Positions 1 to 64,000 of a DNA stretch of 64,000 nt are shown piece by piece. A model generated the notes under the pieces. It was not told where the DNA came from. It saw only the letters and a list, made by a program, of their open reading frames with translations, and did not search any database. The DNA lies in NCBI GenBank assembly GCA_963743305.1, contig CAVUPH010000016.1, forward strand, positions 32,001-96,000. Direction: 5' to 3'. Source of the stretch: an uncultured delta proteobacterium (GTDB lineage: Bacteria > Desulfobacterota > RBG-13-43-22). Both the position numbers and the translations under genes were made by a program. Within the stretch, counting starts at the first letter, position 1. Each line of letters starts with the position of its first letter.

Positions 1-13
1 TGAAGGTGAACTG

Positions 14-589
14 GTGGAACTGAAATTTTTGCAGTTGCTTTATCTCTTTCAGCAATACGGCTACCTGATTATTTTTGTCGGCACCTTTTTTGAGGGGGAG
101 ACCACTTTGGTCCTGGGGGGATTGTTGGCCAACCAGGACTATTTAAATTTCTGGCTGGTGGTTGGGACGGCCGTTTCGGCTTCCTATATCGGCCACGTCG
201 TTTTTTATTTCTTCGGCAAGACCTCTTCCGTCTGGATTCTGGGAAGGTTTCCCGCCTTAAGAATCAAGATCGAACAGGCCGAATATTTTATTCGGCGCTA
301 TGAAACCCTGAGTCTGTTTATCACCCAGTATGTGTTCGGTATCCGTCTGGCCAGCGCCCTCAGTTTTGGAATTTTGGATATGAAGATTTCCAAATTCCTT
401 TCCCTCCAGCTCATCAGTTGCCTGGTCTGGGCGATACTCTTCGCCGCCTTGGGGTATTGGGTGGGCTCATCCTTGGATAGCCTGATCAGAAATATTGAGA
501 GGGCTCTGCTGGTTATTCTCTTCCTGGGAATCGCTTTCGCCTTTGCCGGCCGCAAGGTTTTCGAATATTGGTTTCGTCGGCGCCATTAG
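14..589 (+). CDS. DedA/VTT family membrane protein
   Basis: YGYLIIFVGTFFEGET motif, several TM segments, 'GIRLASALSFG' DedA-like C-terminal motif. Confidence 0.9.
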   Translation: MELKFLQLLYLFQQYGYLIIFVGTFFEGETTLVLGGLLANQDYLNFWLVVGTAVSASYIGHVVFYFFGKTSSVWILGRFPALRIKIEQAEYFIRRYETLSLFITQYVFGIRLASALSFGILDMKISKFLSLQLISCLVWAILFAALGYWVGSSLDSLIRNIERALLVILFLGIAFAFAGRKVFEYWFRRRH

Positions 590-646
590 AGTGTGATATA
601 ATAATAAATTAAGTTTGATTTTCTCCAAAAGGAAAGGCTAGCCGAT

Positions 647-2506
647 ATGGCGATAGAAAAAAAGACCCATTTTTCCATCTGGTATTTCGTCGGGGCCATG
701 CTCATCTTAATGGCTTTCCAGTCTTATTTTCTGAGTGACCAGGTGGGCCAGTTGCCTTACAACGAGTTCAAAAAACTGCTTAAAGCGAATCAGTTGAGCG
801 ATATCGTCATTAATGATGAGATCATCTCCGGAAAGGTAAAAACCGGAGGGCTGGAAGGGATCGTTTCACCCGAGACCGCCAAGATGTTGGGGAAGGAAAA
901 AGGCGAGCGGGCCTTCATTACCGCCAGGGTTCAGGACCCCGATCTAATAAAAGATCTGGAAAAGGAGGGGGTAAAATTCACCGGGCGGATTGAGAACAAA
1001 ATCGTAAAATTTTTTACCAACTGGATTCTGCCCATGCTCTTTTTCATCCTGGTCTGGGGCTTCCTGATGAAGCGGATGGGGGGAGCCAGCGGCGGCTTGA
1101 TGTCTATCGGGAAGAGCAAAGCCAAGATCTATATGGAAAAAGACATCCATATCCGCTTTGAAGACGTCGCCGGGATCGATGAAGCCAAGGAAGAACTGCA
1201 AGAAGTCATCGAATTTTTGAAAAACCCCCAGAAATTTCAGCGATTGGGCGGAAAGATTCCTAAGGGGGTCCTTTTAGTGGGGGCGCCGGGAACCGGCAAG
1301 ACCCTGTTGGCCAAGGCGGTGGCCGGCGAGGCCAACGTCCCTTTTTTCAGCCTGAGCGGTTCCGATTTTGTCGAGATGTTTGTGGGGGTGGGAGCGGCCC
1401 GGGTCAGGGACCTATTTACTCAAGCCCAGAACAAGGCCCCCTGCATCATCTTTATCGATGAACTGGATGCGCTGGGCAAGGCCCGGGGGATCAACCCCAT
1501 GGGCGGCCATGATGAACGGGAGCAAACCCTGAATCAATTGTTAGTGGAAATGGACGGTTTCACGACCGATAAGGGCGTGATCATCATGGCCGCCACCAAC
1601 CGGCCGGAAATCCTCGATCCCGCCCTGTTGCGGCCCGGACGTTTCGACCGTCATGTGATGATCGACAAGCCGGACGTCAACGGCCGGGAGGCCATCCTCA
1701 AGGTGCACAGCAAGGGGGTGACCCTGGGGCCGAATGTGGACCTGCAAAAGATTGCCGCCCGAACTCCGGGTTTTGTGGGAGCCGATCTGGCCAATATCGT
1801 CAATGAGGCCGCCTTGCTGGCCGCCCGTAAGGACAAGAGCCAGGTGGAGATGGGGGACTTCGACGAGGCCATCGACCGGGTAGTGGCCGGCCTGGAAAAG
1901 AAAAATCGCCGGATGAACGAAAAAGAAAAAGAGATTGTGGCCTATCATGAATCCGGGCATGCCATCGTAGCCGAAGTCCTGCCCAACGCCGATCCGGTCC
2001 ATAAGGTTTCCATCATTCCCCGGGGGGTGGCGGCCCTGGGCTACACCCAACAACTGCCGATCGAAGACCGTTACCTGATGACCAAGAAAGAATTGCTGGA
2101 CAAGATAAGCGTTTTGTTCGGAGGTCGTTTAGCCGAAGAAATCATCTTTCAGGAGGTCTCCACCGGGGCGCAGAATGACCTGATCCGGGCCACCGACATC
2201 GCGGAACGCATGGTTCGGGAATTCGGGATGAGCGATCTCGGGCTGGTGACCTTCGAAAAAGAACGGCGCCCCCTTTTCCTGGAAACCGGGCTGGGGTATG
2301 ATACCGGCCGGCAGGTGAGCGAAGAAACCGCCCGCGGTATTGACGGAGAGGTGAAAAAGATTATTGAGTTTTCCAGAAGCCAGACCCGGAAGATCCTGGA
2401 AGATCATCAGGCCCAGTTGAGGATCCTGGCCCAACGTTTATTAGAAAAAGAAGTGGTGGAAGGCGAAGAACTTCGTGAAATCCTCAAGGGTGAGGCAGTT
2501 GAATAA
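647..2506 (+). CDS. ftsH: ATP-dependent zinc metalloprotease FtsH
   Basis: Two N-terminal TMs, Walker [29 protein letters not shown], zinc motif HESGH. Confidence 0.98.
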
Positions 2507-2564
2507 TTATCCGCTTCCAGAGGGGTCGGCTTTGGTCTGATTCTGGACTGCGCTGAAGGACGGC

Positions 2565-3626
2565 ATGATGATTTTTAGCCAGGAAAATCGCCTGTATTCC
2601 CTTTGGACCCGGTATAAATTTGTGCCGCTTCCTTGGAAGATCCTGCCGATTGTAGTTCTGCTGGCGGCGATTATGTCTTTGGATCATCACTGGATCCCCT
2701 CCGGTTCCATTCCCCTGGAGGTTATACACCGGCTCTATTATCTGCCGATCGTCCTCAGCGGCCTGCTTTTTGGGCTGTGGGGAGGCTTTTTCTCCGCCAC
2801 TCTCGTCAGCCTGTTATTTGTCCTTCATTGGCTGGGCGTACCTGATCTTTCCGCAAATCACTCCGGGTCCTGGGAGGAGATCGTCCTGTTTTACGCTTTT
2901 GGCCTGCTCATCGGGTTGCTGGTGGACCGGGAACGGATTGAGAGTCAGCGCCGTCAGGATCAGGAACATTTAGCCGTCCTGGGAGAAGCCGCCGCCACCG
3001 TGGCCCACGAATTAAAAAACCCGGTCATCACTATTGGAGCCAACATCCTGCGGATGCAGAAAAGGGCCGAGCCCGGCGACCCGACCTACGACCGTCTTGG
3101 CCTTATCTACCAGGAATGCCAGCGTGTTGAAATGCTGCTCAAGGATATGGTAAATTTTGCCCGGCCCATCGATTTAAGTTTTGGCCCTACGGATGTGAAT
3201 GACCTGGTTCGGAAGGTAATAGAAATGGTGATCCCCCAAGCCGAAAAAAAACGGGTTGAACTCAGCACCAACCTGGATGGGAACCTGCCGCTGGTCCTGA
3301 CGGATCAGACCCGGATGACCCAGGTATTCTATAATTTGATCATGAATGCCGTCCAGGCCTCTTCGCCGGAAGACCGTATCCTGATTCGAACGGAAAAGAA
3401 AAAGAACCAGATTAGTATTGAATTCGCGGACACCGGTTGCGGTATTCCCCCGGAATTGCAATCAAAGATTTTTGACCCCTTTTTTTCCACAAAAAAGGAC
3501 GGATCGGGCATGGGACTGGCTATTTCCAAAAGAATCGTGGACCTGCACCAGGGGAAGCTGTTTTGTCAAACCAATTCGCCCCAGGGGGCCATCTTTACTA
3601 TTTTCCTGCCTATCAAGAAAATTTAA
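2565..3626 (+). CDS. Membrane sensor histidine kinase (HisKA + HATPase)
   Basis: AHELKNP H-box, NLIMNAVQA N-box, DTGCGI, FSTK and GSGMGL boxes; N-terminal TM sensor region. Confidence 0.93.
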   Translation: MMIFSQENRLYSLWTRYKFVPLPWKILPIVVLLAAIMSLDHHWIPSGSIPLEVIHRLYYLPIVLSGLLFGLWGGFFSATLVSLLFVLHWLGVPDLSANHSGSWEEIVLFYAFGLLIGLLVDRERIESQRRQDQEHLAVLGEAAATVAHELKNPVITIGANILRMQKRAEPGDPTYDRLGLIYQECQRVEMLLKDMVNFARPIDLSFGPTDVNDLVRKVIEMVIPQAEKKRVELSTNLDGNLPLVLTDQTRMTQVFYNLIMNAVQASSPEDRILIRTEKKKNQISIEFADTGCGIPPELQSKIFDPFFSTKKDGSGMGLAISKRIVDLHQGKLFCQTNSPQGAIFTIFLPIKKI

Positions 3627-3722
3627 TTTGCCGGCCTACTTAACTTTTATAGACCCCCTTGGTCTATAGGACCAGGATGGACCGGAATGACTTCGGACTC
3701 TGGTTATAGAAAAGGAAGATTG

Positions 3723-4934
3723 ATGAAACGGATTGCGGTAACCATAGGATTAGTGGTGGTCTTGGGCGGGGCTTCATTGGCAGGCTATCGTTTTTATAAA
3801 AACGAAAACCAGAACCTTCAATACAAAACCGAAAAAGTGCAGAAAGGCTCTCTTTCCTCTCAAGTGATTGCCACCGGGACCGTCAATCCCGTAACTCTGG
3901 TTCAGGTGGGCAGCCAAGTCTCCGGGGCCATTATCAAACTCTTCGCCGACTTTAACTCCGTAGTCCGACAAGGACAGGTGATCGCCCAGATTGACCCCGC
4001 CCTGTTTCAGGCCAAGGTCGATCAGACGGAAGCCGACTTGAAGAACGCTCGGGCCTCATTGGAGAAAGAAAAGACTTCCCTGCTGGACAATCTCCGGACC
4101 CTTAATCGCTACAAAACCCTTTTTCAGTCCAATCTCGTTGCCCAAACGGATCTGGATCAGGCCCAGACCAAGTACGACCTATCGACCGCATCCGTCAAGA
4201 CGGCCCAGGCTCAAATTGAAACCGCCCAGGCCAATCTTTCTTCGGCCCGGACTAATTTGAACTACACGACCATCCGCTCCCCGGTCAACGGTACGGTGGT
4301 GGCCCGAAATGTGGATGTGGGTCAGACCGTGGCCGCCAGCCTCCAGGCCCCCACGCTCTTCACGATTGCCCAGGACTTAAAGGAGATGCAGGTCGATACC
4401 AATGTGGATGAAGCGGATATCGGCCGGGTGAAAGTAGGTCAGACCGCCACGTTTACAGTGGATTCCTACCCGGGGGAACCTTTTACCGCCCAAGTCTCTC
4501 AGGTCCGAAATGCCCCGACCACGGTCCAGAATGTGGTCACCTATGATGTGGTCCTCCGGGTAAAGAATTCGGAATTAAAGCTAAAGCCGGGGATGACGGC
4601 GAATGTTTCCCTGATCATCGAAGAGAAGGAAGACGTCCTTAAAATTCCCAATTCCGCCCTGCGCTTCAAACCGCCCCGGAAAGAGGGGGGAGCCCCTCTC
4701 GACGCCAAAAAACAGAAAAAAGGATCCGTGGTCTGGGTCCTGAGCGCGGAGAACAAACCGGTCCCTGTTTCGATAAAACCGGGAATAACGGATGGGCAGT
4801 TTACCGAGGTGGTCGGAGGTAAATTAAAAGAGGGGGATGCGGTGATCACCGAGCTCCTTCAAAATAATAAAAATGCCGAGGCCAAAGGATCGCAAAGGCC
4901 GCCCTCGGGTCCCGGGAGAGGAATGCGTTTTTAA
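3723..4934 (+). CDS. MacA-like periplasmic adaptor (membrane fusion protein)
   Basis: ATGTVNP..VQVGSQVSG and IRSPVNGTVV..GQTVAASLQAPTLF motifs; ATG at 3723 taken as start. Confidence 0.93.
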   Translation: MKRIAVTIGLVVVLGGASLAGYRFYKNENQNLQYKTEKVQKGSLSSQVIATGTVNPVTLVQVGSQVSGAIIKLFADFNSVVRQGQVIAQIDPALFQAKVDQTEADLKNARASLEKEKTSLLDNLRTLNRYKTLFQSNLVAQTDLDQAQTKYDLSTASVKTAQAQIETAQANLSSARTNLNYTTIRSPVNGTVVARNVDVGQTVAASLQAPTLFTIAQDLKEMQVDTNVDEADIGRVKVGQTATFTVDSYPGEPFTAQVSQVRNAPTTVQNVVTYDVVLRVKNSELKLKPGMTANVSLIIEEKEDVLKIPNSALRFKPPRKEGGAPLDAKKQKKGSVVWVLSAENKPVPVSIKPGITDGQFTEVVGGKLKEGDAVITELLQNNKNAEAKGSQRPPSGPGRGMRF

Positions 4935-4937
4935 GCT

Positions 4938-5705
4938 ATGCCGGAGAGTAAGAACGAAGTCAAAAGGCCGTTGATCGAAGTCCAGGACCTGGTCAAGATA
5001 TACAGCCTGGGGGATAATGAGATTAAGGCCTTGAACGGCGTCTCTCTTTCCATGGCCACCGGGGATTTTGTATCCATCATGGGTTCCTCCGGTTCGGGGA
5101 AATCCACGTTCATGAACGTGCTGGGTTGCCTCGATGTTCCGACCGCGGGATCTTATTTTCTGGATGGTATTGAAGTGGGTTCTCTTAAAAGGGATGAACT
5201 GGCCCATCTGCGCAATCAGAAAATCGGGTTCGTCTTCCAGGGCTTCAATCTCCTGTCTCGAACCTCGGCCATAGAAAACGTGGAACTGCCTCTCATCTAC
5301 GGCACTTTTCCTGCTCGGGAACGCCGCCAGAGAGCCCAGGAGGCCCTGGCGGCCGTGGGTTTGTCCGGGCGGGAGAACCACCACTCCAATCAGCTCTCCG
5401 GAGGCCAGCAGCAGCGCGTGGCCATTGCCCGGGCCTTGGTCAATAAGCCTTCCATTATCCTGGCCGACGAACCCACCGGAAACCTGGACACCAGAACCAG
5501 CCAGGAAATAATGCAACTCCTGACTCAATTGAATGAGGAACAGAACATGACGATCATTCTGGTGACCCACGAACCGGATATTTCCAACTTTACCCGGCGG
5601 ATCATCCATTTCAAGGACGGGATCGTGGTCAGCGATCGTCCTTTTCAACCCCTCCCCGGGGGCCGGACCGACTCTCCTCCCCCAGTCGAGAACCTAAACC
5701 CATGA
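4938..5705 (+). CDS. MacB/LolD-type ABC transporter ATP-binding subunit
   Basis: [34 protein letters not shown]. Confidence 0.95.
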
Positions 5706-6927
5706 GACCTATTTCCAGCTTGAAGGTGGCCCTGAGGGCCTTACGCATCAATAAGATGCGTTCCTTTTTGACCATGCTCGGGATCATCATCGGGGTAGGG
5801 GCGGTGATCGTCATGGTGGCCATCGGCGCCGGGGCCAGTGAAATGATCGCCCAGCAGATTGCCAGTATGGGGTCCAATCTCTTAATAGTCCTTCCGGGAG
5901 CCACTACCTCCGGCGGGGCTCGGATGGGGGGGGAAGCGTCTCCACGTTGACTTCCGACGATGCCAAGGCCATTAAAGATGAATGCTCGGCCATCAAAAAC
6001 GTGGCCCCCGTCTGGGGCGGGGTTACCCAGGTGGTCTATGGAAATCAGAATTGGAATACCAGCGTTACCGGCACCACCCCCCCCTTCTTCGACATCCGGG
6101 AATGGCCGATAGCCACGGGCCGCATTTTTAACGAACAGGAGATCAGCGGGGCGGTCAAAGTGGCGGTTATCGGGCAGACGATCGTGGAAAATCTTTTTGG
6201 CGCTGAAAGTCCCTTGGGCCAGATTATCCGGATCAAAAAGGTGCCGTTTACGATCATCGGGGTCCTGTCCAGGAAAGGGCAATCCCCGCAGGGTCAAGAC
6301 CAGGACGACGCCGTCTATATCCCCCTGTCCACCTCCCAGAAAAAGGTCTTTGGAAGCAGTCTGCCCAAGACCGTTCGGATCATCCTGGTCCAGGCCGTGG
6401 ATCTGAGTCAAATGGCCGAGGCGGAAAAACAGGTCAATGAATTGTTGAACCAGCGGCACCGGACCCAACCCAATCAACTGCCGGATTTTACGGTCCGGAA
6501 TTTAACTGAAATCATGGCCACGGCCGAACAGTCGGCCAAGGTCATGTCCCTGCTCCTGGGCTCTATTGCCCTGGTCTCCCTTTTCGTGGGCGGCATCGGG
6601 ATTATGAACATCATGCTGGTTTCGGTAACGGAACGGACCCGGGAAATCGGGATCCGGATGGCGGTCGGCGCGCGGGGACGGGATATCCTTTTTCAATTTC
6701 TGACCGAGTCGATCCTCCTGAGCATGGTGGGGGGATTGATCGGAATTATTATCGGCGTTATCGGAGCCAAGGTGATGTCCTCCTTCACCGGATGGAATGT
6801 CCTTATTTCCTATTGGGCGTTATTGATTTCCTTTTCTTTCGCGGCGGCCGTGGGCATATTTTTCGGATTTTATCCGGCCCGCAAGGCATCGCGTCTGAAC
6901 CCGATCGACGCGTTGCGGTATGAGTAA
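5702..6927 (+). CDS. MacB-type ABC permease, split by a frameshift in the poly-G run near 5925-5933
   Basis: ORF 5702-5950 (RSFLTMLGIIIGV) joins ORF 5947-6927 (GGIGIMNIMLVSVTERTREIGIR ... PIDALRYE); junction lies in a homopolymer. Confidence 0.9.
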
Positions 6928-6972
6928 AGGCGCAGGGCGCAGAGCGGCAAGCGCAGAGCGTGAAGCGTTGAG
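6928..6972 (+). repeat. Degenerate heptamer tandem repeat (GCGCAGA/GCGCAGG-like)
   Basis: aaggcgcagggcgcagagcggcaagcgcagagcgtgaagcg directly after the permease stop. Confidence 0.55.
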
Positions 6973-7127
6973 CTTAGGATCTGTAAACAAATAACTTTGA
7001 CAAAGCGGCCCTGCAACCGTTCGCCCTGAGCTGCGAGCCTGTCGAGCAGTCGAAGGGTGAACGATACAGCCATGCTTCGACGGGCTCAGCATGAACGGAG
7101 ATATTAGCGGTATTGTACAGTTTATTT
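6973..7127 (+). repeat. ~155 bp dispersed REP-containing element, copy 1
   Basis: Near-identical reverse-complement copy at 18844-18996; internal palindrome cctgagc..gtcgaagg / cttcgac..gctcag. Confidence 0.9.
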
Positions 7128-7187
7128 TTGCTTCTGATTAGGGGTTTTCTTTTTCAGCCAAAGACTTCAATAATTTTTGGCCAGTTT

Positions 7188-7502
7188 TTAAACCAGGGCC
7201 ATCAGGAATCGGGAGGCGGGGATGACCCGAACCCCCGTACGGCGGTCCTCATAGTCTTCTTTCTCCTCCAGCGTCACCAGGAAGCACTGCTGTACTTTCA
7301 ATTTCTGCTTGTAATAATTCAGGGAAGTAAAATTCCTGTCGTTCTAGATTTTGCATTCCACCAGCAGCCAGGGCCGATCTTCCCATAGAATCAGGAAATC
7401 CACTTCCCGCTTCTCGAGATCCCGCAGGTAATAAAGCTCCACCCGGAAGCCCTGAATATCTTCACAGGTATGGCACCATTTCCGGTGGTTTATAAACACC
7501 AT
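7188..7502 (-). pseudogene. C-terminal remnant of an AAA_14/DUF4143 ATP-binding protein with an in-frame TAG
   Basis: Manual translation MVFINHRKWCHTCEDIQGFRVELYYLRDLEKREVDFLILWEDRPWLLVECKI*NDRNF...IPASRFLMALV; YLRD..KREVDF..VECK is typical of DUF4143; TAG at 7344-7346; ATPase part absent. Confidence 0.75.
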
Positions 7503-7690
7503 TTTTTCAGCCGAAAGGTGGTCAGATCGGCTGGCATCAAAGCGCTGGCACGTTGCCGGATGATCTGCGAACTGGCGGGATGGGATCGCGCGACCTTAGT
7601 TTCCTGCAGGCATAAGGATGGAGTCAATTGGGGCAGTGCGGTTGCGCCATTGGCGATGAACTAGTTACATGGTTATCTCAGGAAAGGTGA

Positions 7691-7858
7691 TTATTGATTC
7701 CTTTCCCTCGCATACTCCGATATATACGCCATGCCCACTAAAAAGACCGCTATCAGGACCGTGAAGAGCGAGAGACGATGAAAAAAGAACCGGCTCATGA
7801 GGACCGCCAGGCCGGCGCCGACCACCGCCCGAATGAGAAATTTCATCAAACCGGACAT
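7691..7858 (-). CDS. Small (55 aa) two-TM membrane protein, absent from the ORF track
   Basis: MSGLMKFLIRAVVGAGLAVLMSRFFFHRLSLFTVLIAVFLVGMAYISEYARERNQ; GGAAGGA RBS upstream; downstream of and co-directional with cinA. Confidence 0.7.
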   Translation of the reverse strand: MSGLMKFLIRAVVGAGLAVLMSRFFFHRLSLFTVLIAVFLVGMAYISEYARERNQ

Positions 7859-7908
7859 GATCCATTCCTTCCCATTAATACGAAAATAGAGGTTGATGGT
7901 TATTCCCG

Positions 7909-7951
7909 CCCCCTCAAAATCCCCCCTTTGGAAAAGGGGGGGTGTGGGGGA
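7909..7951. repeat. REP-like GC hairpin (cccccctttggaaaagggggg)
   Basis: Direct inspection; related C/G-run hairpins near 11800-11837, 28630-28668, 34425-34465 and 40422-40460. Confidence 0.6.
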
Positions 7952-7989
7952 TTTTCATGCTTCGGGGTGCCCGCCCCGGGTCTGGAGGG

Positions 7990-9198
7990 TTAAGACCTGA
8001 GTAGTATTTTCCGGAGCCAGTCCAGGGCCATGACCGTGACCCGATCGGCCAAAATGTCCGGGGGCCCGCCGATGGGGTGTTCATAGTATTCCGATCGGTG
8101 TCCCCGTGCGAAACTCAAATGCAATACCTGTCGGTCGGCGGTTTCCGCAACGAAAATTCCTAACCCGCAATCTGTTGCCAGCGCTTTCCTGATCGACCGG
8201 GCTAAAGGCAGCCCCGGGTTTTTTTGTGGTCCTCTTATTTTCAGGGGCCAGTCGGCCCAATGCTGGATGACCCAGCCACCCTTGATCCCGGGGCTCGGGG
8301 TGGCTTGTAGACGCTGAAAAATTCGTCCGTCGGTAAAGGCATCGGCTACCGCTAAGGTGAGACTCTGCTGTTCCAGTTCCCGGACCACGGTACCTTCCAG
8401 CGTTTCCTCGTCTTCCCCAAAAATGACTGGTCCCAACCGTTCCCGAATTTGATCGGCTACCGTCTGAATAAGTTTTTGCGTGGCTTCCCGGTTTTTGCCC
8501 CTGGCAGTCAGCCGGATTCGGATTTCTCCCGGAGAGGCTAAGAGGCCGATGATCGGGTTGGTGCTCTCCCGGATCAGGTCCCCGATCTGTTCATCCACCC
8601 GGCTTTCACCCAGGCCGCAGACCTTCAAGACCTTATATTCGATCAATCCCCGGGCCGTCCCCATTTTCTTTTGGAGAAAGGGGGCGATGGACTCCGACCA
8701 CATCCGTTTTAACTCGCGGGGCACCCCCGGGACGGTGATGATTAGATGCTCTTTTTCGGTTTCCAGGATAAACCCGGGGGCCGTACCGATCGGGTTGAGC
8801 AGGGTTTGGGCGCGGGCCGGGATATAGGCCTGCTTGCGGTTATTGGGGGCCATGACAAATCCCGCCAGATCGAAATATCCCTGGATAATCCGCAGCAACC
8901 GGGGATGGAAAACCAGTTTTCGACCGGTGATCCGGGCGATTACTTCCCGGGTCAGGTCGTCTTCGGTTGGGCCGATGCCTCCGGTAGTCATAACGATCCG
9001 GGAGCGTTTCAGTGCCCGGGACAGCACTTCGGCCATGCGCCGAGGTTCATCCCCCACCTGACTGGAATAGCGGACTTCAATCCCCAGTTCCTGAAACCGG
9101 GCGGCCAGATAGGAGGTGTTGGTATCGATGATCTGCCCCAGTAAAAGCTCAGAGCCGATGGCCACAATCTCGGCGGTCCAGTTTTTCGGCATGCGCAT
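7990..9198 (-). CDS. cinA: CinA-like protein (MoCF-binding domain plus degenerate PncC-like domain)
   Basis: IGSELLLGQIIDTN, TGGIGPTEDDLT, NPIGTAPG, PGVPREL, GLGES motifs. Confidence 0.9.
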   Translation of the reverse strand: MRMPKNWTAEIVAIGSELLLGQIIDTNTSYLAARFQELGIEVRYSSQVGDEPRRMAEVLSRALKRSRIVMTTGGIGPTEDDLTREVIARITGRKLVFHPRLLRIIQGYFDLAGFVMAPNNRKQAYIPARAQTLLNPIGTAPGFILETEKEHLIITVPGVPRELKRMWSESIAPFLQKKMGTARGLIEYKVLKVCGLGESRVDEQIGDLIRESTNPIIGLLASPGEIRIRLTARGKNREATQKLIQTVADQIRERLGPVIFGEDEETLEGTVVRELEQQSLTLAVADAFTDGRIFQRLQATPSPGIKGGWVIQHWADWPLKIRGPQKNPGLPLARSIRKALATDCGLGIFVAETADRQVLHLSFARGHRSEYYEHPIGGPPDILADRVTVMALDWLRKILLRS

Positions 9199-9279
9199 CC
9201 TCCATTTTTTGGATCAGCTTGCTGGAAGATCGAAGAAAAGTCAACCCCCCCGGTCCGGGATATCATTACTAGATGATTT

Positions 9280-9594
9280 GGTTATTCGCCCTTTGGGGTG
9301 GGTGGCCACAACCAAATGGTAGACTAACCTGGAATTGGGCCTCCGTGGCCGTCGGGTCTTGGCGAAAGGGTTTTCCATATTGTTTTTTAGATGTTAACCC
9401 GGCCCCCGTGTTATTAAATCTTCCCGGAGGCAGGGCCAGCCTGAGAGGCTTCAAAAGTCTTTGAGTTTGGGCCTACTTCAAATAAAATTAGTATGTTCGG
9501 CCCGGATTCGAAGTCCGAAGAACCTTTGGAAAACCCTTACGCCAAGACCCGACGGCCAGATCCAATAGGGGGGGTAGCCACCCCAAAGGGCGAA
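9280..9594 (+). repeat. Structured ~310 nt element, copy 1 (candidate ncRNA or MITE-like element)
   Basis: Inverted homologous copy at 12771-13040; 31-bp stem 9347-9377/9527-9557 and outer stem 9285-9301/9578-9594. Confidence 0.85.
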
Positions 9595-9711
9595 GCGCCA
9601 ATTATTTTTCTAAATTTTATACCAGACTTTCCGAAGAAACCCTTAGGGTGTATTATCTTCAAGGGATCTCTATCCCTGATTACATCGGTGTCCTAAAAGG
9701 AGGTTTTTTCA

Positions 9712-10497
9712 GTGAAAAAATGGATCAGGCAACTCGTACTGACTTTAGGAATCGGCTGCTTAGGATTGGGCCTGACAGCGGTAGCCGTATCGGCCCAGGG
9801 GGTGCCTTTGAGGGTTGGCATTACCCCGGATTATCCGCCGCTTATTTTTCGCCAGGGGGAGACGGTCACGGGCATCGAAGCGGACCTGGCCCGGAAACTC
9901 GGACAGGAGCTTAATAGGCCGGTAAGTCTGGTCACGCTGAAATGGGAGGAGCAGATCGACGCGCTCTTGGGGAAAAAGATCGATCTGATAATGTCCGGGA
10001 TGAGCATCACCCCCGTCCGGGAGATCCGGATCCGGTTTAGCGACCCCTACCTGAAAAGCGGCCTGCTGGCGGTCTTTAGGGCGGAGGATTCCAAGAAATA
10101 TGAAACCAAGGAGGGGCTGCTTAAAGGGATTGCGGTGGTTGCGGCCGCTCGCGATACCACCGGAGATGTTTTCTTAAAAAGGAACTTCCCCCGGACCACA
10201 CGGAAGGTCGTTCTCCCTAAGCCCGGGGACGCCGTCTATGAGTTAAAAAGGAGGTCCATTGATATTTTTATCCATGACGCCCCTTATATCCTCTGGATGG
10301 TTTCGCAAAACGAAGCCGATTTGACCGCCCTCTGGGAACCATTGAATCAGGAGTCCTTGGCCTGGGGGATCCGGAAAGATGATGAGACCCTCCTTACTCA
10401 AGTGAACGAGGCGCTCAAAAAATGGCGGGGGGACGGGACCCTGGAAGCGGTCCTCCTCAAATGGCTTCCGGGGAACTACTTGAATATCTTTAAATAG
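9712..10497 (+). CDS. Amino-acid ABC transporter substrate-binding protein (family 3), orphan
   Basis: Signal peptide, LRVGITPDYPPL, KIDLIMSGMSITPVR, AWGIRKDD; GGAGG RBS. Confidence 0.9.
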   Translation: MKKWIRQLVLTLGIGCLGLGLTAVAVSAQGVPLRVGITPDYPPLIFRQGETVTGIEADLARKLGQELNRPVSLVTLKWEEQIDALLGKKIDLIMSGMSITPVREIRIRFSDPYLKSGLLAVFRAEDSKKYETKEGLLKGIAVVAAARDTTGDVFLKRNFPRTTRKVVLPKPGDAVYELKRRSIDIFIHDAPYILWMVSQNEADLTALWEPLNQESLAWGIRKDDETLLTQVNEALKKWRGDGTLEAVLLKWLPGNYLNIFK

Positions 10498-10522
10498 TCT
10501 TATCAACCCGATCGGTTTCGCC

Positions 10523-11779
10523 TTACTGACTGGTAATTTGATGAATACTGCCCCCCGGGTAATCGGCTACATACAGATTGCCCGCCTGATCCTCGCCAAA
10601 GGTAGAAATGCCGAAGGGGGCGGTTAGCAGTAGATTGGCGAACCAGGTACCGTTTAAGCGCTGCAGTCCACGAATAGTACCGGAACAAATATCACCATAA
10701 AAATAAATACCCTGCATAGCGGCATTGCCCGGGCCGCGATAGACATACCCGCCGGTGATGGAACAATCCGGGGAGTGGGGGTACTCCGTCACCGGGGAAG
10801 AATACCGTAGGGGCGCAACGCACCCCACGGGCGGGTCAAAGCAATGCAATCCTTCCAGGATGTTCCAGCCGTAATTTTCCCCTCCCGGGCTGTTTGTCGG
10901 CTGAAAGTCAACCTCCTCCCAGAGGTTCTGACCCACGTCGCCAATGTAGAGGTCGCCCGTCTGCCGGTCGAAAGAAAAACGCCAGGGATTCCGAAGTCCC
11001 AGGGCCCAGATTTCGCCTCGATATCCGGGTGTTCCCACATAGGGGTTGGTGGCGGGGATGCCGTAGTTTAGCGCCGGTCCCGATTTGAATATCAAAGGGA
11101 AATAGGTTCTAAATAAAGCTAATACCGGGGTGTTGACCGGTTCCACATCGATTCGAAGCAGTTTTCCCAATAGCGCGCCGGGGTTCTGACCGTTCTTGAA
11201 GGGATCGCCCCCGCTGCCGCCGTCCCCGGTACCGATATAGAGGTAGCCGTCCGGCCCAAACTGCAGTTGTCCCCCATTGTGGTTGGAAAAGGTGGGGTGC
11301 TCGATGGTCAGGATGATCTCCTCACTGTTCGGATCGGCTACATCCGGGTTGGACGTCGGCCGGAAGCGGGCGATGACCAGCGTTCCGGTCGGATTGGTAT
11401 AATAAACGTAAAAGCGGTTTCTGGTGGATCCGTAGCCCGGGGGAAAGGCCACGCTCAACAAACCCTGTTCCCCCCCGGGATTGCCCAAACGAGCGGCGAT
11501 GTCCAGGAAGGGAGTCGGCAGCAGGGCGCCGTTTTTTATGATTCGGATTCGGCCTGGTTGTTCGGTGACGAAGACCCGGGAACTGTTGTCGCCGGCGTGG
11601 GTGATGGAAGTGGGCTGGCTCAAACCGCCGACGATCGGGCTGAGATTAATGGTCGGCCAGGATTGGGCTTGGGCCGATTTCAGTCCTAATGATCCAAACA
11701 GCACCCAAAGGCCGGCTATGGCTAGGAATAAGCCCGGGAAAGAAAGCACAATTAACCGTTTTTGTTTTTTTATAAACAT
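10523..11779 (-). CDS. Secreted glucose/sorbosone dehydrogenase family (PQQ-type beta-propeller) protein
   Basis: GEQGLLSVAF, NHNGGQLQFGPDGYLYIGTGDGG, GLRNPWRFSFD, STFGED; AGGAG RBS before ATG at 11779. Confidence 0.92.
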   Translation of the reverse strand: MFIKKQKRLIVLSFPGLFLAIAGLWVLFGSLGLKSAQAQSWPTINLSPIVGGLSQPTSITHAGDNSSRVFVTEQPGRIRIIKNGALLPTPFLDIAARLGNPGGEQGLLSVAFPPGYGSTRNRFYVYYTNPTGTLVIARFRPTSNPDVADPNSEEIILTIEHPTFSNHNGGQLQFGPDGYLYIGTGDGGSGGDPFKNGQNPGALLGKLLRIDVEPVNTPVLALFRTYFPLIFKSGPALNYGIPATNPYVGTPGYRGEIWALGLRNPWRFSFDRQTGDLYIGDVGQNLWEEVDFQPTNSPGGENYGWNILEGLHCFDPPVGCVAPLRYSSPVTEYPHSPDCSITGGYVYRGPGNAAMQGIYFYGDICSGTIRGLQRLNGTWFANLLLTAPFGISTFGEDQAGNLYVADYPGGSIHQITSQ

Positions 11780-11968
11780 GCCCAAAACTCCTTTCTTTTT
11801 CCTCTCACCTGGCGGGAGAGGTTGGGGAAAAGGGGGAAAGATTTGTTTTGCATGCCTTATAGAAATACTTTAACCTAATATAGCAGTTTTGTCACCTGGG
11901 ACCAACACGAATTAATCCGGATTTTCCCAGGCCGAGTAGTATGAAATCAAAAACAAAGAGGAGAAATT

Positions 11969-12754
11969 ATGAAAAAAGATAGACTGGTATTTCGACGGTT
12001 CAAGGGGTTTCTCTGGCTCGCCCTGGTCTTGACGACCGGTTTGCTTTTCAATTTCAACCCCGCCCTGGGGCAGGGAACGAAACCCCTCGTTGGGCTGAAC
12101 GCCACCACGCTAACAACCGATTTTGTTTATTTGCCGGTGATTTTCAAAGATGTAGGTGCCTGCCCGCAGACCGTTTGTAACGGGGATTTTGAGAAGGGTC
12201 CGGATGGTTCCTGGGCCATTGCTTCGAGCAATACCTTAGCGGACTTCGTAATTGTGAACTTATTCGATTTTGGAATTTCCAATCACAGCGGTAATTTTTC
12301 CGCCTGGTTGGGTGGAGATCCCGCGGAGATCACCACGATCACCCAACAAATCACTGTCCCCGGGGATGCCACTCAGCTCGTTTATTGGTATTGGATCGAC
12401 TCCAACGACATTTGCGGAAAGAGCACGGCAACGGTTTACCTGGACACCACCCCCTTAAAGTCCTACGATTTGTGCCAGGTGACAACGGACTGGACGATGG
12501 AAACGATAGCTATTCCCGCTAATTTTCAGGGAAAAACGTTGAATCTGATTTTTAAGGCGGAAACCGCCCCTGATCCTAACCCTGATCCCATCAACGGGAG
12601 TAAAGTCAGCAGCTTTTTCTTGGACGATGTGTCCATTCTGGGAGTCCAGTCGCCGATTTCCTTGAAAAGCACTGGACAGACCCCAAAAACCGGAACGCCT
12701 TTTTCTCCCGTGTTAAGAAAGTCTCCCAGGTCTTCGGCGGAGAAAGGCCAATAA
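11969..12754 (+). CDS. Secreted protein with a jelly-roll/carbohydrate-binding-like domain
   Basis: Signal peptide; NGDFE..W, SAWLGG, ITQQITVP, FFLDDVS pattern; FVYLPVIFK motif just after the signal peptide. Confidence 0.7.
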   Translation: MKKDRLVFRRFKGFLWLALVLTTGLLFNFNPALGQGTKPLVGLNATTLTTDFVYLPVIFKDVGACPQTVCNGDFEKGPDGSWAIASSNTLADFVIVNLFDFGISNHSGNFSAWLGGDPAEITTITQQITVPGDATQLVYWYWIDSNDICGKSTATVYLDTTPLKSYDLCQVTTDWTMETIAIPANFQGKTLNLIFKAETAPDPNPDPINGSKVSSFFLDDVSILGVQSPISLKSTGQTPKTGTPFSPVLRKSPRSSAEKGQ

Positions 12755-12770
12755 GGCCTCCAGGATCGAA

Positions 12771-13040
12771 GGGGCTCGGCGAAAGGGCTTTCCAAAGGTA
12801 CTCCGGACTTCGAACCCGGGCCTAAGTTACCAATTTTATTTGAAGCAGGCCCAAACTCAAAGGCTTTTGATGCTTCTTCGGCCGGCCCTGCCTCCGTGAA
12901 GATTTAGAAACATGGGGGCCGGGTTAGAACCTATAAAGCAAGGTGGAAAACCCTTTCGCCGAGACCCATCGGCCTCGAAGGCCTGATTTCAGTCCAATCT
13001 ACCAGATAGTGTGGCCACACACCCAAAAGGGCGAACAACC
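12771..13040 (-). repeat. Structured element, copy 2 (inverted relative to 9280-9594)
   Basis: Reverse complement aligns by eye with 9280-9555 and shows compensatory stem changes. Confidence 0.85.
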
Positions 13041-13061
13041 ATTAAAAACCCGCTAGGCGGA

Positions 13062-16000
13062 TTAATCAAGGCGCTCGGCTCTTCGCAAACCGGAAGCCGG
13101 CTGTTTGAGATTGAAGGTGTATTGCTTAATCGTTTGCTCGCTCGAGTACCAGGGCACGCCGCCCACTTTGACCTGTATTCGCGCCTTCGCCGACCGCAGT
13201 GCGAGGCGCGGTTCGATCTTCCCGTTGAAGCTGGCGTTCCAGGTTTTCTTCCCGAAATCTATGGAAACGTGGGGGCCAGGCTTCTTCAGGACGGTGGGTT
13301 GGTAGCCGACCTTTCGAAGGACGGTTGATTGGTAGGGATAGACCAGTCTCCCCCCATTGGCCAGGGCCTGGGCGTAATCCGGGTGCGATAAGAGCGGCAC
13401 ATTGATTTGGTGGCCGTTCACCGAGAAGGAAATGTCGCCGAAGTTGGTCAGGCCGTCTGGGAGATCCCCTTGCAGCGTGATAGACCCCAGACCCGTGGAT
13501 TGATCAAAGGAGCCGTTGTATCTGCTCAGCGAGAGCCCGTCCGAAGCCGTCGCGAGAACGCGGTGGTCCCATTGGGTTTCGACCTGGTGGTCAACCTCAG
13601 AAGAGAACGTATATTTGCCGTTCACTTTTAACTTCAAATGAATTCGTCCGCCTGAGTCCCCCACCGCCTGGGAAAGATCAGCCTTGGCGAGGTTGAAATC
13701 CCAGGTGGGCCTATCGAAATCGAGTTTCAGGACCACGATGTCACTCTGTATGGAGCTACTGGTCCTGAACGTCCAGACATTCCCCTGGCGCGTCCAGGTG
13801 CCATTGGCCTCCGGTGACGACCAGGTGTAACCGTTCAGCTTGACGGAGACCCCCGAGGTCGGGTCGAATTGCTGGGCTGTCATGGGGATACGTTTGACCG
13901 TCCATTCATCTTCCTGCCAGACCATCTTGCCACCCACGAGGGAATAGCTGCTGCCGCCGGCGTTCCGGCTGCTCCCGCGGAGCCTGCCGCGCCCGCTCCT
14001 ACGATGGTCCCCGAGGCCTGATCCGCTTGGACGCTGGCGCCGAACTGCTGGCCGCCGACCGTGGCGCCCGAGGTGATCGTCCAGTGTATGGCCCAGGGCA
14101 ACTGCGAGTTGTAGCCCGTAGGCACCCAGGGGGCCTGGTTGTCCGTAGCCTGGAGCAGATAGGGCTGGATGGTCATGGTTTTGATGCAGCTCGGGTCGTT
14201 GTAGCAAGTAGGTATCACCAGCGCTGCGTTGACGTCGGTCCCCAAAGTAGCCGTGTTCGTCACGGAATTGGAAAAGTGTCCATCGTAACCCGCCTTGAGG
14301 TCAGCCTTGAAACCATTCAGCTCCGTGCCGATATCGAGACTCGTCTGGTTGGAAACGTCGACATCTGATGTCTGACCGGTGGTCGTCACCGTTTGGATAT
14401 CTTGCGAAAATGAGACGTTCCCGTTGGAGCCGGTCCCAAAACTAATCGTATTGATCCCCTTTTCGCCAGCGGTGGTATCTCCCAGCAAGGTTATGAAATG
14501 GTTGATGGTGGAATTGGTGGAATTGGATTCCCAGTCCGTAGTCCACCCGTTGAGGAAGTCCGTTGATTGCGTGAGCGGTACGACCCCGCTCATCAGCCCC
14601 GGGATGTCATCGTTCGGGCCGCCCGGGTTCGCCAGCTCGAAGGCCACCTGACGGTAAGAGAGCGCGGTCGGTTGGTCTGGGTGGTGTGGACGTCCTGGTT
14701 GAGGGGGGTGCCGATGTTGGTGGCCGTGACGTAGTCGTAGGCATAGAGCGCGTAATCCTGCACGACGATCGTCGGTACGTGAAAGATCGCCCAGCCCATC
14801 ATGCCGAGTTTGTCATAATCGTCGGGGTTCGTGGATGCGCTTTCGGTGCCGAGTGTCAACCCGTAGCTCACGGTGGAAGTCGTACTGGTCTCGTGGGCAC
14901 TCTCCCAGGCATGCTTGTAGTTGGAGTCTACCTGATCCTGGATGCCGAATTTATGCTCCATCCCGGCCTGGAGCGTGAGACCGGCGGAAACCAAGACAGC
15001 GTTTGACGTTTCCTGGCTGTTGGACACTTCGACGCCTAGCTCTTGCCGTAAGTAACATTGGAGAGATGCTCGATATCGGTATCTACTGCCCCGTTTCGAT
15101 TGAAGGGAGGGCTGCCCATGACCACGCCGACCAGTGTCCAGTACTTCCGAAGCGTCGCCTGTTCAACGGAATTACCGGTGCCGGTGTTGGTGCCCGTGCC
15201 GCCCGAACTTTGGCAACTGAGGGGGATGTCGGTATTTTGGGGAACCATGGCGTCGGAGGTGAAGGGCAGGTTCTGGGTGAGTTTCAGGGAGGGATAGGAG
15301 GTGTTGATGACCAGATGCTGCCTCTGGATGTTGTTGTTGGCGGTACACTCGGTGATGAACCAGGGGAAGGCGCTGATGCCGGTATAGCCATATCCACCGT
15401 TGGGGACGAAAACTTCGGGATCGACTTTCCACTGCCCGCCGGTCGTAGTGTAACTGTATTCGAGGCGCCTGACGGCGGATGAGGTCTCGTTCGTCGTCGA
15501 ATAGGTGGCCTGCGCGCCGAGAAAAAGCTGGAGGGTGGGGGTCTTGGCCGCCGGCCGAGAAACCCGGCGGATTATTGCCGGGTTGCAGGGTAAAGGCAGG
15601 GGAGGCCGTCCCGGCGAACAGGCCCAGGGAATGGTTAAAGTAGGTGCTTCCACTGGGTTCGCCGATTCCGATATTTTGGCCGTTGAGAACGGAGCCCGCT
15701 CCAAACTGACCATTCCAGGTCGCGGCGTAGAGGGAGTTATATTCAGAATAATAAGTCGTATAATTCCCATAAATAATCATAATCAGTGGATCGGCATCGG
15801 CGGGGTAAAAAGTGATGGCGTCCAACGGCTCCATGTTAGTGCCGCCGACCGAGAGCGCCGGGTAGGAACTCCAGTTGACGCCATCGCCGCTGGTGTAAGT
15901 CCCGTTATCCGCGAAGACATAGAGCAGGTTGTTGAAGACGACTATCGCTGCACTGGCCATGTCAATGACTTCACTGTAGCCAACTTGCGAGTAGGAATCC

Positions 16001-16462
16001 GTATGCTGCACGGGCCCCAAGTCTTTGGGGACGAGGTAGGCCCCGTTGGCATCCTTGGCAAAGTCGCCGGTGGTCAGGTCCCAGGCGGCCACGTATAGGT
16101 GGGTAGTGGAAGGCATTCCGGTGGACTTGTTGGTCGTGCATCCCGGGTTGCCGGTAAAGGCGAAAAAGATCTTCTGGTCGAAAACGGCCCCGTTCATGCC
16201 GACGCCACCCCAATCCGGGGTGCAGGAGCCCACGCTTTGGGTCACCGCCGTTCCCAGCGTCAAGAGAAAATTGGAGTCCACCGTCCCTGCCTGGTGGGAG
16301 AGGGTTTGGTGCTTGGCATCTGCTCCGACGCTCAGGTAGTGAACCTGGCTGTTGACATAGATCCCCCGTTTCATACCGCCCTCCGCCCTCGGGATGGCCA
16401 GGGGCGGCGAAGGCGATAACGAGGGTAAAGGCCATGATGACGTGAAGCCGGGACTTTTTCAT
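13062..16462 (-). CDS. Large (~1,130 aa) secreted protein of unknown function, interrupted by about 5 frameshifts
   Basis: Signal peptide MKKSRLHVIMAFTLVIAF with AGGAG RBS; protein-like reading continues through ORFs 15172-16374, 15036-15770, 14593-15027, 13880-14647 and 13062-14207, with junctions near 16402, 15550, 15035, 14668 and 13960. Confidence 0.7.
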
Positions 16463-16941
16463 AATTCTCCTTTTACCGCTACTCCATCTTGAAGCGAAAT
16501 GACTTGAATTTACACGCTATTTTTCCTTGCCGGGGTAATAACTGAATGCTGCCTGGGCTGTGCCGCTATTATCCTCTACCAGTAATTGGTCTGGTTTCTT
16601 TTATTGTATCGGTTGATCTTACTTTTCTTAAACCCATGGGGAGCAGCATACCCCTAACGGATATCGAAATCCGTAAGACTGAATTTTTGGAGAGGATAAC
16701 AAGAGGATTGCTTTTCGGGCAGAAGCGGATTGGATTCCCGCTGATCTAAAAAAGAGTATGAGGTGGGAAAGAACTATAAAGGTTATAGTTAACCAGAATC
16801 GTTCAAGCAGGCTAATTCCCGCAATTTTCTCAACGTTGGGGATTGAAGGGGTGTTAGCGGCCTCTTCTTCGGAGAGCTAAGACTAGTGTCCTCTTCTTGA
16901 GTTGGAATTAGCAGGCCCCTCTTATAGTCAGGAAATACTTA

Positions 16942-17436
16942 TCAGGCCCCCAATGCCCCCCTTATTTCCTTCAGATGATCGATGTGGAACCCGACATGAT
17001 AATCCACCAGGGCGGAAATCCATTCGGCCAGGGTGGGGTATTCGCCGAGGGGCGTTTCTTTCAATAGGGGAACATGGGCCTTGCGGTTGAGTTGATCAGC
17101 AGACAATCCGGCGGCGAAATCCGCAATCCGGCTATATTCCTTTTCAAACTCCGCCAGGAGTGCGGCAAAGGTCATTTGGGCCCGCCTGTCCGTGAAATAA
17201 GGGTTCTCCGCTTCGATGTCAAATCGGGGAGTGTCCTGGTCCAGGAAGCCCTGCAGCATGGGCAGATAACCGATTCCGTCGGGGCCGCTGATATGCGAGA
17301 CAATCTGCTTAGCGGACCAGCGACCTTCGGGTGCCCGGGAGGCGGTCTCCTCATCCAAGTCTTTTGCCATAGCCAAAAAACCACCCAATTTTTGCCTAAC
17401 CAATCCCGCCAATTCCTCTGCTTTGCTCTCGGCCAT
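16942..17436 (-). CDS. DinB/YfiT family protein
   Basis: EGRWSAKQIVSH and C-terminal H..FH..H metal-binding pattern. Confidence 0.85.
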   Translation of the reverse strand: MAESKAEELAGLVRQKLGGFLAMAKDLDEETASRAPEGRWSAKQIVSHISGPDGIGYLPMLQGFLDQDTPRFDIEAENPYFTDRRAQMTFAALLAEFEKEYSRIADFAAGLSADQLNRKAHVPLLKETPLGEYPTLAEWISALVDYHVGFHIDHLKEIRGALGA

Positions 17437-17557
17437 TTCTTTCTCCTTTCAATAAGATATCGAACTGATACCCAGAAGATAGGCATAATACTCCGTAAGT
17501 CAAATTCAGGGGTTATCCGGTTTTGATTTTTGCTGAAGGGAGGTGGAACAGGGGAGG

Positions 17558-17752
17558 TTAAACTTCCAGGTCCAAACTTTGCCCGATCCCCATGGATTTT
17601 AGCAATTCGGCGGCGACGGATTTTTGAAAGGCGAGGGCGTCGGCCAGGACTCGCATGGTGACCGCGTCTTGAAGTTGGTTTGGTGACTCGGCACCGGCCT
17701 GGGAGGCGATAGCAGAGGTCAGACCTGGGCAGATTGCGGAAATTTCACTCAT
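17558..17752 (-). CDS. YjfB-like small protein
   Basis: VLADALAFQKSVAAELLKSM.GIGQSLDL resembles YjfB 'putative motility protein'. Confidence 0.6.
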   Translation of the reverse strand: MSEISAICPGLTSAIASQAGAESPNQLQDAVTMRVLADALAFQKSVAAELLKSMGIGQSLDLEV

Positions 17753-17787
17753 TCTTTATTTCAATCCTGTTTATCCAAGTTCAGTCA

Positions 17788-17932
17788 TGACAACCTCGCA
17801 AAAAGTCCAAAAACCTATCATTGCGAGCGAAGTGAAGCAATCCCCACCATGGTAACTAGCTGATTCTTGGGGATTGCTTCGTCGCTTCACTCCTCGCAAT
17901 GACAGCGCTGGGGACTTTTTGCGAAACCATCA
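17788..17932. mobile_element. 145-bp MITE-like element carrying a REP palindrome
   Basis: Imperfect TIRs TGACAACCTCGCAAAAAGTCC / GGACTTTTTGCGAAACCATCA; GTCA direct repeat at 17784-17787 and 17933-17936; internal tcattgcgag...ctcgcaatga palindrome. Confidence 0.7.
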
Positions 17933-18119
17933 GTCATTGTTATCGGAAGATCTCCTTTTTTTCTTTAATCATCGGGTCAGCCATTGATGAAGGGGTTCCC
18001 GGAACAGCTCAGACTCCTGGACCATTTCCTGGACGATTTTTGCGAACAGAGAAAGAGGGCTTCTCCCCCGTTTAAGGCGCAACCCGGGGATAATTAAGAA
18101 TCTCCGGCTAGGCAAAAAA

Positions 18120-18153
18120 TTGATTGACAAGTCAATCAAAATTAGATAAGGTC
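18120..18153 (+). promoter_or_regulatory. Sigma70-like promoter overlapped by a perfect palindrome (likely TetR operator)
   Basis: TTGATTGAC-AA-GTCAATCAA at 18120-18139 contains TTGACA; TAAGGT follows at promoter spacing; directly upstream of the TetR ATG. Confidence 0.7.
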
Positions 18154-18158
18154 AAAGC

Positions 18159-18773
18159 ATGAAAAAAGATAACGGTCATCTTCGCATGGAAAAACAAGCG
18201 GTTATCTTTGACGCGGCCCTGAAGGTCTTTCGGCAGAAGGGGTTCCATAAGGCACGGATTGCCGATATCGCCTCGGAAGCCGGGATCTCCTACGGGTTGG
18301 TTTATCATTACTACCATAACAAAGAGGGCCTGTTTAACACCATCCTCAATCAGTGGTGGGAAGACCTTTATCAGTTGTTGATCGAGACCCAGAAAGGGGG
18401 GGAGGACCTCCAGCGGCAGCTTCGAAAAATCATCCTCTATTTTCTTGATACGTATCAAAATAAGCCGGATTTGATTCATATTTTATCAATGAGATCTCCC
18501 GGTCCTCCAGCAACCTTAAAACCCGCCTGGAATACTTTAAGAAGTTTATGTCCATTACCGAAGGGATCATGGCCGAGGGCCAAAAGGCCGGGAGTCTCCG
18601 GCAGGATATTGAAGCCCATTATCTGACCTATATTTTCCTGGGGGCCATGGAGACCTTCATCTCGGTGATGGTTTACGGCGAACAGAAAATAAAAAACGAT
18701 CAAGCAAAAAGAGCGGATCACTCATAGCCTGATGGAAGTTTTTTTAAACGGGGCCAAGCAGACCCAAAACTAG
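18159..18773 (+). CDS. TetR/AcrR family regulator with two compensating homopolymer indels (~18482, ~18692)
   Basis: IFDAALKVFRQKGFHKARIADIASEAGISYGLVYHYY HTH; C-terminal part (INEISRS..YIFLGAMETF..EVFLNG) read in shifted frames. Confidence 0.88.
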
Positions 18774-18843
18774 CCAATTTGTAGTATCTTGTTTAGAGGG
18801 TTGAGCAAAATGCTCAGAATTAAACATGTAAGAACCAGTCAAG

Positions 18844-18996
18844 AAATAAGCTATGCAATACCGCTGATATCTCCGTTTATGCTGAGCCTGTCGAAGCATG
18901 GCCGTATCTCACCCTTCGACTGCTCGACAGGCTCGCAGCTCAGGGCGAACGGTTGTAGGACCGCTTTGTCAAGTTTATTTGTTTACAGATCCTAAG
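18844..18996 (-). repeat. ~155 bp dispersed REP-containing element, copy 2
   Basis: Reverse complement of 6973-7127. Confidence 0.9.
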
Positions 18997-19017
18997 ACCC
19001 TAAGCATCGGAGCCGTC

Positions 19018-20163
19018 ATGGATTTTTCCTTCACTGCAGAGCAGCTTCTTTTCAAGGAACAGGTGCTGAAATTCGCTCGGAAAGAGATTGTTCCCCGCTG
19101 TCAGGAACACGACTTGAAAGGGGAATTCGATTACCAGTCTTTTCGCAAGTTAGGCGAGTTCGGCATCTTGGGACTGCATTTCCCGGAGGAACTGGGCGGC
19201 AGCGGCGCTGATGTGGTCACCTCGGCCTTAGCCGCCGAGGCGCTGGGCGAGGCCGGGGTGGATGGAGGGCTCACCCTTTCCTACGGCGCCCATACCTATT
19301 TGTGCGCCGACACCATCTTCACCCACGGCACGGAGGAACAACGCCGGAAATATGTCCCCAAGCTGGCCGGCGGGGAATGGATCGGCTGCATGGGCCTGAC
19401 CGAACCGGGGGCCGGTTCGGATGTCTCGGCCTTATCCACCAGGGCCTTGCGGGATGGGGACCGATATATCCTGAACGGTTCGAAGATGTTTATCACCAAC
19501 GGACCTATCGCCGATGTGGCCGTGATTTATGCCCGGACCTCCTCCGCGGGGGAACGGCACGAGGGGATCTCGGCCTTCATTGTGGAAAAGGGGACCCCGG
19601 GCTTCTCCGCCGGAAAAAAACTGAATAAAATGGGGGTCCGAAGTTCTTACACCTCCGCGTTGCATTTCGAAGATTGCGCTGTTCCAACAGAAAATCTTTT
19701 GGGCCAGGAAGGAATGGGATTCCTGATGGCCATGCAGACCGTGGAGTGGGACCGAAGCACCCTGATGGCCCCCTTTATTGGGGGCTTAAGCTTCATCCTG
19801 GAAAAGTCTTGCCGCTATAGTCGGGAACGGGTCCAGTTCGGTCGGCCCATTGCCGAGTTCCAGGCGGTCAAACATAAAATCGCCGACATCCGGATCTTCC
19901 TGGAGGCGGCTCGCGCCTTGGTGTACCGTATCGCCTGGTGCAAGGACCAGGGCCGACCCTTGAACCATCTGGAGGCGGCGGTGGCCAAGCTCTTCGTGGG
20001 CGACTGGAGTCTGGTCCCGACCAATAACGCCGTCATCATCCACGGAGGCTACGGCTACTGCCACGAATATGATGTGGAGCGGACTTTCCGGGACAGCCGC
20101 CTGGCGCCGATCGGCGGCGGGACCTCCGAAGTCCAGAAGATGATCATCTCCCGTTTAATGTAA
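19018..20163 (+). CDS. Acyl-CoA dehydrogenase
   Basis: MGLTEPGAGSD, NGSKMFITNG, HGGYGY, IGGGTSE; start MDFSFT at 19018. Confidence 0.95.
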   Translation: MDFSFTAEQLLFKEQVLKFARKEIVPRCQEHDLKGEFDYQSFRKLGEFGILGLHFPEELGGSGADVVTSALAAEALGEAGVDGGLTLSYGAHTYLCADTIFTHGTEEQRRKYVPKLAGGEWIGCMGLTEPGAGSDVSALSTRALRDGDRYILNGSKMFITNGPIADVAVIYARTSSAGERHEGISAFIVEKGTPGFSAGKKLNKMGVRSSYTSALHFEDCAVPTENLLGQEGMGFLMAMQTVEWDRSTLMAPFIGGLSFILEKSCRYSRERVQFGRPIAEFQAVKHKIADIRIFLEAARALVYRIAWCKDQGRPLNHLEAAVAKLFVGDWSLVPTNNAVIIHGGYGYCHEYDVERTFRDSRLAPIGGGTSEVQKMIISRLM

Positions 20164-20177
20164 CCAGGGGAAGACCG

Positions 20178-21329
20178 ATGAATTTTGATTTGGATGAGCG
20201 TCAAAATCAAATCCGGAAGGCGTTGCGGAGTCTCTTGACCGAGGAAGCCGAGTTGACCGGTGACTTCGACAGCCAAAACCTGACGGGCCTTTCCCGGGCC
20301 TACCGGCATCTTCTGAAAAAGCTGGCCGGCAGCGGCTATTTGGAAATCGGACTGACCCCCGAGCCGGCCGGACGATCGCCTTATGCCGACCTGAGTACCG
20401 CGGTGCTGGCCGGTGAACCCTTCGCCGAGGTCTTCCCCGATATCTATCTGGGCATTGAGATCAGCAGTCGGGTCGTGGGCGGATTGTTAGCTCGTTACGG
20501 CAGCGAGGTCCTCAAAGACCGCTATCTGGCGCCGCTGCTCAAGGGGGAGCTCCTGGGGACTGTAGCCCTGAGCGAATCGTTGAGCAACTTCCCGTCGGCA
20601 AAGTTAACGACTCAGGCCGTAATGCGGGGGGAGGACTTCCTGCTCAACGGGACCAGGAAAGGGGTCATTAACGGTTCTCTGGCCGACCTCATCATCGTTC
20701 CGGCCTGGCTGGGTGAGCAAACCGCCCTGTTGATTGTTCCGTCCTCCCAAGAGGGGCTGGCCCCCTCGGAACCCTGCGCGGCTTTGGGGTATAAGGGCAT
20801 TGCCTTTTCCGACCTGGCGTTCCGGAATTGCAGTGTGGCCAAGGAAGAATGTATCGGTCTATTTGAGAGCCAGACCATCCGGTCCGAACTTCAGGTCAAA
20901 ATCAATCTGGCCATTACCGTTTCCTCCCTGGGGGTCATGCACCGGGCTTTGTACCGGGCCAAGGAATATGGCGCGGCCGCTGAGGAGGGGGAAAAGCCGC
21001 CTCTGGCCCATCAGGAATTTCGGTACCGGCTGGCGGAGATGTTCGCCCTTTACCAGACCGCGCAGCTTCTGGCCTATCGCGCGGCCTGGATGCTGGAGCA
21101 GGGGATAGTCGAGGCGAATACGGTAGTGGATTCCGCCAAGGTGTTTATCACCGAAGCGGCGGAGGAGGTGACCCGCGGGGCTATGCAGATCGCGGCCCTG
21201 GACGGTTACCTGGGTAGCAATACCCTGGAAGCGGGTTTTCGGGATGCCCGCTTCGGTCCGGTGGCCGGAGAATCCTCGGAAGTGCTGCGGATGCGGATCG
21301 CGAATGATTGTTTGAGGAAATATGCGTGA
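20178..21329 (+). CDS. Divergent acyl-CoA dehydrogenase homolog (possible non-catalytic partner subunit)
   Basis: ACAD fold motifs present but degenerate: ALSESLSN for xTEPxxGSD, ALDGY for xGGYGY, VAGESSE for IGGGTSE. Confidence 0.8.
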   Translation: MNFDLDERQNQIRKALRSLLTEEAELTGDFDSQNLTGLSRAYRHLLKKLAGSGYLEIGLTPEPAGRSPYADLSTAVLAGEPFAEVFPDIYLGIEISSRVVGGLLARYGSEVLKDRYLAPLLKGELLGTVALSESLSNFPSAKLTTQAVMRGEDFLLNGTRKGVINGSLADLIIVPAWLGEQTALLIVPSSQEGLAPSEPCAALGYKGIAFSDLAFRNCSVAKEECIGLFESQTIRSELQVKINLAITVSSLGVMHRALYRAKEYGAAAEEGEKPPLAHQEFRYRLAEMFALYQTAQLLAYRAAWMLEQGIVEANTVVDSAKVFITEAAEEVTRGAMQIAALDGYLGSNTLEAGFRDARFGPVAGESSEVLRMRIANDCLRKYA

Positions 21330-21376
21330 AGAATTCGGCAAAGTGCAAAGGCCAGAGTAAAAGTGGGCAAGGGCTC

Positions 21377-21474
21377 GTCATTGCGAGCGAAGCGAAGCAA
21401 TCTCCCGGTCGAGCTTGGGGAGCGTTGTAAGCCAAATCGGGGGATTGCTTCGTCGCTTCCCTTCTCGCAATGAC
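21377..21474. repeat. REP-like palindrome (gtcattgcgagcgaagcgaagcaatc family)
   Basis: gtcattgcgag...gaagcaatc / gattgcttcg...ctcgcaatgac; same family at 17818-17903 and 27093-27189. Confidence 0.85.
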
Positions 21475-21591
21475 AGTATGATTGCAGCAGGGGGTAGGTC
21501 AAGCGAAGCGGATCCACCAGCTACGCGTGTCAGGACCGAATAGCTTTATCGGTCTTATGGAAAAACCTACCTAACAGGATCGGTCAAGAAT

Positions 21592-23208
21592 ATGGAAGTC
21601 ATCGAAACCAGAATCGATAAGAATTCTGCCGAATTCCGGGGAAACGAGGAGCACAACCGGAACTTGGTGGCCAGACTCCAGGAAGCCTTGCACCAGGCTC
21701 GGGAAGAGCGCTCGGAAAAGGCCCTGGTCCGAATGCGCGAGCAGGGAAAGCTTTCGGTCCGGGAACGGCTGGATCTATTATTGGACAAGAATACCCCTTT
21801 TCTGGAGATCGCCCCCCTGGCCGCTTTTGATATGTATGATAAGAAAGTACACGCGGCCGGGATCATCGCCGGGATCGGAGTGGTGGAAGGACGGGAAGTG
21901 CTGGTCCATGCCAATGATTCCCTGATCAAAGGCGGGACCATTTATCCCCTGGGGGTTAAGAAGGGCCTGCGGATCCAGACCATCTGCATGGAAAACCGTT
22001 TGCCGGTGGTCAACCTGGTGGACTCCGGCGGGGCCTACCTGCCTCTGCAATCGGAAATTTTTCCCGATGCCGACGACGGCGGCCGGATTTTTTACAACCA
22101 GGCGATCATCTCCAAGATGGGCATCCCCCAGATCTGCGGGGTCATGGGCCTGTGCACAGCCGGAGCGGCTTACATTCCGGCTATGAGCGATGAGGTGGTC
22201 CAGGTCAAAGGAACCGGAGCCATTTTTTTGGGCGGCCCGCCGTTGGTGCTGGCCGCCACCGGGGAGGAAGTAACGGCCGACGAACTGGGCGGTGCCAATG
22301 TGCATTGCCGCCAGTCCGGGGTCTCCGACTATTTTGCCGAGGACGACGCCCACTGCATCGATTTGATTCGACAGATCGTCAAGAACCTGCCTCCGGCACA
22401 AAAAGCCGAGGTCGGGCAGCGGGCGGCGCGGCCCCCGGTCTATGAGCCGAAAGAGTTGTACGGGATCATTCCCCAGCGGATCAGCACCCCTTATGACGTC
22501 AGAGAGGTCATCGCCCGGATGGTGGACGGAAGCGAATTCCTGGAATTCAAGGCCTTATACGGGCCGACCCTGGTCTGCGGCTGGGCCTACATCCATGGCT
22601 ACCCCGTAGGCATCCTCGGCAATAACGGTATTCTTTTTTCCGACAGCGCCCTCAAGGCCACCCAGTTCATCCAGCTTTGCGATAAAAGGGGAATTCCCTT
22701 GCTGTTTTTGCAGAACATCGCCGGGTATATCATCGGAAAAGAATACGAACGGATCGGCATCACCAAGGACGGGCATAAGATGGTCAACGCCGTAGCCACG
22801 GCCACGGTGCCCAAGTTTACCGTAATCCTCGGGGCTTCCTTCGGGGCCGGCAATTACGGCATGTGCGGCCGGGCCTATTCGCCGCGTTTTTTATGGATGT
22901 GGCCGAACGCCCAGATCGGGGTTATGGGCGGAGAACAGGCCGCCGATGTACTGATCACCGTTAAAAACGACCAGTTGGCCCGGGAAGGGCAACCGCCTCT
23001 GCCGAAGGAAATGGTGGAGCAGATCCGCGGGCCGATCATCGCCTCGGCCTTTCGGGAAGGCAACGCCTACTACTCCACGTCCAACCTTTGGGACGACGGA
23101 ATCCTGGATCCGGCCAAGACCCGGGACGTGCTGGGGCTGGCCATCTCGGCCGCCCTGAATGCGCCGATTCGCAGTGGGGCCTATGGATACGGCACGTTCA
23201 GGATGTAA
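21592..23208 (+). CDS. 3-methylcrotonyl-/geranyl-CoA carboxylase-type carboxyltransferase (LiuB/AtuC-like)
   Basis: LVDSGGAYLPLQ, GLCTAGAAYIPAMSDE, IFLGGPPLV, SFGAGNYGMCGRAY. Confidence 0.92.
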   Translation: MEVIETRIDKNSAEFRGNEEHNRNLVARLQEALHQAREERSEKALVRMREQGKLSVRERLDLLLDKNTPFLEIAPLAAFDMYDKKVHAAGIIAGIGVVEGREVLVHANDSLIKGGTIYPLGVKKGLRIQTICMENRLPVVNLVDSGGAYLPLQSEIFPDADDGGRIFYNQAIISKMGIPQICGVMGLCTAGAAYIPAMSDEVVQVKGTGAIFLGGPPLVLAATGEEVTADELGGANVHCRQSGVSDYFAEDDAHCIDLIRQIVKNLPPAQKAEVGQRAARPPVYEPKELYGIIPQRISTPYDVREVIARMVDGSEFLEFKALYGPTLVCGWAYIHGYPVGILGNNGILFSDSALKATQFIQLCDKRGIPLLFLQNIAGYIIGKEYERIGITKDGHKMVNAVATATVPKFTVILGASFGAGNYGMCGRAYSPRFLWMWPNAQIGVMGGEQAADVLITVKNDQLAREGQPPLPKEMVEQIRGPIIASAFREGNAYYSTSNLWDDGILDPAKTRDVLGLAISAALNAPIRSGAYGYGTFRM

Positions 23209-23246
23209 CGCTGAAAGGCGTAATATTCCACTGCCCAGGAAAAGGT

Positions 23247-23335
23247 CGTCATCCCGGACAAGCGAAGCGGGATCCGGAATCCAGGGCCGTTGGGGCTTCA
23301 AATGCCCTAGATCCCGGATCAAGTCCGGGATGACG
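23247..23335. repeat. REP-like palindrome (cgtcatcccggac...gtccgggatgacg family)
   Basis: Terminal inverted repeats; related elements at 30590-30705 and a half copy near 34599-34628. Confidence 0.8.
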
Positions 23336-23370
23336 GTAAAGACAAATGCCTAAAAAAGGTTTTCGAGGTT

Positions 23371-24858
23371 ATGTTTAAAAAAGTTCTTATCGCCAATCGC
23401 GGGGAAATCGCCGTCCGGATCATCCGCACCTGCCGGGAAATGGGCATCCAAACCGTAGCGGTTTATTCCGAGGCGGATAAAACGGCCCTCCACGTCCTGG
23501 AGGCCGAAGAGGCCGTCGGTCTGGGCTCGGCCGAGCCGATCCAGAGCTACCTGAACATCGATCGCCTGCTGGAGGCCGCCCGGCAAACGGGGGCCGAGGC
23601 GATTCATCCCGGATACGGCTTTCTGGCGGAAAACCCGGAATTTGCCGAACGCTGTCAGCAAGCGAACATCGTTTTTATCGGCCCTCCGGCCAGGGCCATC
23701 CGTGACTTGGGCAGCAAGACGACGGCCCGAACTATTATGCTTCAGACCGGGGTGCCGGTTATACCCGGCCTGAACCAGACTTCCGTGGACCTGCGGGTCT
23801 TTTCCCGGGAGGCCGAGCGTTTGAAGTATCCGGTCATTATCAAGGCCGCCGCCGGAGGGGGAGGCAAGGGGATGCGGACCGTCTACGATCCGGGCGATTT
23901 GGCGGAGGCCTTTCAATCTTGCCAAAGCGAAGCGGAAAAGGCTTTCGGAGACGGGTCCCTTTATCTGGAGAAACATTTGGAAGGGCCGCGGCACGTGGAG
24001 TTTCAGGTCCTGGCCGACTCCTTCGGGAACGTAGTGCATCTTTTTGAGCGGGAATGTTCCATCCAGCGGCGTCACCAGAAGATCATCGAAGAAACCCCCT
24101 CGCCGGCGTTGACGCCGGATCTCCGACGGCAAATGGGGCAGGCGGCGGTGGCTGCCGCCCGGGCCTCGGGATACGTCAATGCGGGCACCGTAGAATTCTT
24201 ACTGGACCGGGAGGGGCGTTTCTACTTTCTGGAAGTGAACACCCGGTTGCAGGTGGAGCACCCCATTACCGAGGTCACGACCGGCCTCGATCTGGTCCGC
24301 TGCCAATTGGAAATCGCCGCCGGGCAGGCCCTGTCTTTCCGGCAGGAAGAGATCCAGCCCAGGGGCCATGCCATCGAATGCCGGATCTATGCCGAAGACC
24401 CGGAGGCCCAATTTTTCCCTTCTCCCGGGAAGATCCTCTATCTTCGGGAACCATCCGGACCCGGAATCCGGATGGACAGCGGGATCCGGGCCGGGTTCGA
24501 CGTGCCGATGGAATACGACCCCATATTAGCTAAACTGATCGTCTATGCCGAAAACCGGGAGGCGGCCCGGAAGCGGATGATCCGGGCGCTGGAAAATACC
24601 GTTATCTTGGGAATCCAGACCACGATTCCCTTTCTCCTGGAGGTATTTAAAACCACGGAATTCAAGGAAGGGCGGACCCGGACCGATTTCATCGACCGTC
24701 ATTTTGAGGGCTGGAAGCCGGATCGGGGGAAAGCCGACCTGGCCAGGATAGCCTTTGCGGTCCATGACCGGTCCCCGAGGGAAATCCCGGCCGGAGAAAA
24801 ACCCTCGGCGCCGGACAGAAGGGGTCCCTGGCAAACTCTGGGGGGATGGAGACTCTAG
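23371..24858 (+). CDS. Biotin carboxylase (MCC/GCC alpha N-terminal part)
   Basis: IANRGEIA, HPGYGFLAEN, GGGGKGMR, ERECSIQRRHQK, EVNTRLQVEH. Confidence 0.95.
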   Translation: MFKKVLIANRGEIAVRIIRTCREMGIQTVAVYSEADKTALHVLEAEEAVGLGSAEPIQSYLNIDRLLEAARQTGAEAIHPGYGFLAENPEFAERCQQANIVFIGPPARAIRDLGSKTTARTIMLQTGVPVIPGLNQTSVDLRVFSREAERLKYPVIIKAAAGGGGKGMRTVYDPGDLAEAFQSCQSEAEKAFGDGSLYLEKHLEGPRHVEFQVLADSFGNVVHLFERECSIQRRHQKIIEETPSPALTPDLRRQMGQAAVAAARASGYVNAGTVEFLLDREGRFYFLEVNTRLQVEHPITEVTTGLDLVRCQLEIAAGQALSFRQEEIQPRGHAIECRIYAEDPEAQFFPSPGKILYLREPSGPGIRMDSGIRAGFDVPMEYDPILAKLIVYAENREAARKRMIRALENTVILGIQTTIPFLLEVFKTTEFKEGRTRTDFIDRHFEGWKPDRGKADLARIAFAVHDRSPREIPAGEKPSAPDRRGPWQTLGGWRL

Positions 24859-24859
24859 A

Positions 24860-25372
24860 ATGTCCGGGCGCTGCGAATTAAAAATCGGAAATGAGACCAA
24901 AACGCTGGAGTGGCTGCCGGGAGAAGATCCGGACCGGGCTCGGATCCTTATTGGCGAAGCGGAATATATGGTTTTCTTTCAGGCCGTCGATGACCACCAG
25001 GTCCTGATGCAGGTGGACGGGCGGCCGATTCGGGCCTTCGTCGCCGGGGACGCGAACAGGAAATATGTGTTTATCGATGGCGAGGTCTTTGGGGTCGAGG
25101 AATTGGATCAGGCCCGGAAACGAAAAAAACGGGCGGGCCTGGATGAAAGTCCGGGAGAGGTGACCCCCCCCATGCCCGCCGTGGTGATCCGCATTCTGGT
25201 TCAAGAGGGGGAGGAGGTCGTCAAAGGACAGGGCTTGGTGGTGGTCTCGGCCATGAAGATGGAAACGACCCTGAAGGCCCCTTTCGACGGCCTGGTGAAA
25301 AAGATAAATACCGCCTTGCAGGCCAAGGTCATGCCGGGAGACCGATTGATCGAGATCGAGGAAAGGAAGTAG
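24860..25372 (+). CDS. BT-like domain plus biotin carboxyl carrier subunit
   Basis: SAMKME biotinylation motif; ATG 1 nt after the upstream TAG. Confidence 0.9.
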   Translation: MSGRCELKIGNETKTLEWLPGEDPDRARILIGEAEYMVFFQAVDDHQVLMQVDGRPIRAFVAGDANRKYVFIDGEVFGVEELDQARKRKKRAGLDESPGEVTPPMPAVVIRILVQEGEEVVKGQGLVVVSAMKMETTLKAPFDGLVKKINTALQAKVMPGDRLIEIEERK

Positions 25373-25415
25373 CGACGGGCGCGTTTTAAGCCCGTCAGCG
25401 AGGTTATCAATAGTC

Positions 25416-26192
25416 ATGAGCGACGATCTCCTCTACGAAGTCAAAGATCAGACGGCCTTCCTGACCATTAACCGGGAAGACCGCCGCAACGCCATCAGCC
25501 AGGAAATGATCTCGACGTTTCATTCCTGCCTGGACCAGGCCGACCGGGATGAGACGGTTCGGGCCGTCTGTTTGACGGCTAAAGGGGACCGGGCCTTCTG
25601 TTCGGGGGCCGACTTGGGCCTCACCCTGGCCGGGGAAGGGGAAGACCGGTTGGCCGGGGCCAGGCATTATGCGGCTTTGATGAAAAAAATGTCCCGCTTC
25701 GGGAAGCCTACCGTGGCCCGGGTGAACGGTGCCTGTCTGGCCGGCGGATTGGGGCTGATGCTTTCCTGCGATATCGCCATCGCCCGCCAGGACGTCTCCT
25801 TCTGGACCCCGGAGGTCAACGTGGGGATATTCCCCATGATGGTGGGCGCTCTGCTGATCCGACAGGTGGGCTGGAAAAAGATGATGGATATGGTCTTGAC
25901 CGGGAGGAAGGTTCCGGCTGCGGAAGCGGAGCGGATCGGCCTGATTTCCCGGGCGGTGGCGCCGGAGCGCCTGGAGGAAGAGGTACAGGAGGTATTAAGG
26001 GGTCTGACGGCCAAGAGCCCGATAGGGTTGCGGATCGGGAAAGAGGCCTTTCGGGAAATGGCCGATAAGCCCTTCGACGACGCGGTGGACTATCTCTGCG
26101 AAGCACTGGGCCGGGCCGTTTCCACGGAAGATGCGCTGGAAGGCATGATGGCCTTTATCGAAAAACGGGAACCGAATTTCAGGGGCCGCTGA
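25416..26192 (+). CDS. Enoyl-CoA hydratase/isomerase (LiuC/AtuE-like by context)
   Basis: AFCSGADL, GACLAGGLGL, PEVNVG crotonase motifs. Confidence 0.92.
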   Translation: MSDDLLYEVKDQTAFLTINREDRRNAISQEMISTFHSCLDQADRDETVRAVCLTAKGDRAFCSGADLGLTLAGEGEDRLAGARHYAALMKKMSRFGKPTVARVNGACLAGGLGLMLSCDIAIARQDVSFWTPEVNVGIFPMMVGALLIRQVGWKKMMDMVLTGRKVPAAEAERIGLISRAVAPERLEEEVQEVLRGLTAKSPIGLRIGKEAFREMADKPFDDAVDYLCEALGRAVSTEDALEGMMAFIEKREPNFRGR

Positions 26193-27005
26193 ATGAATTT
26201 TGAATTAGGCCGAGATTATGATAGTCTCCGGATTGGTGACCGGGCTTCCTTTTCCAAAACGATTACCGAGTCCGATGTCTATCTGTTTGCCGGGATCAGC
26301 GGGGATTTTAATCCGCTGCATGTGAATGAGGAATTTGCCAAATTGACCCCTTTCCGGACCCGGATCGCCCACGGCGCCCTGCCTCAAAGTCTGATAGCCC
26401 CGGTGCTGGGGACCCAACTCCCCGGTTTGGGGACGGTCGCCGTAGAAATCACCACCCGGTTCAAGCGGCCGACATTTTTTGGCGACACCATTACCGCCAC
26501 GGCGGAAGTGGTGGAGAAAATCGAGGCCAGAAAGCGGGTCCGACTGGTCCTGACCTGGACCAACCAAAAAGGAGAAGTGATTTCCGAGGGGGAGGCAGTG
26601 GTTATTCCACCTCCGCGGATGGAAGATTTGATGAGTAAACCTAATGAGTCAAAAACCAAGAAAGAGGAGGAAACAAAAATGGGTTTTACCAATGTGAAGG
26701 AAGTGTTTGCCAAAATGTCGGAGGCCTTTAACGCCAATGCCGCCCAGGGATTGAACGCGGTTTTTCAGTTCGATATCACCGGCGATGACGGTGGAAAGTG
26801 GAACGTGGCGGTCAAGGACGGGGCCTGCGCGGTCAACGAAGGGGCCAGCGATGCCCCCACCGTCACCCTGACCATGGCGGCGGATACCTGGCTGGCAATG
26901 GTCAATAAGGAGTTGAACGGCATGCAGGCCTTTATGAGCGGCAAGCTGAAGGCTACCGGGGACATCATGCTGGCCCAGCGGTTTGCCACCATTTTCCCGG
27001 TTTAA
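26193..27005 (+). CDS. MaoC (R)-hydratase in frame with an SCP2 domain
   Basis: FAGISGDFNPLH..IAHG hydratase-2 motif; C-terminal AVFQFDITG..MQAFMSGKLKATGD SCP2 signature; internal GAGGAGG RBS and ATG at 26679. Confidence 0.88.
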   Translation: MNFELGRDYDSLRIGDRASFSKTITESDVYLFAGISGDFNPLHVNEEFAKLTPFRTRIAHGALPQSLIAPVLGTQLPGLGTVAVEITTRFKRPTFFGDTITATAEVVEKIEARKRVRLVLTWTNQKGEVISEGEAVVIPPPRMEDLMSKPNESKTKKEEETKMGFTNVKEVFAKMSEAFNANAAQGLNAVFQFDITGDDGGKWNVAVKDGACAVNEGASDAPTVTLTMAADTWLAMVNKELNGMQAFMSGKLKATGDIMLAQRFATIFPV

Positions 27006-27092
27006 GCAGTCGCCAAAGCAGGAACGGGTTCCCGATTAAACCCCCCAGCCCGGGACGGGTGCCCGCGAAGTGCTAAAATGACAGTTACCCTT

Positions 27093-27189
27093 GTCATTGC
27101 GAGAAGCGAAGCGACGAAGCAATCCCTCGGTTAGCGGGTAACATCTCCCAAGCTCGACTGAGAGATTGCTTCGCTTCGCTCGCAATGAC
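27093..27189. repeat. REP-like palindrome (gtcattgcgag family)
   Basis: gtcattgcgag...ctcgcaatgac inverted repeat. Confidence 0.85.
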
Positions 27190-27253
27190 GGTAGAGTTCG
27201 GTTTTATTTTCGTATTAAACCTCCATGCCCCGCGGGGCACCCGCGAAGCATGA

Positions 27254-27351
27254 AAATGTCGAATAACGAATAACGAATTTCGAATGTTGAAGTAACTAAA
27301 AAAAGTCACATCGAAATTCGATATTCAGCGTTCGAAATTCGTTATTCGTAT
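27254..27351. repeat. Inverted array of heptamer repeats (CGAATAA / TTATTCG)
   Basis: gtcgaataacgaataacgaatttcgaatgttgaagt...acatcgaaattcgatattc..ttcgttattcg; similar array at 39399-39483. Confidence 0.75.
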
Positions 27352-27385
27352 TTTTTATTTAGATACTAAGGAAAGCCGCCTTCCC

Positions 27386-28525
27386 ATGTCCTATCAGGAA
27401 TATTTCGGGGAAACCCACCGCTTAGTGCGGCAAACGGTCCGAAAGTTCGTTGAGAGGGAGATTAACCCTTACGTCAACGAATGGGAAGAACAGGGGGAGT
27501 TTCCCCGGGAGTTGTACCGCCGGGCCGGAGAGGCCGGAATCTTAGGGATCGGCTATCCGGAAGCGTTCGGCGGGAGCGCAGGCGACTTATTTTTAAAGGT
27601 GGCGGCCATCGAGGAAATCGCCCGCTGCGGGTCCGGGGGGGTAGCGGCCGGTCTGGGGTCATTGGATATCGGGCTTCCGCCGATACTCCGTTCCGGCCGG
27701 GAGAATCTGAAAAAACGTTTGATTCCGCCGATCCTGGCCGGAGAGAAAATTTGCGGCCTGGCCATCACCGAACCGAATGCCGGATCGGACGTGGGGGCCA
27801 TCCGAACCCGGGCCGTTCAGGAAGGGAAGATGTACCGGGTGAACGGCCGGAAGACCTTTATCACCAGCGGGGCTCGGGCCGATGTCTTGACCTGCGCGGT
27901 CCGGACCGGCGGTTCCGGACCCCATGGGGTCAGCCTCCTGGTGGTCGAAACCGACACCCCGGGGTTCGAGGTTACTCGGGTCTTGAAAAAGATGGGCTGG
28001 TGGGCCTCGGATACGGCCGAGCTGGTTTTTGAGGATTGCCTGGTACCGGTGGAAAACTTGCTGGGGGAGGAAGGCGAGGGCTTTTACGGGATCATGGCCA
28101 ACTTTCAGATGGAACGCCTGCAATTGGCCCTCCTGGCCAACATGACCGCCCAACTGGCCCTGGAGGAATCGTTAAAGTATGTGAAACAGCGGGAGGCCTT
28201 CGGCCGGCCCCTGGAAGGCTTTCAGGTGACCCGCCACAAGCTGGTGGATATGGCCACCTTGATCGAGGCCAGCCGTGAATTCACCTACCGCGTGGCGGCT
28301 AAAATCGAGGCCGGGTTGAACCCGGTCAAGGAAATTTCCATGGCTAAAAATTTTTCCTGTCAGGTCAGCGACCGGGTCACCTATGACGCGGTTCAGATTC
28401 ACGGGGGCTATGGCTATATGCGGGAATACCTGGTGGAGCGATTGTACCGGGATAACCGGATCCTGTCCATCGGAGGCGGGACCCAGGAGATCATGAAGGA
28501 AATTATCGGCAAGCTGATGTTTTGA
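27386..28525 (+). CDS. Acyl-CoA dehydrogenase, citronellyl-CoA dehydrogenase (AtuD)-like
   Basis: YQEYF..H.LVR..VR.FVERE and RCGSGG..AGLGSLDIGLPPI match my recollection of Pseudomonas AtuD; standard ACAD motifs. Confidence 0.85.
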   Translation: MSYQEYFGETHRLVRQTVRKFVEREINPYVNEWEEQGEFPRELYRRAGEAGILGIGYPEAFGGSAGDLFLKVAAIEEIARCGSGGVAAGLGSLDIGLPPILRSGRENLKKRLIPPILAGEKICGLAITEPNAGSDVGAIRTRAVQEGKMYRVNGRKTFITSGARADVLTCAVRTGGSGPHGVSLLVVETDTPGFEVTRVLKKMGWWASDTAELVFEDCLVPVENLLGEEGEGFYGIMANFQMERLQLALLANMTAQLALEESLKYVKQREAFGRPLEGFQVTRHKLVDMATLIEASREFTYRVAAKIEAGLNPVKEISMAKNFSCQVSDRVTYDAVQIHGGYGYMREYLVERLYRDNRILSIGGGTQEIMKEIIGKLMF

Positions 28526-28744
28526 AACAGAGAGCAATCGGTCGGGGTTTGGCCCTGAGCAGGAGGCTGAGCCTTCCGGTCGTTGATTATATCAGGTAAC
28601 GGGTGGAAGGGTGATGCAACAGGATTCACCCACCCCCCCGGCCCCCTCCCGTCAAGGGAGGGGGAGGAAAGCAGTTTTTGGTCAACTAAAAGGCTTATAG
28701 GAATCGAAAATTTTTAGATCCAAAAAAAAGAAGGAGATTAAACC

Positions 28745-30565
28745 ATGGGAGTAAATTATTTCAATCGGAATGAACGGGACACGAAGTTTGTATTGTTTGA
28801 ACAGCTCAATATGGCGGACCTGCTGAAATATGATCGCTACAAGGATTTCAGCCTGGAAGATTTCGAGATGATCATCCAGGAGGGGCTCAAGGTGGCCAAG
28901 GAAGTGTTGGGCCCGACCATGCAGGATGGCGATCGGGAGGGTTGCCAGTATGACGCCGGGCAGGTGAAGATACCGGCCTCCTTTCATCAGTGCTGGAAGG
29001 TAATGGCCGAAAACGGCTGGATTTCCATGTCCGGAAACCCGGAATTTGGTGGTCAGGGGCTGCCGGCCTGTTTGAGCGGTCTGGTCAGCGAGTTTTTTGT
29101 CGGTGGCAACATGGCCTTCATGACCTATCCGGGGCTAACTACCGCCAACGCCGAGGTTATCGAACATTACGGGACTGACCTGGATCGCGCCATGTTCGTG
29201 GAAAAGCTGAACACCGGGGTCTGGGCCGGGACCATGTGTCTGACCGAGCCGGATGCCGGCTCGGACGTGGGGTATGCCCGGTCCAAGGCGGTACCCGATC
29301 CGGATTCCGGAGACCCACGGATCTATAAGATTGAGGGCAACAAGCGGTTCATCACCTGCGGGGACCAGAACCTGACCGAAAACATCATCCATCTGGTACT
29401 GGCCCGGATTGAAGGGGCCCCTTTAGGGACCAAGGGGATCAGCCTTTTTATCGTGCCCAAAGTCTGGGTTAATCCCGACGGTTCGCTGGGAGAACCCAAC
29501 GATGTGTTTTGTACCGGCATCGAACACAAGATGGGGATTCACGGTTCCTCCACCGCTTCCCTGAGTTTCGGGGAAAGCGGGAAGTGCCGCGGGATACTGC
29601 TGGGGAAACCCCACAGCGGGATGGCTGAGATGTTTCAGATGATGAACGAGGCCCGCATGGGTTGCGGAGTCCAATCGCTGGGCCTGGCGGCCTCGGCCTA
29701 TGATTCAGCCCTGCAGTACGCCAAGGAAAGGTTTCAGGGCCCGCCCTTCACCGACCGCAAAGCGGACCGGGTCCGGATCATCGAACACGAGGACGTCCGC
29801 CGCATGCTCATGAACCTGAAGGCCGGCACCGAAGCCATGCGGGCCATGATCGGGAAGCTTTTTTTCCAGATTGACGTGGCCTTGTCCGACCCCGACGAAG
29901 GCAAACGGAAGGCGGCCGGAAACCAGGTGGAACTGCTCACCCCGTTAGTCAAGGCCTATTGTTCCGACTTCGGCTATGACCTGACCCGGGACGCCATGCA
30001 GGTATTAGGAGGAGTCGGCTACTGCGCGGAGTTTCCGGTGGAACAGTACGCCCGGGACCTCAAGATCGTCTCCATTTGGGAGGGGACCAACTATATCCAA
30101 TCCCTGGATCTGATCGGGCGTAAGCTTCCCCTGGAAGGGGGAGCGGTGTTCCAGTCCTGGATTCAAAATATTTTCGACCTGACCAAGGAACACAAAGAAG
30201 ATCCCGATTTCAGCGCCGACTTCAAACTCCTGTTCAAGGCGGCCCAAGCCACCGGCGATTACACCATGCGCTTCATGCAATATTTCCAGGGTGGAAAACC
30301 CAAGCTAATCGCCTTGGCGGCCACCCGCTTTTTGGCCTGCTTTTCCGAGGTGCTCATGGGGCATATGCTCTTGGAGCAGGGGATGATCGCCCGGGAAAAG
30401 CTGAAGGGCGTGGAGGCCGATTCGGCCGACGGTTACTTCTATCGAGGAAAAATGGAAACGGCTAAATATTTCTGCCGGAATATCCTGACCAACGTCTTCT
30501 CCCGCTATACCAGCTTCCAGCAGGAGGATACCTCGGCGGTGGACATCCCGGAGGAAGGGTTTTAA
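28745..30565 (+). CDS. Long (~600 aa) acyl-CoA dehydrogenase, FadE5/DmdC-like class
   Basis: GTMCLTEPDAGSD, IEHKMGIHGS, MNEAR, IWEGTNYIQSLDL. Confidence 0.93.
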   Translation: MGVNYFNRNERDTKFVLFEQLNMADLLKYDRYKDFSLEDFEMIIQEGLKVAKEVLGPTMQDGDREGCQYDAGQVKIPASFHQCWKVMAENGWISMSGNPEFGGQGLPACLSGLVSEFFVGGNMAFMTYPGLTTANAEVIEHYGTDLDRAMFVEKLNTGVWAGTMCLTEPDAGSDVGYARSKAVPDPDSGDPRIYKIEGNKRFITCGDQNLTENIIHLVLARIEGAPLGTKGISLFIVPKVWVNPDGSLGEPNDVFCTGIEHKMGIHGSSTASLSFGESGKCRGILLGKPHSGMAEMFQMMNEARMGCGVQSLGLAASAYDSALQYAKERFQGPPFTDRKADRVRIIEHEDVRRMLMNLKAGTEAMRAMIGKLFFQIDVALSDPDEGKRKAAGNQVELLTPLVKAYCSDFGYDLTRDAMQVLGGVGYCAEFPVEQYARDLKIVSIWEGTNYIQSLDLIGRKLPLEGGAVFQSWIQNIFDLTKEHKEDPDFSADFKLLFKAAQATGDYTMRFMQYFQGGKPKLIALAATRFLACFSEVLMGHMLLEQGMIAREKLKGVEADSADGYFYRGKMETAKYFCRNILTNVFSRYTSFQQEDTSAVDIPEEGF

Positions 30566-30589
30566 CTTTTTTGGAATTCGGTTATTCTC

Positions 30590-30705
30590 CGTATACCGGA
30601 CTTGATCCGGCATCCAGGACGTTGGGGTCTTTAACCGCCCTGGATTCCGGCCATTCGACTGGCTCATGGCCCTGAGTTTATCGAAGGGCTTTCGCCGGAA
30701 TGACG
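30590..30705. repeat. Composite REP-like palindrome
   Basis: ccggacttgatccgg..tccag / ctggattccgg..cggaatgacg with nested ttcgac..gctca / tgag..tcgaagg. Confidence 0.7.
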
Positions 30706-30777
30706 GCCTGACCGGGTCAGCACCTTCGGGTGATTGACTATATTTTTACTCAGTACTATTAATTAGAGGAGGAATCA

Positions 30778-33196
30778 ATGGGTTTTCAAATAAAAAAAGC
30801 CATGGTCATCGGTTCCGGTGTCATGGGCGGGGGAATCGCCGGCCATCTGGCCAACGCGGGGATCCCCGTTTACCTGGTGGATATCGTCCCCTTCAAGCTG
30901 ACTCCCGCGGAGGAGGCCAAGGGGCTGACTTTGAAGAGCCCGGTCGTTCGCAACCGGATCGTCAATCAGGGAATAGATTTTCTGAAGAAATCCAAACCAC
31001 CGGGGTTGTTCAGCCCCACCCGGATGGAGCTGATCACCGTCGGCAATATGGAAGATAATTTCGACTGGATCAAAGAGGCGGACTGGATCATCGAGGTGGT
31101 GGTCGAAAACCTCAAGATCAAACACGAGGTGATGGCCAAAATCGAAGCGGCCCGCAAACCCGGGCAGCATCGTCTCCACCAATACCTCCGGTCTGCCCAT
31201 CTATCAGATTGCCGAAGGACGGTCAGACGAGTTCAAGGCCCATTTTCTGGGGACCCACTTCTTCAACCCGGCCCGGTATCTGAAGCTGCTGGAGATCATT
31301 CCCACGCCGGAAACCGACCCGAAGCTATCGGCCTTCATGATGCAATTCGGGGAACGCCGGTTGGGCAAGACCATGGTCTTGTGCAAGGATACCCCGAATT
31401 TCATCGCCAACCGGGTGGCCGGCATTACCGGGACTTCGGCCATCAACTACGTGTTGCAGAACGATCTGACGGTGGAAGAGGTGGACGCCGTCACCGGTCC
31501 GCTGATCGGGCACCCCAAGACCGCCACCTTCCGACTTCAGGACCTGGTCGGACTGGACATCGCCAGCCACGTGGCCAACAACCTCTATCCCGCCATCCCG
31601 GATGATCCTTTCCGGGAAGTCATCCAGGGGCCGGTGAAGGAACTGACCGGGAAAATGGTGGAAAAAGGCTGGTTGGGCAACAAGGCCAAACAAGGATTTT
31701 ACAAAAAAATCAAAACCCCGGAGGGGAAAAAGGACTATCTCATACTAGACCTCAAGACCCTGGAATACCGACCTCAACAGAAACCGAATATTCCCTGGGT
31801 GAAACAGGCCAAAGGCATCGAATCCCTGCCGGAGCGGATAAAATTCATCAGCCGGCAGGATGACCGAGTGGCCAAGATGATCGCCTTCAACACCGCCCAG
31901 GCTTTATCCTATTGTGCCTGGCTGATCCCGGAAATAGCGGATGTCCTCTACGCGGTAGATGATGCCGTCCGGGCCGGTTTCTTCCATGAACTGGGGCCCT
32001 TTGAGATCTGGGATATCCTGGGGGTCAAGGAAACCGTCGAGCGGATGGAAGCCGAGGGATTTAAAGTCGCCGCTTGGGTCAAAGAGATGATCGCCGGCGG
32101 CGGCGAGACTTTTTATAAGAAGGACGGGATTCGGAAGCTGTTTTGGGACCTGTCGAGCCGTTCCTATCAGCCCATCCCGGTGGACCCCAATTTTATTGTG
32201 CTTAAAGACCTGAAGGAAACCAAGGGCGTCCTGAAAAAGAACTTCAGCGCTTCCCTGATCGATCTGGGGGACGACGTCCTCTGCCTGGAGTTCCATTCCA
32301 AGATGAACGCCTTGGATCCGGATATTTTTGCTATGGGCACCCTGGCCCTGGAAGAGTTGGAAAAAGGCTATGCCGGCTTGGTGATCGGGAACCAGGGAGA
32401 AAATTTTTCCGTCGGGGCCAATGTGTTCAATGTGGTCATGGCCGCCGAAAACAAGATGTGGGGTGAAATCGAGCAGGGCGTCAAATCCATGCAGGACCTG
32501 CTGGTTGGGTTTCGCTACTGCAACAAACCGGTGGTGGCGGCGCCCTTCGGTATGGCTTTGGGGGGCGGGGCCGAAGTGGCCATGGCCGCCGACCGGATCT
32601 GTGCCGCCGGAGAGTCGTATCTGGGGCTGGTGGAAGTGGGCGTTGGGTTGCTGCCGGCCGGGGGCGGCTGTCGGGAACTGCTCCGACGGGTGGTTACACC
32701 GGCCATGAAACGGGCCGATTCCGATCCCCTGCCGTTCCTCGGGAAGGTATTTGAAAACGTCGCCATGGCCAAGGTCAGCGCCAGCGCTTTGCAGGCGCAG
32801 GAAATGGGCTTCCTGACCGATTGCGACCGGATTATCATGAAAGGGGAGCATGTTTTGGCCGAGGCCAAGCGGGAAGTACTGGCCCTGGCCGCCGCCGGCT
32901 ATGCCCCGCCTCCGCGAACCAAATCGATCTACGCCTTGGGCCAGCGCGGTATAGCCGCCTTGTCCATTATGGTCCAATCCCTGCGCTGGGGGGATTTCAT
33001 CTCCGAGTACGATATGTTTATCGCCAAAAAGATCGCCTATGTGCTTTCCGGCGGCGATTTAAGCGCTCCCCAGTGGGTGGACGAACAATATATCCTGGAC
33101 CTGGAACGGGAGGCCTTCCTTTCCCTCTTGGGACAGGAGAAAACCATTGAACGGATCAAGCATCTGCTGATGACCGGCAAACCTTTACGGAATTAA
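30778..33196 (+). CDS. fadN: 3-hydroxyacyl-CoA dehydrogenase/enoyl-CoA hydratase (FadN-type), frameshift near 31160
   Basis: IGSGVMGGGIA; STNTSGL and THFFNP in the shifted frame; KDTPNFIANR; ALGGGAE; C-terminal TGKPLRN. Confidence 0.92.
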
Positions 33197-33211
33197 CCAG
33201 GAGGAATTTCC

Positions 33212-34390
33212 ATGAAAGATATCGTGATTGTTGCGGCGGCCCGGACGGCCGTCGGCCGCGCCAAGAGAGGAATTTTAGTCAACGTCCGGCCTGACGATAT
33301 GGCCGCGATGGTGTTGAATGAAGTAATCCAGCGCGCTCCCGGGGTAAAAAAAGAGGATGTGGAAGACGTGGTCATCGGCTGTGCCTTCCCGGAAAATACC
33401 CAGGGGTTGAATATGGGTCGTCTGGCGGTGATGAAAGCCGGGTTTCCCTATACCACCTCGGGCCAGACCGTAAACCGTTTTTGCTCTTCAGGACTCCAGG
33501 CTATCGCCATCGGAGCCCAGCAGATCATGGCCGGCATGTGCGAAATCGTTGCGGCCGGCGGGGCGGAGTCCATGAGTCAGGTTCCCATGACCGGCTTCTA
33601 TTTTGCCCCCAATCCGGGTCTGGTGGAGGAATATCCGGAAGCGTATATCGGCATGGGCTTGACCGCCGAAGGCGTGGCCGAAAGGTACAAGGTCACCCGC
33701 GAAGATCAGGATCGGTTCGGACTGGCGAGCAACGAGAAGGCCCTGGCAGCCATTGCGGATGGAAAGTTTCGGGAAGAAATCGTTCCGCTGGAAGTCAAGA
33801 CCGTGGCGGTCGATGAAGCCGGAAAGCGCGTGGAAAAAGTGAAGAAATTCGACGTGGATGAAGGCCCGCGGAAGACTACGATAGAGCAGATGGCTTCTCT
33901 GAAGCCGCCCTTTAAGAAAGGCGGATCGGTTACGGCCGGCAACTCCTCCCAGATGAGTGACGGCGCCGCCGCGGTGCTGCTGATGACCGCGGAGAAGGCC
34001 GCCGCCCTGCGGCTCAATCCGCTGGCCCGCTATGTGGGCTTTGCCGTAGCCGGCGTGCCGCCGGAAATCATGGGGGTCGGTCCCATGTATGCCATCCCTC
34101 AGCTCATGAAGGTGACCGGGAGGAAACTAAAGGAAATCGACCTGTTTGAAATAAACGAGGCCTTCGCTTCACAGGCGCTGGCCTCTGTCCGGGAACTGGG
34201 CATCGATCCGGAGAAGGTCAACGTCAACGGCGGAGCCATCGCCCTGGGGCATCCCTTGGGCTGCACCGGGGCCAAGTTGACCGTGCAGCTCATTCACGAA
34301 ATGAAACGGCGTGGCTCCCGGTATGGCGTGGTCTCCATGTGCATCGGCGGCGGCATGGGTGCGGCCGGGATTTTTGAAAATCTGACCTGA
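33212..34390 (+). CDS. fadA: Acetyl-CoA C-acyltransferase (3-ketoacyl-CoA thiolase)
   Basis: [27 protein letters not shown]. Confidence 0.96.
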
Positions 34391-34692
34391 TCCAACTAAT
34401 TCTAAATCCGATTTACCGTGTGTTTCTCCCCCTCACCCGAAGTGTGAAAACGGGTGAGGGGGGACCCGTTCCAACCCAATCCGTGTTTCCTTGGTGAGCG
34501 TTCAACCCTGGCCGGAGAAAGCTATGGAAGTTGAAGCAATCCTTTCTACCTCTCAAAATCGATTTCAATCCGTTCGGTTCCGCCTCAGCTTCGAAGACCC
34601 TGGTTGCCGGATCAAGTCCGGCATGACGAATGAAAACAAACGCCTAAAAGCGGTGTTCGACTTTATATCCATTTCCAAGCAAGGAGAAAAGC

Positions 34693-35916
34693 ATGTTTGA
34701 TTTTTTATTGAGCGAGGAAGAAAAGGCTTTCCGGGATGAAGTCCGGGATTTTGTAAAAACCGTCCCCAGTCAACTCCTGCGGGATATGGATAACAGCAAA
34801 ATAGAGACCGGTCGGCCGTTCATCGAAATGGCGGCGGCCCGGAATCTTCTGGGAGCCCGTTTCCCGAAGGAGTACGGCGGCCGGGGGCTCAACTGGACGG
34901 CCGAAGTAGCGGGCGTGGAAGAGGTGGGGGTTTTAGGCAATTCCTTGTCCTGCGCTTACGTCATGCCCGGTATCGTGGGAGAGGCGGTCAACCTCTTTGG
35001 AACGGAAGAGCAGAAACGAAAGTACCTGGCGCCGACTCTGGCCGGGAAACTCTACAGCGCGGAGGCCTTGACCGAACCTCGGGGGGGATCCGATTTTTTC
35101 GGGGCCACCACCACGGCGGTCGAGGACGGCGATTGCTTCATACTCAATGGGGAAAAGAGGTTTGTGGTGGGCGCCCAGGATGCGGACTGGTTCCTGGTGT
35201 ATGCCAAATCGGCCCCCCAGGCCCCGCCCCATCAATCGATCAGTTGTTTTATCGTGGAGCGGTCCTTCGGAGTGGAGGTTCAGAATATCTACCAATTGTT
35301 GGGAACCCGGGGCGGCGGGACCGGCCGCCTGGTTTTCAAGGATGTGCGGGTCCCCCGGGAAAATGTGGTGGGCGAATTACATAATGCCTATGCCATTTTC
35401 AATCGCATGATGATTCCCGAACGGTTGTTGAGCGGGGCCGGTTGCATCGGGGCCGGCCGGGCGGCCCTGGAGGTGGCGGCCCGGTATTCAACGCGGCGCA
35501 AGGCCTTCGGCCAGACCATTGATAAATTTCAGGCCGTCAATTTTATGCTGGCCGATTCTGTAGCCGCACTGGACGCCGCCTGCTCCCTGGTCTATACCGC
35601 GGCCAGGTTGGTCGATTCCGGCGCGGACGGCCGACGTCTGGTTTCCGAGGCCAAGAAGGTGGGCACCGAAACGGCCTGGCAGGTGATCAACAACGCCATG
35701 CAAATCATGGGCGGAATCGGCTATACCACGGTCTATCCCATCGAGCGACTTTTGCGCGACTGCCGACTGGCCATGATCTGGACCGGGACCAACCAGGTGA
35801 TGAACATGCTGGTCCAGCATGAATACTACAAGGAGCTCAAGCGCCGGGAAGGACTGGCCCGGGACATCGAGGGCGACGCCCAGACCCCGGATGAAGTGGA
35901 GAAGCATTATGGATGA
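34693..35916 (+). CDS. Acyl-CoA dehydrogenase (divergent clade)
   Basis: ALTEPRGGSD, MGGIGYT, IWTGTNQ. Confidence 0.92.
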   Translation: MFDFLLSEEEKAFRDEVRDFVKTVPSQLLRDMDNSKIETGRPFIEMAAARNLLGARFPKEYGGRGLNWTAEVAGVEEVGVLGNSLSCAYVMPGIVGEAVNLFGTEEQKRKYLAPTLAGKLYSAEALTEPRGGSDFFGATTTAVEDGDCFILNGEKRFVVGAQDADWFLVYAKSAPQAPPHQSISCFIVERSFGVEVQNIYQLLGTRGGGTGRLVFKDVRVPRENVVGELHNAYAIFNRMMIPERLLSGAGCIGAGRAALEVAARYSTRRKAFGQTIDKFQAVNFMLADSVAALDAACSLVYTAARLVDSGADGRRLVSEAKKVGTETAWQVINNAMQIMGGIGYTTVYPIERLLRDCRLAMIWTGTNQVMNMLVQHEYYKELKRREGLARDIEGDAQTPDEVEKHYG

Positions 35917-35947
35917 ACATTGACAGGTTCGCAAAAAATCCCGAACT

Positions 35948-36148
35948 GTCATCCCGATCCCTTCGCTTACCGTCATCCTGAGCCCCGCACTGGTCATCCT
36001 GAGCGAAGCGAAGGATCTCGGTCTTCTGCGCGGGGTAGACTCCGCGAAGGATCTCGTCTTTCGGCTCAGGGTAAACTCCGTGAAGGATCTCGGAACTGGC
36101 TGAAAAAACAAAATTCTTCGTCCCGCGATAACGCAGGACGAAGAATGA
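35948..36148. repeat. Composite REP-like element (gtcatcctgagcgaagcgaaggatctc family)
   Basis: Three gtcatcc starts, repeated ctccgcgaaggatctc, closing agaatgac. Confidence 0.7.
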
Positions 36149-36169
36149 CAACCTCCTTGGAGAATTAGT

Positions 36170-37720
36170 ATGGGTCAATGGATGGACGGTTATCTGTCTC
36201 GCCTGGAGCGGGTTCGGCGGGAAAATCTGGAAGGCGGGGGAGAAAAGCGACTTCAGGAATTGCGGGACCTGGGAAAACTCGGCGCCCGGGAGCGGATTGA
36301 AAAATTGTTGGACCCGGGAAGCTTCGAGGAGATCGGCTCCCTGGTTCGCGATGTCCGCCCCCCGTATGACGGACGGAAAAGACCCAGCCCGTCGGATGGA
36401 GTGGTGATGGGCTTGGGCAGCGTTCGCGGTCGAACGGCGGCCGTTTATGCCTTTGATTTTTCAGTGATGTCCGGTTCCCTGGGGGACCAGGCCGTCTGGA
36501 AACTGAACGATTTGACCAAGATGGCCGGACAGATGGGGATCCCGCTGTTCGGCCTGATCGACTCGGCCGGGGAACGGATCAGCCTGAAGGGCGGGGATTC
36601 CGGATTGAACGGACTGGGCGAACTGCTCCGAAATACCTGCCTGTATTCCGGCATCATTCCCCGGGTCACCCTCCTCCTGGGACCCTGCACCGGGGTCATG
36701 GCCTCTCTGCCCGTGCTTTCCGATTTCCTGATCATGAATCGTCACACGGCTTTTCTCTGGCTGGGGGGTGAAAAGTCCACGAAAGAGGGGGGAAGCGCCG
36801 ACTTCCACCAGGAGAAAAGCGGCCAGTGCGACCTGATCGCCGACAGCGACGACGAAGCCGTCGAGCAGGCCAGACTGCTGTTGGATTATGTTCCCCAGAA
36901 CTGTTGGGATAAGCCTCCAGTGGTAGAGACGGGGGATGATCCCGACCGGCGGGAGGAAGACCTGCTGGATATCATGCCCGACAACCCCAAGTTTACTTAT
37001 GACATCCACGAGGTCATCGAGAAGATAGTGGACAACGGGGTGTTTTTGGAGCTCAAGGAAGATTTCGCTTCTCACCTGGTTATCGGTTTCGCCCGGTTCG
37101 GCGGGCTGGCGGCCGGCATCGTAGCCAACAACCCCGATGAATTGAGCGGAATCATGGAGCCGGATTCCTCGGACAAGTATGACCGCTTCATGAATTTCCT
37201 GGACGCCTTTAATATCCCCCTGGTGACCCTGGTGGATACCACGGCCTTTCCTCCCGGGGACCGGTGGGAGCGGCTGGGGGTGATCCGTCACGGGGCCAAA
37301 TTGCTCCATTCCTATGCCCACCTGACCTGCCCGAAGATCACCCTGGTCCTGCGGCGCTCCTACGGAGGGGCCAACATCGTCCTGGGCTGCTCCCGCATGT
37401 TCCCGGATTTTGTCTACACCTGGCCGACGGCCGAATTCGCTCCTACCGGCCCGGAAACCGTGGTTCATGCCGTGTTCCACAAAGAGCTGGCCAAGGCCAA
37501 GGAGCAGGGGAATTTTGATCAGGTGTTCAATCAATATCTCGGGATTCTCAAAGAGCAGTTCTCGGTGATGAATCTGGCCAAGGTTTGGACCTCCTATTAT
37601 ACGACCCATGAGGTGATCGACCCCAGGGACACCCGTCCGCGGATCATCCGGGCCCTTCAGGCCGTGAGCGGAAAGCGCGAGGAACTACCGGCCAAAAGGC
37701 GTTCCATCAAGCCGGCATAA
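36170..37720 (+). CDS. Acyl-CoA carboxylase carboxyltransferase subunit, divergent (CT-A)
   Basis: ARERIEKLLDPGSFEE, DGVVMG, FNIPLVTLVD, RRSYGGA, IDPRDTR. Confidence 0.9.
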   Translation: MGQWMDGYLSRLERVRRENLEGGGEKRLQELRDLGKLGARERIEKLLDPGSFEEIGSLVRDVRPPYDGRKRPSPSDGVVMGLGSVRGRTAAVYAFDFSVMSGSLGDQAVWKLNDLTKMAGQMGIPLFGLIDSAGERISLKGGDSGLNGLGELLRNTCLYSGIIPRVTLLLGPCTGVMASLPVLSDFLIMNRHTAFLWLGGEKSTKEGGSADFHQEKSGQCDLIADSDDEAVEQARLLLDYVPQNCWDKPPVVETGDDPDRREEDLLDIMPDNPKFTYDIHEVIEKIVDNGVFLELKEDFASHLVIGFARFGGLAAGIVANNPDELSGIMEPDSSDKYDRFMNFLDAFNIPLVTLVDTTAFPPGDRWERLGVIRHGAKLLHSYAHLTCPKITLVLRRSYGGANIVLGCSRMFPDFVYTWPTAEFAPTGPETVVHAVFHKELAKAKEQGNFDQVFNQYLGILKEQFSVMNLAKVWTSYYTTHEVIDPRDTRPRIIRALQAVSGKREELPAKRRSIKPA

Positions 37721-37831
37721 AGAATCGCACAAACAACGTGCGAGTCTTTATGGAAAAAATGACCTTTGAAATGGGAGCCGAGCGGATGGGGCTGGGCAGA
37801 AAAATGAGTTGCTGAGACATAAGGTGATTCC

Positions 37832-39388
37832 ATGGGAGAAGGCTACGAGCAGGGGATTAAACGGCTTAGGGAAATTCAGAAGAAAAACCTTACCGGGGGG
37901 GGCGAAGAGCATATCGAACGCCAGCACCGGAGGGGCAAGCTGACCGCCCGGGAACGGATCGAAACACTACTGGACCCAGGTACTTTCGGTGAACTGGGTT
38001 CGGTGGTGAATACCACCGGGTCCCGAATCGACGGGCGGGAATTCGATGCGCCCGGCGATGGGGCCGTGGTAGGAACGGGTCTGGTGGAGGGCCGCCGGAT
38101 CGCGGTCTATGCCAGCGACTTCACCGTGTTGGGTGGCTCGATCGGAACCCAGCACGGGATGAAGTTCGTTAAACTGATGGAGATGGCCGCCCGCTGGGGG
38201 ATCCCCATGGTCTGGCTGTTGGACTCCTCGGGGGGGCGGTTGGGCTACCGGGATGTGCCCATGGCCGGCATTGACTGGTGGTTCGCCCTCGAATCCCGGT
38301 TCTCCGGTTTAATACCGCAGATCAATGTTCTCCTGGGCCCCTGTATCGCCGGGCAAGCCTATTGCCCGGTGCTCTGCGATTTTCTGCTGATGAGTCGGGG
38401 GTCGGCCCACCTCTGGCTGGGCGGGCCCCGGATGACCGAAGCCGCTACCTCGGAGAAAATCGGCGAAGACGTGGGCGGCGCCGATTACCACATGGTCTAC
38501 AGCGGCACCTGCGACCTGGTGGGGGATAATGATCGGGAAACGCTTTTGTTGACCCGGCGGTTGCTGGGTTATCTTCCTTCCAACTGGCGGGAGCGGCCGC
38601 CGGACCGGACGCCCTCCGATCCCCAGGACCGGAAAGTGGAGGAACTGCTGGCCATCGTCCCCGACAACTATGATCAACCCTATGATATGCACGAAGTGAT
38701 CCGGGTTCTGGTGGATGACGGGGAAGTCCTGGAGATCAAGGACGAATACGCCAAAAACCTGATCACCTGTTTCTGCCGGTTTAACGGGCAGGTGGTGGGG
38801 TTGGTGGCCAACAACCCGAGGGAACCGGGCAGCATACTGGAGATCAATTCCTGTGATAAATATTACCGTTTCCTCCAGGTCCTGGATGCCTATAACCTTC
38901 CGCTGGTCAATCTGGTGGATACGCCTCCGGTCGTACCCGGGGAAGAGCAGGAGGCCTTGGGGCTTTTGAGGCATGTCGGTAAAATCCTGGATGTCTATGC
39001 CACCTCGACTATTCCCAAGATCAGCGTCATCTTGAGGGAGGCCTACGCCGATGCCGGCAGCATCATCATGGGGGGCTCCAAGGGGCTGGGGGTCGATCTT
39101 TGCTACGCCTGGCCCATCGCCCGTTTGGCGGTAGAGGCCTCTACGGTTGATTACCAAAAGGTCTATGGGAAGGGGATCGAGGCGGATGCCTATGAAGGTT
39201 ACCTGAACCGGTCCCGGGAAAAACTGGATATCTTTGAAGTGGCCCGGAGCTGGACGGCTCAGATCGTGGATGAGGTAATCGAGCCCCAAGACACCCGGAA
39301 GCGAATTATTGAGGCGTTGGACTTTACTCGAAACAAACAGGAAACGTTGCCGAAGCGGGCCAAGAGGCATGGGACGGGACCAACATAA
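37832..39388 (+). CDS. Acyl-CoA carboxylase carboxyltransferase subunit, divergent (CT-B)
   Basis: GKLTARERIE, DFTVLGGS, DSSGGR, GPCIAGQAY, IEPQDTR. Confidence 0.9.
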   Translation: MGEGYEQGIKRLREIQKKNLTGGGEEHIERQHRRGKLTARERIETLLDPGTFGELGSVVNTTGSRIDGREFDAPGDGAVVGTGLVEGRRIAVYASDFTVLGGSIGTQHGMKFVKLMEMAARWGIPMVWLLDSSGGRLGYRDVPMAGIDWWFALESRFSGLIPQINVLLGPCIAGQAYCPVLCDFLLMSRGSAHLWLGGPRMTEAATSEKIGEDVGGADYHMVYSGTCDLVGDNDRETLLLTRRLLGYLPSNWRERPPDRTPSDPQDRKVEELLAIVPDNYDQPYDMHEVIRVLVDDGEVLEIKDEYAKNLITCFCRFNGQVVGLVANNPREPGSILEINSCDKYYRFLQVLDAYNLPLVNLVDTPPVVPGEEQEALGLLRHVGKILDVYATSTIPKISVILREAYADAGSIIMGGSKGLGVDLCYAWPIARLAVEASTVDYQKVYGKGIEADAYEGYLNRSREKLDIFEVARSWTAQIVDEVIEPQDTRKRIIEALDFTRNKQETLPKRAKRHGTGPT

Positions 39389-39398
39389 GAGGTGACTA

Positions 39399-39483
39399 CG
39401 AATGTCGAATATCGAACAGGGAATGTCGAATGTTGAAGGAAAATACTAAGACCTTTGATTCAGTATTCGATATTCGACATTTG
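39399..39483. repeat. Inverted heptamer array (CGAATRT family)
   Basis: cgaatgtcgaatatcgaacagggaatgtcgaatgttgaag...attcagtattcgatattcgacatt. Confidence 0.7.
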
Positions 39484-39521
39484 CATTCTAACGAACCACA
39501 TCAACATTAAGGGAGAGAAAT

Positions 39522-40391
39522 ATGGGATCCAAGACCGTCATTACCTGCGCCTTGACCGGCGTTTTGACCAATCCGGCCGTTCACAACGTCCCGGTGACAC
39601 CGGAGGAAATGGCCGAGCAGACCCAGCAGGCCTACGATGCCGGGGCCTCTACGGTACATGTTCATTTCCGGAATCAGGGTCCGGGGCTGGGGCATCTGCC
39701 CACCTGGGACCTGGAAACGGTTGGCGCCATCCTGGAGGCCGTCAAGACCCGGGTCCCGGAAATCATTATCTGTATGAGCACGGGGGTGATGGGGCCGGAT
39801 ATATCCGCTCCGGCGGCCTGCCTGGAAAAATTCAAACCGGAGATGGCCGCCTGTAACGCCGGATCGCTTAATTACCTGAAGTTGAAGAGCGACGGGAGGT
39901 GGGCCTGGCCGCCGACGCTGTTCGACAATCCGGTGGATAAGGTGGAAAGGTTTCTGCAGGTGATGAAGGCCAACGGCGTGGTTCCCGAATTTGAATGTTT
40001 CGACAGCGGGATCGTTCGAAGCGTCGGGCTGTACCAGCGTAACGGGATGTTCATCGGGCCGGCCCATATCTCCCTGGTCATGGGGGTGGCCAGCGGGATG
40101 CCGGCCAAGCCGGAATGGCTTCCGTTGTTGATGGAAGAGATGCCTGCGGGCGCCCTTTGGCAGGTGATCGCCATCGGGCGTCAGGATGTCTGGCCGCTCC
40201 ACCGTCGATGTGTGGAATTGGGTGGAAACGTTCGAACCGGCCTGGAGGATACCTTCTATCTGCCCAACGGGGAAAAGGCCCCCCACAACGGGGCCTTGAT
40301 CGAGGCCTTGGCCAAGGTGGTCCGGGAGGCGGGGAGAGAGATTGCCAGTCCGGCCGAGGCCCGGGAAATACTGGGGTTGCCTGTCCGGTGA
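39522..40391 (+). CDS. BKACE / 3-keto-5-aminohexanoate cleavage family (DUF849)
   Basis: ITCALTG, PVTPEE, AGAS.VHVH.R, PEFECFD, GGNVRTGLED, ASPAEAREILGL. Confidence 0.93.
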   Translation: MGSKTVITCALTGVLTNPAVHNVPVTPEEMAEQTQQAYDAGASTVHVHFRNQGPGLGHLPTWDLETVGAILEAVKTRVPEIIICMSTGVMGPDISAPAACLEKFKPEMAACNAGSLNYLKLKSDGRWAWPPTLFDNPVDKVERFLQVMKANGVVPEFECFDSGIVRSVGLYQRNGMFIGPAHISLVMGVASGMPAKPEWLPLLMEEMPAGALWQVIAIGRQDVWPLHRRCVELGGNVRTGLEDTFYLPNGEKAPHNGALIEALAKVVREAGREIASPAEAREILGLPVR

Positions 40392-40501
40392 ATTTAATGG
40401 GTGTTCAGGTGGTTGGGGATCTCCCCCGCCCCCCGCCCCCCCCGCCAGGGGAGGGGGAACAATGGACGATTTTTTTTACTTAAACGAAGGAGGTCAAGGC
40501 A

Positions 40502-40765
40502 ATGGACATAGAAACCAACCCCAACTTGATCGAAATCCGAGCGCCCATGTCCGGGGTCTTTTACCGCCGGCCGGCGCCGGAACAACCGCTTTATGTCCAA
40601 GAGGGCGATGAAGTTAAAAAGAAACAGGTAGTGGGTTTGCTGGAAACCATGAAAGTTTTCCAGAAAGTTAAATCCCCGGGGACCGGTAAGGTGGTCAAAA
40701 TCGTGGCGGAGAATGAGACCGCTTTGAAAGACGGTGACCTGATCATGGTCATCGAGGGCTCCTGA
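40502..40765 (+). CDS. Stand-alone biotin carboxyl carrier protein
   Basis: APMSGVFYRRPAP, ETMKV biotinylation site. Confidence 0.9.
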   Translation: MDIETNPNLIEIRAPMSGVFYRRPAPEQPLYVQEGDEVKKKQVVGLLETMKVFQKVKSPGTGKVVKIVAENETALKDGDLIMVIEGS

Positions 40766-40773
40766 GACGGGGC

Positions 40774-42144
40774 ATGTTTTCCAAGATCCTTATCGCCAAC
40801 CGGGGGGAGATCGCCCTCCGGATCATTCGGACCTGCCGGGAATTGGGCCTGCAGACAGTGGCCGTCTACTCGGAGGCCGACGTCCATTCGTTGCACCTGC
40901 AATTGGCGGATGAAACGGTGTGCATCGGGCCGGCCCCGAGCACTAAAAGTTATCTGGACGGGGAGCGGATTATCTCGGTGGCCAAAGCCAAGGGGGTACA
41001 GGCCGTTCATCCCGGTTACGGCTATCTGGCGGAAAATGACTCCTTTGCCCGGTCGTGTGAAGCGGCCGGGCTCGTTTTTATCGGACCTTCCTCCGATAGT
41101 CTTCGGCTGGCCGGGGAAAAAATCGCCGCCAAGAGGGTCATGAAAGAGGTCGGAGTGCCGGTGATTCCCGGCAGTGACCAGGGGGTGGGGACGACGGAAG
41201 AGGCCCTCCGGATTGGCGAGGAGATCGGCTACCCTTTAATGGTTAAGGCCGCCGGGGGGGGAGGCGGACGGGGCATTCGAATCTGTCCGGACCCCAAGAC
41301 CCTGCGGGAGGATTTTCCCGTGGCCCGGGGAGAAGCCCGGGCGGCTTTCGGGACCGACGAGGTCTATCTTGAGAAATACCTGGCCGAACCCCGGCATATC
41401 GAGTTCCAGATTCTGGCCGACTGCCGGGGAAGGATCGTCCATTTGGGTGAGCGGGAGTGCAGCATCCAGCGGAGGTACCAGAAACTCATTGAGGAATCAC
41501 CTTCGCCCCGGCTGACACCGGAACTTCGTCGGGTCATGGGGGCCATGGCCCTCCGGGCGGCCGCGGCCGTCGGTTACCGCAATGCCGGCACAGTGGAATT
41601 TCTGTTGGACGGGAACGGCCAATTCTACTTTATGGAAATCAATGCCCGGATCCAGGTGGAGCATCCGGTTACGGAAATGACTACCGGCGTCGATCTCATC
41701 CGGGAACAGATCCGACTGGCGGCCGGTGAAAACCTGTCCTTTCTTCAGGAGGATATCCGGTCCAGGGGTTGGGCGATTGAATGCCGGATCAATGCCGAGG
41801 ATGCGGAAAGGCATTTTCTGCCTTCTCCCGGGAAGATTGAGCTCTATCGTCCCCCTGGAGGCTTCGGCCTGCGGTTGGATAGCCATCTTTATCAGGGCTA
41901 TGAACTGCCGATCTTCTACGACTCCCTGGTCGCCAAGCTCATCGCCTGGGATCTTACCCGGAACGGGGCCATCCGGATAATGAAAAGGGCCTTGGAAGAG
42001 TTCCGGATCGAGCCGATTAAAACCACCATCCCACTACATCTGAAGATTATGGATGATCCTCTTTTTAATCAAGGGGAATTCAACACCCATTTTATCCAGA
42101 GACTCCTCCCCCAGGATGCGGAGGAAGAAGACGAGGACGAATAA
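40774..42144 (+). CDS. accC: Biotin carboxylase subunit
   Basis: IANRGEIA, GGGGRGIR, ERECSIQRR, EINARIQVEH. Confidence 0.93.
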   Translation: MFSKILIANRGEIALRIIRTCRELGLQTVAVYSEADVHSLHLQLADETVCIGPAPSTKSYLDGERIISVAKAKGVQAVHPGYGYLAENDSFARSCEAAGLVFIGPSSDSLRLAGEKIAAKRVMKEVGVPVIPGSDQGVGTTEEALRIGEEIGYPLMVKAAGGGGGRGIRICPDPKTLREDFPVARGEARAAFGTDEVYLEKYLAEPRHIEFQILADCRGRIVHLGERECSIQRRYQKLIEESPSPRLTPELRRVMGAMALRAAAAVGYRNAGTVEFLLDGNGQFYFMEINARIQVEHPVTEMTTGVDLIREQIRLAAGENLSFLQEDIRSRGWAIECRINAEDAERHFLPSPGKIELYRPPGGFGLRLDSHLYQGYELPIFYDSLVAKLIAWDLTRNGAIRIMKRALEEFRIEPIKTTIPLHLKIMDDPLFNQGEFNTHFIQRLLPQDAEEEDEDE

Positions 42145-42146
42145 GC

Positions 42147-43292
42147 ATGGATTTCGAACTTACCGAAGAACAGCGAATGCTCAAGGAGCAAGTGGCCCGT
42201 TTCGTCGACCAGGATGTCATCCCCCGGGCCCCGATCATCGATGAGGAGGAACGTTTTCCTGAGGAGAATTTCCGGGCCATGGCGGATATGGGTCTGTTCG
42301 GGATCGCCCTCCCCGAAGAATACGGGGGAGCGGGATCGGATTTCCTGTCCTGTGTACTGGTTATGGAAGAGCTGATGCGGGGGTGCGTTTCCACTGGAAA
42401 CACCTACGGGGCCCACGCCATCCTCTGCACGGAAAGCATATTCAGGAACGGGAATGAGGCGCAGCGCCGGCGTTTTCTGCCGGACCTCATCGCCGGAAAA
42501 ACGATCGGGGCCCTGGCTTTGACCGAGCCGGGCGCGGGATCGGACGCCCTTTCCCTGCGCTGCCGGGCTGAAAAGAAAGGAGATCGCTATATCCTGAACG
42601 GGTCCAAGACGTTTATCACCAACGGGCCCATCGCCGACGTGGCCATCGTCTATGCCAAAACCAACCCGGAGGCCGGGCCGAAAGGCATTTCCGCCTTCAT
42701 CGTGGAAGCGGGATTCCCGGGGTTCATCAAGGGGAAGCCCATGAAAAAGATGGGGGTCAGGGGTTCGCCGACCGGAGAACTGTTCTTCGAGAACTGCGAA
42801 GTCCCCCTGGAGAACCTGCTGGGCGAGGAAAACCGGGGAATCAACGTCCTGATGAGCGGCCTGGACCGCGAGCGGATCCTCTGGTCCATTGCGCCCATCG
42901 GCGTGGCCCAGGGGGCTTTCGACCTGGCCTTTCGGTACGCCCGGGAAAGGATCCAGTTCGGCCAGCCCATCATCCAATTTCAGATGATCCAGGATATCCT
43001 GGCCGGCATGGCCACGGAAATCCAGGCCGGGCGGGTCCTTTCCTACTGGGCGGCCACACTGGCCGGCAGCGGAAAAAAAGTGAGGCTGGAGGCCTCCTAT
43101 GCCAAATTATTCTGCGCCGAGGCCGGGGTTCGGGCCGTGGGCCAGGCCATGCAGGTTTTCGGTGGGTACGGCTTCATTCGGGAATACCCCATCGAGCGGA
43201 TGTACCGGGACGTAAAGGGCATCGAGTTCGGGGCGGGAACCAACCAGATCCAGAAGCTGATTATCATGGGAGAGTTGATGAAAAAATCATAA
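42147..43292 (+). CDS. Acyl-CoA dehydrogenase, isovaleryl-CoA dehydrogenase-like
   Basis: ALTEPGAGSD, KMGVRGSPTGEL, LMSGLDRER (IVD-type catalytic Glu position), FGAGTNQ. Confidence 0.9.
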   Translation: MDFELTEEQRMLKEQVARFVDQDVIPRAPIIDEEERFPEENFRAMADMGLFGIALPEEYGGAGSDFLSCVLVMEELMRGCVSTGNTYGAHAILCTESIFRNGNEAQRRRFLPDLIAGKTIGALALTEPGAGSDALSLRCRAEKKGDRYILNGSKTFITNGPIADVAIVYAKTNPEAGPKGISAFIVEAGFPGFIKGKPMKKMGVRGSPTGELFFENCEVPLENLLGEENRGINVLMSGLDRERILWSIAPIGVAQGAFDLAFRYARERIQFGQPIIQFQMIQDILAGMATEIQAGRVLSYWAATLAGSGKKVRLEASYAKLFCAEAGVRAVGQAMQVFGGYGFIREYPIERMYRDVKGIEFGAGTNQIQKLIIMGELMKKS

Positions 43293-43320
43293 AAGGAAAC
43301 AAGGGACAAGAGGCAAGGAG

Positions 43321-44997
43321 ATGGAAGAGAGAGGATCTGGCACAAATCTTATGACCCCCAGGTACCCCCGGGCATCGACTACGAGCCGCTCACCCTGCCC
43401 GAGGCCCTGGATCGAAGCGCCAGAAATTACCCGCATCAGGCAGCCCTGCTGATGATGGGCAAGAAGATCACCTACCGGGAGTTGAATGCCCTGGTGAACC
43501 GGTTTGCCAATGCCCTGCGGGACCTGGGAGTAAAAAAAGGCGACAAGGTGGCCCTGCTGCTGCCCAACATTCCCCAGGGGTTCATCGCCTGCTTATGCGG
43601 TTTTCCGCTTGGGCGCCGTGGTGGTCATGAACAACCCCCTGTACACCGAATCGGAACTGGAATACCAGCTCAATGATTCGGATTCCACGGTGGCCATCTC
43701 GCTCGACCTGCTCATCCCCCGTATCCTCAAATTGAAAGAAAAGACCGGGATCCGGACGATCATTTCCTGTCATATTCGGGACTACCTTCCTTTTCCGGCC
43801 AAGCAACTCTTCCCCCTGGTCAAAAAAAGCCTGCATCGTCAACCCGTTTCCGGGGAAGAGGTCTATGAGTTCCTGGACCTGGTCAACAAATTTCCGGATC
43901 AGCCCCCGGACGCCGAAGTAAACCTGGACGACCTGGGAGCTCTGCTCTATACCGGCGGTACCACCGGCGTTTCCAAGGGCGTCATGCTGACCCATAGAAA
44001 TTTAAGTGTCAACGTCCAGCAGCTTCGGGCCTGGACTTTCGATGCCGGGGAAGGCCGGGAAAGCCTTATGGGAATCTTCCCCATTTTTCACAGCGCCGGG
44101 TTTACAGCGGTCATGAACCACTGCCTCTATCGAGGGTTGAGCATCATCCTGGTCCCGAAACCTGACCCGGAGGGCGTACTCAAAATGACCAAGAAATACC
44201 GCCCGGACTACTTCCCCTGCGTCCCCACGCTCTATGTGGGCCTGCTCAATCATCCGGAATTTCCCAAAACCGATTTTTCCTTTATCAAGGGGTGTGTCTC
44301 CGGCGCCGCCCCCCTGCCTCTGGAGACGCTCAAACAATGGAAAGATGTGGTCGGCGCCCAGATCATGGAGGTCTACGGCCTGACCGAGACCTCACCCCTT
44401 TCCCACGCCAACCCCTGGAGAGGAAAGGCCAAGGCGGGGAGCGTGGGACTACCCGTACCGGACACGGACTGCAAGATCGTCGACTTGGTGGACGGCACCA
44501 AGGAAATGGGACTGGGTGAAAGCGGAGAGATCTTGCTGAAAGGCCCGCAGCTTACCCAGGGTTATTACAAGAAACCGGAGGAGACGGCCGAGGCCATCCG
44601 GGACGGCTGGTTCTATACCGGAGACATCGGTTACCTGGACGACGAAGGGTACCTCTACATCGTGGACCGCAAGAAAGACATGATCATCGCCGGCGGATTT
44701 AATATCTATCCCCGGGACATCGACGAAGTTCTTTATGAGCATCCCAAGATCAAGGAGGCCTGTGCCGTGGGCATCCCCGACCCCTACCGGGGCGAAACGG
44801 TCAAGGCCTTTATCGTTCCCCGGGAGGGGGAGACCTTGACCGCCGAGGAGGTCATCTTGTTCTGCCGGGAGAAACTGGCCGCCTATAAGACGCCCAAGCA
44901 GGTTGAATTTGTGGAGGATCTTCCCAAAAGCACGGTGGGAAAGGTGTTACGAAGGAAGCTCAGGGAAATGGAGATGGAAAAAGCTAAAAAGCAATAG
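43321..44997 (+). CDS. Long-chain fatty acid-CoA ligase (indels near 43328 and 43592)
   Basis: [36 protein letters not shown]; N-terminus [11 protein letters not shown] in a shifted frame. Confidence 0.93.
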
Positions 44998-45124
44998 AGA
45001 GGGAAGAAGTAAGAAAAGAGATGGAAGAGGGGAGATGGAAGAGGGAAGCAAAGACCCCTACCCCCTAAACCCTGTACCCGGCAATAATGGGAAGAAGACA
45101 GAAGAGGCAGATGGGAAAGTTTTT

Positions 45125-46988
45125 ATGAGCGGCAGTTGGAATAGGTTTCTGGAAGTAGAACTGGGTTCCGGGAAAACGGGAATCCGGAGGATCGATCAAG
45201 CGGATTTAAGGTTCTTTGTTGGTGGGGCTTCACTGGCGGCTCGATTTTTTTGCGATACGCCCGGACCGGAAGTCGATCCGTTGTCCCCGGAGAATCCCTT
45301 GTTGATCATGGCCGGGCCCCTGGTCGGGACGACCTTTCCCGGCACTTCCCGTTTTGTCCTCTGCGCCCGCTCTCCGCTGACCGGAATCTGGGGGGAATCC
45401 AGCGCCGGGGGGGCCTTCGGGGCCGATCTCAAGAAAGCCGGATATGACGGCATCTTCATTTCCGGGCGGGCGGAACGACCTTCCTATATCCTGATAGAGG
45501 ATAACCGAGTCTCCCTTCGTGAAGCCGGGGACCTTTGGGGGAAAGATACCTACGACACCATTGATGCGTTAAGAGGGAGACATCCGGGAAAACATCCGGT
45601 CAAGGTCCTGGCCATCGGGCCGGCCGGTGAGCACTTGGTTAAGTATGCCTCGGTTTGCCATGATAAGGCCCATCACCTGGGGCGGACCGGGATGGGAGCG
45701 GTTATGGGCAGCAAGCAGCTTAAGGCCGTGCTCGTCCGGGGTTCGGGAAAGGTGCCTATTGCCCGGGAAGATGCTTTTGGTGAGGCCCGAAAGGCGGCTC
45801 TGCAGGCGATCAAGGAGTCCATGATGGCGGATTCGTTTCAGCAGTTGGGAACGGCGGCCGCCATGGACCTGGGGATGATGACCGGGGACGTTCCCCTGAA
45901 AAACTGGTCGCTGGGCGTCAATTATGAAATGGCCGATGCCCTCGGCGGACCGGCCCTGGCGGATAAAATGCTCCAGGGTCGGACGGCCTGTTATGCCTGC
46001 CCCATCGGCTGCAAGCCGGTGGTGGAGTTCCATAGTTCCTCCTTACGAACTGCGGAAGGGCCCCGGCCCGGAGTATGAGACCTGCGCGGCTTTCGGCACG
46101 ATGATCATGAATGACAACCTGTATGCCGTGGCCCGGGCCAATGAGCGCTGCAACCGGCTGGGGCTGGACACGATCAGCTGCGGGGCCACCATCGCCTTCA
46201 TCATGGAGGCCTTCGAGAAGGGGTTGCTGACCGCAAGCGAACTGGACGGCCTGGAGCTGCACTGGGGCGGAATCGATTCCGCGCTGACCTTGATCGAGCG
46301 GATTGCTTATCGAAAGGGATTTGGGGATCAGGCGGCTGAAGGAAGCCGGGCACTGGCCGCAGGTTGGGAAGAGGGGCTGAAGCGTTTGAAGTGACCATTA
46401 AAGGGTTGGAGCTGCCGATGCATGATCCGCGCGGATTTCACGGCATGGCCCTGGCTTATATGAATTCCAACCGGGGGGCCTGCCATTTGCAGCACTCGGT
46501 CCAGGCCGTGGAACAGGGGGTCGTGGTCTGGCCCGAGGCCGGTCTGCAGGAAGACTATGCGGCCCAGGAAAGCGAAGGGAAAGCCGAAATGGTCGCTCTT
46601 TCCGAAAATCTGGGGCAGATGTCCAACGCGGTCTGTGTCTGTCATTTCGTCCAATGGACCATGGGCTTGACCAACCTCCTGAACGGGTTTAACGCGGTTA
46701 CCGGCTATGAATTCGATTTCCGGGAATTTATGGAGGCGGGCCGGAGGTCCTGGGTTTTGAAACGGGCGCTGAACAACACCATGGGCGTAACTGCCGCGGA
46801 CGACCGGCTGCCGAAACGAATTCTCACCCCGCTGGCGGAGGGAGGGGCGGCCGGGAGTGTTCCGGATGAGAATCGGTTGAAAAGTGACTATTACCGGATC
46901 CGCGGTCTGGATGAAAAAGGATTTCCCACAGAGGAAACCCTGAACGAACTCGGACTTTCGTTTGTAAACACCAGGCGTCATCCGATAA
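45125..46988 (+). CDS. Aldehyde:ferredoxin oxidoreductase family (W/Mo), frameshifts near 46040, 46365 and the 3' end
   Basis: SPLTG, GRTGMGAVMGSK, C..CPIGC, PEYET, GLDTIS, KGLELPMHDPR, RGACH, DDRLP across three ORFs; end coordinate approximate. Confidence 0.88.
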
Positions 46989-47004
46989 GGAGGAAACCAT
47001 ACTC

Positions 47005-47427
47005 ATGGCGAAACTGGAAGTGTTCAGCCCGGCCTGGTGTCAGGCCTGGGAGGAGAAAGTCAGGGCCAGCAAGGATTTTGCTCTCTTCAATAAAGGCTGG
47101 GAAGGGGATATCGGCTGTTTCATCCTCAAAGACCCGGCGGCCAATCTTCCGGAGGACCTGTACCTCTACCTGGATTTCGAGGACGGTAAGGTCAACGGTA
47201 TCACCATGGTGGGCAGGGATAAGGCGGAACAGGCCAAGTTCATTATAACCGGTGATTACGTCCGTTGGAAACAGGTGGCCAAAAAGGAACTGGACGCGGT
47301 AAAGGCCATGATGCAGGGCAAGCTGAAGCTAAAGGGCAATCTGCCTTATGTCGTCAAGTACATCAAAGGGGTGCAGGAGTCCATACGTTGTCTCACTGAG
47401 CTGGATTCAAAATTTCCGGATGATTAA
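47005..47427 (+). CDS. SCP2 sterol/lipid-binding domain protein
   Basis: FSPAWC..W..., KAMMQGKLKLKG; AGGAGG RBS. Confidence 0.85.
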   Translation: MAKLEVFSPAWCQAWEEKVRASKDFALFNKGWEGDIGCFILKDPAANLPEDLYLYLDFEDGKVNGITMVGRDKAEQAKFIITGDYVRWKQVAKKELDAVKAMMQGKLKLKGNLPYVVKYIKGVQESIRCLTELDSKFPDD

Positions 47428-47441
47428 AAAAGGGTCTGAAC

Positions 47442-48607
47442 ATGTCCTACGATGCGGATTTCAATTTTAATTATTTTGCTCCCACCCGGGTTGTTTTCGG
47501 TGCAGGGTCTGTTAGCGAGCTTCCCATTGAAGTAAGCAAGCTGGGCCATAAAGCGATCCTGGTGACCGACGAGGGCCTGGTAGCCGCAGGGATGGTGGAT
47601 CCGGTCAAGGATATTCTGGGGAAAGCCCTGGTCGGCATCTACGCTGAAATTCCCCAGGACAGCGGCATGGAGGTGGTCGATCGGGCCGCGGCCTACGCGG
47701 TGTCCCTGGGCGCCGACGTGGTGGTGAGCCTCGGCGGGGGAAGTGTCATGGATACGGCCAAGGGGATGTGCATCCTGATGAAGGAAGGCGGCAGCCTCCG
47801 CGATTTTCAGGGGATGCAGATGCTCACCCGCCCCCAGACGCCCCACATTACCATCCCCACCACGGCCGGCACGGGATCGGAGGTGACCAGCGCCGCGGTC
47901 GTCCTGGACCGGGAACAGGGTCAGAAGATCCTCATTTATGATTATTTCATCACTCCCCAAGTGGCGATCCTGGACCCGAGGATGACCGAAAAGCTTCCCC
48001 CGGGATTGACGGCCTCTACCGGGATGGATGCCATGACCCATGCTGTGGAGTGTTATCTCTCGCTGCAACGGAACCCCATCTCTGATGCCGCCGCCCTGCA
48101 TGCCGTTCGTCTTATTACCCGCTTTTTACCGGCAGCGGTTAACGACGGGACCGATTTGGCGGCCCGCGGCCAGATGCAGGGTGCCGCCCTGCTGGCCGGG
48201 TGGGCCTTTTCCAACGCCCTGCTGGGCCTGACCCATGCCCTGGCCCACTCCCTGGGAGCGGTCACGGGTCTGCCCCACGGGCTGGCCAACGGGATCCTCC
48301 TGCCCCACGTCATGCGCTACAACCTGGAAGAAGTCCCCGACCTGCTGGCCGATATTGCCGAAGCCATGGGAGTGGCCGTCCGGGGCTATGGACAGTCGGG
48401 AAGCGGGGGAGGCGGCCGTTTACGGGATGGAGGATTTTTTGAAACGGATCGGACATCCCTCGCGGCCTGCGGGATGTCGGGGATAAAAGAAAATTCTTAA
48501 AACCCTGTGCCGAACTGGCCATTGAGCGACGGTTCCATCATCTATAATCCGAGAATGGTTGTGGATACGTGAAGAGGTGCTAACGGTGTTGAAGCAGGCT
48601 TTATTAA
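47442..48607 (+). CDS. Iron-containing alcohol dehydrogenase (several 3' frameshifts)
   Basis: GGGSVMD, IPTTAGTGSE, DAMTHAVE, H.LAH, HGLANG; end approximate. Confidence 0.9.
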
Positions 48608-48613
48608 TTGGCT

Positions 48614-49053
48614 ATGTTAAAAAAAGCTAACACCACGTGAAATACGCCTGGCTCCGGGCGCCGAAGAGATCGGATTGACGCACATGCTCCGGGATTTGTT
48701 GATTCAGAACCTTGAACAGCACCCGCAGAAGTTCAGGCGACTTCCGAAAACTCCGTCTCAAGGCCGGACTTACGGTTCCCGATGCCGAAGTGGCCTTGAC
48801 CTTGGAATTCGATAGGGGGACCTTAACAATTTATCCCGGTATCCTGAACGATTCGCAACTCCGGATTACTTCCGAGGCTGATATGGTCATGGCCCTTTCC
48901 AACCTCCGGATCAAGTGGGGCCTACCCTATTACTTCGATGAACCGGGGAAAGAAGTCCTGGCCGCCATGCGATCCGGCAGGATCAAAATCAAGGGGTTGA
49001 TCCGGCATTTCCCAGGTCTGGTGAGGCTCTCCAGGATCATGTCGGTACATTAG
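48614..49053 (+). CDS. Hypothetical SCP2-like protein (5' part frameshifted)
   Basis: Alpha/beta pattern ending AMRSGRIKIKG resembles the SCP2 C-terminus; start uncertain. Confidence 0.5.
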
Positions 49054-49161
49054 AAGCAAGGTAGAAGGTGCAAGGTGTACGGTATAAGGCGTGAATATTA
49101 AAAGTAGTGGGCGCAAGGCCCAAGGGGTAAGGCGCAAGGAAATATCAAGAAGGAGTTTTTT

Positions 49162-50663
49162 ATGGAATCTTTGACGTTGTCGTAATAGGTGCCGGAAACG
49201 GCGGTCTCACCGCCTCGACCACCCTGGCCCAGAAGGGGCTCAAGGTCCTGCTGCTGGAACGGCACAATATCCCCGGCGGCTGCGCCACCAGCTTCTGCCG
49301 GGGGCGGTTTGAGTTCGAGGTGGCCCTGCACCAGCTCAGCGGGGTAGGGACCTCGGAAAATCCGGGCCCGCTCCGGATGCTTCTATCTCAACTGGGGATC
49401 CTGGACGACCTGGAACTGGTGGAGATGAAAGATCTTTTCAATGTCAGCGGTCCGGGGGATTTTCGGCTGTCCCTGAAGCCCGACCGGGGTCAGGTGGTCG
49501 CTGCGCTTCAGGAACGGTTTCCTAAAGAGCGGGAAGGAATCGATCGGTTTTTCGAGCTTTCCTATCAGTATGCCCAGCAGATGCTTTCGGCCTTTTATTT
49601 CAAGGACCCGGAGCCTTCCCGGGAAAAATATCCGGTTCTCTATCACTACGCCTATAAACCGGCGATAGAAGTACTGGATGAACTGTTCGCTGATCCACTG
49701 CTTAAGTCCGTGATTTCTTCCTACTGGGGATTTTTAGGCCTCCCCCCCAGCCGGTTGTCTTTCGCCTACCTGGCCATGCTGTTTTTCGTTTATATCGAAT
49801 TCAAGCCGTTTCATCTCAAAGGCGGCTCTCAGGCCTTGTCCAACGCTTTGATCAACCGCTTTTTATCCCAGGGCGGGACGGTCCGTTTCAATTGCGGGGT
49901 TGATAAGATCCTGATGAAAGAGGGACGCATTGAAGGGGTGGTCGTCGAATCAGGGGAGAAGATTAAGACCCGCTACCTGGTTTCCAATGCCTCCCCGGTG
50001 ACCACCTACACCCGGCTATTGGATCCGGAAAATGTCCCGGAGTTTGTGTTTCAAGAAATGCGGGGAAGATCACTCAGCCCTTCGGCCTTTGTTTTGTATA
50101 TGGGATTTGATTGCGAACCTCAGGAGCTGGGTATCACCGGTTCCATGACTTTTTTGGCCACCCATACGGATATTTCGGATAGAAATCTCCTGGATATGCA
50201 GCGGTTGGATTTGGGCGACCAATTTATGGCCCTGAGTTGTTACGATGTGGCGGACCCCGACTTTTCTCCGCCGGGGACCTGCCAGGTGAGTGCCGTTACC
50301 CTGAAATACGGGGAACCCTGGCTGCGGGTTCCTCCGGGGGAATACCATCGGGTGAAATTCCGCTGTGCCGAATCCATGCTGCGGCGGGTGGAGGCAGCTT
50401 TCCCGGGGGCGCGGAATCATATCGAGGAAATCGAGGCGGCCACCCCCCTGACCCACATGCGTTACCTGGGGCATCCCAACGGGTCCATTTACGGCTTCGA
50501 GCAATACACCAAGGACTCCATGTTCTTCCAACCCGGCCGGACTTCCCCCGTCTCGGGACTGTTTTTTGCCAGCGGCTGGACCGGGGACTGTGGGTTCCAG
50601 CCGACACTTGAGGCCGGGGCGGCGGCCGCCAGATCCATTATTCGGGAACTTGAAGGGAAGTAG
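49162..50663 (+). CDS. Phytoene desaturase/retinol saturase-like FAD oxidoreductase (indel just after the ATG)
   Basis: FDVVVIGAGNGGL..LLLERHNIPGGCATSF.RG.FEFE upstream and in frame with ORF 49320; KGGSQALS, ATPLT..RY, GSIYG, GLFFASGW. Confidence 0.85.
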
Positions 50664-50672
50664 GAGGGGACG

Positions 50673-51832
50673 ATGGGAAAGGATATATTCAAGGAATTTG
50701 ACGGGTATGAACAGATAGTGGCTGAGCGGGAGGTGGTCCGGAAATACGGGCTGGATTATTCGCCGGATAAAGACGATTCCGAACAATACATCCGGCGTCT
50801 CCATCCCCAACGGACTGGGGCTTCGGGTTTCCGATATCATCACCGAGACACCTTCTACGAAGACTTTCCGGCTGGTAAGTCCAAGACGACACCCTCCCGC
50901 CCTTTCTGGCGGGCCAATACCTGGCATTATTTTTGGATATCGGAGGAATCCGGACGGGACGTCCGTACAGCATTTCCTCCGCCCCCAATCAAACCGGATA
51001 CTACGATCTTACCGTCAGGCGGGTGGCAAACGGTCTGGTTTCCAACTATCTTCATGAGGCGGTTAAAACGGGGGATCATCTTCAAAGCTCGGGGCCGGAA
51101 GGCCATTTTTACCATAACCCCTTGTTCCACGATCGCACCATGGTCTGCCTGGCCGGCGGGAGCGGGATTACTCCTTTTATGAGCATGGTGCGGGAAATAG
51201 CGGAGCGCGGTCTCGACCGGGAGGTGTTTCTCTTTTACGGAAGCCGGACCCTGGAAGAAACCGTTTTTCATGAGCAACTGATCTACTATGCTGAGCGGTT
51301 TCCCCTTATTCACTATTTTCCGGTCATCGAAGCCCCCTCGGAAGGCTACGGCGGCCTGACCGGTCTGCTGACCGGGGAACTTATAAAAACCACGGTGGGG
51401 GAACTAGGAAACAAGACCTTCTATCTGTGCGGCCCCCAGGCCATGTACGACTTCTGTATCCCCCAACTGGAAGGATTGGGCATCTCCAGGCGGAAAATCC
51501 GGAAGGAGGTTTACGGACCGCCGGCGGACATTACCCGATCCCCAAATTGGCCGGCGGAGGTGAAGGCGGATCAGGTTTTCACGATAAAAATTGACGGCGG
51601 TCCGACTATAGAAGCCCTGGCGGGGGAACCCCTGGTTTCGGCCCTGGAAAGGCAGGGAATCCTGGTCCGGAGCCTTTGCCGTTCGGGCGAGTGCAGCATG
51701 TGCCGGGTGAAAATAGTATCGGGAAAAGTGTTCGAACCGGCAGGGACCCCGGTCCGGCGATCTGACCGGCGCTACGGTTATACTCATGCTTGCGTCACCT
51801 ATCCGCTGGGAGATCTGGAAATTTTGTTGTAA
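50673..51832 (+). CDS. FNR-type FAD/NAD oxidoreductase with C-terminal 2Fe-2S ferredoxin (frameshifts near 50810-50900)
   Basis: RPYSISS, G.VS, AGGSGITPF, YLCGP, CRSGECSMC...C. Confidence 0.88.
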
Positions 51833-52030
51833 ATTAAAACGAATTGCTCCGCCTCTCACCGGAGGAGGAGGGTTATATGTGGGGAGGAATATCGGAAGGA
51901 TGGAATGATGGAACGATAAGAAAAGGGCTGGTCAACGCTGACTGGACTGGTGGATTTCGCGGATTTGATTCCATTATTCCAATATTCCATCCTTCCTTTG
52001 AAAATAAAAAAAATATCCGGAGGGATTACT

Positions 52031-52858
52031 ATGAGCGAAGAGCGTAATCAGGAATTGGTCACCTACCATCGGGAGGGGCACTTGGGTTTTATCACCCTGA
52101 ACCGGCCGGAGAAGCGCAACGCCATGAACTGGGCCTTGTGGCTGGCGTTGGAACAGGCCGTTCTACAAGCCGAAGCGGATAAGGAAGCCCGGGTGGTCAT
52201 CGTGAAAGGGGAGGGGAAAACGTTTTGTGCGGGGTTGGATCTCGGACCGGAAAACGAACTCCTCCAGGCCATCGGGGCCACGCCCGGCGCTACTCAGAAA
52301 CTGGATTTCTACCGGCTGGCCCGGAGGGGGCAGGATATCTTTACCAGGCTGGAACGCCTCCCCCAGCCGACGATCGCCGTCATTCAGGCCCACTGCCTGG
52401 GAGCGGGGCTGGAAATGGTCCTCTGCTGTGATATGCGTTTCTGCTCGGCCGAGACCCTGTTTGGCCTTCCCGAGCCGACGCTGGCCATCATCACCGATGC
52501 CGGCGGCCTGCAGCGCCTGCCCCGGGTGGTGGGGAGAGGGCACGCCCGGGAGATCGCCTTCCGTGGCCACCGTTTTAATGCCGAGCGGGCCCGGGCCATC
52601 GATCTGGTCAACGACGTATTCCCGGACAAAGAAAGTCTGGATTCTAAAGTAATGGAAATCGCCGCGGAAATCGCTTCCAACCCTCCCCTGGCCGTCCAGG
52701 GGGCCAAGGAAGCCCTGCTGTTTAATGAAGAGGCCGATCTGCAGGAGTCGTTGGAATACACGGCCGCCCGCTCCAGCATGATCCTGCCTTCGGAAGATCT
52801 TTACGAAGCCATCGCGGCCTATATGGAAAAGAAGAAAGGGAAGTTCAAAGGGGCTTAA
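52031..52858 (+). CDS. Enoyl-CoA hydratase/isomerase family protein
   Basis: LNRPEKRNA, FCAGLDL, CLGAGLE, DAGGLQRLPR. Confidence 0.92.
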   Translation: MSEERNQELVTYHREGHLGFITLNRPEKRNAMNWALWLALEQAVLQAEADKEARVVIVKGEGKTFCAGLDLGPENELLQAIGATPGATQKLDFYRLARRGQDIFTRLERLPQPTIAVIQAHCLGAGLEMVLCCDMRFCSAETLFGLPEPTLAIITDAGGLQRLPRVVGRGHAREIAFRGHRFNAERARAIDLVNDVFPDKESLDSKVMEIAAEIASNPPLAVQGAKEALLFNEEADLQESLEYTAARSSMILPSEDLYEAIAAYMEKKKGKFKGA

Positions 52859-52880
52859 CCCTGGCCAAAAATATAAGGAA

Positions 52881-52916
52881 CCAGGCCGGCCCGGTAGCAG
52901 TACAGGGCCGGCCCGG
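52881..52916. terminator. GC hairpin between convergent genes
   Basis: ggccggccc / gggccggcc stem; no strong U-tract. Confidence 0.45.
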
Positions 52917-52927
52917 GTAAGGAATGA

Positions 52928-53347
52928 TTAAATGGATTTTTCCCAGCCCTGCCCGAAGTCAGCCAGCGGCCTTATCTCCAGCACCTCAAAGGTAACGGCC
53001 GCCTGGATCATCTTGGCGGCGTTTTCTCCGGCTTTTTCGGCAATGGCTTTGCGGATCTGTTCCAGCTTGTTCCCTTCCATGTCGATTTCGGTGGCCTTCA
53101 AATAGAGGCGAACCCCTTTCCATTCCGGCAGGGTGTTGCCCGGTTCCATAATCATGTAGGCGGCCCAGGGGTTTTCCTTCAGATTGGCCAGGGTCCGGTT
53201 GTTTCCCAAGCCCATAAAAACGGTCTTGGGATCGGTCATCCGAGGGGAGCCGAAATAGGCCACGTTGACTTTCCCGTCTTTGCCGGCCGTGCTCAAGGTG
53301 CCGAGGCGGGGTTGCTTGTTGAAGTATTCCATCAGTTTTTCGCTCAT
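52928..53347 (-). CDS. Pyridoxamine 5'-phosphate oxidase-like FMN-binding protein
   Basis: LSTAGKDGKVNVA, RTLANLKENP. Confidence 0.85.
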   Translation of the reverse strand: MSEKLMEYFNKQPRLGTLSTAGKDGKVNVAYFGSPRMTDPKTVFMGLGNNRTLANLKENPWAAYMIMEPGNTLPEWKGVRLYLKATEIDMEGNKLEQIRKAIAEKAGENAAKMIQAAVTFEVLEIRPLADFGQGWEKSI

Positions 53348-53365
53348 ACCTTCTCCTTTCTCGTT

Positions 53366-53833
53366 TTAAGTTAATCCGGGAATCAAATCCGGGTGTAGAA
53401 CCCAATGAATTACCCAAAACCTTCCCGGCGTCGGCCCCAGGCAAAATATGGCCCCGTAGCGAAAGGCCACCAGGGGGATTTCTTCATCTCCCGAGACCAA
53501 CCGCATGGCTACTTTGTGCAAAAAAGGCAAATGGCCGACGAGCATCAACTCTTTGTTATCCGTAGTGATTCGATCGATCCAGGGTTGGACTTCATCGTTG
53601 GGTTTAAGGCCGGCCGCCGCTTCCAACGGGCAACCCAAGGCCTCCGCTAGAATTTCGGCCGTCTGCTGCGCCCGGCGCTTTTCGCTGTGGAAAATCTGAG
53701 CCGGTTTTAATCCGGCCCGCCTGGCGGATTCGGCCACGGCCCGGATTTCGGCTGTGCCCCGGTCGGTCAAGGACCGATCGGGATCTTCCTTTTCCGCTTT
53801 GGCTTCACCGTGCTGGACGAGGTAGAGTTTCAT
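53366..53833 (-). CDS. sixA: Phosphohistidine phosphatase SixA
   Basis: LYLVQHGEA, R.LT, S...RA.QTA, LVGHLP. Confidence 0.88.
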   Translation of the reverse strand: MKLYLVQHGEAKAEKEDPDRSLTDRGTAEIRAVAESARRAGLKPAQIFHSEKRRAQQTAEILAEALGCPLEAAAGLKPNDEVQPWIDRITTDNKELMLVGHLPFLHKVAMRLVSGDEEIPLVAFRYGAIFCLGPTPGRFWVIHWVLHPDLIPGLT

Positions 53834-53944
53834 TCTTGGATTTCTACTTTTAGATAATCGTAGACGAAAAAGACCGTTCTGTCAACGAAGGTTCTGTTTC
53901 AGGGAGATTTGGAAGAGGAGGAGAGAATTATTTTGGGCGGTCTT

Positions 53945-54544
53945 TCAGCGGGATTGTACCCTTACCGACAGCTCTTTCCCGGGTTCGTCTGAGAGAGCGG
54001 TTAGCAAATTCCGGTATGGTATTTCAATTCCGTCTCCATCCTGGATTCGGCATTCATCCGCCAGCTTGGATTCGTTCCACTTCAAGAAGTCCAACAGTTT
54101 CGATTCCTCGATCAGAAATCCATTCTCCAAGATTCGTGGCCCGAAGTCCTTGAGCAGGATGTTGAAAAGTTTGATGACGATCGAACCTTTTTGAGACTCC
54201 TTGAAAAATCCGGACCACCTTGGAAGGTAATCGAGTTGCGGAGAGTAGAATAAAACCCCCCGCGTCGCATGGTGGCGCCCACCAATCCCGGCAAGGCCCC
54301 GGAAAGGGCCAGGGAGGCCCCATCCGTCAAAACGGCCGTGGAGGGATCATCCACCGCTTTACCGTTAAAAAAAATGGTCTGTATTTTTTCGTCGATAATT
54401 TCCGGATTCAGTCCCAATTGCCGGACCAGAAAATCCTGGATGCTGCCTCCCAGCGGGGTTTCTATTCGCAGTCCCTGCTGAAGGAGAAAATGGAAGGTCC
54501 TCAACTTCGAGGGGGCCACGTTAAAGAGGATAATCGGGTTTCAT
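53945..54544 (-). CDS. Hypothetical protein with a ThiS/MoaD-like N-terminal region (indels near 54537 and 54190)
   Basis: ORF 54112-54519 joins ORF 53945-54130; IQTIFFNGKAVDD..LTDGASLALS pattern. Confidence 0.6.
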
Positions 54545-54575
54545 GGGTCTGGTTTCGGATTTTGTGCGTCGAATT

Positions 54576-54600
54576 AAAGGGGGGGCCAAAAGCCCCCCCG
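54576..54600 (-). terminator. Putative intrinsic terminator after the AOR gene
   Basis: G7/C7 stem followed by TTT on the minus strand. Confidence 0.55.
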
Positions 54601-54628
54601 AAAAAAGGTTGTCAGAAAAGTGGACAAG

Positions 54629-56365
54629 TTACCAGTTAAAGACTTTGTCCAAATCCTCATCCTTAACCTGGAAGGTTACGTTATGGGGCGGGAAGGCTTC
54701 TTTCTTGAAGTAATCCGGCAGGCGATCCTGTTTGGAGGTGAAGCCGGCCCGGGCGTTGAAGTCCCGTTCATTTTTTAAGACGGATTTTCCCAGGGCCGCC
54801 ACGTCATCGGCGGTGAGATTCAAGCCGTAGAAGGCGTTAATGGAATCGATCAAGGCCTGGAATGTCTCCGGTTGGTCCAACACGGCGAAGGCCACGAAGA
54901 GGCACATGCCGGTGGAATCCACAGCGGCTGTGGCGATCTGCAGGTTTCGGGAAAGTTCGATCTGGCCTTCGGGTTTGAGGGGATCCACGGTTCCGCCCAC
55001 ATTCAGGATGTTGGCCGTCACCGCGTAACCGGCGGTGTGATCCGCCCCCATCGGGGTGGTGGCGTAGGTCACCCCCATGCCCTGTACGGCCCGGGGATCA
55101 TAGGCCGGCATGGCCTGGCCCTTGACCACCGGGACCCGTTCCACGCCGAAGACTTTACCGGTTACGGCGGCGCCGTTACCGAGGATCCGCCCCAGGTGCG
55201 ACCCTTTGCCTACCTCTTTGACCAAGTTGATGGCCCCTTGGCCATCCCCAAACTTAATCAGGCCGGCATCCATGGCTACGGCTACGGTGGCACCCATCTC
55301 GATGGTGTCCACGCCGTAGTTGTCATCCAGGAAATCCAGCATGGCGATGGTGTCCAGGTCGTCGATGCCGCAGTTCCCGCCGTGGGCCCAGACCGTTTCG
55401 TATTCGGGTTGCTTGGTCAGGAAATGGCCATCCTTATCGTTGTAAGTGCCTGAACAACGGATGACGCAGCCCCGGTGACAGCCGTGGGTAGCCAACCCAC
55501 CCCGGCTGGTCTCCAGTTCGGCCTGGGCCTCGCCGCTGATCTTGGCCGCTCCGTCGAACCGGCCCTGCTTGAAGTTGTAAGTCGGATAGCCGCCGGCCTC
55601 GTTGAGAACGTTGGTCAAGACATTGGTCCCGTAGGCCGGGAGCCCCTGGCCGGTGACCGGGTGTTTCTTCAGGCCATCGACCCATATCCGGGTTGCCTCC
55701 TTGAATTTTTCCGGATCCTTCGGCGAGCGCATGGCCTTGCCGGTGTCGTCGAGGATGATCACCTTGACCCCTTTGGAGCCCATGACGGCGCCGACGCCGC
55801 CGCGACCGGCGTGTCGGGTAGGGCGCTGCTCCATGTCGGTGAAGGCGATGGAAGCGGCCGAGAGCTTCATCTCCCCGGCCGGACCGATGGATATAAAGGC
55901 GGCTTTTTCCCCGTATTCCTGTTTCATTTTTTCAATCAAGTCGTAATTGGGGAGGAGCTTCAGGCTGTTATCGGCCCAGATCTTGACCCCGTCCTTATTG
56001 ATCAGAATCCGGTAAAGGGTGTCGTCTTTCGGTCTTCCTTCCAGGACGATGGCCGCATAGCCCAGCCGGGCCAAAACCTGGGAGGCCTGACCGCCGGCAT
56101 TGGCCTCTTTAATTCCACCGGTTAAGGGACTCTTACAGCCCACCGAGATCCTGCCGGACATGGCCGCGGTAGTCCCACTCAATAATCCCGGCGCGATCAC
56201 CAGTTTGTTATCTTCGCTCAGAGGATGACAAAGAGGCGGCACTTCCTTCGAGACCAAGGCTGAGGTAAACGCCCGCCCGCCCAGACCGGCATAGTCTCCC
56301 ACCGGGACTTCCTGAAAAGTGGGGCCGCCCTCGGCCCCCATATTCACGCGCAAGATTTTATCCAT
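54629..56365 (-). CDS. aor: Aldehyde:ferredoxin oxidoreductase (tungsten-type AOR)
   Basis: KSPLTGGIKE, AGRGGVGAVMGSK, C..GC...C, PEYET, AYDPR, GADHT, DRLP. Confidence 0.93.
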   Translation of the reverse strand: MDKILRVNMGAEGGPTFQEVPVGDYAGLGGRAFTSALVSKEVPPLCHPLSEDNKLVIAPGLLSGTTAAMSGRISVGCKSPLTGGIKEANAGGQASQVLARLGYAAIVLEGRPKDDTLYRILINKDGVKIWADNSLKLLPNYDLIEKMKQEYGEKAAFISIGPAGEMKLSAASIAFTDMEQRPTRHAGRGGVGAVMGSKGVKVIILDDTGKAMRSPKDPEKFKEATRIWVDGLKKHPVTGQGLPAYGTNVLTNVLNEAGGYPTYNFKQGRFDGAAKISGEAQAELETSRGGLATHGCHRGCVIRCSGTYNDKDGHFLTKQPEYETVWAHGGNCGIDDLDTIAMLDFLDDNYGVDTIEMGATVAVAMDAGLIKFGDGQGAINLVKEVGKGSHLGRILGNGAAVTGKVFGVERVPVVKGQAMPAYDPRAVQGMGVTYATTPMGADHTAGYAVTANILNVGGTVDPLKPEGQIELSRNLQIATAAVDSTGMCLFVAFAVLDQPETFQALIDSINAFYGLNLTADDVAALGKSVLKNERDFNARAGFTSKQDRLPDYFKKEAFPPHNVTFQVKDEDLDKVFNW

Positions 56366-56509
56366 CGGATTCTCCTTTCTGTATGAATGTTCTTTTTAAG
56401 AAAGAATTGAGATTGAGATCAAGTCCTGATGGATATTTTCGCTCATTGGGTTGGAAAGTCAAGAAAAATTCTGTAAAATTAATTAGTTATGTCATTTATG
56501 ACATAATGC

Positions 56510-56749
56510 CTATCCCCCGGCTAAAGGGGGGAACATACCCAGTCGGTCACCCTCATTCAGTATGGCTTCCAGCGGGGCATGTGAACCGTTTATAAAAATA
56601 ATCCGGGGAGTGTCGAGAGGGATGTGGAGTTGTTCGATCAATTGCTTAATGGTTGTTCCCTCAGGGAGCTCGATGGGATTGGGATTACCCCGGGCTCTAT
56701 CGGGCAGGTACTCGGCCAAAGAGGCATAAAGATTTAAATTGATTTTCAT
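56510..56749 (-). CDS. moaD: MoaD/ThiS sulfur carrier protein
   Basis: C-terminal FPPLAGG; directly upstream of AOR. Confidence 0.9.
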   Translation of the reverse strand: MKINLNLYASLAEYLPDRARGNPNPIELPEGTTIKQLIEQLHIPLDTPRIIFINGSHAPLEAILNEGDRLGMFPPLAGG

Positions 56750-57153
56750 GAGTCTTCACTCCTCCAACCTCTTCAATTTAAAGTTATTGTCTCACTTCCC
56801 GCGCGAATTTTCAATGTCGCCGGGAAATTTACCCAGGGAGAAGTTTCCAATTGTAGGCCGGGGTTGTATGAATAATCAAAAGGACTTTCAATTTCAACGA
56901 TTTCCGCCTTGGAATAATCAATCCAATCTTCTCCTGGAGAGTTATTCGAAAAAATTCCGTTTCATGGCTAAAAATATTGCTTTCACCTACAAATGTTTCA
57001 TCGGGATGGTCCCAAGATTTAACGATTACGGATGGAACTTCGCAGGAAAGGCGAAACCCTTATTGACCCTGCTATAGTTCAGCCCGCAGGGTTGCTCGTC
57101 TCCTTGTCGGAAAGTATATTATTGAAATTCTCCAAATCTGATGGATATACCTA

Positions 57154-58119
57154 TCACCGTAATATTAGGGGAAGGTAGAGGTAACTCAGCGGGGTTTTAA
57201 AAGCTTGATCCTCTCCATTGGACGTCCCGACCGAGTTTACGCCAACTACCCGATAATGATAGGTCGTATCAGGAGACAGCCCCCTTATGGCCTTGTTCAC
57301 CGCAGTATCGCTTGTGCCCGTTACCGGGCTCTGATCCGCCGTCACAGTGCTGCCATAAGACGCGGTCAGCCCGTACTCGAAGGTCACCACGGTATTGTCA
57401 TCATTAGCGTTCACCATCCCATTCAAGGTCGCCTCCGAGGTCGTTATCCCGCTGGCCGGATTGGTCGTGACGGTGGGAGCCACTGCTGGGCAGACGGTAG
57501 AAGCCGAAACCGTACCCGAGGAACCGCCGCCTGAGGCAGATAGCACCAGTGCCCCTAAGACCCCGCTGGTATTAACGTTCGTGGACTGCCCTGTAGTCAG
57601 TTGGAAGGTATTGGACGCGATGGGCGCCCCGTTCAAGGTCAGGGTCCAGGTGCCACTGCTAGTCATACTCGCACCAATGTCCGTGATTACGAAGGTTCCA
57701 TTCCCCGTGGCGTCGCACTTTGCTGCAACTGCCAAGGTTGGTGGATTGCAAAACATTGAAGCGATTGCTGTGCCAGAACTTCCTCCTCCTGATGCGGATA
57801 GTACCAGTGTCCCAAAGAGCCCGCTGGTATTAACGCTCGTGGATGCCCCTGAAGTTAGCTGGAAGGAATTGGACGCGATGGACGTCCCGTTCAAGGTCAG
57901 GGTCCAGGTGCCAGGGCCAGTCATGCTTGCACCAATGTCCGTTATTACGAAGGTTCCGTTCGCTGCTTGATTGCATGCCCCCGTTACGGACAAAACAGGA
58001 ATCAAGGGCTGAGCAAACACTGTCCCTGTATTGGGTATACCAAAAACGGCAAGGCCGAATAGAAACAAGGCTACCAGCATAACGACGCCATATCGCTTTT
58101 TGGTCATCTTGGGTCCCAT
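57154..58119 (-). CDS. Secreted protein: two ~86-aa Cys-bracketed repeats, an Fn3-like domain and a C-terminal YLYLPLILR
   Basis: GGAGG RBS before ATG 58119; signal peptide; duplicated NGTFVITDIGASMT..GTWTLTLNG..FQLT; ATLNG.VN..FEYG..L.P.TTYHYRVV. Confidence 0.8.
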   Translation of the reverse strand: MGPKMTKKRYGVVMLVALFLFGLAVFGIPNTGTVFAQPLIPVLSVTGACNQAANGTFVITDIGASMTGPGTWTLTLNGTSIASNSFQLTSGASTSVNTSGLFGTLVLSASGGGSSGTAIASMFCNPPTLAVAAKCDATGNGTFVITDIGASMTSSGTWTLTLNGAPIASNTFQLTTGQSTNVNTSGVLGALVLSASGGGSSGTVSASTVCPAVAPTVTTNPASGITTSEATLNGMVNANDDNTVVTFEYGLTASYGSTVTADQSPVTGTSDTAVNKAIRGLSPDTTYHYRVVGVNSVGTSNGEDQAFKTPLSYLYLPLILR

Positions 58120-58144
58120 CTTTTTTTCCTCCTGGCTAAAATTG

Positions 58145-58178
58145 AAGCCCGGCCTCGATTGCTCGAAGGCCGGGCTTT
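58145..58178. promoter_or_regulatory. Terminator-like hairpin in the 5' leader of the 57154-58119 gene
   Basis: aagcccggcc / ggccgggctt stem with T-rich tails on both strands; TATAAT on the minus strand at 58230-58235. Confidence 0.5.
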
Positions 58179-58604
58179 TCGGCTCTTTTTTCACCGCACA
58201 CCTCCAGCAGGGTGGTTGCCGGCTGGATAATTATAAACCTGAAAGGGTCAGTTAATGAAACTTTTTGATTCTTGTCTGAAAAGAATTGTTGATAGGTTAA
58301 TGGAAATCCAGGGTTTGTCAAGATCTTTCAAAAGCCTCAGGACCCTTGTTGGGGGTAGTTCTCTCCATGCCTATTTGGAGGATGGGAGGGGTTCAAATGG
58401 AACATCGCCTGGTTACCAATTTTCGTTTGAATTCACCGACATCCCTTTAAAAATGACTCCTCACCTCAAATTTCTCTCCTCCACCTACAAGTCCTTTGTG
58501 ACGAGTTATCTCCTACCCATTGATTACCGAAGGAAATAAACAAAAAAGACAGAACCAAATAACCAAAATGGTCCCGCCTTTTATCTTTGACAGCCAGGAG
58601 AATT

Positions 58605-58690
58605 TTACATCTTAAACTTTCTCTTCAGCCCAAAAAGTCCAAGCAGGCCAGAGCCGAGAAAGAGCATGGGTAGGTAGGTTCTGTTATTGT
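58605..58690 (-). pseudogene. Degenerate PEP-CTERM sorting-signal remnant
   Basis: ITEPT[frameshift]MLFLGSGLLGLFGLKRKFKM* matches the PEP + TM + basic tail pattern; no convincing upstream coding sequence. Confidence 0.55.
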
Positions 58691-58872
58691 TAAATGATAG
58701 TCCGTTACACCAATTGGAAAACGCTTTTTCCCGTGTTCCCTTTTGCTTCGGCTCTTCTTGCAAGTAGTCTCTAAGCCTGCATATCGCCACGACTGGCTTC
58801 CTGAGCAGTTTGAGCGGCTGTCTCATTCGCTTCCGCCAATACTGCCTTAGCGAAACTGCTTAACGTAATGGT

Positions 58873-58965
58873 TGATGTGGTCCCCAGAAATCGGACAATG
58901 TGATAAGCTCTGAGTTAGCCCAAAGAATGGAGGTAACCATGAGCAATAAAAAACGACAACATCTC
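58873..58965 (+). mobile_element. Possible IS3-family left-end remnant
   Basis: TG-starting tgatgtggtccccagaaatcggaca IR-like sequence, then GGAGG RBS and ATG (MSNKKRQH) that aborts. Confidence 0.4.
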
Positions 58966-58996
58966 CTATGTTCTTCGCAAGAATCCTGATGAGCTA

Positions 58997-59542
58997 TTAC
59001 TCCATTACCTGAATAAATGATTTCACGGCCTTCACACCCTTCGTAGCGTGAGCGATGGCGATGATCTTGTTGATCTTGGCGCTCGAACTGACCACCCCGA
59101 TCAGCACCACGTGTCCATCGATCACCGTCATGTCCACCTGATCTGCCTTCAGGTCCGAATCGCCAACCATCTTATAGTGAATCTTCTCCTTGATCTCGAA
59201 GTCACTGATTTGGGACTGCTGGCTCGGCAGGAAGTACGTTTCCACTTTCTTCACCCCCTGAACCTGACGGGCAATCCTCACGGCTTCCGTGCCGACGCCT
59301 GAGCCATTCACCACGACACCCGTGAGTACCACAATGCCATTACGGCAGAATACGCTTATTTTGTCAATTCCCTCCACCCTGGACTGCTCAAGGTCCTTCT
59401 CGATTTGCCCCCTGACCCCGGCGTCATCTATCTGTTTTCCCACCGAGCGCTGGTCGGTTGCCACGTCATACCCCCCCGTTGCGGCTATCCCGAAGCAGCC
59501 GGTAAGAAGCACGGGCAGGATCAAGAAATAAAAAAGTTTCAT
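58997..59542 (-). CDS. Dual BON-domain lipoprotein (DolP/OsmY-like)
   Basis: LLTGC lipobox, D.RS.G.QIDD, two G.V.L.G.V..GV..V repeats. Confidence 0.9.
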   Translation of the reverse strand: MKLFYFLILPVLLTGCFGIAATGGYDVATDQRSVGKQIDDAGVRGQIEKDLEQSRVEGIDKISVFCRNGIVVLTGVVVNGSGVGTEAVRIARQVQGVKKVETYFLPSQQSQISDFEIKEKIHYKMVGDSDLKADQVDMTVIDGHVVLIGVVSSSAKINKIIAIAHATKGVKAVKSFIQVME

Positions 59543-59970
59543 AACGATTCTCCTTTGAGAACTGTTTTTTTGTTCTCTCCCGGGTTATTCTTCTCTTCTT
59601 TGAGAAGCAATAGCCATGCATTGAGGTTACGGGCTCAATGCTCGGAGTTTAACGCAGAGACGCTTGGCCTAACTTCTTAGTTTCTTTATAGATTGTAATG
59701 TTTTGAGGCGTCAATAGAAAAACAACAATTATCAAATGGACTTTCTTTCTTATCAAGAAATAGAAGTTTGAGGATACCAGGAAGCACTAAATTTTCAAGC
59801 TCAAAAGATTCTTCCCTTCCGAATTCAGCGATTATACTTGATCGGTATTACTCCTATCGCCTAAGACGCCGTGAAGTTTCAATGGATAGCCTGCCTGCTA
59901 TAAGGTCTTTTCCTGGCCCTCCCATGAGTCTTGGAAATAGCGAATCGGAGTCCTTCTCAAAGTTTGAGGT

Positions 59971-61542
59971 TTAGAGAGGAATATTTCCATGCCGCCGAAA
60001 GGGGGCCGGTCTTTTTTTGTTCCGCAGCATACGCAGGGCCTTGATCAACTGAGGCCGGGTTTCGCTCGGCTTGATGACCTGGTCTACCAGCATGTTGGAA
60101 GCCGCATGAAAGGGATTTGAAAACTTGTAGTCGTATTGATCGATCTTTTCCTGCCGGAAGGCCGGGGCATCCTCGGCCTTGGCGATCTCCTGGCGGAAGA
60201 TCAGGTCCACCGCCGTGGCCGTATCCAGCACCACCAGTTGGGCAATGGGCCAGGCCAGCATGAGATCCACTCCCATGCCGACGCAGCACATGGCCATGAC
60301 GGCGCCCCCGTACTCTTTTCTCAGGGCCAGGGTGATTTTGGGGACCGTGGCTTCGGCATAGGCATAGAGCATCTTGGCCCCGTGGCGGATGATGCCCGAG
60401 TGTTCCTGCTTAACCCCGGGGAGGTAGCCGGGAACATCCACAAAATTGAGGAGAGGAATATTGAAGGAATCGCAGAAGCGAATAAAACGGGCCGCCTTGT
60501 CGGCCGAGTCCGAGTCCAGGCTTCCGGCCCAGATCTTGGGCTGGTTGGCCACGATGCCTACCGTCCGACCTTCCATTCGCCCGAAGCCGACGATAATATT
60601 TTTGGCGAATTTGGGTAGGATCTCGAAGAAATCGTTGTGGTCCACTATCCGGAGAACCACCTCCCGCATGTCGTAAGCCTTTCGAAAGTCGGCCGGGACG
60701 ATTTGTTCCAGGGTCTCATCGGTTCTTTCCGGGTCATCCGTGCATTCCCGCACCGGGGCTTCCGTTTCATGGCTGGATGGAAGATAGCCCAGTAATTTTT
60801 TTATCAGTTGGAGGCAATCTTCATCGTTCTTGGCCACAAAATGGGCGGTACCGGTGACCTGGCTGTGCACCTTGGATCCCCCTAATTCCTCCATGGATAC
60901 TTCCTCTCCGGTCACCGATTTGATCACCGCCGGCCCGGTGATGATCATGTGGCCGGTCTTCTCGACCATGATGATGAAATCCGTGATGGCCGGGGAATAG
61001 ACGGCCACACCGGCGCAGCTCCCCATGATGGCGGAGATCTGGGGAATAACTCCCGAGGCGGCGGTGTTGCGAAAAAACATGCCCGCCACGCTTTTGGAGG
61101 CAAAAAAACCTTCGTTCAATCGACCCCCGCCGGAATCGTTCAAACCCACCAGGGGGGCTTTGACTTTCAGGGCCTCCTCCATGATGCGGCAGATCTTTTC
61201 GCCGTGGATGGCGCCCACCGACCCGCCCAAGACCGTGGCGTCCTGGGCATAGGCAAAGGTCAGACGTCCGTCGACGTTACCGTAACCGATGACCACGCCG
61301 TCGCCCGGGACTTTCTTTTCCTGCATGCCGAAATCGCGCGACTGGGTTTCCGCCAGCCCGTTCATCTCCACGAAGCTTCCCGGATCGAACAGGAGTTCCA
61401 ATCGTTCCCGGGCCGTCAATTTGCCCTGGGCGTGACGTTTTTCTATGGCCTTGTTCCCGCCGCCCAGGCGGGCTTTTTCCTGTAGCCGCTCCAGTCGTTC
61501 CAGTTCGCTCCGGTGTGATTTCTCCACGTGGTATCTCCTCAT
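59971..61542 (-). CDS. Propionyl-CoA carboxylase beta / methylmalonyl-CoA carboxyltransferase subunit
   Basis: GKLTARERL, NDSGGGR, SGVIPQIS, DVPGYLPG, GIIRHGAK, RHGNIPL. Confidence 0.93.
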   Translation of the reverse strand: MRRYHVEKSHRSELERLERLQEKARLGGGNKAIEKRHAQGKLTARERLELLFDPGSFVEMNGLAETQSRDFGMQEKKVPGDGVVIGYGNVDGRLTFAYAQDATVLGGSVGAIHGEKICRIMEEALKVKAPLVGLNDSGGGRLNEGFFASKSVAGMFFRNTAASGVIPQISAIMGSCAGVAVYSPAITDFIIMVEKTGHMIITGPAVIKSVTGEEVSMEELGGSKVHSQVTGTAHFVAKNDEDCLQLIKKLLGYLPSSHETEAPVRECTDDPERTDETLEQIVPADFRKAYDMREVVLRIVDHNDFFEILPKFAKNIIVGFGRMEGRTVGIVANQPKIWAGSLDSDSADKAARFIRFCDSFNIPLLNFVDVPGYLPGVKQEHSGIIRHGAKMLYAYAEATVPKITLALRKEYGGAVMAMCCVGMGVDLMLAWPIAQLVVLDTATAVDLIFRQEIAKAEDAPAFRQEKIDQYDYKFSNPFHAASNMLVDQVIKPSETRPQLIKALRMLRNKKRPAPFRRHGNIPL

Positions 61543-61742
61543 TTTTACTTGGAATATGCTTCCATAAGGCCAGAGTATAGAGAAAGGGGCGAAGAGGAGT
61601 CAAGGGCAAAATGGGAGAGGGAGGCTGGAGGTAGTCCGTCTTCCGTCTAAACAACGCTTGTTTATGCGATTGACTTTCTCCCTCTATTTTTACTATCTTA
61701 GAATTTTAAACTATTCTCTGAAAAAAAGGAAAGGGTACGGTT

Positions 61743-62888
61743 ATGGATTTTGAATTTACGGAAGAGCAGAACGAATTCCGGAGACAGATCGCCCGGTTTG
61801 TCGATGAACGGGTGATTCCGCGAGCGGAAGCCTATGACCAAAGCGGGGAATTCCCTCGAGACATTATGCTGGAATTAGGTGAATTGGGCTATCTGGGGAT
61901 CAAATATCCGGAAGCCTATGGCGGCTCCGGCCTGGAGGAACCCCATGTTTATCATACCATATTCTGTGAAGAGCTGGCCCGGGGGTCACTGGGCATCGCG
62001 GCCGGCATCGCCATGCAAACCTCCACCGCCACCTACGGGGTCAATAAATGGGGGACCGAAGAACTGAAACAGAAATACCTGGTCCCCGCCCTGCAGGGGA
62101 AAATGATCGCCGCCTTCGGTCTGACCGAACCCAACGCCGGTTCGGATGCGGCCGCGATCCGAACCAAAGCCGAACGCGACGGCGATCACTACATTCTCAA
62201 TGGGACCAAAATATTCACCACCAATGGAACGGTGGCCTCCTTCATAACCATTGCGGCCCGGACCACTCCGGGAAAGGGCTTTAAAGGAATCTCCCTTTTT
62301 TTGTTGGATACGAGCACTCCGGGGTTTTCCGTGGGCCGAAAATTGGAAAAATTCACTATTCATTGTTCCGATACCGCGGAGCTGGTGCTGGACAACGTGC
62401 GCATTCCGGCGGAGTGCCTGTTGGGCGAAGAGGATATGGGTTTGCTTAATATCAACCAATCCTTGGTGGACGATCGGGTCATGACCGCCGGCCTGTCTTT
62501 GGGGGTGGCCCGGGCCGCCTACCAGGCGGCGCTCAAATACGCTCAGGAACGGGAACAATTCGGTAAAACCATCGGTAGTTTTCAAGCCGTTCGCTTTCGT
62601 CTGGTGGATATGCTGGCCCGTTTGAAGACGGCTGAATTGATTACCTACTATGCGGCCTGGAAGGCGGATCGAGGCGACAAAATTATCCAAGAGGCCGCCC
62701 TGGCCAAACTGATAGCCTCGGAAGCGGCCAACTATATCTGCCGAAAAGCCCTCTCCGTCTTCGGGGGGTATGGGCTGATGATGGAATACCCGGCGCAGCG
62801 TTTTCTGCGGGATTCTTTTTTCCCGCTGGTAGGCGGAGGCACCTCCGATATCATGAAGGTGGTGATTTCGAAGGAAATGGGGCTATAA
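61743..62888 (+). CDS. Acyl-CoA dehydrogenase
   Basis: FGLTEPNAGSD, NGTKIFTTNG, FGGYG, VGGGTSD. Confidence 0.94.
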   Translation: MDFEFTEEQNEFRRQIARFVDERVIPRAEAYDQSGEFPRDIMLELGELGYLGIKYPEAYGGSGLEEPHVYHTIFCEELARGSLGIAAGIAMQTSTATYGVNKWGTEELKQKYLVPALQGKMIAAFGLTEPNAGSDAAAIRTKAERDGDHYILNGTKIFTTNGTVASFITIAARTTPGKGFKGISLFLLDTSTPGFSVGRKLEKFTIHCSDTAELVLDNVRIPAECLLGEEDMGLLNINQSLVDDRVMTAGLSLGVARAAYQAALKYAQEREQFGKTIGSFQAVRFRLVDMLARLKTAELITYYAAWKADRGDKIIQEAALAKLIASEAANYICRKALSVFGGYGLMMEYPAQRFLRDSFFPLVGGGTSDIMKVVISKEMGL

Positions 62889-62935
62889 TCCTCAAAGGAG
62901 GGCGTTCCATTAAAACGATTCTGACGGCCGCCCTG

Positions 62936-63649
62936 TTGGTCGGTCTTTTTCTATTGACTCCAGGGGGCGGTTTGTCCTCGCTCTGGGCTATGGGCGGTAA
63001 ACCACAGGCCCCTCCGGTTCCGGTCTCCAGGAAAAAGGAGGTCAGCGCGCCCGCACCCTCCGTTCCGGAAACCATCCTAGTCAGCCTTCCGGTGGGGACC
63101 CCGCTTCGAGTCCAGCTTAATCAGACCCTCCGGGTCTCCCTCCTCCGGGTCGGATCTGCGTTTTCCGGCACGCTCAAGGAACCCCTGGCGGTGGGCGGAC
63201 AGGTGATCGTCCCCCGAGGATCGTTTCTGGAGGGCTTCGTTTCCAAGGCGGTCCCGAAGAACCGCTTCTGGGGAGGAGGTTTATTGGAACTGAAACTGAC
63301 TCGACTGGTTCTGCCGGACCGAAAGGGTTATTTCATTAGCACGGAACCGTTCATCAAGGCCGGGAAATCCAGCCTCTTTCGAAACCTCAGCCTGATCGCC
63401 GGAGGCGGGATTGTGGGGGTTGGACTGGGTTCCCTTCTGGGACAAACGGCCGGGACTCTGATCGGAATGGGGATCGGGGGCGGTACCGGAGGGATTTTAG
63501 CCTGGGTCACCGGCCAATCCGATATTACCTTGCCCGCCGAGTCGGAGGCGGTGTTTATCTTATCAATCCCCGTACCCATCGGTAAGGGTGCCATCGGGAG
63601 TTTTTTTAGGCTACCACGTTATACTTCTTCATTTTTTTCCAGAGGGTGA
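62936..63649 (+). CDS. Hypothetical exported protein with a glycine-zipper C-terminus
   Basis: LPVGT.LRV.L..G..F.G.L..P beta-rich domain followed by GGGIVGVGLG..GMGIGGGTG; start uncertain. Confidence 0.6.
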   Translation: MVGLFLLTPGGGLSSLWAMGGKPQAPPVPVSRKKEVSAPAPSVPETILVSLPVGTPLRVQLNQTLRVSLLRVGSAFSGTLKEPLAVGGQVIVPRGSFLEGFVSKAVPKNRFWGGGLLELKLTRLVLPDRKGYFISTEPFIKAGKSSLFRNLSLIAGGGIVGVGLGSLLGQTAGTLIGMGIGGGTGGILAWVTGQSDITLPAESEAVFILSIPVPIGKGAIGSFFRLPRYTSSFFSRG

Positions 63650-64000
63650 CCCGGCTCAGGCCCAGTCGCCGGGCGGCCTCGGCTTTTTTCCCCTGGGACT
63701 GTTCCAGGGCCAGCAGGATTTTTTCCAGCTCTCCCGGGCCCCGTGGTCTTTCCCCCTTCGGCTTTTCGCCTTGGTATTTTCGGGGTCGTTCATGGATCAT
63801 GTACCCGGGCAGGTGTTCGCTGCGAATCCATTTTTCCTTGCAGACCACAAAGGCATACTCCAGCACGTTGATCAGTTCCCGGATATTCCCGGGCCAGTGA
63901 TAATTCATCAAGTGGTCCATGGCCTCCGGGCTTAACCCCTGTATATTTTTCAATCCCCGGAGGCGGATTTTAACCATAACCGATTCGGTCAAGAGGGGGA
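63606..64000 (-). CDS. Sigma54-dependent (Fis-type) activator, C-terminal part; truncated by the window edge
   Basis: YHWPGNIRELINVLE and KAEAARRLGLSRVTLWKK HTH. Confidence 0.9.
   Translation of the reverse strand, partial: PLLTESVMVKIRLRGLKNIQGLSPEAMDHLMNYHWPGNIRELINVLEYAFVVCKEKWIRSEHLPGYMIHERPRKYQGEKPKGERPRGPGELEKILLALEQSQGKKAEAARRLGLSRVTLWKKMKKYNVVA

Follow-up and report, generated by a model that had tools for sequence, protein, structure and literature searches.

Two inverted hairpin repeats in an uncultured delta proteobacterium very probably belong to a family of ISL3-type MITEs

We analysed a 64,000-nucleotide stretch of contig CAVUPH010000016.1 (assembly GCA_963743305.1, positions 32,001 to 96,000 of the forward strand), hereafter the window, from an uncultured delta proteobacterium. 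The window holds two homologous repeat copies, at 9280-9599 on the plus strand and at about 12766-13040 on the minus strand, which share a mean column identity of 83% and lie on either side of three ordinary genes. Their features are given below in window positions, with the basis of each call in brackets.

9272..9279, no strand: left target-site duplication of copy 1, GATGATTT (6 of 8 positions equal to the right duplication, AATTATTT)
9280..9599, plus strand: copy 1, MITE of 320 bp, full-length and canonically arranged (nhmmer profile match end to end)
9280..9305, plus strand: left arm of the outer TIR, A-type end, GGTTR... (inverted-repeat search)
9346..9377, plus strand: left arm of the inner inverted repeat, 32 nt, helix 3 with covariation (inverted-repeat search)
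9378..9526, plus strand: asymmetric core, 149 nt, with conserved blocks and small hairpins (column conservation)
9527..9558, plus strand: right arm of the inner inverted repeat, 32 nt (inverted-repeat search)
9574..9599, plus strand: right arm of the outer TIR, B-type end, reverse complement GGCGCTTCGCCC (inverted-repeat search)
9600..9607, no strand: right target-site duplication of copy 1, AATTATTT (flank comparison; empty site in genome G002)
9712..12754, both strands: three ordinary genes, SBP_bac_3 (plus), GSDH (minus) and one without a family (plus) (Pfam)
12766..13040, minus strand: copy 2, truncated (nhmmer match to model positions 1-275)

The element is a nested palindrome, in which outer arms of ~25 nt enclose the inner 32-nt inverted repeat and this in turn encloses the 149-nt asymmetric core. 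Copy 1 has the terminal sequences GGTTATTCGCCC and GGGCGAAGCGCC; its outer pair (9278-9301/9578-9601) is 88% complementary over 24 nt, and its inner arms (9346-9377/9527-9558) are 97% complementary. Across copies the ends are conserved and the TIRs imperfect, several core blocks are at least 90% conserved, and the core includes a T-loop-like hairpin, CGGATTCGAAGTCCG. Copy 2 is without the right outer arm; what it keeps is the core, the outer arm on the left and the two inner arms, of which the right is degenerate. The SBP_bac_3, GSDH and no-family genes are not part of the element. An earlier note on this DNA, written from the sequence alone, had rightly recognised the copies at 9280 (plus) and ~13040 (minus) as homologs and the inner inverted repeat as a long closing stem, including a double change from cttggcg/cgccaag to ctcggcg/cgccgag that is real. 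Its right boundary at 9555 missed the outer right arm: the element ends at 9599 and is followed by the 8-bp duplication.

The note had described the element as twice repeated. The blastn search that it proposed recovered 46 non-overlapping copies of at least 150 nt in this genome, and a profile search with nhmmer gave 127 non-overlapping loci across many contigs, of which 31 are end-to-end and about 319 bp long. Adjacent TIR pairs (n = 47) were spaced by 292-325 nt in 30 cases and by 38-210 nt in 13, with none spaced between 326 nt and 9.3 kb. The family was found in all six searched genomes of three related genera, where the congeners likewise hold many copies, and in none of 14 genomes of a fourth genus or 20 genomes of other families. 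Loci of the relatives that have unpaired ends are all truncated or rearranged MITE copies. Among 41 copies, the median longest stop-free stretch was 36-59 codons, whichever of the six frames was read; with no frame conserved, we ruled out a small protein encoded by the MITE. The host is a soil bacterium, through whose genome the copies are scattered. Unrelated MAGs yielded seven single exact 19-mer matches, one unpaired match in each.

The copies are flanked by 8-bp duplications of an AT-rich target, the two flanks agreeing at 8/8 positions in 13 of 31 copies and at 7/8 in another 9, compared with a mean of 3.35/8 and 2 perfect matches among 930 mismatched flank pairs. Copy 1 is missing at the orthologous site in three related genomes (G001, G002 and G003). 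The sister genome G002 shows a clean empty site, with a single unbroken GATTATTT in place of the GATGATTT, element and AATTATTT of the window, and the genes between the window copies are present in G001 and G003, which are without copy 1. Copy 2 is found at the orthologous site in G002, equally truncated and with another repeat inserted in it. We extended the site comparison to the whole genome, using 23 full-length copies of the relatives for which both flanks map to one contig here. The corresponding gap in this genome amounted to exactly the 8-bp target at 4 sites and to 9-12 nt at 3; at 4 sites (306-345 nt) the MITE is common to both genomes, and at 9 the gap was 44-263 nt, the inspected examples being truncated or shorter members of the family. 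Sites of three kinds, empty, filled and internally deleted, occur in this comparison. Relative to neighbouring co-directional ORFs, the MITE has the same orientation in 14 cases and the opposite one in 12, which is no bias, and 12 insertions lie between divergent genes versus 4 between convergent genes.

Two congeners (G002, contig C9; G003, contig C18) contain an IS, about 1435 bp long and bounded by TIRs of 37 nt, that encodes Zn_ribbon_ISL3, HTH_Tnp_ISL3 and DDE_Tnp_ISL3. The left-end consensus of the MITE agrees with the end of this IS at 29 of 37 positions (~78%; similarity, not identity), and an asymmetry between A-type (left) and B-type (right) ends is common to both. In the assemblies holding it, the IS is frameshifted and broken into at least four ORF pieces. 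It is a relative and a putative mobiliser only. A search for PF01610 gave three matches each in G002, G003 and G007 and none in the present genome (assembly 90% complete), where blastn with the ISL3 IS also returned nothing; IS copies are often left unassembled. End pairs lying 0.4-6 kb apart around a transposase were likewise absent from this genome, and the 8 ORFs that adjoin solitary ends include no transposase. Other candidates were rejected as partners or autonomous copies: C7:178541-180942 consists of two short elements flanking genes that look ordinary by eye, loci with PF01609 and PF00872 have ends without similarity to the MITE ends, and the ends of a second ISL3 element (L117) differ from those of the MITE. 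For an ISL3-family transposon, an 8-bp AT-rich target duplication has been described (PMC9782665). The MITE shares with ISL3-family insertion sequences the 8-bp AT-rich duplication and ends that start GG.T.TTCG-like, and differs from them in having neither a transposase nor internal similarity to the IS. The inserts are transposons: they are multicopy, have TIRs and target-site duplications, leave orthologous sites empty in relatives, and end like an ISL3-family IS.

The hallmarks of a MITE are all present, namely short length without a conserved ORF, TIRs, target-site duplications of fixed length, dispersed copies and clean empty sites. We therefore consider it very probable that the repeat family to which both window copies belong is an ISL3-type MITE and not an RNA. 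Since the two copies are members of a family that numbers more than 100 small non-autonomous transposons in this genome, the element is a mobile one of an ordinary kind, with a nested hairpin that is unusually well preserved. The earlier note had proposed a novel structured RNA or a mobile element, of which the second is right and the first is not supported. IS200/IS605-derived palindromes and REP/RAYT elements are also multicopy intergenic hairpin-forming repeats, but they move as single strands and are not known to make target duplications or to have TIRs; the TIRs and 8-bp duplications of the MITE rule out such an HUH-type (IS200/IS605, REP) mechanism. Bacterial MITEs are given sizes of up to about 400 bp in a review (Delihas 2011, PMC3184786). 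As presented there, the Neisseria Correia/nemis elements, Bacillus bcr1 and the integron-mobilising IMU are similarly small, intergenic and multicopy, with TIRs and target-site duplications, a long stem-loop fold and no transposase gene. Compared with those descriptions, the present MITE differs in its host (uncultured 'delta proteobacterium' MAGs), its 8-bp duplication, the nested second inverted repeat of 32 nt, the flipping of its core and its hairpin-deleted derivatives. Its sequence resembles none of the repeat RNAs curated in Rfam.

Covariation is concentrated in the inner stem, where both sides change at 13 of 28 pairs (69 cells in 41 copies), a value reached in none of 500 shuffles. 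The two outer-arm helices have one such pair each. In the core hairpins (helices 5-8), no pair is changed on both sides in 41 copies, and the top mutual-information pairs outside the stem form no helices. The internal hairpins singled out earlier are indeed conserved in sequence, but they show no both-side changes and tcaaa/tttga is mismatched in most copies. Mismatches in the inner stem are of the G-U type in 22 cells and of the A-C type in 13, a difference that is not significant between cells that are not independent, and 25 transversion mismatches occur as well. A single column pair (97/301), which reads U-G in 10 of 41 copies and C-A on the other strand, supplies 10 of the 22 G-U cells. 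At the level of the family, the claim that the wobbles fit one strand only is not borne out by these counts. Despite high variability, two column pairs of the arms (7/207 and 8/206, numbered along the 213-nt segment) are complementary in 41/41 and 40/40 cells, respectively.

In 11 of 59 copies the core lies in the opposite orientation with respect to the ends, and there is another kind of flip, which involves the outer arms. The flipped state of the core requires 10 changes on the copy tree (shuffled mean 10.3). This tree is poorly resolved, with strong support for 5 of its 52 inner branches, and those branches alone allow a single origin of the flip. In two pairs of shared copies (C36/L053 and C12/L059), the orientation state is the same in both species. 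Four DNA metagenome runs gave short contigs only, mostly from other MITE copies; one contig from one run contains an opposite-strand joint, 9346/9570, that is not assignable to copy 1.

These patterns suggest that the RNA-like covariation of the long stem arises at the level of DNA. Template switching or recombination between the arms would keep the arms within each copy alike, and the same process would also invert the spacer. Because of this inversion the core would be flipped in about a fifth of the copies, and arm-arm template switching or recombination would likewise produce the hairpin-deleted forms of ~100 nt at sites where relatives have the long form. Hairpins are reportedly made and kept by template switching, to go by the title of a paper, 'Template switching in DNA replication can create and maintain RNA hairpins'. 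Template switching between the arms of inverted repeats has been described as a cause of arm homogenisation and spacer inversion (PMC8604942), and the MITE shares with the quasipalindromes considered there a homogenisation that resembles compensatory substitution, together with inverted spacers. In that work the repeats are short and their spacers a few bases long, whereas the MITE spacers measure 149 nt and ~270 nt, and homologous recombination between the arms is therefore an equally likely route. Arm homogenisation combined with spacer inversion points to template switching or recombination at the DNA level rather than to selection on an RNA. We infer template switching as the means of homogenisation; selection on an ssDNA or RNA hairpin would yield the same covariation.

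The conserved blocks of the core are most likely cis sites for mobilisation, or were inherited from master copies. It is very unlikely that the strongly conserved 149-nt core instead works as a module, as a small RNA or as a regulatory signal that reads outward, and is flipped by recombination between the element's own 32-nt arms. In that case, a heritable switch with two states would sit next to host genes at every one of more than 40 intergenic copies, and recombination would be confined to single copies by the hypervariable yet complementary bases of the arms.

We regard as very unlikely that the repeats are a novel family of structured non-coding RNA genes, in which the stem and hairpins are selected in a transcript of one strand. 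The strong covariation of the long stem, the U-G pair at column 97/301 in 10 of 41 copies, the several core blocks conserved at 90% or more and the T-loop-like hairpin would all suit such a family. The Rfam covariance-model scan that the note had proposed, run on both strands of 8500-14000, gave no match at E ≤ 1, and no Rfam family accounts for the element. In Bacillus bcr1, compensatory changes keep a cruciform-like structure and were read as acting at the RNA level, and MITEs are often transcribed and fold as RNA (PMC3184786). Against an RNA gene stand the complete set of transposon hallmarks and the lack of covariation in every core hairpin, the mutual-information pairs beyond the stem being non-helical. 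ARAGORN, run on 9000-13300, predicted no gene, that is, no tRNA, tmRNA or tRNA-derived element. Orthologous sites hold copies that have been truncated, have lost internal parts or are interrupted. Against selection at the single-stranded level on one strand, as the note had inferred it, speak the confinement of covariation to the arms, the non-significant 22:13 ratio of G-U to A-C mismatches alongside 25 tolerated transversions, the unbiased 14:12 orientation relative to genes and the 11 of 59 copies whose core is inverted with respect to the arms.

Highly improbable is the reading of the nested inverted repeat as a site-specific invertible switch (inverton), in which a recombinase acting on the 32-nt arms flips a signal-bearing core and the hypervariable complementary bases at arm positions 6-9 serve as copy-specific crossover bases. 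The core does occur in both orientations, scattered over the tree, and arm columns 7/207 and 8/206 are variable yet complementary; however, covariation is spread along the stem and not limited to a crossover dinucleotide. Flips that use the outer arms exist as well, as expected of general recombination or template switching between any inverted repeats, and C36/L053 and C12/L059 keep the same orientation state across species. Sites between divergent genes are threefold commoner than those between convergent genes, and the core contains one sigma-70-like match (9461-9488), but with a shuffle mean of 0.6 this promoter-like match is at chance level.

It is scarcely credible that the two copies in the window make up a composite transposon or mark the limits of a 3.2-kb invertible segment with three genes: the copies are inverted and, at 3.2 kb, closer than the average spacing of the family, but copy 1 carries an 8-bp duplication of its own and is absent in G001, G002 and G003, the intervening genes are present in G001 and G003, and copy 2, truncated in the same way in G002, is without the outer right arm and therefore unable to serve as a transposon end. 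Since copy 1 is absent in relatives and the truncated copy 2 is shared with G002, the insertion ages differ. What the note had called three exported-protein genes are the SBP_bac_3, GSDH and no-family genes; the copies on either side of them are independent insertions of different age and not the bracket of an invertible 3-kb segment.

Read as an ISL3-type MITE family, the repeats call for caution with long-stem covariation, which is no evidence for RNA in cases where a transposon's inverted repeat forms the stem, because homogenisation of the arms at the DNA level produces the same pattern. While introducing no new principle, the arm covariation, the two kinds of inversion and the orthologous hairpin-deleted derivatives provide the mobile-DNA field with a natural data set on palindrome dynamics. 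The family also serves annotation, as it identifies more than 100 intergenic sites as mobile DNA in this genome and in its congeners and links them to an ISL3-type transposase.

The two homologous stretches in inverted orientation that the earlier note had pointed out are indeed present (mean column identity 83%), and the long closing stem it described is real, consisting of a 32-nt inverted repeat. Its boundary for copy 1 (9555) had to be moved, because an overlooked outer inverted repeat places the true end at 9599. The element of ~319 bp thus comprises outer arms, inner arms and a 149-nt asymmetric core between a left (A-type) and a right (B-type) end.

Features of the window copies and related loci in the congener genomes G002 and G003
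9280–9599, + strand: copy 1, by homology to copy 2
~12766–13040, − strand: copy 2, by homology to copy 1; without the outer right arm
9346–9377/9527–9558: inner inverted repeat, 32 nt, 97% complementary
9278–9301/9578–9601: outer inverted repeat, from the inverted-repeat search
G002, L092:3767–3985: second repeat family, ~218 bp, inside the G002 copy of element 2 (window ~12770–12950)
G002:C9:1–1440 (L119): ISL3-type IS, ~1435 bp, at contig edge
G003:C18:1–1435 (L118): ISL3-type IS, ~1435 bp, at contig edge

Copy 1 and its flanks (window 9260–9620) recur at 99.7% identity on the 8.6-kb contig C3 (7696–8056); in this assembly (estimated contamination 5.7%), C3 is probably a duplicate contig or one from a strain variant.

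We searched for the family in the assembly to which the window belongs (43 contigs, 4.9 Mb, 90% complete). A DNA search yielded 94 matches to the element, and the blastn search proposed earlier found further copies, with 47 matches of at least 150 nt (46 non-overlapping; 72–100% identity). A profile built from these copies gave 221 matches over both strands, corresponding to 127 non-overlapping loci, rather than the "twice-repeated" element of the earlier note; 43 loci span at least 250 nt and 31 run end to end. Of the 47 neighbouring end-motif pairs, 30 show a spacing of 292–325 nt and 13 one of 38–210 nt; none falls between 326 nt and 9.3 kb. The family thus comprises a long form of ~319 bp and short forms of ~100 bp, the latter without the inner 213-nt segment. 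At one core spot (alignment columns 106–134), the loci L061, L076 and L077 and the genome copy C27:50339–50673 carry an extra GC-rich mini-hairpin of ~12–14 nt (CCCGCC-TAAG-GCGGG), and copies C6:124128 and C13:134995 carry other small hairpin inserts there.

The element family transposes. In the 31 end-to-end copies, the 8-bp flanks agree at all eight positions in 13 cases and at seven in 9, compared to a mean agreement of 3.35/8 for control flanks from different copies (perfect in 2 of 930 pairs), and the target sites are AT-rich. At the site orthologous to copy 1, G002 shows a single uninterrupted GATTATTT, where the window reads GATGATTT-element-AATTATTT; the element is also absent from this site in the congeners G001 and G003. 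Our survey also took in 27 distinct full-length copies from relatives; in 23 cases both flanks lie on one contig of the window's genome. The gap there is the exact 8-bp target at 4 sites, 9–12 nt at 3 and 306–345 nt at 4, the element therefore being common to both genomes at these last four. Gaps of 44–263 nt occur at 9 sites (the examples inspected are shorter family members), and the final three measure −1, 21 and 32 nt. At the intermediate site C7:178541–178655 the inner arms are fused and the core is gone, while G003 carries a full element at the same site, so that at least this short form looks like a hairpin deletion of the long form.

An empty site with the 8-bp target alone lies at window ~601–610 (C16:32601–32610), and G002 has a full-length element with a flipped core (L057) exactly at its orthologue. 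G002 also lacks ~750 bp (window 9636–10384), with flanking matches overlapping by 12 nt; this gap, which takes out most of an SBP_bac_3 gene kept in G001 and G003, looks like a deletion adjoining the empty site of copy 1.

Copy 2 is an old insertion: at the orthologous site, G002 carries this copy truncated in the same way, and a different repeat is inserted within it. The window copies thus arose by separate insertions that differ in age, and we rejected them as ends of a composite element. The inserted ~218-bp repeat has terminal inverted repeats CCCAATGCCGTTAACTTAA, and its end motif gives 23 end-like matches (≤3 mismatches) in the window's genome, e.g., C16:112089 and C16:112252, both beyond the window on its contig, and one near a DDE_Tnp_1 match on C23. 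Five G002 copies (e.g., C28:760144–760430, C27:44221–44495, C20:716278–716560) are 95–97% identical to window copy 2, and on the tree several copies from G002 differ very little from one another, which suggests a recent burst of the copy-2 subfamily in this genome, which also holds ISL3 transposase genes.

In the window's genome, no transposase was found between or beside element ends, and PF01610 (DDE_Tnp_ISL3) had no match in the 90% complete assembly. The ISL3-type IS of G002 and G003 has 37-nt terminal repeats (95% complementary) and encodes Zn_ribbon_ISL3, HTH_Tnp_ISL3 and DDE_Tnp_ISL3, spread over several broken frames. In both genomes the transposase is interrupted at similar positions, giving at least four frames, which reflects a copy in decay or else homopolymer errors made in assembly. 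The element ends align with those of the IS at 29 of 37 positions; one IS end starts like the A-type (GGT...) and the other like the B-type (...CGCTTC), so the left/right asymmetry is common to both. An 8-bp target duplication is generally regarded as typical of the ISL3 family as a whole. One published ISL3-family transposon generates an 8-bp AT-rich duplication (PMC9782665). The reading that fits the element best is a MITE derived from ISL3 or mobilised by it, and the particular IS described here is a relative and at most a candidate mobiliser.

Querying with the window copy gave matches in all six genomes searched from three related genera (3/3, 2/2 and 1/1). A fourth genus in this family gave none in 14 genomes, and other families of the phylum none in 20. 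The exact 19-nt end motif is found at 49 loci in the species collection, 42 of them in three MAG assemblies titled 'uncultured delta proteobacterium'.

To assess covariation, RNAalifold was applied to 41 canonical copies, all distinct, taken from relatives as well as from the window's genome. Among 62 predicted pairs, 15 show changes on both sides, compared to 5.4 in shuffles (none of 500 as high), and sliding the partners abolishes the signal. The stem covariation claimed earlier is thus genuine in 13 of the 28 pairs of the inner inverted repeat (helix 3), with 2 more in the outer arms, and does not extend to helices 5–8, the hairpins of the core, where no pair changed on both sides; it belongs to the palindrome of the transposon. 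In the arms, two columns are hypervariable yet always complementary (CG 18, UA 18, AU 5; CG 20, GC 14, UA 6), and mutual information outside the stem revealed no pair run that could form a helix. Across 59 distinct core-oriented copies, the inner stem comprises 1761 Watson-Crick, 22 G-U-type, 25 transversion-mismatch and 13 A-C-type cells, the last being G-U when read on the opposite strand; the 22:13 asymmetry, in cells that are not independent, is not significant and does not bear out the suggestion that wobbles fit one strand only, and ten G-U cells of the canonical set represent one inherited column. By rough ORF calls, the core has the same orientation as co-directional neighbouring ORFs in 14 cases and the opposite in 12, and insertions lie in 26 tandem, 12 divergent and 4 convergent contexts. 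The element has no conserved reading frame, no tRNA-like gene and one promoter-like match at chance level, and the Rfam scan that had been proposed gave no match.

The core is inverted relative to the asymmetric ends in 11 of the 59 copies, by inversion either between the inner arms or of everything between the outer arms. On the core tree, where resolution is weak, the flipped state requires 10 changes (shuffled-label mean 10.3), and the few well-supported branches taken by themselves would permit a single origin; the nearest relative of the canonical copy 1 is the flipped copy C33:46071 (support 80; 92% identity). Template switching between inverted-repeat arms is reported to lead to arm homogenisation and spacer inversion (PMC8604942). 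A related paper reportedly argues that hairpins with seemingly compensatory changes arise and persist through such events (PMC8794818). Interaction of the arms at the DNA level, by template switching or recombination, would be a source of stem covariation, and it would be expected to give arm covariation that lacks a significant strand bias, as well as recurrent inversion and deletion of hairpins. Selection for the hairpin in single-stranded DNA or RNA could also account for the stem; we infer that DNA-level interaction of the arms produces the pattern.

Bacterial MITEs that form a long stem-loop, at sizes up to ~400 bp, are a familiar class, and compensatory changes are reported for the bcr1 family (PMC3184786); the element resembles them in its long stem-loop and in compensatory changes as in bcr1. 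In conclusion, the feature is real and its explanation ordinary: a new ISL3-type MITE family in an uncultured lineage.
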